From positions 1-27,648 of the IMG/VR virus record IMGVR_UViG_3300025674_000290: a stretch of DNA of 27,648 nt, one strand, 5' to 3'. Positions 1 to 27,648 of the stretch are shown here, piece after piece. Source of the stretch: a virus. Its lineage: Duplodnaviria; Caudoviricetes. Under the pieces are notes generated by a model that ran no database searches, had not been told where the DNA came from, and saw only the letters and a program-made list of their open reading frames with translations. Within the stretch, counting starts at the first letter, position 1; every line of letters begins with the position of its first letter. A program made the position numbers and the translations under genes.

Positions 1-332
1 GCAACAGATAACTTATACTCACTACCATCTTTGCGTTTACCTCCAGCATCTACTTTAGTTTTAACAATGATACCATCTTCGTCTTCATTGATAGGTATGT
101 CACGCTGCATGATCTTCTTACCTTCGTGCTGTTGCTGTACAGCTTGTAACTCTTCTTCGTACAACGGACGTAGTGTATTCTTCAGCATCTCAGCTTGATC
201 TTTATCAACGACTAAGTCGCAGGTGAACTCGCCAAACTCTTCCTTCCACTTCTTGTTAGGATTGTTTAACCAAGGATACCTAGCTGTTCCTTTTACTTTT
301 ATTACTGGGTGTTTCTTACGTGATTTTATCAT
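1..332 (-). CDS. gp2.5: ssDNA-binding protein, T7 gp2.5-like (runs off the window edge)
   Basis: Not in the ORF track. Manual translation from ATG 332: MIKSRKKHPVIKVKGTARYPWLNNPNKKWKEEFGEFTCDLVV..., matching the gp2.5-type G-x-A-x-Y-P-x-L-x-x-P...G-x-[FY]-x-x-x-L N-terminus. Directly follows RNAP. Confidence 0.8.
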   Translation of the reverse strand, partial: MIKSRKKHPVIKVKGTARYPWLNNPNKKWKEEFGEFTCDLVVDKDQAEMLKNTLRPLYEEELQAVQQQHEGKKIMQRDIPINEDEDGIIVKTKVDAGGKRKDGSEYKLSV

Positions 333-356
333 TTCTCTTAGTGTTTTTATTTTTTA

Positions 357-2669
357 TTAAGACAGCAGGTACATTGCTCGATCTATTTGCGAGACGTCAA
401 GCGTCCCAAGTTCAGGCAGGTCAGGCAACTTTGCTGTCGGGTATTGATTCAATAACTCACATCTGAACTCTGCTAGTAAGTCAATTGAAAAGAAAGTCTT
501 GTATGTTTTTCGTACATCTTGGTGTACTTTGCGGGCGTTACAGGCGTGGCTTATAAAGCAGTCGTGAACAAACCCCATGTCGTACTCCATACGGTACGCT
601 AATCGGTGAACAACAGCTGCATCGATCCCGTGTATAAAGTTAGCAGTGATTCCTTTGCGTTGTTCCTTTGGGTCGATCTCATCTGTGTCGTCCTCCAGTT
701 CAACCGTTGTTGATATGTTACCGACTATGGTACGACACTGTAACCGTTTCGTTTTAGTCAGTCCTTGTACAACTTTGTATCCACTCGGTGTCGTCCATCT
801 GATTATCTGATTTCCTATTGCATTAGCACAACCCCGTAAGAACTGCTGAATACGGACAACACTCTCCAACTCCTCCCGTGCTACCGTGTTGAATTGTTCG
901 GCTAGGTAATTGATAGCGTCGATGTTCTCACCCTCTTGAAACGGATGGTTATCCCCAATGATACTTAAGAAGTTACTGAGTACATGATAGTACGACTGAC
1001 CGTATGGTTTATTCATCACCGCTGCTTTAGCCATAGCTCTTGTCACTCCGTACTTGAACCATTCAGATGCTATATAACTCTCACTTGACTGCTCCTTTAA
1101 CCGTTCGTACACAAGGTCAGCAATGTGCTGATACATATCTCCTACTGGTTGATCAGGTACAAGGTTACAGTGCTTGGCGTGTCGTGTATCCCGTAATAAC
1201 AAATGTAGTATCTGCATACCGTTATTACTACAGTCCATACGTACAGGAAAATGAGACACGTAACCGTATCCCTCTTTTGTAAACTGTTGATACTCAAAAC
1301 AAAACGCTAGAAATCCAAACGGTTCACTTGCTTCCATCCACCAGTCGTTAGTCATCGGGTCCTCTGCTGTCTCAAGGAACCACTTCTGATGTTTGCCCAC
1401 CCAGTGCAATCGTTCCTCAATGCTTCCCTTTACTCCCCATGCATTAGCTCCGTGGATCAACAGTCGTTCAAGGTCATCTTCATCTACTACCTGTTGACCA
1501 TCTCCGAATAACAAAAGACCACGTGCTAAGTCGTTACCCTGTGGGTGCAAATAAGCTGGCATATAATATACCCTGCCTCTGTAATCAACTCGTGCCGGAA
1601 AGTAAACATCGTCCCACTCCCTGTACTTCTTAGCTAGGTGTAATATCTTGGCGTGTTGTAGCCTTTTGCTACGGTTACTCTCATTGCGTCGTCGTATCTT
1701 GTCCTGTTTAAACTTCCACTCCCTTAATTCTTCAGGTCGTTCGTGTCCGTTCTCAAGGTACGGTTGCAAAGGTATCTCATGGAAGTCAAAGACTCTCTCT
1801 AATTCGTAACACTTTAGAGCAACATCTAAAATCTTCGTGTTAATTTTCCACTTTACCTGCTGTATATTATTCACGGACACGTAAAGATTCTTCATGCTTG
1901 CAAACTCGTAGTTACTACCATTCGGTCGGTTCATAACAAACGGATCATCAAAGCTTTCGTATCCTCCACTATAAAAGTCTACCCAGTCTCTCGGTTTTGT
2001 TGGCAACGCCATACGCATCGGGTCAAGCATCTCTTTCCATGTGTCAAACCGTCGTACCCAATCGCTGAACTTAGCAGACAACACCACGTCCTTGCGTAGC
2101 TTCTTACCAAATCGTTCGATACGGAACTCTATCAGTCCTGTGTGTGTAGCTATCTCTCCTAACAACCACGCACCAAGTGATACCTTCAGTCGTTTCTCCC
2201 AACACGTAAAACGTCGGTTATTCTTTTCAACATTATAAAAGCGTTGCATCTTTGACCGCTTACTCTTCGTTTTTTGTACGCTGAACATCTTATTCTTTGC
2301 AACCGTGTGTTCTGCTACCCGTTGTCGTGCGATCTCTTCAAATGCTTTGCCCACTTCCGCTGCCAGTCTACTAAAGTGTCGATCTTGTGAGTACATCTTA
2401 TCAAGCACAGTTTTCAACGCTATCTGTGCTACCATTTGAGGGTGGAAATCTGCTATATAACACAACCAAATCGGCATGGACGGACTGTCGTCACTGGCAA
2501 ATCGGTTAAAGAAGTCTTCAATCGGGTCGGCTAGTTGCGGTGCCAACTTACTTAACACACGCTTACTGCTGTCCAACTCACTGCCTCGCTCACTCTCCTT
2601 GTAGAACTGTTGGAACTGGCGATAGGTAGCTCGTCCCCATCGTTTCATCTCGGCTTCGATTGCGTTCAC
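357..2669 (-). CDS. gp1: Single-subunit T7-like DNA-directed RNA polymerase
   Basis: DYRGRVY, PQGND, motif A RMDCSNNGMQ, motif B RAMAKAAVMNKPYG, NFIHGID and motif C VHDCF. The ORF track starts at 2714; GTG 2669 is preferred because of its GTGA overlap with the upstream stop (770 aa). Confidence 0.97.
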   Translation of the reverse strand: MNAIEAEMKRWGRATYRQFQQFYKESERGSELDSSKRVLSKLAPQLADPIEDFFNRFASDDSPSMPIWLCYIADFHPQMVAQIALKTVLDKMYSQDRHFSRLAAEVGKAFEEIARQRVAEHTVAKNKMFSVQKTKSKRSKMQRFYNVEKNNRRFTCWEKRLKVSLGAWLLGEIATHTGLIEFRIERFGKKLRKDVVLSAKFSDWVRRFDTWKEMLDPMRMALPTKPRDWVDFYSGGYESFDDPFVMNRPNGSNYEFASMKNLYVSVNNIQQVKWKINTKILDVALKCYELERVFDFHEIPLQPYLENGHERPEELREWKFKQDKIRRRNESNRSKRLQHAKILHLAKKYREWDDVYFPARVDYRGRVYYMPAYLHPQGNDLARGLLLFGDGQQVVDEDDLERLLIHGANAWGVKGSIEERLHWVGKHQKWFLETAEDPMTNDWWMEASEPFGFLAFCFEYQQFTKEGYGYVSHFPVRMDCSNNGMQILHLLLRDTRHAKHCNLVPDQPVGDMYQHIADLVYERLKEQSSESYIASEWFKYGVTRAMAKAAVMNKPYGQSYYHVLSNFLSIIGDNHPFQEGENIDAINYLAEQFNTVAREELESVVRIQQFLRGCANAIGNQIIRWTTPSGYKVVQGLTKTKRLQCRTIVGNISTTVELEDDTDEIDPKEQRKGITANFIHGIDAAVVHRLAYRMEYDMGFVHDCFISHACNARKVHQDVRKTYKTFFSIDLLAEFRCELLNQYPTAKLPDLPELGTLDVSQIDRAMYLLS

Positions 2670-2878
2670 TTGGTCAGTCGTTCTCGTTCGTCTTCGTTCA
2701 TGAAACAAAACCAAGTTGGCGGACGAACACGAGGTCGGTCACTGCGTACAACTTTCAACTCCTTATCGTAACACAACTCATTATTACTCCAAAAAAAGTC
2801 ATACCCTTTCGTGACCAGTGCAGATATGGACTCGTCTAATTGTTCCAATACCTCCTCGTGTTCGTCCGTGTCTTCCAT
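2666..2878 (-). CDS. Early hypothetical protein, 70 aa
   Basis: ATG start, tight packing, stop overlaps the proposed RNAP start. Confidence 0.7.
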   Translation of the reverse strand: MEDTDEHEEVLEQLDESISALVTKGYDFFWSNNELCYDKELKVVRSDRPRVRPPTWFCFMNEDERERLTK

Positions 2879-2884
2879 GTTTGT

Positions 2885-3022
2885 TTAGTCTAGTGTTTGT
2901 TCGTACTGATCTATTACCCAAGCTTCGTACAAATCTTTTAGTTCTTCTCGCTCTTCGTCGGTTAATCCGTCGTCATCTTCGTAGTCAAGGAAGCTAGTTA
3001 GCCAGCTATCGTAGTCTCTCAT
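2885..3022 (-). CDS. Very acidic 45-aa early protein
   Basis: MRDYDSWLTSFLDYEDDDGLTDEEREELKDLYEAWVIDQYEQTLD. Start moved to ATG 3022, just after the upstream stop at 3027. Confidence 0.7.
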   Translation of the reverse strand: MRDYDSWLTSFLDYEDDDGLTDEEREELKDLYEAWVIDQYEQTLD

Positions 3023-3026
3023 AGTG

Positions 3027-3227
3027 TTATTTTGTTTCATCCGCAGATACGGACACGTAAAGATCATGCTTCTCGTTGTCAAGCTTGTCCTTTAATTTCT
3101 GTAGTTCTAAGTACAAAGGGAAAAACCTATTCGATGGGTCAATGCAGTCCCCTCCCATCTCATTCTGATGAATCCAAAACATTAACTCCTCTATCATTAC
3201 GCTTGGTTCTAAAGTTATCTCTTTCAT
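3027..3227 (-). CDS. Early hypothetical protein, 66 aa
   Basis: ATGAAA start with TAATG overlap to the upstream gene. Confidence 0.75.
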   Translation of the reverse strand: MKEITLEPSVMIEELMFWIHQNEMGGDCIDPSNRFFPLYLELQKLKDKLDNEKHDLYVSVSADETK

Positions 3228-3469
3228 TACAAAGCTATCCTTTTAAAGGTTGATGTATCAGTACACAGGTAACCATCATCGGTTGAGCAATAGGTGTCGT
3301 AACAAGTTACAATCCACTCTTCATCATCCTGCCAGATGTTAAAGTCAACGAACCCATCAGGTGTTTCTATTGAATCCCAGTGGTCGGTTGAAGGATCGGT
3401 TGAATTGATATGTGCTTTCGCACGGACACGTATGTTTTCTTTTATATCTTCGGTTAGGTTGAGTTTCAT
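3227..3469 (-). CDS. Early acidic hypothetical protein, 80 aa
   Basis: ATGAAA start, A-rich leader, translational coupling to the next gene. Confidence 0.75.
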   Translation of the reverse strand: MKLNLTEDIKENIRVRAKAHINSTDPSTDHWDSIETPDGFVDFNIWQDDEEWIVTCYDTYCSTDDGYLCTDTSTFKRIAL

Positions 3470-3490
3470 ATATCGGTTTTTTGATTGGTT

Positions 3491-3562
3491 TTAATCGTTG
3501 TAAATCAAGCTGATAAACAAACAGAATATAAATACTAAACAGAGTAGGGTGATCATTGACAT
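3491..3562 (-). CDS. 23-aa single-TM microprotein
   Basis: Manual translation MSMITLLCLVFIFCLFISLIYND. Fills the gap between neighbours; start overlaps the end of the upstream gene. Confidence 0.55.
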   Translation of the reverse strand: MSMITLLCLVFIFCLFISLIYND

Positions 3563-3744
3563 TGTTCGTCTTCTTTCTCTTTATCGGTTAATGGTAGGTT
3601 TAAAGATTGTCTTATGCATCCTTCTTTAATGTTGTAATTACTCGGAAAGCATAGGTCAGCTAGGCAGTCTACGCATATGTCCTCACCCTCTTTGTCAGTG
3701 CCTTGCAAGGTAAGACCGCAGTGTTTGCAAATTTGTTTAGTCAT
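3553..3744 (-). CDS. Small zinc-finger-like protein
   Basis: CKHC...CVDC (two CxxC pairs); start overlaps the upstream stop. Confidence 0.7.
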   Translation of the reverse strand: MTKQICKHCGLTLQGTDKEGEDICVDCLADLCFPSNYNIKEGCIRQSLNLPLTDKEKEDEQCQ

Positions 3745-3904
3745 CGGTTAAAACGGTACGCCCACAAAAAGGGCAAGGTGATCCGTCAATCGGACAAGAC
3801 AAGCCTTCATCGGACGGACATAAGTCAATCGGATGGTCGGTTAGCTTGTGATGATTGCAACTGGCGGTTAAGAGTAACAAGAGAAGTGATAAAAGTTTAT
3901 TCAT
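3737..3904 (-). CDS. Small Cys-rich putative lipoprotein, 55 aa
   Basis: From ATG 3904: MNKLLSLLLLLLTASC gives a basic N-region, hydrophobic core and lipobox-like Cys; four further Cys follow. Confidence 0.65.
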   Translation of the reverse strand: MNKLLSLLLLLLTASCNHHKLTDHPIDLCPSDEGLSCPIDGSPCPFCGRTVLTDD

Positions 3905-3908
3905 GTTC

Positions 3909-4163
3909 TTAGCTTTCCTCTTTTTCAAACTCTATGCCGACTAAATCAACTACATCACAAGCCAGCCCAAACTCTGGATAATGTGTAAAGTACGGCTCAC
4001 TATCTGGGTATTTATCGTCCCAAACATCTATGTTTTTATTTTGTTCCATGAATCGGTTAAACAATTCAATGTCATCATCATCTAGACCGTCAAAGTCTCC
4101 ATTAAATAACGCACACAATGCATAGGATGGGAATTGATATTCGTAAGTATTTTTAATTTTCAT
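3909..4163 (-). CDS. Acidic early phage protein (ALxNGDxxGLxD...EPYF...PxxGLA; recalled as DUF6926-like, unverified)
   Basis: ATGAAA start; recurrent phage motif pattern recognised by eye. Confidence 0.7.
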   Translation of the reverse strand: MKIKNTYEYQFPSYALCALFNGDFDGLDDDDIELFNRFMEQNKNIDVWDDKYPDSEPYFTHYPEFGLACDVVDLVGIEFEKEES

Positions 4164-4169
4164 GATGTT

Positions 4170-4388
4170 TTAAAATATGTATTCGGATTCATCTAGCTCG
4201 ATGGTTTCAGCTTGATCTAAATGATCTTTGACAAGTTGATAAATCTTCCCTTGCACTTCATCAGGTAAAATAAGCTCGAATTGTGCCTCATCATCACCGC
4301 CCCTATAGCCGTTTTCATGAGCGTTTTTATCGGTAGTAAATGAGGCAAAGATGCCCCAATCAAGTAAGTTTTTTTCGTTTATTTTCAT
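4170..4388 (-). CDS. Early acidic hypothetical protein, 72 aa
   Basis: ATGAAA start, A-rich leader, tight packing. Confidence 0.75.
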   Translation of the reverse strand: MKINEKNLLDWGIFASFTTDKNAHENGYRGGDDEAQFELILPDEVQGKIYQLVKDHLDQAETIELDESEYIF

Positions 4389-4414
4389 ATAAGTTTTTTC
4401 CTTTCGTGTTTTTA

Positions 4415-4639
4415 TTAGTTAGCATCGGTATTGAGACAACACCAGATAAGTAATAGCCATGCCCCCAGTGCCAGTATTGGGGAGGCAAGCAAGTAGATTA
4501 GGAAGGTACGCGGTTTTGTCTTTGGTAAATAGCGGTCAAGTGAATCGTCTATGCTCGCTACGCTCTGAACGCCATTATATGGCTTTTGTGCTATTGCATA
4601 TGTTTTTAATCGTTCGTCCATGGTCTTTTCGTTTTTCAT
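4415..4639 (-). CDS. Early protein with C-terminal transmembrane helix, 74 aa
   Basis: Start moved to ATG 4639 (MKNEKT), which removes the overlap and follows a leader shared with the 5060 gene. C-terminus FLIYLLASPILALGAWLLLIWCC. Confidence 0.7.
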   Translation of the reverse strand: MKNEKTMDERLKTYAIAQKPYNGVQSVASIDDSLDRYLPKTKPRTFLIYLLASPILALGAWLLLIWCCLNTDAN

Positions 4640-4682
4640 AGTAGTAATAATAGTTTTTTTTGTGAGTTGATGTTTGTAGTTA

Positions 4683-5060
4683 TTAAGAAAGTAATTCGCT
4701 TGTATGATCGCAATAGATATCTTCATCTGATTCATTGACGCAACCTAATCCAACGATTGACCAACCGTCTCTCATGTTATGCATCATTGAATAAAAGATT
4801 TCTTGCAAGTTATCTAGAACAGCGGAAAAGCTTAAGCAAGAGCCGTCGTCTGTAATAAAGAATAAACGATAAGAACCGGGAAAAGTATACTCTCCTGCAC
4901 GCAAACAAGCTTTTAGTTTATTAATTGAATCTATTTCTCTATAATGTCTTGCAACATCTTTTCGTACCAATTGCAAGTTGTCGTTTCGATAGGCATCACC
5001 CTCGAAAGTATAAAACTTTTGTGTTTTGTTGGATGGTTGGAATGATTTTAAGATTTTCAT
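4683..5060 (-). CDS. Conserved phage hypothetical protein, 125 aa
   Basis: Motifs Y-x-[FW]-PG-x-Y-x-L-F-F-I-T-x-DG, DGW and YCDH resemble a phage family of unknown function. Confidence 0.75.
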   Translation of the reverse strand: MKILKSFQPSNKTQKFYTFEGDAYRNDNLQLVRKDVARHYREIDSINKLKACLRAGEYTFPGSYRLFFITDDGSCLSFSAVLDNLQEIFYSMMHNMRDGWSIVGLGCVNESDEDIYCDHTSELLS

Positions 5061-5107
5061 GATAAGTAATAATATAGTTTTAATGTGAGTTGTTATTGGT
5101 TGTTTTG

Positions 5108-5323
5108 TTATGCTTGAAAACCGAAACCTTCCGTTGTGTAAGTTGAAAGTTTAAGGTGCTGATCTTTGTAAATACAAAAGCCCTTGCGTAAGCACTCAGT
5201 CAAAGAATCAATTTCACTTTGAATATCATCGTTCCAAGCGTCCGACGCTTTCACATCAAAGCACTTTAGAAGACGATTGATATTAGATTCGATGCAATCG
5301 TGTTGAACATGGATAGTCTTCAT
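5108..5323 (-). CDS. Early hypothetical protein, paralog of 5323-5595
   Basis: MKTIH...IES...QSEIDSLTECLRKG; TAATG coupling. Confidence 0.75.
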   Translation of the reverse strand: MKTIHVQHDCIESNINRLLKCFDVKASDAWNDDIQSEIDSLTECLRKGFCIYKDQHLKLSTYTTEGFGFQA

Positions 5324-5595
5324 TATTCGCTTTTAAGAAGGTTTAAGCCAATTTCACTATCGTTAATTTTGATAGGACGGGCGTTTGGTTCGTTTATAAA
5401 GTTTAAAGAATCCATCACATAAGTGACTCCGCAAGATTGATCATAGCCCTCACCACATCGTAAGGTTTCTTCTAAAGCATCGATTGTTTGTTGATATCGT
5501 TCGCAATCCTCGTAATCCTCACAATCATTAAGCCAATGCTCATAAAGTGCTTTTTCCGATTCTAGTGATGATTTAGTGAAGTGTATGGTTTTCAT
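5323..5595 (-). CDS. First early gene, acidic hypothetical protein
   Basis: MKTIH...LES...QQTIDALEETLRCG; first convincing ORF after the non-coding end region. Confidence 0.75.
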   Translation of the reverse strand: MKTIHFTKSSLESEKALYEHWLNDCEDYEDCERYQQTIDALEETLRCGEGYDQSCGVTYVMDSLNFINEPNARPIKINDSEIGLNLLKSE

Positions 5596-5631
5596 AAGTA
5601 ATAAGAGTTAGAATTAATAAGTAATTCAAAC

Positions 5632-5684
5632 AGCATTTACAGCATTACAAGAGCATTACGATAACAAAATTACCCATCTTGCAA
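5632..5684 (-). promoter_or_regulatory. Candidate host sigma70 early promoter with three short direct repeats
   Basis: Minus strand TTGCAA...TGtTATCGT (extended -10-like; spacing imperfect). AGCATT(T)AC occurs three times at 5632-5659. Confidence 0.35.
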
Positions 5685-5746
5685 CTTTGCTGTGTTTCTA
5701 ATGACAGCCATTAGCAAGTCTTATCAACTATCAGATCGACTAATGA

Positions 5747-5781
5747 CTTCCATATTTGGCAAGCTGCTTCCATATTTGGAA
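5747..5781. repeat. Tandem 13-bp direct repeat of a near-palindrome (operator-like)
   Basis: CTTCCATATTTGG at 5747-5759 and 5767-5779; the second copy forms TTCCA-TATT-TGGAA. Confidence 0.7.
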
Positions 5782-5946
5782 AAGAGGTGACGCGCTAAAA
5801 CGATAAATCCAAATGCAAATTAGTTGCACTTAGCGAACGATTCAATCGGCAACCCTTGACGCAATTCGACTGGCTGATCTTGCGATTTGCGAACGATAGG
5901 CTAAAAGTAAACAATACTCTTAAAAAGTTAAAAGTAGAGTGCTTAC

Positions 5947-5974
5947 AATTCGCACAATATGTATTATGTCTAAT
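5947..5974 (+). other. XerCD dif-like recombination site
   Basis: AATTCGCACAA-TATGTA-TTATGTCTAAT versus E. coli dif GGTGCGCATAA-TGTATA-TTATGTTAAAT: 11-6-11 layout with 7/11 and 9/11 arm identity; intergenic. Confidence 0.7.
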
Positions 5975-6094
5975 TCTTAAATTACATAACAAGAAGATAA
6001 TCAGGTGTTTAGCGTTACCTATTAGCCTGGCTTACCTATCGATTTAGTAAAACTTATTACAAACACCACCCCTGCCAGTAGATAAACCGCAGGC

Positions 6095-6148
6095 ACGCGC
6101 GGGGGTAATTAATGCGCGCGTATATAGCGTAAGCCGCTCAGATTTTTT
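6095..6148 (-). other. Predicted start of the direct terminal repeat / genome-end signal
   Basis: Minus strand AAAAAATCTGAG-N31-CCCCC, the same layout I recall around the start of the T7 terminal repeat. Lies between the last late and first early gene. ACGCGCG/CGCGCGT inverted repeat at 6095-6121. Confidence 0.55.
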
Positions 6149-6159
6149 CGTCAAATTTC

Positions 6160-6372
6160 TTAAAAAGAGGGGCTGATAAAGTCCTCTAAGTCGTCGTCTT
6201 CGTCTATATCTTCTGGGCTAAAAATGATCTCAGCGTCAGTTAAAACAGTCAGTTTAGCGAACTCTAACGCACCTACGATCGTCTGATCGTTAAGGTCGAA
6301 CTCCTGCTGGTATCGTCGTATTAAGTTGTCTAGGTCGAACATAAAGGAGTCCGTTTGATCGTTGTTGTTCAT
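6160..6372 (-). CDS. Acidic hypothetical protein, last late gene, 70 aa
   Basis: ATG start, plausible helical protein with acidic tail, same orientation as all other genes. Confidence 0.7.
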   Translation of the reverse strand: MNNNDQTDSFMFDLDNLIRRYQQEFDLNDQTIVGALEFAKLTVLTDAEIIFSPEDIDEDDDLEDFISPSF

Positions 6373-6465
6373 AATACTTTACACTATATAACAAATACGT
6401 TAGGTAGTAAAGACTGTTGCTTTAATTTAGGTGTGTCATTTTGTACCGTATTTTTATTCATTCAT

Positions 6466-6842
6466 TAACAACGACTTATAACTCTAGGCTTGACATACAT
6501 CCCGTATGGGTTCTATAAAGGTATAATGCCACCGTGGCAACTGGAGGTACAGCTATAACTGTCCTTTAAAACGATAACATCAATAAGTAATAGCTTCTTT
6601 ATTGACGAAACGACTACAACAACGGACACTTTAAAACGTCGTCGTTATAAACTGATAAATTAAAACGTTAAATATAAAGAGACCTTAAAAACGACAACTA
6701 CGGTCTCTTCTAACTTTTAACAACAGATTTATCGTCGTCTTCTTTCTAACGGTTTTAAGGATAGGTGTGTTTATAAATAAACCTATAACTAACAACGATA
6801 ACATATAACTGTATTTAAACTAACTACTTCATCACAGTTATA
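6466..6842. repeat. AT-rich non-coding region with short repeats and palindromes (candidate origin or packaging region)
   Basis: TATAACT at 6477, 6554, 6784, 6804 and inverted at 6836; AACGATAACAT at 6570 and 6794; 26-bp near-palindrome at 6761-6786. Confidence 0.55.
6490..6519 (+). promoter_or_regulatory. Sigma70-type promoter on the antisense strand
   Basis: TTGACA (6490-6495)-N18-TATAAA (6514-6519); a further TATAAT at 6522-6527. Confidence 0.55.
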
Positions 6843-6891
6843 ACAGAAGTTAATTACAGTAAGTAAGAGTTTGTTATCTAAGTAATACTTG

Positions 6892-8580
6892 TTAACTCCA
6901 AAGAAGAGTGTTATTAGAACGTTTACGTTTATAAAAGCTATCAGTAAACTTTGTTAACTCTTCTTGTAGTAGTTCTTGTTTTCTATCGTACATATTCTTG
7001 TTAACATCAGCAGCCATTTGTTCTACCCAATAAGCAACAGCAATAGCTAACGCATCCAAACGGTCATCATGAGCCAGACTACCCCGTTCTCTTGTTATCC
7101 GTGATAGTTGATAGAATAACATATACCTAGCTTGAGACTCTATAGGATACGTTAACGCAGACTGGTAGTCGTTAGAGATAACTTTAGGATCAACAATAAG
7201 ACGATGACTGTTAAGTACAGGTTCAAGAGTATCAACAATCCTTAGTTCTTTTTGTTTACTACTACGTACTTCTTCTATGGTCACAGGATATTCATTACGA
7301 AACAACGGTTTAATCAGTTCCATAAACATACCGTCACCAAAGTTAGACTCTATAACGATCTTGTTAACTTTGTTGTTTTTAGCAATGGAGACGAGACGTT
7401 TTAACGTCACCTCGTCGTACCCTCCTTTAATACCACCAGCATCTGGTACAAACAACTGACTGTTAAGCATCTTTACGACAGCGTAAGCCGTTTCGTCTTT
7501 ACCCCGTCCAGAAGGATCAATAGACATGACAGACCCTGTGTACGGTATTAGTTCTCCTACAAGACTGCTAGGACGTTTGTAGCGGTCTCCTGCCAGTCCT
7601 ACATTAGGTAGTGTTCTATCTGCTTTCTCAGGGTCACTGGACCACACGATCTTTTCAGGGGCGGTATCAACGTCAACGTCGTGAATGATAAGGTCGTTAA
7701 TCTTTAGGGGATAACGGTCACGATCACTCAGCTTAGGGTTTAACATGAACTGCAACGCAAACCCGGTACGACCGTAAGACAGCTGACGTTCTTCAAGGTC
7801 CATATCACTGAAGCGTAAGGGTTCTGTGGATGTGCCTGTGGTCTCAGGAGTTATGTTATCTCGTATAAAGGGTGCAAGGGCTGGACCGTAGTTGTTATCA
7901 GCGTCCTCCTCCTTTGGGTATTGTGCGGGCCATACACGCTGCTCATAGCCCCTCTCTGCCAGTTTAGTGTACAGGCTGTCCTCGCATTGGGGTGTACCAA
8001 GAAATACAATCCTAGAGCTTTCTAGAGGCTTTATAATAGAATCAAACTCTTTGACGGCTTCGTCCAGCTTATCCCGTAGTCCTTGTGTTTGAGAGTTAGA
8101 CGGTACTTCTACGTCGTCAGCTACGATTATATCAGCACGGGAACCAGTCAGCTGGGATGTTACTCCTAACGACTTAACGGAGGGTGCGTGAGAAGCAGGA
8201 GCACCGTTAACGTCAAAAGCTATCTTACTGAACCGTTGGTTCTCTGATGGTTGTAGATGTTGTAGGCATGGGATGTCCTGTATCAGACGTAATGTAAAAG
8301 TGGAGAAGTCATCTGATCTATTCTTACTGGCAGACACAACAAGTATGTTTTTTGTTTGGTCAAGTAGTAGTTGATGAACAACAAATGCTGAGGTTATCCA
8401 GCTCTTACCACACCCACGAAATGCTTGAATAACGGAACGACGGGGTCCATTTTGCAAGTATAAAGCCATGTCGTACTGTAACGGAGTAGGGTCAGGCAGG
8501 TTAAGGTGTCGCCAAACAAGACACAGAAAGTTTCTAAAGTCTCGTAGTTGTGGTGGTATCTCTTGGTGTTTCTTCTTCAT
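6892..8580 (-). CDS. terL: Terminase large subunit (DNA maturase B)
   Basis: Walker A AFRGCGKS, LTGSRAD, Walker B IIVADDVE, nuclease motifs IDPSGRGKDET and HDDRLDALA as in T7 gp19. Start ATG 8580 (562 aa) is preferred over 8718. Confidence 0.97.
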   Translation of the reverse strand: MKKKHQEIPPQLRDFRNFLCLVWRHLNLPDPTPLQYDMALYLQNGPRRSVIQAFRGCGKSWITSAFVVHQLLLDQTKNILVVSASKNRSDDFSTFTLRLIQDIPCLQHLQPSENQRFSKIAFDVNGAPASHAPSVKSLGVTSQLTGSRADIIVADDVEVPSNSQTQGLRDKLDEAVKEFDSIIKPLESSRIVFLGTPQCEDSLYTKLAERGYEQRVWPAQYPKEEDADNNYGPALAPFIRDNITPETTGTSTEPLRFSDMDLEERQLSYGRTGFALQFMLNPKLSDRDRYPLKINDLIIHDVDVDTAPEKIVWSSDPEKADRTLPNVGLAGDRYKRPSSLVGELIPYTGSVMSIDPSGRGKDETAYAVVKMLNSQLFVPDAGGIKGGYDEVTLKRLVSIAKNNKVNKIVIESNFGDGMFMELIKPLFRNEYPVTIEEVRSSKQKELRIVDTLEPVLNSHRLIVDPKVISNDYQSALTYPIESQARYMLFYQLSRITRERGSLAHDDRLDALAIAVAYWVEQMAADVNKNMYDRKQELLQEELTKFTDSFYKRKRSNNTLLWS

Positions 8581-8586
8581 CGTATC

Positions 8587-8624
8587 AAATAAAAAGGAGC
8601 CGACGTTATGATGCCGACTCCTTT
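8587..8624 (-). terminator. Rho-independent terminator between terS and terL
   Basis: Minus RNA AAAGGAGUCGGCAU-CAUA-ACGUCGGCUCCUUU followed by UUAUUU. Two G-U pairs form only on the minus strand. Confidence 0.75.
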
Positions 8625-8650
8625 GAAGTATAAGGGAATGTAGTAAGAAG

Positions 8651-8905
8651 TTAAAGTTGTTTCTCGATGGGTATATCGTCTTGTTGTTCTTGAGGGAACG
8701 GTAACGCTTTGAACTCATTAGCTAAATCGTTAACAGGAGTACCACTACGATTATCTACCGTGATGTTGTTATCCTTTAACCATTTACCGACAGCGTTCAT
8801 AAGAGCCGGGTTGTATTCCTCCATAGCTTTCATGTAACCTACTGCACCTTTGCACAGATCAGTATAACTGTCTGCAAGTTTAGCTCCTTCTACGTGATCC
8901 TTCAT
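8651..8905 (-). CDS. terS: Terminase small subunit (DNA maturase A)
   Basis: 84 aa directly upstream of terL; PALMNAVGKWLKDNNI...P...L...LPF pattern of gp18-like proteins. Confidence 0.8.
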   Translation of the reverse strand: MKDHVEGAKLADSYTDLCKGAVGYMKAMEEYNPALMNAVGKWLKDNNITVDNRSGTPVNDLANEFKALPFPQEQQDDIPIEKQL

Positions 8906-8910
8906 AAGTA

Positions 8911-9108
8911 TTATTTGTTGTCTCTCGGCATCTCAGAGTGGTCACCACGTCCGTTCATATTGTTAAGGATTCGTGTTACCCACATCTGTAAAAGAGCGGA
9001 GGAGCTGAGACCGAGCGTATTAGCGATCCCAGCTACCTCCTTCTTTTGTGAGCTTGTGAGACGAAAAGTTAGAGATGCAGTATCTCTTTTTTTACCTTTC
9101 GCACTCAT
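8911..9108 (-). CDS. Ribbon-helix-helix DNA-binding protein (CopG/RelB/DinJ-like)
   Basis: SLTFRL strand, helix, then LGLSSSALL turn and second helix. Confidence 0.75.
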   Translation of the reverse strand: MSAKGKKRDTASLTFRLTSSQKKEVAGIANTLGLSSSALLQMWVTRILNNMNGRGDHSEMPRDNK

Positions 9109-9124
9109 TAAGCAAACTCAAGTG

Positions 9125-10306
9125 TTAGGCCATTGCAGCTGTAAAGTCAGCCAATGATCCAAGATTGTTACCGTCACCAAGAACAACGTCGTTAGCTTTA
9201 ACGTCGATCAAGGTAGCACTGCTGTCGTCTCCACTGATGTCAGTAGAAGTAGCACCAGCTGAAGTTTTGTAGAAAGCGAACTTATCTTCACCTTCGTCGT
9301 AAACAGCAGCGATGTTACCGTCGTCAGAAGAACCACGCTCAATGATAAACCCAGCGTCGTTACCGTTGTTAGCCGAGGAACCAGCTCCGTCATTGAGAAG
9401 CATGATAGCGTCTTTAACTTGGGAGTTGGTTGTTTCAAGCGAGGTAGTTGTACCTTGAACAGTTAAGTTACCGCTAAGTACAAGGTTAGTTCCGCTTACG
9501 TCTCCAGTAAAGGAAGCACCACTAAGATTAGCTTTTGTGCTATCAAGATTGGAAACAGCAGCTGCACGAGTGGAAGCTTCAGCGTCAATGTTAGCTTGAA
9601 GGGTTGTATCAGCAGATGATCTGGCAGTAGCTTCACCACTAACAGCAGCGATACGAGCAGTTTCTTCAGCGTCAATATTGGACTGTAAAGTCGTATCAGC
9701 AGAAGCTCTAGCAGAAGCCTCGTCATTGATGTTTGTTTGAAGGGTCGAGTCAGCGGATTGACGGGCAGTCTCTTCAGCATCAATGTTGCTTTGGAGAGTT
9801 GTGTCAGCACTAGCACGAGAAGAAGCTTCACTATCAATGTTAGACTGAAGGGTGGTATCGGCAGATGCACGAGTACTTGCTTCAGAAGAGATAGCGTCAG
9901 CGTTAGTTTTGATCTGTGCATCGAGAGCTTCGTCAGCAGCAACCAAAGAACCAGCAGATGTGATGTAGTTGGTTGAGGAGTTAGCTGTGTAAGACCCGTC
10001 CGATCCAAGACCAGCACCAGTCTCAACAGCGTCTACGGCTGCTTGAAGAGCGGTGTCAGCGGATGCTCTGCTGCTTGCTTCACTGTCAATGTTACCTTGT
10101 AAGGTAGTATCAGCAGACGCACGGCTAGAAGCTTCGCTGTCGATGTTAGATTGCAGGGTAGAGTCAGCACTTGCACGACTGGAGGCTTCCGAATCAATGT
10201 TCGTTTGTAATGTAGCTTCAGCAGCTTCTGCACGTGAAGTTTCTACGGCAATAGCACTTTTGGTCGATTGACCGATTTGATAGAATATAGATGATGTATC
10301 TGGCAT
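9125..10306 (-). CDS. Coiled-coil fibre protein with 18-aa repeats
   Basis: About 9-10 copies of EASSRASADTTLQSNIDS; C-terminal GNLTVQGTTT...D-x-G-x-x-I-ERG fibre-type domain. Confidence 0.8.
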   Translation of the reverse strand: MPDTSSIFYQIGQSTKSAIAVETSRAEAAEATLQTNIDSEASSRASADSTLQSNIDSEASSRASADTTLQGNIDSEASSRASADTALQAAVDAVETGAGLGSDGSYTANSSTNYITSAGSLVAADEALDAQIKTNADAISSEASTRASADTTLQSNIDSEASSRASADTTLQSNIDAEETARQSADSTLQTNINDEASARASADTTLQSNIDAEETARIAAVSGEATARSSADTTLQANIDAEASTRAAAVSNLDSTKANLSGASFTGDVSGTNLVLSGNLTVQGTTTSLETTNSQVKDAIMLLNDGAGSSANNGNDAGFIIERGSSDDGNIAAVYDEGEDKFAFYKTSAGATSTDISGDDSSATLIDVKANDVVLGDGNNLGSLADFTAAMA

Positions 10307-10343
10307 ATTATTTATTAACTATAGTTAGTATTGATGGTTAAAG

Positions 10344-10487
10344 TTAAGCAGTACCATCCGAAACAAGCTCTGTCCAAGCAGACCCGTCCCAAATGATAAT
10401 CTTATTAGTGTCCGTCTCAAAGTATGTTTCACCAGCAGTTGGTGAAGCGGGACGGGTGGATGATGTGACTGTATTTAAAGTAGCCAT
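10344..10487 (-). CDS. 47-aa fibre adaptor module
   Basis: Manual translation MATLNTVTSSTRPASPTAGETYFETDTNKIIIWDGSAWTELVSDGTA. Confidence 0.8.
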   Translation of the reverse strand: MATLNTVTSSTRPASPTAGETYFETDTNKIIIWDGSAWTELVSDGTA

Positions 10488-10491
10488 TGTC

Positions 10492-10728
10492 TTATAGTTC
10501 CTCCATAGGTTGTGTCCAAGCTTCCCCTGCCAACACGGTCAACATAGCCGAGTGAGAGAGTGTATCTTTTCCGTATAGGCATCGTGGTTTAGCTCCTTCG
10601 TATTTAACAAAGGTCTGATCACCCGCCACGTTATATCTTAGTGTGTCCACTGATGTTTCAAGTACTTCGTCAAAGTTAACGGTACTTACTTCATCAGCAT
10701 TTAGAATTACATATTGTCTATTGCTCAT
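10492..10728 (-). CDS. Small conserved protein following the LamG fibre gene (possible chaperone)
   Basis: 78 aa, tightly packed; function inferred from position only. Confidence 0.7.
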   Translation of the reverse strand: MSNRQYVILNADEVSTVNFDEVLETSVDTLRYNVAGDQTFVKYEGAKPRCLYGKDTLSHSAMLTVLAGEAWTQPMEEL

Positions 10729-10741
10729 AGTGTTTTAATGG

Positions 10742-11629
10742 TTACGCAACATAGATGCTGTCAGGTGCTGTGCTTAGATCGTAAAAGGTTGGGCTATTAA
10801 CAAGCGTACCGTCGTTTCCTCCGCTTCCTTGGTCTGTGATTGTAGTTCCTGTGCCACCATCGTTATCACCCATTCTCCACCAGCTAACGGGATTAAGAGA
10901 AGATAAATCGTCAGGTGATCCGCTGTTGTATATACTAGTTATATCCGATGAACTCAATTCCGTATTAAAAATACCTACCTCATCTATATTACCTTGAAAC
11001 GGAAGGAAGATTTGACCAGAAGTGTCTAACGCACCGCCAATAATAAAATTATGCTGAGCGGTGGCGGTTGTTGTACTAGGTGCTGAAGAAAAATCTAATT
11101 GAGAACCATCCACATACAATCTTATTGATCCTGCTTGTGCACAAGTCACTGCTACATGATGCCAATTATTATCACTAATAGCATACGTACTTTGAGCATA
11201 AGCATTTGTACTTGATGTAGGAGCTATACGTGACCTTAGATAATCTAGACCACTCCTATTGTCGAACCAAAGCATAAAACCAACTCGACTTCCTGAATCC
11301 GTTGTATGCAAGATATATTGATTTCTAGCTAGTGTATAGTCTTGAAATTTTATCCAAGCAGAAATAGTAAAATTCATAGTCTGCTGCATGAAATCAAATT
11401 TATTTCCTGTGTCTACATAATCATTAGTTCCATCAAAGCTTACGCTGTAGGTGTTACTAAAACTAGAAGCTTCATTAGCAAACGTTCTCCACACTCCGCT
11501 GTCGTATACAACAATAGCACCTGCATCGGTACTACCAGCAGCTTTCAAATATAACTCACCATTCTTAGCGAGTCCGTTAGTTACCAGCGATGATTGTTCG
11601 CTGTCGTTAATTACTGTAATATCGCTCAT
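10742..11629 (-). CDS. Concanavalin A-like/LamG lectin-domain protein (candidate receptor-binding protein)
   Basis: FDGTNDYV, FTISAWIK, WHHVAVT, LYVDG, GNIDEVGIFN, WWRMGD...D-x-GS-x-x-NDGTL. Confidence 0.9.
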   Translation of the reverse strand: MSDITVINDSEQSSLVTNGLAKNGELYLKAAGSTDAGAIVVYDSGVWRTFANEASSFSNTYSVSFDGTNDYVDTGNKFDFMQQTMNFTISAWIKFQDYTLARNQYILHTTDSGSRVGFMLWFDNRSGLDYLRSRIAPTSSTNAYAQSTYAISDNNWHHVAVTCAQAGSIRLYVDGSQLDFSSAPSTTTATAQHNFIIGGALDTSGQIFLPFQGNIDEVGIFNTELSSSDITSIYNSGSPDDLSSLNPVSWWRMGDNDGGTGTTITDQGSGGNDGTLVNSPTFYDLSTAPDSIYVA

Positions 11630-11631
11630 GT

Positions 11632-11889
11632 TTAGCTGTTGTTATAGACTTGCCAGTTACTACCGTCAAATACGTAGAGATCGTAAGTATCGCTTCCGTA
11701 CATGATAGTGCCGACGTCGTCGCTTGTTCTTGCTGATATGTTAGCTGCCGTGTCTACATCGGGTGAAACGGTATCTTCAGGGAAGCCGAGAATAGACTTT
11801 AAGAAGTCCGTCACAGCGTCCGTTTTATCTACCTTGTCATCCAACTTCGACTTAACGGTCTGCCCGATTTGTTGAAGTATGTTAGCCAT
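11632..11889 (-). CDS. Small fibre adaptor protein, 85 aa
   Basis: N-terminal QQIGQTVK; C-terminal ARTSDDVGTIMYGSDTYDLYVFDGSNW. Confidence 0.8.
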   Translation of the reverse strand: MANILQQIGQTVKSKLDDKVDKTDAVTDFLKSILGFPEDTVSPDVDTAANISARTSDDVGTIMYGSDTYDLYVFDGSNWQVYNNS

Positions 11890-11929
11890 TAGTGATTATA
11901 TTTTTATGTTAGTGATTATTGATTGTCAA
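11889..11929 (-). promoter_or_regulatory. Candidate internal promoter with 11-bp direct repeats
   Basis: Minus TTGACA (11929-11924)-N17-TAAAAA, with TATAAT 6 nt further on; TTAGTGATTAT at 11889 and 11909. Confidence 0.4.
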
Positions 11930-11931
11930 AA

Positions 11932-12126
11932 CTATTGAGCAGCTTGCCATCCTGAGCTTGTAAATACATACAATTTATTAGTGTCCGTGGCAAAAGCCAT
12001 CGTTCCTAATTCGTCGTCAGTCCTTGCTTGAATATTACTCTCGGTGTCCAGAATAGCCTTGCTAGTGCTAGTAAGAGATATTAATAAGTTCCTGACACTC
12101 TGTCCCATTTGATACCATACGCTCAT
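11932..12126 (-). CDS. Small fibre adaptor protein, 64 aa (paralog of 11632-11889)
   Basis: YQMGQSVR and ARTDDELGTMAFATDTNKLYVFTSSGW. Confidence 0.8.
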   Translation of the reverse strand: MSVWYQMGQSVRNLLISLTSTSKAILDTESNIQARTDDELGTMAFATDTNKLYVFTSSGWQAAQ

Positions 12127-12173
12127 ATTTTGCTTTCATTTTTATTAGGTTAAATCCGACTCTTGTTAGAGTA

Positions 12174-12410
12174 TCATGGATCACCTGTCAAGCCTTCAAG
12201 AAATTCTGCGTGATCTCCCACCTCTTCTTCACGTGCATCTAGGAAGTACGGAAGGTCATTCCAAGCAGTCGTCCCGTCTCCTATCTTAATACGATTACGG
12301 TCAGCATCTAACTCAATAGCGACTTCCCCTTCTAGCAGTACAGGGTTCTCTTCCTGCCACTCAGCATAAGTACCACGTCTTAATTGTATACGTTTTGTAA
12401 AACTAGGCAT
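12174..12410 (-). CDS. Mtd-N/hyaluronidase-N-like small tail protein, 78 aa
   Basis: From ATG 12410: RIQLRRGTYAEWQEENPVLLEGE...KIGDGTTAWNDLPY. Confidence 0.85.
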   Translation of the reverse strand: MPSFTKRIQLRRGTYAEWQEENPVLLEGEVAIELDADRNRIKIGDGTTAWNDLPYFLDAREEEVGDHAEFLEGLTGDP

Positions 12411-12633
12411 CTGGTTGTCCTCCGTCGAATATATCAGTGTCGTCCAATACAGGACCACCCCCGTCAATAGTAACAAAAAATGGATCACTCTCCAGCGACC
12501 TAACCTTCGTTTGTAATTCGTCAGCTCTTTCTTTATTCTCAGTAGCTACAGCCGACGACGTAGCCGATATGGTACGCTGTTGAAAGCTTAACGGATTAGG
12601 ACGAACGACAGGTCTTCTAACAGGTCTAGCCAT
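12403..12633 (-). CDS. Hypothetical tail-associated protein, 76 aa
   Basis: C-terminal IDGG...FDGG motifs; stop overlaps the next start. Confidence 0.7.
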   Translation of the reverse strand: MARPVRRPVVRPNPLSFQQRTISATSSAVATENKERADELQTKVRSLESDPFFVTIDGGGPVLDDTDIFDGGQPDA

Positions 12634-12634
12634 C

Positions 12635-12913
12635 CTACCATTTTTTACAGGACCAATATCCCGCAGATAATTTTGATTTCTTTTGATCGCATTTATGTCT
12701 GGCTCTGAAAGAACGACGACGAGCTGGATCGCTTTTCTTAATAGTCATCTTAGCATCACCGAAACGAACGATGCGATGCTTACTACCTTCTTTAGCACAC
12801 ACAACAAACTTCTTCTTACCGTATCCGGGTTCACCTTTGCGTATGCGTCTAGGCTTGTTAATAGCTAAACCACGACGCTTACACCCCGTCATTGCTTTCT
12901 TTTTCTCAGCCAT
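12635..12913 (-). CDS. Small highly basic conserved phage protein, 92 aa
   Basis: From ATG 12913: V-x-FGD-x-x-M-x-I-K...P-x-RR-x-SFRARH-x-C...SAGYWSCKKW (recalled as DUF6321-like, unverified). Confidence 0.8.
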   Translation of the reverse strand: MAEKKKAMTGCKRRGLAINKPRRIRKGEPGYGKKKFVVCAKEGSKHRIVRFGDAKMTIKKSDPARRRSFRARHKCDQKKSKLSAGYWSCKKW

Positions 12914-13037
12914 TCTTCTTAGGGAACCCACGCTTCATGTTAGCGTAAGCTTTTGGCGATATAGTTGACTTCTTCTTACTACGGCTGATACCGAGTTTCT
13001 TTCTTCTGTTAATGTTTGCGTATAATCCTTTTGGCAT
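12906..13037 (-). CDS. 43-aa basic protein
   Basis: Manual translation MPKGLYANINRRKKLGISRSKKKSTISPKAYANMKRGFPKKNG; exactly fills the gap. Confidence 0.75.
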   Translation of the reverse strand: MPKGLYANINRRKKLGISRSKKKSTISPKAYANMKRGFPKKNG

Positions 13038-13039
13038 AT

Positions 13040-13291
13040 CTACCTCTTCATTAGTAGCTCCATCATACGATCAAGCTTAGTGTTTATCTCTTTAATATTT
13101 GTTTCAAGACCACCCATACGGTTCTCAACAGCAGTATCTCTTTCACTTTGTGCTGCCAGCTCCACCTCTATCTTAGTCAACCGTTTCTCGTCGTTCTCTA
13201 AGCGATCAGACAGTTTCTTTATCATCCAACCGATCACGGCAAGTATTACACCAAGAGCAGTATCTAAGAAGTGGGAGAGTGATTCAGTCAT
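13040..13291 (-). CDS. N-terminal TM plus coiled-coil protein (possible holin or lysis accessory)
   Basis: ALGVILAVIGWMIKK followed by a heptad-rich helix; lies between fibre and terminase genes. The holin role is a guess. Confidence 0.6.
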   Translation of the reverse strand: MTESLSHFLDTALGVILAVIGWMIKKLSDRLENDEKRLTKIEVELAAQSERDTAVENRMGGLETNIKEINTKLDRMMELLMKR

Positions 13292-13294
13292 TTA

Positions 13295-14011
13295 CTATCC
13301 TATAATTACTACATTAAGACCTACAGTATTTAAATTTGCGGTGTGTGAGCAATGTAAATCAAAACCATTAGCAGTTCTATTTTTAACTACTATAGAATCA
13401 GTTGTTGGTGAAGTAAACTCCCTACCGAGTACTACGGTATAACTGTCACCACTAGCTCTAGCACTGCTGAATGTTAAAGTATATACACCTACTGTTGCTG
13501 TACTTACGATAGCACTGAAGCCGTATACCCAAGTGACAGTACCAGCAGCAATTTCCTGAGCCAACGTACCTGTGCCAACATTACCGAAGAAACGAGCGTG
13601 AGCGACAGCAGTAGGAAAATTAACTTTATCTGCCGATACATTTGAATCTGCAATCTTATCAGTTGTTACAGCATCGTTAGCTATCTCAGTACTCGTAACA
13701 GCATTAGCAGCTATCTCGGTACTCGTAACAGCATTAGCAGCTATCTCGGTACTTGTAACAGCATTAGCAGCTATCTCGGTACTTGTAACAGCATTAGCAG
13801 CTATTTGAGCTGTATCAACAGCATCGTTATCTATCTCACTACCAGCAATCGTATCGCTTTTCTTTCGTAGCTCATGCCCACCAGCTGTACTGCCGTCGTG
13901 TACTACAACTGTATCTTTATCAGTATCTACTGTTACTTCTCCTTCAGCACCTGTGAAGCTACCGTGTTGTGCTGTGGTTCCTCTTCTTAATTTTACTTGT
14001 ATGTTTGGCAT
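13295..14011 (-). CDS. Tail fibre protein: Mtd-N-like head, IAANAVTSTE repeat shaft, small C-terminal beta domain
   Basis: VKLRRGTTAQHGSFTGAEGEVTVDTDKDTVVVHDG; 10-aa repeats. Confidence 0.85.
   Translation of the reverse strand: MPNIQVKLRRGTTAQHGSFTGAEGEVTVDTDKDTVVVHDGSTAGGHELRKKSDTIAGSEIDNDAVDTAQIAANAVTSTEIAANAVTSTEIAANAVTSTEIAANAVTSTEIANDAVTTDKIADSNVSADKVNFPTAVAHARFFGNVGTGTLAQEIAAGTVTWVYGFSAIVSTATVGVYTLTFSSARASGDSYTVVLGREFTSPTTDSIVVKNRTANGFDLHCSHTANLNTVGLNVVIIG
13681..13800. repeat. Four near-identical 30-bp tandem repeats
   Basis: CTATCTC(A/G)GTACT(C/T)GTAACAGCATTAGCAG x4 with degenerate flanking copies. Confidence 0.95.
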
Positions 14012-14023
14012 AGTTATATGTGG

Positions 14024-14299
14024 TTATGCGATTGATCCAAAGTCTAATGTTGTTGATAAGTTATCTGAGTCTACTACTCCGTTAGCAATAACAGTTGCAC
14101 CGTCTCCTGTAGACGTTACTTCTCCTGTATGGTTGGGGTGTGTATAAGCACCAGCACCTACAGCAATACCGCCTAATGTAGAACCGTCGTGTACGAATAA
14201 GTCCTTGGTGTCAGTGGTGTAAACAATTTCCCCTTCCTGTCCTGTAAACGCAGCGTTCTCAGCAGCTGTCCCTCTTCTTATTTGTACTTCAATACTCAT
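14024..14299 (-). CDS. Small Mtd-N-like tail protein, 91 aa
   Basis: VQIRRGTAAENAAFTGQEGEIVYTTDTKDLFVHDG; YTHPNHTGEVTSTGDGAT; ends LDFGSIA. Confidence 0.85.
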   Translation of the reverse strand: MSIEVQIRRGTAAENAAFTGQEGEIVYTTDTKDLFVHDGSTLGGIAVGAGAYTHPNHTGEVTSTGDGATVIANGVVDSDNLSTTLDFGSIA

Positions 14300-15229
14300 T
14301 TATGCAATTCCTCCGTAGCTGAATGATGCAGTCACTGGGTCACCCACTATACTACCGTAATCGTAATCAGTTGGTATATCAGTAATAGCAGTCTTAAAAC
14401 CTCTTTCAATAACAAGTATCTCAGCTAAGTTAGCGGGTGGTGTGTCAAAGCGTATCAGGTTACTAGCTCCTACGATTGTGTAGTCGTCCGGGTCTATGAC
14501 TGCTCCTGCTATAGTTACTAACATTGCAGTAGACGACGTAACATTAGCAGTAAATGTAAGAGCAAACTCTGTCTCACTGCCGTTTCCTGTAAACTTACTA
14601 AAGCTTGGTGGATTTCCTGTACCTGTGGTTAGACTTGATATGGCACTGTCAACGTATGACTTATTAGCTGAGTCTGACGCAGATAACGGATCGCTTACAC
14701 CTGTTAAAAGATTACCGTTAATATCAACAGAGCCTAATACCTTAGAACCGTCAAAGTCATTTAATGATCGTGTGTCTACATAGTTCTTAGTAGCTCCGTC
14801 TTGTGCGTCTACAGGATCAGCTAAGTCTTTTAAGTTTTGGTTCTGTGCAGTAAAGTCCTGACTACCTTGTATCCGTTGTATAGAAGCGTCATTCAGTTCT
14901 CCTATTTCTTCATTTAAGAAACGGTTGTGCTGGTACGCTCTATCTAGTTCACTCTCAGTAAGTACCGATCCGTTCTCAAAGTCTACAAGGTTTAAGTCAG
15001 GTTGACTCTTACGACGTACTCTTACATTGTCACCAGCGTCAACACCAGAGCTAGGAAACACACGAGTGACTCCTGATGTAGTAGATACCGTAAAGTATTC
15101 ACGAGCCAACACACTACCGTTTACTTCTACTGTTATGTGGATTTCTTCAAGGAACGGGAACGTCACGATAAAACCTGCCGTAATGTCGGAGGCTGAGACG
15201 CTGTTATAGTCTACGTAGGTGTTAGCCAT
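14300..15229 (-). CDS. gp17: Tail fibre anchor with T7 gp17-type N-terminal domain
   Basis: F-x-x-T-F-P-F-L...RVRR...VDFENGSVLTESELD; two DP...A-x-K-x-YVD repeats; follows gp16. Confidence 0.88.
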   Translation of the reverse strand: MANTYVDYNSVSASDITAGFIVTFPFLEEIHITVEVNGSVLAREYFTVSTTSGVTRVFPSSGVDAGDNVRVRRKSQPDLNLVDFENGSVLTESELDRAYQHNRFLNEEIGELNDASIQRIQGSQDFTAQNQNLKDLADPVDAQDGATKNYVDTRSLNDFDGSKVLGSVDINGNLLTGVSDPLSASDSANKSYVDSAISSLTTGTGNPPSFSKFTGNGSETEFALTFTANVTSSTAMLVTIAGAVIDPDDYTIVGASNLIRFDTPPANLAEILVIERGFKTAITDIPTDYDYGSIVGDPVTASFSYGGIA

Positions 15230-15245
15230 GATATTATATTATTAC

Positions 15246-18200
15246 TTATTGAGTGAGGAGTTCAAGCACATCTTCTGTTCTTCCTGCTTTCTTAGCTACT
15301 TTAACTTCTCGTTGTAATTGTCTAAGTTCAGGAAATTCATTTAACATTTCTTGTTTAGCTTTAGCCCTATATCTATTTATTATTCTACCTAAGTATTTAA
15401 CTCTAGGACTTGGTAAACCTGAAAAGGACGAATCATCCAATGCTTGGTATTGTTTATTTTTTATTAGTTTAGCAAGAGCTTGACGAAGTGTCATACCATT
15501 AATTCTAACTTGGGAATGCAATTCCATCCATCTGTCATGTGCTGATCTACCGTTACTTTGTTCGTATTCGGTTAGTTCAATCAACCCATCAAGTTTAGTA
15601 CTTGGTGTCGTGAAGCCGTGACCTACTCTTGCTATTTCAAACAAAACTTCATCGTCAGCTTTACCTCCCCACATGACAGGATTTAAAGGATTAATAATAC
15701 CAGCTACACCTTCAAAGTATTCCTGCACAACAGGCTCACCTAATATGTTTCTTTTTACATCTAAAGCTTCTGATATGCCCGGTATTCTTTTTTGCAACAT
15801 ATCCCAAAAGCCTCTTGTCTCTTTCATCTCCATATCACCTGCAATCGATTGACCTTGGTTAAATATGTTAGGTATAAAACCAGCAGCAACTCCTCCCGCA
15901 TATTTTGTAGCAGTTGTAGATTCAGGGTTAAAAACAAAGTCCATAAACTTATCGATACCAGCAAGATATGATTTATTCGTAGCGTTTCTAGCTAACGTAA
16001 CTCCCATAGCAGCGAATACTCGACCTAAGTTATCTGTGCTTATACTGGCTAATTTATTGTCTTCCAATAGATCAACCATATCTGCATAAATACCAATCAT
16101 AGAAGCTATAGGATCAAGTCGTTGGTAACTAATCCATTTATCCCCTACTTTAATACTGTACGGCATATTACCAGCAGCTTGCCAAGCTTGACGTTGTTTA
16201 TAATCCTTTGGTCCTCCTCCGTTGATACGGTCTTTAAAAGCAAAGACACCCGCCATCAAGGCTGTATTCATTATCACTCCTGTAGCCATTTTACCTCTAG
16301 CTTCTGCTCTTTTTAAATAATCAGGAGTACCATCAGGCTTCACAGCTTTTAACTGCTCAATAAAACTAAGTCTTGCATTTTCAGTAGCAGGTAAACCTCT
16401 TTGCCATAAATCATCAACTCGTTTCCTGTACTCTTTACTTACTCCGTATTTTACCATATTAGCACCTATGACCGCAGGATTACCCACACGACTAAATGCA
16501 AATTTCAATATGTTAGTAGGAGTACGCACAAACGGAGCTACGATGAAACCAAGATAAGGAACGGAGTTAACAACGTTTTGTACTCCCTGACCAATCTTAC
16601 CTAGCTCGCCTGAAAAAGTAACCTCTTCTGCACTTTTAACACTTGGGTCAATCCAGTCGCGAGTCAGTGCATCTAAAGCGTTGTAGTCATCTAAACCTTC
16701 TTCAATTAAACCGCTGCGTCGAGCTATCTCCAACTTTTCTGATCTAGTTTGTTCGATGTAATCATAAATTGCTTTTTCTCTGTCAGCAGGTGTATTGAAT
16801 TTTTTATTTTTAAACGTTTCGTTAGCTTCTTTAATTAAATTAGCCTCACTGAAGTTTCTGTTTGAGCGGGTCACTAGAGCATTAAGACTGTCAGTAACAT
16901 AAGTGCTTAACTCTTCAGGATCAGTAATACCTAATTCGTTTATCGCTTTATTTATTAACTGTGACTTAGCCCTCGATCTATACTCATAAAACTTAAACAT
17001 CTGATCGGCTGATGTGTTAAAGCGGTTCGGAAACCTAATTAAATTACCCATGAAGTCTATAAAGCCTTTAACGGAATCACTTTCAATTTGTTTTCCCAGC
17101 ACCTCTTCAACATTGCGAGCTGTGATAGAACCAACACTACCTGTAGACTGTTCAGCAAAAGCAGACCGAGCGTCGCCTATATAATGGTCGCCTGACTTCC
17201 ATGCTTTTAACATAAAACGTAACAGGTCGCTCATTTCTGATGTAGTACTCCAAGAATGAATAGCAGCCATTCTTTGGTTAGGGTTACCCGATAAAAAGCC
17301 TCCTACATTTCTTTCAAATTGTTTCACCATTGCCGCCAAACCTGTACCTCCAAAATTGATTGTTAAAGTACGTGGTCCCCACATTAAAGAGTTTTTGTAG
17401 TACTCCTCAACCATTTTTGTCAGCTTCCCACCTTCTGTGCCTCGGTTGATTTTATTGAGGTTAATCATAGCATTCCACACGTCGTCACCTGCTTTATCTT
17501 TAGCTAACAAAATGTTTTCAACAATCTCATCGATAGTCATAGACCCACGCTTATTCAAGTAGTCCTGACGTAGTTTCTGGTTAGCTATCTCATTAGGACT
17601 TAATCCCATACGGACACCCATCTGTCTTGATTTTAAACCTCTACCAAAACCACTGGCTAATCCTGAAGCGTTAGCTTGTATGTGTAGTTGTTGCTCCAAT
17701 AAACCTCTCAATCGTGCCTCTAAAGTCTCAGCTTCCTCCACTGACATTTTCTTCCCATCAGCTTTAAACCTTTCAGCAGTTCTTATTATTTCCGCTCCGT
17801 TTTCTGTAAGCAATGTTTCAAGAGCCTTCATTCTAGAAGCAACACGAAATAATGTAGTTCTGTCTTTTTCTGATTGTCTTAATAAACCATTTACCATTTG
17901 ACCGTCACTACCAAAAGCATCTGCAAATTCATTTACAACGCCTTCGTTAAGTACATCTTCGGTCATTGTTTCTAACTGTTTAGGATCGCTTTTTAGTATC
18001 TTATCGGTCAAAGCATCCATTAACTCCGTTAAATCATCGATATACATACCGTCAGGAAGTTCTGAGATTGAACGAGCTAAACCTGTTAACGCTTGTCTTC
18101 CTCCTACAGTTAGTTTTGATACATCTATTTTACTTAACAATCTATCAACAACATCGCCACTAGGTTTGAACTCAGGTAATTCTGCGAACATTCCATCAGG

Positions 18201-19979
18201 TCTTAACGAAGTTTGTCTTTGGATTGTTACGTTCCTTTGCTGTAAAAAGTCATTGAATATCTTCTGTCTTTGGTCGATTCCAAGTTTTGACTTTAAAGAT
18301 ATAAACATATCCTTGAAGAACATCGCTACTTCATGTGCTATCTTTTGTAGTCTTGTTTTGGGAGCAGCTTCTAGTTCGTCTGACTTTTTAAACCAAGCAT
18401 CAGTCATTTCTTCAGCAAAGTATTCGTCGATGTCTTTAAAGCGATAATTTCTACTATTAAAACCACCGGGCTTTGCCTCTAAGAATTTACGTAGTTCGTC
18501 AGGAAGTTCTCTCTTTAACAAACTAGCTGGGTCTACTCCTTCCTCAAATTCAATACCAAAACTTTTTATATAATTATCACGTTCTCTTTGGAACTCTTTA
18601 GTAAGTTTTGTTAAGTCTTCTTCAGGAAGATAACGACTAAGACTATGCCACAATTCGTGTATAGCTGTTCTTTTTATCCGTCCTTCATCAATAGCAGACT
18701 GCCTTATCTTTAAAAGATTACTTCCAAATACATAGCGACCATCACCCGGTATATCATTAGCAAAAGATGGTTTAGCCACATCCTCAAACAGCCTCTCACC
18801 CATGACCGTCATAAATTTACGTATATCTTCTATATCAGTACGGTCGGCTTTTTTAAACGTTTCTAATTTAGACCAAGCGTCCTTTATGTTTTCAACGCCT
18901 CTAGGTTGTAGGTCTAAACGTCCTGCTTGATCGTAGCTTTTGAATGGAGGTATGCGATCTTCTAGTACTTCCTCTAAGTCCCAAGTCTGTATATCTACAT
19001 CCAAGTCTTCTAGCTTTTCCTGTAATTCAGGTTGTTCTTCAAAAGACTTTCTAGCTTTTAATCTATCAAGCTTTTCTTCGTTACGTTTTAAATCCTCAGT
19101 AAACTTTTTAACACGATCTTGTCGTAAACCTTTCATCCATTCATCAATAGGTTCACCTTTAGCTTCTTTCTTTAGAATCTCATCTAAATCTTTTTGTTCA
19201 TCCGCTATTGCTTTTTTATCTATTTCAATATCACGTATTAAACTGACTTCGTCGTCGATAGCTCTAAAGTCTGGTAGGTCGGCAACATCTAAATCTTTTG
19301 TATCATCCTGCCACCTCATCATTGCAGTGGTTGTAGCGTCTGCTTTATTAGCACCTTTCTGAAGTTCGTTTGATCGTGTCTTAATAGCATTAACACTTGC
19401 CATGAACGGTTTCAGCACAGCAACCATACCTGCTTCCAACAATACACCTTCGATGACATTTTTTAAACGCCCTACTAATTCGTTGTCGTCGGGGTTAGCT
19501 TCTAAATATTCAGTTACTGGATTCTGTAGTTCAGGAAATTGTTGTATAAGATTAGATAGGCGTTGTTCTTGTCCATCGAATGCTACAAAATCAGAAGCCA
19601 TTGAAGCCGTAAAAAATCCTTTAGCATTAAGATCAGATATATAACCAGTCTTTTTTCCTTTTGTTAAAGCTGTTGCAATTTTACCTGCTTTAGTAGCTTT
19701 ACCAGCTAAGCTTATACCTTTACTAATCGCACCAAACGGAACAACAAACTGACTAATGCCTTCTATCAACTGTCCGGGTAATGTCTCTGACCTTCCAAAT
19801 AAACGTTGTTCGTCCCAATCGGGAAGCATATCAAAAGAAAGAAAATCACCTAAGTTATAAACACCGTGAGCTAACCCTTCTAAACCTCGTACTGGAGCAG
19901 CAAACGCATCCAGCATATAATCAGTAACACCTAGTTCTTTGTCCTCTACAGGATTAAATTCAATACCTTCAAACTTCAT
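15246..19979 (-). CDS. gp16: Internal virion (ejection) protein D, gp16-like, with an internal HEXXH metallopeptidase domain
   Basis: 1577 aa in the gp16 position; PFVRTPTNI and YQRLDP motifs; HELWH...DEYFAE. Confidence 0.8.
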   Translation of the reverse strand: MKFEGIEFNPVEDKELGVTDYMLDAFAAPVRGLEGLAHGVYNLGDFLSFDMLPDWDEQRLFGRSETLPGQLIEGISQFVVPFGAISKGISLAGKATKAGKIATALTKGKKTGYISDLNAKGFFTASMASDFVAFDGQEQRLSNLIQQFPELQNPVTEYLEANPDDNELVGRLKNVIEGVLLEAGMVAVLKPFMASVNAIKTRSNELQKGANKADATTTAMMRWQDDTKDLDVADLPDFRAIDDEVSLIRDIEIDKKAIADEQKDLDEILKKEAKGEPIDEWMKGLRQDRVKKFTEDLKRNEEKLDRLKARKSFEEQPELQEKLEDLDVDIQTWDLEEVLEDRIPPFKSYDQAGRLDLQPRGVENIKDAWSKLETFKKADRTDIEDIRKFMTVMGERLFEDVAKPSFANDIPGDGRYVFGSNLLKIRQSAIDEGRIKRTAIHELWHSLSRYLPEEDLTKLTKEFQRERDNYIKSFGIEFEEGVDPASLLKRELPDELRKFLEAKPGGFNSRNYRFKDIDEYFAEEMTDAWFKKSDELEAAPKTRLQKIAHEVAMFFKDMFISLKSKLGIDQRQKIFNDFLQQRNVTIQRQTSLRPDGMFAELPEFKPSGDVVDRLLSKIDVSKLTVGGRQALTGLARSISELPDGMYIDDLTELMDALTDKILKSDPKQLETMTEDVLNEGVVNEFADAFGSDGQMVNGLLRQSEKDRTTLFRVASRMKALETLLTENGAEIIRTAERFKADGKKMSVEEAETLEARLRGLLEQQLHIQANASGLASGFGRGLKSRQMGVRMGLSPNEIANQKLRQDYLNKRGSMTIDEIVENILLAKDKAGDDVWNAMINLNKINRGTEGGKLTKMVEEYYKNSLMWGPRTLTINFGGTGLAAMVKQFERNVGGFLSGNPNQRMAAIHSWSTTSEMSDLLRFMLKAWKSGDHYIGDARSAFAEQSTGSVGSITARNVEEVLGKQIESDSVKGFIDFMGNLIRFPNRFNTSADQMFKFYEYRSRAKSQLINKAINELGITDPEELSTYVTDSLNALVTRSNRNFSEANLIKEANETFKNKKFNTPADREKAIYDYIEQTRSEKLEIARRSGLIEEGLDDYNALDALTRDWIDPSVKSAEEVTFSGELGKIGQGVQNVVNSVPYLGFIVAPFVRTPTNILKFAFSRVGNPAVIGANMVKYGVSKEYRKRVDDLWQRGLPATENARLSFIEQLKAVKPDGTPDYLKRAEARGKMATGVIMNTALMAGVFAFKDRINGGGPKDYKQRQAWQAAGNMPYSIKVGDKWISYQRLDPIASMIGIYADMVDLLEDNKLASISTDNLGRVFAAMGVTLARNATNKSYLAGIDKFMDFVFNPESTTATKYAGGVAAGFIPNIFNQGQSIAGDMEMKETRGFWDMLQKRIPGISEALDVKRNILGEPVVQEYFEGVAGIINPLNPVMWGGKADDEVLFEIARVGHGFTTPSTKLDGLIELTEYEQSNGRSAHDRWMELHSQVRINGMTLRQALAKLIKNKQYQALDDSSFSGLPSPRVKYLGRIINRYRAKAKQEMLNEFPELRQLQREVKVAKKAGRTEDVLELLTQ

Positions 19980-22243
19980 CTTTTTTCGTAAAGTGCTTTT
20001 TGTTGTGTTATAAATTCCTTAATTAAAGGATCAGGGTCAGCTTTAGCGTCGTATTCAAGAGAAGTGTCATACAACGTGTTAAACAGTTTGTAAACATCCG
20101 ATGCATCTTGGTCTTGTCCTGAAAGTAAACGTGTTAAACGTTCTTTACTAAACAACGGAAAAACTAAAGACGCATCTTGTAAAGCTTTTTTATCAATGGG
20201 TATTTCTACTTCTTGAGCTGCTCTTGTTTCAATGATGGCTCCTCTTTTGTAAGCTCCTATTGGACCTGCTACTATTTTTTCCCCATCTCGTTTTGCTTGT
20301 GTATATAAAGCTCTTTCTGTGAAAGCTGGTATTGTAAAAGTTACTTTACCTCTTTTTATATTAGTTTCGCTATATACGTCCTCAGCACCTTTAGCCAACA
20401 GATAAACTAACAAACTACGTCTTGATGTTTCTTTCTGTTCGGGGGAAGCACCCGTTGATCGTAGCACATTATAAGCGTTTGTTATAGGATTCCCGCCTTT
20501 TATCGTAAGCCCCGTTGAATACCTAAAACCCGATGTTTCTAACTTTTTAGCTATTTCTTTCGCTTCCTTAAAGTTACCTTTTTGAAAAGCTAATTCTATA
20601 TCGTAAAAACTCTTACCAAAAAACGGAACTAAATCTTCAATCTTTTCTCCCGGTTTTATAATTGAAGTAGGCTCTTCTTTATCTGTTGTTAAAACATCAC
20701 TAGCACGTTGTAAGGTCTTCTTTTCTTGTAATATTTTTTCTAACTCCTGCCTGTACTCTTCTGCATATACTTCGTTGAACGCTACTAAAGCATTAAATTG
20801 CTCGTTTACATTTGCCCCTGTAACTCTTTCACCTTTAGTGTTAATATAAGAACCTTGTGCAATCTCCTGTGCTTTGCGTGTGCTTTTAAAAACATACTCA
20901 GATTCTAAATTAGTTGCTAGAGCACGTAGTGCAGGATTAATTTTAGCGGGTTCAAGACCATCTTCCCCTCCTTGTAGATACTCAGGTTTAGTTAGCACAG
21001 AATCCTGTACATTTCGTAGTTGCATACCTATGCCTAGCCGAACTTGTTGCAGCTGATTCATCAAAACAACACCGGCTTCTTCGTTCGTCATAGATTCAGC
21101 TCCAGTGTAGGATTGTTTTAACGCAGCAAAAAGTTGTGCTTGAGCATATGGGTTATTCATACCTGCTGCTCGTTCGTTAATTAAAGCTGTGTATTGTTCT
21201 TTGGATGTAATTTCCGTACCGTCGTCTAGCTGGTATGTGCGTCCTTGTGACAAAGCGAAAGCCACTTGACCTGCCTCGGCTGACACATCTACTAAAAACT
21301 CGGCTGCATCTCGTTGTTGTTTATTTTCAGAAAGATCAGCAGCTTTTTCTACTTCTTCTCTTATATCAGCAACTTCCGACGTATACTCTGCAAATAAATC
21401 TGTAACAACTTTCCCATCTCCTAAAGTACGTTGTCCTACTGGTAAGTATCGTTCAGCATAATCTAAAAACTCTGTAGCTGCTTCTTCATTACCATCTGTA
21501 GCGTGACGTACAGCCACGTCCTTTATAAGTTTAATTAACTCTGCGGGTCTAAATGTAGCTTGGTTTTTGTCCCACCACTCATCAATTTCACCGTAAGTAT
21601 CGGGAGTAGAGGACGCTTCATACAAGGCAGATTCACCGTGCAGCAATACATTTTGATTAGCTTGATTATTTTTAATCGTGTCGTACTGTAAAGAAGCTTT
21701 TTGATTTAACCCCCTGATAGACACGTCAAATCCACGCTTAACTGTAGGATCGGTTATTTCAAAATCATCCACCATCCCTTGGTAAACACGATCAATAACA
21801 GCTTGTGTTGTTTCTAAAGTATTAGATTTTTGTAGCTCAGTATTTAATCTTAACTGATACTCGTCGTGATACCTTGCACCCGCTGCTTCTCTTACGGCTT
21901 CTTGATTCCAAGGGTTTCCTAAAAATGGTATTTTGTTAGTTCTAACTTGAGTTCCATATTTTTCCTTGTTTTCTTTTACAAGCGAGTGAACCTCATCAAA
22001 ACTCAACTTCTCAATATCTTCTATAGCTTTCTGCTCACGTATTTCTCCTATATCTTTAGCAACCGCAAGACCTTGCACTGTTAGACCTAAAGCTTGTGAT
22101 AGTTTACCTATACCCGTTTCTTGCCACGGGATTGCTTGCTGTACTTGTACTGGAGTAGTTCCGTAAGATGTAGGTATAGTTGGAGATAACTGCTGCACAG
22201 CTCCTAATAATCCTGTTACGGGTTCTCTTCCTTTAGTAGTCAT
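19976..22243 (-). CDS. gp15: Internal virion protein C, gp15-like
   Basis: 755 aa, helical composition, between gp14-like and gp16-like genes; assigned mainly by synteny and size. Confidence 0.7.
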   Translation of the reverse strand: MTTKGREPVTGLLGAVQQLSPTIPTSYGTTPVQVQQAIPWQETGIGKLSQALGLTVQGLAVAKDIGEIREQKAIEDIEKLSFDEVHSLVKENKEKYGTQVRTNKIPFLGNPWNQEAVREAAGARYHDEYQLRLNTELQKSNTLETTQAVIDRVYQGMVDDFEITDPTVKRGFDVSIRGLNQKASLQYDTIKNNQANQNVLLHGESALYEASSTPDTYGEIDEWWDKNQATFRPAELIKLIKDVAVRHATDGNEEAATEFLDYAERYLPVGQRTLGDGKVVTDLFAEYTSEVADIREEVEKAADLSENKQQRDAAEFLVDVSAEAGQVAFALSQGRTYQLDDGTEITSKEQYTALINERAAGMNNPYAQAQLFAALKQSYTGAESMTNEEAGVVLMNQLQQVRLGIGMQLRNVQDSVLTKPEYLQGGEDGLEPAKINPALRALATNLESEYVFKSTRKAQEIAQGSYINTKGERVTGANVNEQFNALVAFNEVYAEEYRQELEKILQEKKTLQRASDVLTTDKEEPTSIIKPGEKIEDLVPFFGKSFYDIELAFQKGNFKEAKEIAKKLETSGFRYSTGLTIKGGNPITNAYNVLRSTGASPEQKETSRRSLLVYLLAKGAEDVYSETNIKRGKVTFTIPAFTERALYTQAKRDGEKIVAGPIGAYKRGAIIETRAAQEVEIPIDKKALQDASLVFPLFSKERLTRLLSGQDQDASDVYKLFNTLYDTSLEYDAKADPDPLIKEFITQQKALYEKR

Positions 22244-22245
22244 AA

Positions 22246-22749
22246 CTATGATGCAAATGTTTTATAAGCCATACCTGCCTTAACGGCTGTATCCAAAGTA
22301 CTTATGAATGGATCAGGTGGGGTAAGTGGTTTATTAATGCGAACCATATTTTGCGTATAAGCAAATCCCATCTCTTCCTGTTGCAACTGTTGACCAACAT
22401 CTATTCGTTCTTGTTGTCTAGTTGCTACTTCTCGCAGTCTGCCATATTGTGCCATTAAATCCTGTTCGTCTGCTTCTGTTATACCTACTTGCTCAGAACG
22501 TCTTGCTGTCTGTGTTGCCATTAACGCACGATTTTGTAAAGCTGCTAATTCTGCTCTGCGGGCTGCTTCTTCTTTTTGTTGTTGTGCTGCTAAGTTGGAA
22601 GCCGTGTATTGTTTTAAAGTTTGTTGTCTTTGTATCTCGGACGCTCTAGCTTGCATGGCTTTTTGCATTTTGTACGCTTGACGTTGAGCTGCAAATTGAA
22701 GCCCTCCTTGTACGCCTACTGCTGTTGCCATTAATCCGGGTGAACACAT
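22246..22749 (-). CDS. gp14: Internal virion protein B, gp14-like
   Basis: From ATG 22749: MCSP start, then a hydrophobic stretch and a Q/A-rich helix. Confidence 0.75.
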   Translation of the reverse strand: MCSPGLMATAVGVQGGLQFAAQRQAYKMQKAMQARASEIQRQQTLKQYTASNLAAQQQKEEAARRAELAALQNRALMATQTARRSEQVGITEADEQDLMAQYGRLREVATRQQERIDVGQQLQQEEMGFAYTQNMVRINKPLTPPDPFISTLDTAVKAGMAYKTFAS

Positions 22750-22754
22750 ATCGT

Positions 22755-23192
22755 TTACTTCCTCTCTAATATAAATGACATATACCCGTCGTACTGGCAA
22801 TCGTTAAACTCTGCACCCAACCACTTCAACCACCTCATACTCAACGTATTAGTCTTCATTACCACGTTAGTCAGATAGTCAAACCCCATCATCATCTCAT
22901 CTACCCACTTCTGTGAGTTCTTGACAAAATACTTCTTAGCACCTGCGAGTCGTCGTGTTCCTAACAACCAAACAACCCCGACGTTCTCACAAGGACTGAC
23001 ACCAAAGCTACAGTATAAACCGTCGTTGTCCCGTAGTGAATAACACTTACTGCTTGTTTGAAACGATATGTTAACAGCGTCCTTTGGGTGATGCATAAGG
23101 CCGATACACTCCATCATGTCCTCTTCCCTCATGTCGTCGTACAACTCAAAGGCATCCATATCAGGTTGTGCTTCTTCTATTCTAAGACCCAT
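22755..23192 (-). CDS. gp13: gp13-like protein (GNAT-like fold)
   Basis: From ATG 23192: MREEDMMEC, VWLLGT, LTNVV...N...RWLKWLGAEF; follows tail tubular B. Confidence 0.8.
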   Translation of the reverse strand: MGLRIEEAQPDMDAFELYDDMREEDMMECIGLMHHPKDAVNISFQTSSKCYSLRDNDGLYCSFGVSPCENVGVVWLLGTRRLAGAKKYFVKNSQKWVDEMMMGFDYLTNVVMKTNTLSMRWLKWLGAEFNDCQYDGYMSFILERK

Positions 23193-26100
23193 ATCTTCTG
23201 CTCCTCGGTATAAACATAGATTCAAACTCTGCGGCTAATATCTTAACTGGCAAGGCAGAACTACTCTTTACTTCAATGGTCACCTCGTTTGGTTGTGCTT
23301 GTACAGGAAATCTAAAGTGTCCGTTCTGTGGTATAAATTCATTCAACGATAAGTTAGCACCCACGATGTCAGGATTAAATGCATAGCTGTATGTATCTCT
23401 GTACTTAGGTGTTACTTCAACAGTAAAGTGTCCAGTGTCTGCATAGTCAAGACTACCACTACGTATTGTTTGATAGGTGTAATCAGATGCAGATCGTCCT
23501 CCTCGTTCCGTTGGTTGTTTCAATGTTTGATCGGAGAACCTGTACAACATATTGTACGGCTTACCCGCAAAGAACGGAACGGATGTTATGTCACCTGTTA
23601 CCTCACCTGCTGTTGATGTAGTCTTAATAAAGTTATACTTATGTCCAACCTTACTGTAAACATCCACATCAGCGGGGTCATACGGAAAACCACTAATCGT
23701 CGTCTTCTTGGTGGTTTCGTCGTAGCTAGTAGTCAATGAACTACCCTCCACCCGACTGTCCAAGTACAACGTATAATCCAACCCGCTATCCTTCAAACCG
23801 TCTTCTAATGTCAACGATTCTAGATGTAGTCCTTCCGTGTCAGATGTAAGCATAAACAACTTACTGTCTATAAAGTCACAACCAACGACGTCACGATCAA
23901 ACGTAAACTTCATCCATGCACTCTGTATCTTTTCTTTGTTACTCCAGAAGTACTTATAGACAAATAACGTCTTTAGATCGTCGTCTGTTGTTATAACAAG
24001 TGTATTCTCAGCAGGACTACCAACGATACGTGTAGCCTTCTTATTGATGTACTTAGGTATCTGTTGGGTTATCTCTTCTGCGTTAAACGTCTCCGTGTTG
24101 TTATCAACAAAGTATTCGTACACACCCTCGTAATCGTTCCGTTGAAAAGTAAAGTATATATAATTACCAACGGCTAACGGATTGATACTGTCTGATATAT
24201 CGTACTCAGTAACAGGAGATATAGCTACCGTCTTAGGACTTAGTATGTCAGCTCCCCGTAATACAAACTGTGACTGCTTACTGAATAACATCAGCTTCTC
24301 TTGGAACGGTATGGCGTGTTGCAGTACGGCTACTTTCGTGTGACTGAGTCCTACGTCTATCGGGGCACTGTCTAACAGCTGCTGTGTTGTAGTCCTGAAG
24401 AAGTTAAAGTATGCATCTGCTTCACTAAAGATAACAGCGTTGTTTGTCAGGAATCCTAAACGGTTCTTAAAGAAGAAGACGTCGTTGATAGTCTGCCCAA
24501 CAAATGAAGGGAACGGATTGGTAAAGTCGTCACCTGCTGCTCGTGCTGCATAACCGTAACCTGATGAATTGTACTGTCTACCCGATACCCAATCAGGAGC
24601 GTCTGTGTAATCCGTAGTGACTACCCAGTACTCTTCCCAATCAGCTCCTGTACCCGGTTCGTTATCACTACTAGATTCGTGGTCTTCTGCTATTGTATAT
24701 ATAACACCATTGTTCTTAACCGTATTTCTTAATTCATCAGGTGCTTGCAGGAAAAACTTACTTACCTCACCAAGGGCGTTAAACTCTGGCACTAATGTTA
24801 CAGGCATAGTTTCGTTTTTAACAACGGTATCTATTCCTTCGGGAGGTTTAGCGGAACGAACATCAGACGTCCATCCGACTATCTCTACCCAGCTTCCTTC
24901 ACCGTAGTCCTCTCTGTCCTTTGTTTGAAAACGAACGTAGTAATCATCCTGCGATATATCAGCATCCCCACGAATCTTTATACGAAAGTCGTTAAAGCAA
25001 CGCTTAGGTAAGTCCGTGATGCTGTCTACTTCTTTGTAAGCAACACCTAAACCTTGATTAGCTAATCCATCTTCTGTTCGTATACTGAAGTCGTTATCGC
25101 TTGTCAGTTTAATAACAGCACCTTGTCTTTCGACTTCTATTGTATTACCTATAAAAGTACTGCTTGTAATAGAAGGCATTGCAGTGACAGGAGCGGAAAG
25201 GGTCGAGTCTGTATAATCTTTTTTAACAGAGGTTGTTGATGCAGGTTGTCCGGGTACAAAACCAGTTGATCTATTATACCTAGAAGATGTAGCCCTTTTA
25301 TCGTGAATAGTGTGCTGCCTTATTATAAGCTTTAAAGTATTACTAGCTAAAGCACTGTCGTACCCTGTGCCTTTTTGTGTTAATACGCTAGATTGTACAG
25401 AACCATTCCTAAATATACACGTGCCTTTAGCGCCAAAACCTATCTGAACGGCTGCTGGGTTCGTGTAGGCAATATCATACTGTTCAATAAAAAACTCATA
25501 ACTATAAGTAATTTTATCGAAAAATGGAAAACCTATTTTATGCGTACCCGAATCAGGGAAACCACTACCACCGCTAAGTAACGAACCTGATAAAGATTCA
25601 TCCGTAGGTACATAAGCCTTTAAAACTGTCTCTAAGTCTTCTGCTATCAGTTCAGTATCAGCGTGTTCACCTGTTTGACTACCGCCTGACGTAGCCCCTC
25701 CGCTCTCGTAGGTGTGCCCAGCTGGTGGTGTAGAAGTTCCCGTAGTACCGTCATGTGGTACAACTTTACCATCTAAATATACGTCGTATGTCTTCTCGTA
25801 ATCCCCCAGTTTAACAAACACTAACGCTTCGTACTTACCATCGTCGTTACGTATATCTTTACTTTTTAGATCAGCGTCCGTATTAACCGCTACCGTCTTA
25901 CTCTTATTAACAAGAAACGTATAGTCAGCTACTGTCAGTGCTCGTAATTCCTGTACTGGGTTTGTTATACCGCTCAAGTAAGCCTGAGCAATAGAAGTAG
26001 TAGCAACAGGAATAGAAGTACCAAGTGATAAGTTAAACGCACTAACGCTACCACCCACTGATACATTGATAACGTACTTGTTCGTCTCGTCCCGTTTAAC

Positions 26101-26298
26101 AAAGTGTGTGAATAGATTGGATGGTTGACTGCTGTCTACATTCTTTATGTAGCTTGTGTGTGGTCTTTTTACCAACCCTTCAACAACAGTAGCCCAAGCA
26201 TTTATCTGCTCGTCACACTGACCGGGATACCTAAGATTGTCTGGTTGTTGTGATACGCCCTGAGCTAGATTAGGTACGCTGTTAACTAATAACGGCAT
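23182..26298 (-). CDS. gp12: Tail tubular protein B (nozzle), with insertions
   Basis: PNLAQGVSQQPD, GLVKRP, TVADYTFLVN, PSFVGQTINDVFFFKNRLGFL, YFNFFRTT, QSAW. Confidence 0.95.
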   Translation of the reverse strand: MPLLVNSVPNLAQGVSQQPDNLRYPGQCDEQINAWATVVEGLVKRPHTSYIKNVDSSQPSNLFTHFVKRDETNKYVINVSVGGSVSAFNLSLGTSIPVATTSIAQAYLSGITNPVQELRALTVADYTFLVNKSKTVAVNTDADLKSKDIRNDDGKYEALVFVKLGDYEKTYDVYLDGKVVPHDGTTGTSTPPAGHTYESGGATSGGSQTGEHADTELIAEDLETVLKAYVPTDESLSGSLLSGGSGFPDSGTHKIGFPFFDKITYSYEFFIEQYDIAYTNPAAVQIGFGAKGTCIFRNGSVQSSVLTQKGTGYDSALASNTLKLIIRQHTIHDKRATSSRYNRSTGFVPGQPASTTSVKKDYTDSTLSAPVTAMPSITSSTFIGNTIEVERQGAVIKLTSDNDFSIRTEDGLANQGLGVAYKEVDSITDLPKRCFNDFRIKIRGDADISQDDYYVRFQTKDREDYGEGSWVEIVGWTSDVRSAKPPEGIDTVVKNETMPVTLVPEFNALGEVSKFFLQAPDELRNTVKNNGVIYTIAEDHESSSDNEPGTGADWEEYWVVTTDYTDAPDWVSGRQYNSSGYGYAARAAGDDFTNPFPSFVGQTINDVFFFKNRLGFLTNNAVIFSEADAYFNFFRTTTQQLLDSAPIDVGLSHTKVAVLQHAIPFQEKLMLFSKQSQFVLRGADILSPKTVAISPVTEYDISDSINPLAVGNYIYFTFQRNDYEGVYEYFVDNNTETFNAEEITQQIPKYINKKATRIVGSPAENTLVITTDDDLKTLFVYKYFWSNKEKIQSAWMKFTFDRDVVGCDFIDSKLFMLTSDTEGLHLESLTLEDGLKDSGLDYTLYLDSRVEGSSLTTSYDETTKKTTISGFPYDPADVDVYSKVGHKYNFIKTTSTAGEVTGDITSVPFFAGKPYNMLYRFSDQTLKQPTERGGRSASDYTYQTIRSGSLDYADTGHFTVEVTPKYRDTYSYAFNPDIVGANLSLNEFIPQNGHFRFPVQAQPNEVTIEVKSSSALPVKILAAEFESMFIPRSRRYGS

Positions 26299-26876
26299 TA
26301 TCTATCTAGCACTCGTAACACGCTGTAATCGTCAAAGATCGTTCTGTCAGCTGCCTCACTGTCTGCATCTATAGCACGGGCTTTCGCTTCTATCTCGTCA
26401 CGTGTGGCAAAGCCTTCTATCTCACGACTACCAAGAAAACGATTAGCGAAGATACGGGCAGCTTTAACGGTGATGTAGTGTCGGAACTGTTCGGGTAATT
26501 CTTCGAACGGTAACTCAAAAGTTATGGAGGCTTTAACCTCCTTTGACCAGACGTCGGTGTGATTCTTCCTATCGTATAGTTTTAATCCACGTTGTACTGG
26601 GTCGTTGTCTGTATAAATTTGTGGGTCAAGATCAATACGTAACGTATTATTGGGAAGCATGATCTTGCTGTCAAAAGTGTTGGGGGTAAGGACGTATTCG
26701 TGCTCGGTGTTAAAATGCCAACCCTCTGACTGTACGGCTCTGCTTGTTTCGTCTAGGGTATTCTCTGCCTGAACAACGGTAACTGGTACAGCTGTCCCTC
26801 CTAGTGTGTTGACGGGTGCTTCTCCGATGACGCTAATCATCGTGTTTACTGCGTTAAGTTTAGTTGTCAGAGCCAT
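26298..26876 (-). CDS. gp11: Tail tubular protein A (adaptor)
   Basis: LNAVN-x-M-x-x-x-IGEAPV, VQSEGWHFNTE, ELPEQFRHYI-x-x-KAAR. Confidence 0.95.
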   Translation of the reverse strand: MALTTKLNAVNTMISVIGEAPVNTLGGTAVPVTVVQAENTLDETSRAVQSEGWHFNTEHEYVLTPNTFDSKIMLPNNTLRIDLDPQIYTDNDPVQRGLKLYDRKNHTDVWSKEVKASITFELPFEELPEQFRHYITVKAARIFANRFLGSREIEGFATRDEIEAKARAIDADSEAADRTIFDDYSVLRVLDR

Positions 26877-26882
26877 AGTAAT

Positions 26883-26933
26883 AAAAAGTTCGGTAGAAGG
26901 GAGCGGAACGAATCACAGGCCTCCCAACACCGA
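26883..26933 (-). terminator. Tphi-like terminator after the capsid gene
   Basis: Minus RNA UCGGU..GGGAG / CUCCC..ACCGA interrupted stem followed by ACUUUUU; same position as T7 Tphi. Confidence 0.7.
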
Positions 26934-26941
26934 GAGAGTGG

Positions 26942-27648
26942 TTACTTCTGAAGTTCGATAGCACACTCAGGACGGAGAACTCCGTGACCCATAGCGTACT
27001 TCGCAACAAAAAGTGTACCTTGACGTTCGATTTGGTACTCAGATTCAGTAGCCAAGTCGAGCAGTTTAACAGTTCCAACAGCAGCAGAATGAGAAACGAT
27101 ACCAAGCGTGTTAGTAAAGTTTCCGTTGTATCCTACTCCGCTACCACCGAACACGTCGTTAGCAGCTTCTCCGTCACCGGTAGCGTCAGCAGACAAGTCA
27201 GTCGATGGGATGTGGTTGGATTTGTAGATTGTGATACCTGCGATTTGAGGGATCGATCCTGAAGCGATGCTTCCTACGCCTCCGACGTCTTTGTTGACAG
27301 CGGAAGTAGAGATAGCCAACGCACCTGCACCACCAGTGATTAACTTGTAGTACTCTTGTGGACGAAGAACGCAGAAACGACCGTCGCTAGGAACGTCATT
27401 TTCGTCAAGCTTCTGAGCAGCAGTGAAAAGAGCAGCTGTTAATTCTGCACCTGTAGGATCAGTGTTGTCAGCGTCGTCAGCTGAGTCACTTACATTACCC
27501 ATTGCATTAGCAGAAACGTCGAGGATACCGCCAGTCTTACCACCAGTTACGGCAGCAGCAGAACGAGCAGCAGCGATGAATACTTTAGCAAGAGCAGTAT
27601 CGAAACGAACAGCAAGAGCTTTACCCAACTCGTTAGCGTAGACGCTGC
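26942..27648 (-). CDS. gp10: Major capsid protein (5' part outside the window)
   Basis: SVYANELGKALA, LDENDVP...R, YKSNHIP, SAAVGTVKLLDL, AKYAMGHGVLRPECA; the frame stays open to the window edge. Confidence 0.96.
   Translation of the reverse strand, partial: SVYANELGKALAVRFDTALAKVFIAAARSAAAVTGGKTGGILDVSANAMGNVSDSADDADNTDPTGAELTAALFTAAQKLDENDVPSDGRFCVLRPQEYYKLITGGAGALAISTSAVNKDVGGVGSIASGSIPQIAGITIYKSNHIPSTDLSADATGDGEAANDVFGGSGVGYNGNFTNTLGIVSHSAAVGTVKLLDLATESEYQIERQGTLFVAKYAMGHGVLRPECAIELQK

Follow-up and report, generated by a model that had tools for sequence, protein, structure and literature searches.

A conserved Opitutales-type Xer site near the predicted genome end of a clade of T7-like phages

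The window analysed here, a stretch of 27,648 nucleotides from a T7-like phage, carries at positions 5947-5974 a 28-bp sequence resembling dif, the chromosomal site of the XerC and XerD recombinases. Comparison with related phages and with bacterial genomes shows that this is a real, selected and host-identifying Xer site in a clade of T7-like phages. The host is the bacterial order Opitutales, and the sequence of the window site predicts that it is bound and cleaved as a host-type XerC/XerD site. How the phage uses it is a matter of proposal. The best explanation, whose chances we regard as about even, is that host XerC and XerD recombine the phage's own copies of the site, joining genome ends or resolving multimers, rather than recombining the phage with chromosomal dif.

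The site reads AATTCGCACAA-TATGTA-TTATGTCTAAT, an 11-6-11 layout in which two partly palindromic 11-bp arms flank a 6-bp centre. The initial annotation had called it dif-like, and the comparison on which this was based is confirmed: 7 of 11 and 9 of 11 arm positions are identical to E. coli dif, as are 4 of 6 in the spacer (reference sequence from PMC3025954). The arm at 5947..5957 (plus strand), named by analogy to E. coli dif, is predicted to bind XerC, and its inner 9 bases are those of the Opitutales dif consensus. The predicted XerD-binding arm at 5964..5974 (plus strand) is exact in 42 of the 47 sites found via terminase relatives. The central region TATGTA (5958..5963, plus strand) occurs in 5 of the 120 host sites listed, and there are 28 different spacers among 104 phage site contexts. 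Two outer bases of the XerD arm, in the window as in Opitutales dif, differ from E. coli at positions that PMC2731167 reports as setting XerD specificity.

The site lies between a 70-aa ORF (6160-6372) and the first early ORF (5323-5595), and two putative short open frames overlap it, one on the minus strand (5795-5992) and one on the plus strand (5856-6047). It is the sole match in the window at three or fewer mismatches (shuffle mean 0.01), and its arm score is 20 of 20 positions, against a best of 17 among 200 shuffles. No tRNA, and hence no tRNA attP, was found in the window, and a promoter scan gave matches at or below the level of shuffled sequence.

The record (27.6 kb, 71% complete) has all of its listed genes on the minus strand. 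Between them, the window and its relatives encode the T7-like (Autographiviridae-type) gene set: single-subunit RNA polymerase (357..2714, minus strand, in the window), T7-type terminase, tail, primase/helicase, polymerase and endonuclease I, the last of these encoded by the closest near-complete relative. The window also has tail, internal virion and capsid genes, a terminase small subunit (terS; 8651..8905, minus strand) and a T7-type terminase large subunit (6892..8718, minus strand), which served as the marker for collecting relatives. Small ORFs, the longest of 125 aa, fill the early region (2666..5595, minus strand), the part of the genome in which those T7-like phages that have an integrase carry it. 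A long region (9125-15229) separating terS from the internal virion gene consists of small, repeat-rich, tail-fibre-like and LamG genes with tandem coding repeats of 54 bp and 30 bp (9523-10247 and 13620-13829), which is variable relative to the closest relative.

The assembly spans the junction between the last late gene, the 70-aa ORF (minus strand; acidic and of no family), and the first early genes from 5595 downward, with the site inside it. The layout of this junction is shared among the relatives: end box, near-palindrome, C-run/G-run element, site, bipartite motif, short repeats, early genes. In the window, the T7-type end box (6137..6147, minus strand), of the kind found ahead of the terminal repeat in both T7 and LUZ100, predicts a left genome end at about 6118-6130; ProddE has no such end box. 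Directly after the box, at the predicted terminus, is the conserved near-palindrome (6118..6131, minus strand), followed by the C-run/G-run element (6068..6107, minus strand), similar to the sequence with which the terminal repeats of T7 and LUZ100 begin. Downstream of the site is the conserved bipartite motif (5857..5891, minus strand), and in 43 of the 44 ends having this motif the dif copy ends before it. Two 12-bp direct repeats follow (5748..5779).

The terminal repeat begins 6 nt after the box in T7, where we take it to be the last 160 nt, and 18 nt after it in LUZ100, with an annotated repeat of 244 bp. Such spacings would place the site about 145-185 nt inside the left end, where 160-185 bp had first been proposed. 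The site may lie inside a direct terminal repeat, the end box serving to predict where that repeat starts. The contigs that end in this part of the genome do so at scattered positions, 71-796 nt, with no pile-up. Read depth over pieces with the site was 1.7-1.9 times that of the early region in three runs, and was rejected as a signal of the terminal repeat; the late-gene side is equally deep, so strain sharing explains the excess.

The arms, with the spacer left free, were scanned over one genome per prokaryote species, and matched at least 120 loci (about 240 estimated). Among the 120 matches listed, 114 are in Verrucomicrobiota (88 of them named Opitutia), four in Pseudomonadota and two in genomes without a phylum. 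The motif was matched in 304 of 401 Opitutales genomes, mostly once; five of five genomes had one exact copy, plus one copy with two mismatches. Near 80 host loci with long flanks, GGGNAGGG, which we take to be the KOPS motif, is oriented toward the site 320 times and away from it 20 times. GC skew drops across the site in 47 of 52 host loci with at least 4 kb on each side, compared to 18 of 40 control splits, and among four long contigs a long-range switch of skew was clear in two, weak in one and absent in one. Two strong XerD-family genes stand at the top of the list in five of five Opitutales genomes. Single-copy occurrence, KOPS convergence, the drop in GC skew and the two XerD-family genes identify the motif as the chromosomal dif of Opitutales (Verrucomicrobiota).

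The window site matches the consensus of this dif at 25 of 28 positions and the sites of three genomes at 27 of 28, with the same spacer in those three. The arms thus do fingerprint the host lineage, as the initial annotation had thought they might, and the lineage is Opitutales. Weak independent support for this host comes from one Opitutales genome bin holding a T7-like phage contig whose terminase is 62% identical. This 20-kb contig has the end box, no dif copy and a duplicated repeat of about 30 bp after the end region.

Several features of the host sites were noted in passing. Around Opitutales dif, polarity is strongest for the 8-mers AGGGGAGG (74 vs 1) and GGGCAGGG (133 vs 4), candidates for a lineage-specific KOPS variant. 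Five genomes labelled outside Verrucomicrobiota carry the Opitutales-type motif, likely on mis-binned contigs or mobile DNA. Two host dif sites in a non-phage context have unusual spacers, TCGGCG and GGGTTA, the former resembling a class of phage spacers. One Opitutales genome has two dif-like copies (3907-3932 and 4498-4523 of its contig), 591 bp apart in direct repeat and one of them degenerate, possibly a small Xer-mobilised cassette or a relic of one.

Conservation in the phage clade was assessed in the best 80 of 378 terminase relatives, 73 of which had the C-terminus of the terminase and 41 at least 1.7 kb downstream of it. The site was present at 16 or more of 20 arm positions in 38 of these 41 relatives and in none of the 41 upstream control windows – it is conserved beyond its flanks, as a functional site was expected to be. 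Of 77 distinct box-bearing ends, some of them collected with the arm pattern, 74 have the site; it starts 82-184 nt past the box, in one orientation in 49 and in the other in 25. Information content was 0.2-0.3 bits at the centre of the spacer, mostly less than 0.7 in the flanks, and 1.3-2.0 bits at all but three arm positions, although the arm values are too high, since arm patterns were used to collect many of the contexts. Nearly every copy preserves the two arms at a distance of exactly 6 bp. The XerC arm is more variable than the XerD arm among the 47 sites found via terminase relatives, and decays in some. Across terminases down to about 70% identity the site is kept, while flanks, spacer and orientation change.

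Orientation of the site does not follow the phage phylogeny. On a quick terminase tree of 60 rows there were 16 changes of orientation, compared to shuffled means of 18.2 and 16.3, and two rows with identical terminase fragments carry the site in opposite orientation. The 10-row clade that includes the window has four spacers and both orientations. Since orientation is independent of the tree and spacers are mixed, the end cassette is swapped often, and the arms survive the swaps. Three near-identical ends have no site; about 80-200 nt past the box they carry another cassette, similar in length. In one of them the terminase fragment is identical to the one in a phage that does have the site; with these three ends as evidence, the site is dispensable. 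No variant with a spacing of 5, 7 or 8 bp was found in them at 15 or more of 20 positions. Their cassette carries a tandem GTGGCTACA repeat, and may be a site for another host protein. A pdif-type cassette was considered and rejected, as no second, paired site was found in the relatives (best second score at most 14 of 20).

The spacers of phages and hosts differ greatly. Of the host sites listed, 99 of 120 have a spacer fitting TAWRYA, compared to 23 of 104 distinct phage contexts, which are not independent samples, and 5 of 28 phage spacer types. Neither half of the host spacer is matched in 37 of the 104 phage contexts (4 of the 120 host sites listed), and the XerC-side triplet that VGJ-type integration needs is found in 39. 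The window's own spacer does fit the host pattern. No search pattern constrained the spacer, so it is a stronger clue to the use of the site than are the failures to find a prophage described below.

Because the window record is incomplete, the absence of an integrase was tested on relatives. The tyrosine integrase family PF00589 was found in none of 25 longer records, 14 of which are at least 90% complete (controls were positive in 14 of 14), and in none of another 25 fragments, which were picked because they span the early region. The early observation of no visible integrase thus extends to 50 phage records, complete relatives included; four fragments with site-less ends were also negative. 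A close relative has a 334-aa early ORF (4835-5839) that is HNH-like by eye, in a record with no PF00589 hit. Serine resolvases (PF00239) and DUF3653 (PF12375), which we take to be the family of XafT-like activators, were each absent from five records. A TLC-type element was rejected on this result and on the intact XerD arm, and the 70-aa last gene was rejected as an activator because it has no family and is present in a site-less relative. No partition genes were found among the proteins scanned from the window and its closest near-complete relative.

The initial annotation had also read the repeats near the site and a ribbon-helix-helix (RHH) gene as signs of a regulated temperate or carrier state. 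The 12-bp repeats at 5748-5779 are present in only four of nine close relatives, with other short repeats substituting for them in the rest; being interchangeable, they are not a conserved operator. The RHH-like gene (8911..9108, minus strand), a high-scoring lead from a language model with no Pfam hit at 1e-4, is 2.9 kb away beside terS and has no link to the site. A regulated temperate state gains no support from either feature.

IHF-like motifs, counted with what we take to be the IHF consensus, are found within 80 nt of 40 of 63 T7-like sites, compared to 2 of 107 control windows, 3 of 116 host sites and 1 of 23 sites in other phages; the window itself has no perfect motif. The idea that KOPS loads FtsK onto phage DNA was rejected: the G-rich KOPS-like words before the site are not tied to its orientation (15/25 vs 24/49, p=0.46) and occur in site-less ends too, and there is no genome-wide KOPS polarity (0-1 forward, 0-2 reverse).

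Three other explanations were weighed. The one raised first was integration: the site would be an attP, and the phage an IMEX (integrative mobile element exploiting Xer) whose entry into the chromosome at host dif is transient or rare. Host-type arms, a window site identical at 27 of 28 positions to three host dif sites with the same spacer, and the lack of an integrase where related temperate T7-like phages have one all fit this, as do the two host dif sites with unusual spacers. The attP spacers of gokushoviruses vary too, and according to PMC7062461 their prophages are seldom observed and readily excised. Searches for an integrated form argue against this reading. T7-type RNA polymerase was present in none of the 401 Opitutales genomes (the positive control worked), and terminase in one, on the separate 20-kb contig, which has no site and does not include the dif of that genome. 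The DNA up to 10 kb from each of 80 host dif sites contained no phage gene cluster, only two single proteins resembling proteins of the viral loci, and the predicted T7-like prophages flanked by dif hybrids did not appear. Of 101 metagenome contigs with a phage end and the site, 100 had at least 150 nt downstream, and all 100 continue into phage DNA, none into host-like DNA. These negatives are softened by genomes that are fragmentary or incomplete and by contigs that are redundant and probably come from virus-fraction samples. No repressor was identified, and the spacers that match neither host half, or lack the XerC-side triplet, also argue against integration. With no prophage or junction found, and most phage spacers misfitting host dif even though the window's own fits, integration without a phage integrase is unlikely.

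A protein-binding function without recombination is quite improbable as well. XerC and XerD would then use the site as a landing pad that protects the end against nucleases, brings in topoisomerase IV or FtsK, or stops defence complexes that scan DNA. XerD does have non-recombinational roles. Binding explains the free spacer, the free orientation and the fixed position near the end as well as recombination between phage copies does; an almost invariant XerD arm beside a XerC arm that decays in some relatives, and the failure to find an activator gene in the five records searched for DUF3653, would also fit. Against it, nearly all copies keep both arms and the exact 6-bp spacing, as catalytic sites do, and cleavage is reported to work best with a centre of 6 bp. 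Greater variability of the XerC arm is described as normal for functional dif. A chance look-alike, or a relic of captured host DNA without present use, is very improbable. The three related ends without a site, and the cultured Opitutia phage P8625, which also has none, could be taken in its favour. It is largely refuted by the selective conservation of the arms: their full match exceeds the best shuffle, they are kept to about 70% terminase identity while the sequence around and between them changes and the orientation varies, and the same site is found in unrelated tailed lineages.

Recombination between the phage's own copies is preferred. XerC and XerD would bind the phage site, which, if within a direct terminal repeat of about 190 bp or longer, would be present as two copies in direct repeat on each injected genome. 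Crossover between the two would give a circle, or two genomes joined head to tail, and on circles or concatemers the same reaction could resolve multimers. It can further be speculated that a Holliday junction made by XerC is finished by the phage's endonuclease I, and that the IHF-like sites beside many copies have an accessory role, like that of PepA/ArgR at cer. A site that pairs with its own copy would leave spacer and orientation unconstrained, and both are indeed seen to drift. T7 itself is not known to need circles or Xer for its replication, which counts against recombination between phage copies; the same is true of the three site-less ends, which show the site to be dispensable, of the failure to find a XerD activator (DUF3653 in five records; a 70-aa gene of no family), of a window spacer shared with five host sites, and of the rare hosts with unusual spacers. 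In assemblies a circle and a concatemer give the same junction, and the products of recombination are indistinguishable there. Circularisation and multimer resolution, both put forward in the initial annotation, are the favoured, though unproven, functions of the site. At cer, a resolvase of the cell is described as completing the junctions. For two Xer sites to recombine, their central regions must be identical or closely related, and the action of FtsK is limited to the septum (10.1101/2024.04.09.588662), the latter point also counting against the proposal.

The site is not confined to T7-like phages. The arm pattern occurs at no fewer than 119 loci in viral records (about 130 estimated), and when grouped by two shared proteins, 31 viral loci cluster apart from the T7-like group. 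Representatives of these have different replication genes: one has DnaC/DnaD-like loaders, Erf and RusA; one a DNA polymerase and a primase; and one a helicase and Sak4. The same Opitutales dif was observed in unrelated tailed phages L151 (G015), L188 (G020), L117 (G012) and L104, lying before the terminase large subunit by about 0.5 kb in G020 and about 2.2 kb in G015. PF00589 was absent from the three of these lineages that were searched (G012, G015, G020). The cultured Opitutia siphovirus P8625 has no site, so a dif copy is not universal in phages of this host class.

BLAST of a 34-mer against cultured phages gave chance-level hits only, and a literature search, which most subscription journals lay outside, found no tailed or T7-like (Autographiviridae, Caudoviricetes) phage with a dif site. 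In the Xer/dif literature consulted (PMC5357621, PMC7062461, PMC9226527, PMC3025954, PMC2731167, PMC4642752, 10.1101/2024.04.09.588662), the known users of host Xer are plasmids and small non-tailed phages or islands. The following overall picture is offered tentatively, at somewhat less than even probability: a widespread, apparently lytic clade of T7-like phages of Opitutales keeps dif in its terminal repeat, and host XerC/XerD stand in for Cre, circularising the genome or joining its ends; its spacers have drifted to suit recombination with itself and not with the chromosome; and unrelated tailed phages have converged on the same site.

If this is correct, T7-like phages, the textbook linear concatemer replicators, gain a host-recombinase route to circles or multimers, and podophages join plasmids and small non-tailed phages as exploiters of Xer. 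Under any mechanism the arms can serve as an alignment-free host tag, which assigns to Opitutales a large uncultured clade of estuarine and marine phages plus several unrelated ones; the only cultured phage of this host class that the literature search surfaced is siphovirus P8625. The spacer comparison offers a general means of distinguishing dif mimics that integrate from those that recombine with themselves.

The phage site has the same arms and 6-bp centre as the chromosomal dif of Opitutales, the substrate of XerC/XerD and FtsK; it differs in its drifting spacer, lack of KOPS polarity, and frequently adjacent IHF-like motifs. It also resembles the plasmid Xer sites cer and psi and the pdif (xrs) sites of Acinetobacter, which have host-type arms on an extrachromosomal replicon, a conserved XerD arm, a variable centre and either orientation, and serve self-recombination. 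Unlike these plasmids, the phage has one copy per genome unit, T7-type replication, no paired-site cassette, and no partition genes that could be found. The attP sites of IMEX elements (VGJphi, TLCphi, CTXphi and the dif motifs of gokushoviruses) are similar in that an integrase-less phage carries a dif-like site fitting host XerC/XerD, but the known ones are small, non-tailed and seen integrated at dif, a form not found here. PMC5357621 describes VGJ-type integration as keeping homology on the XerC side, and TLC is described as having a host-like centre and a degenerate XerD arm; in the phage clade, by contrast, the XerD arm is intact and neither half of the centre is kept.

Among tailed phages, the temperate T7-like MedDCM-OCT-S45-C18, LUZ100, DU_RP_I and ProddE have the same genome plan and terminases of 56-64% identity, the best hit being S45-C18 at 63.5%. 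Each of the four, however, has an integrase annotated upstream of its RNA polymerase, and none carries a site of the Opitutales type (best 13-15 of 20). In P1, the loxP site in the terminal redundancy, with Cre, circularises the genome and resolves dimers, and the likeness to P1 holds only if the Opitutales phages recombine their own copies. P1 encodes its own recombinase as well as plasmid partition genes; the Opitutales phage would instead borrow the enzymes of its host.
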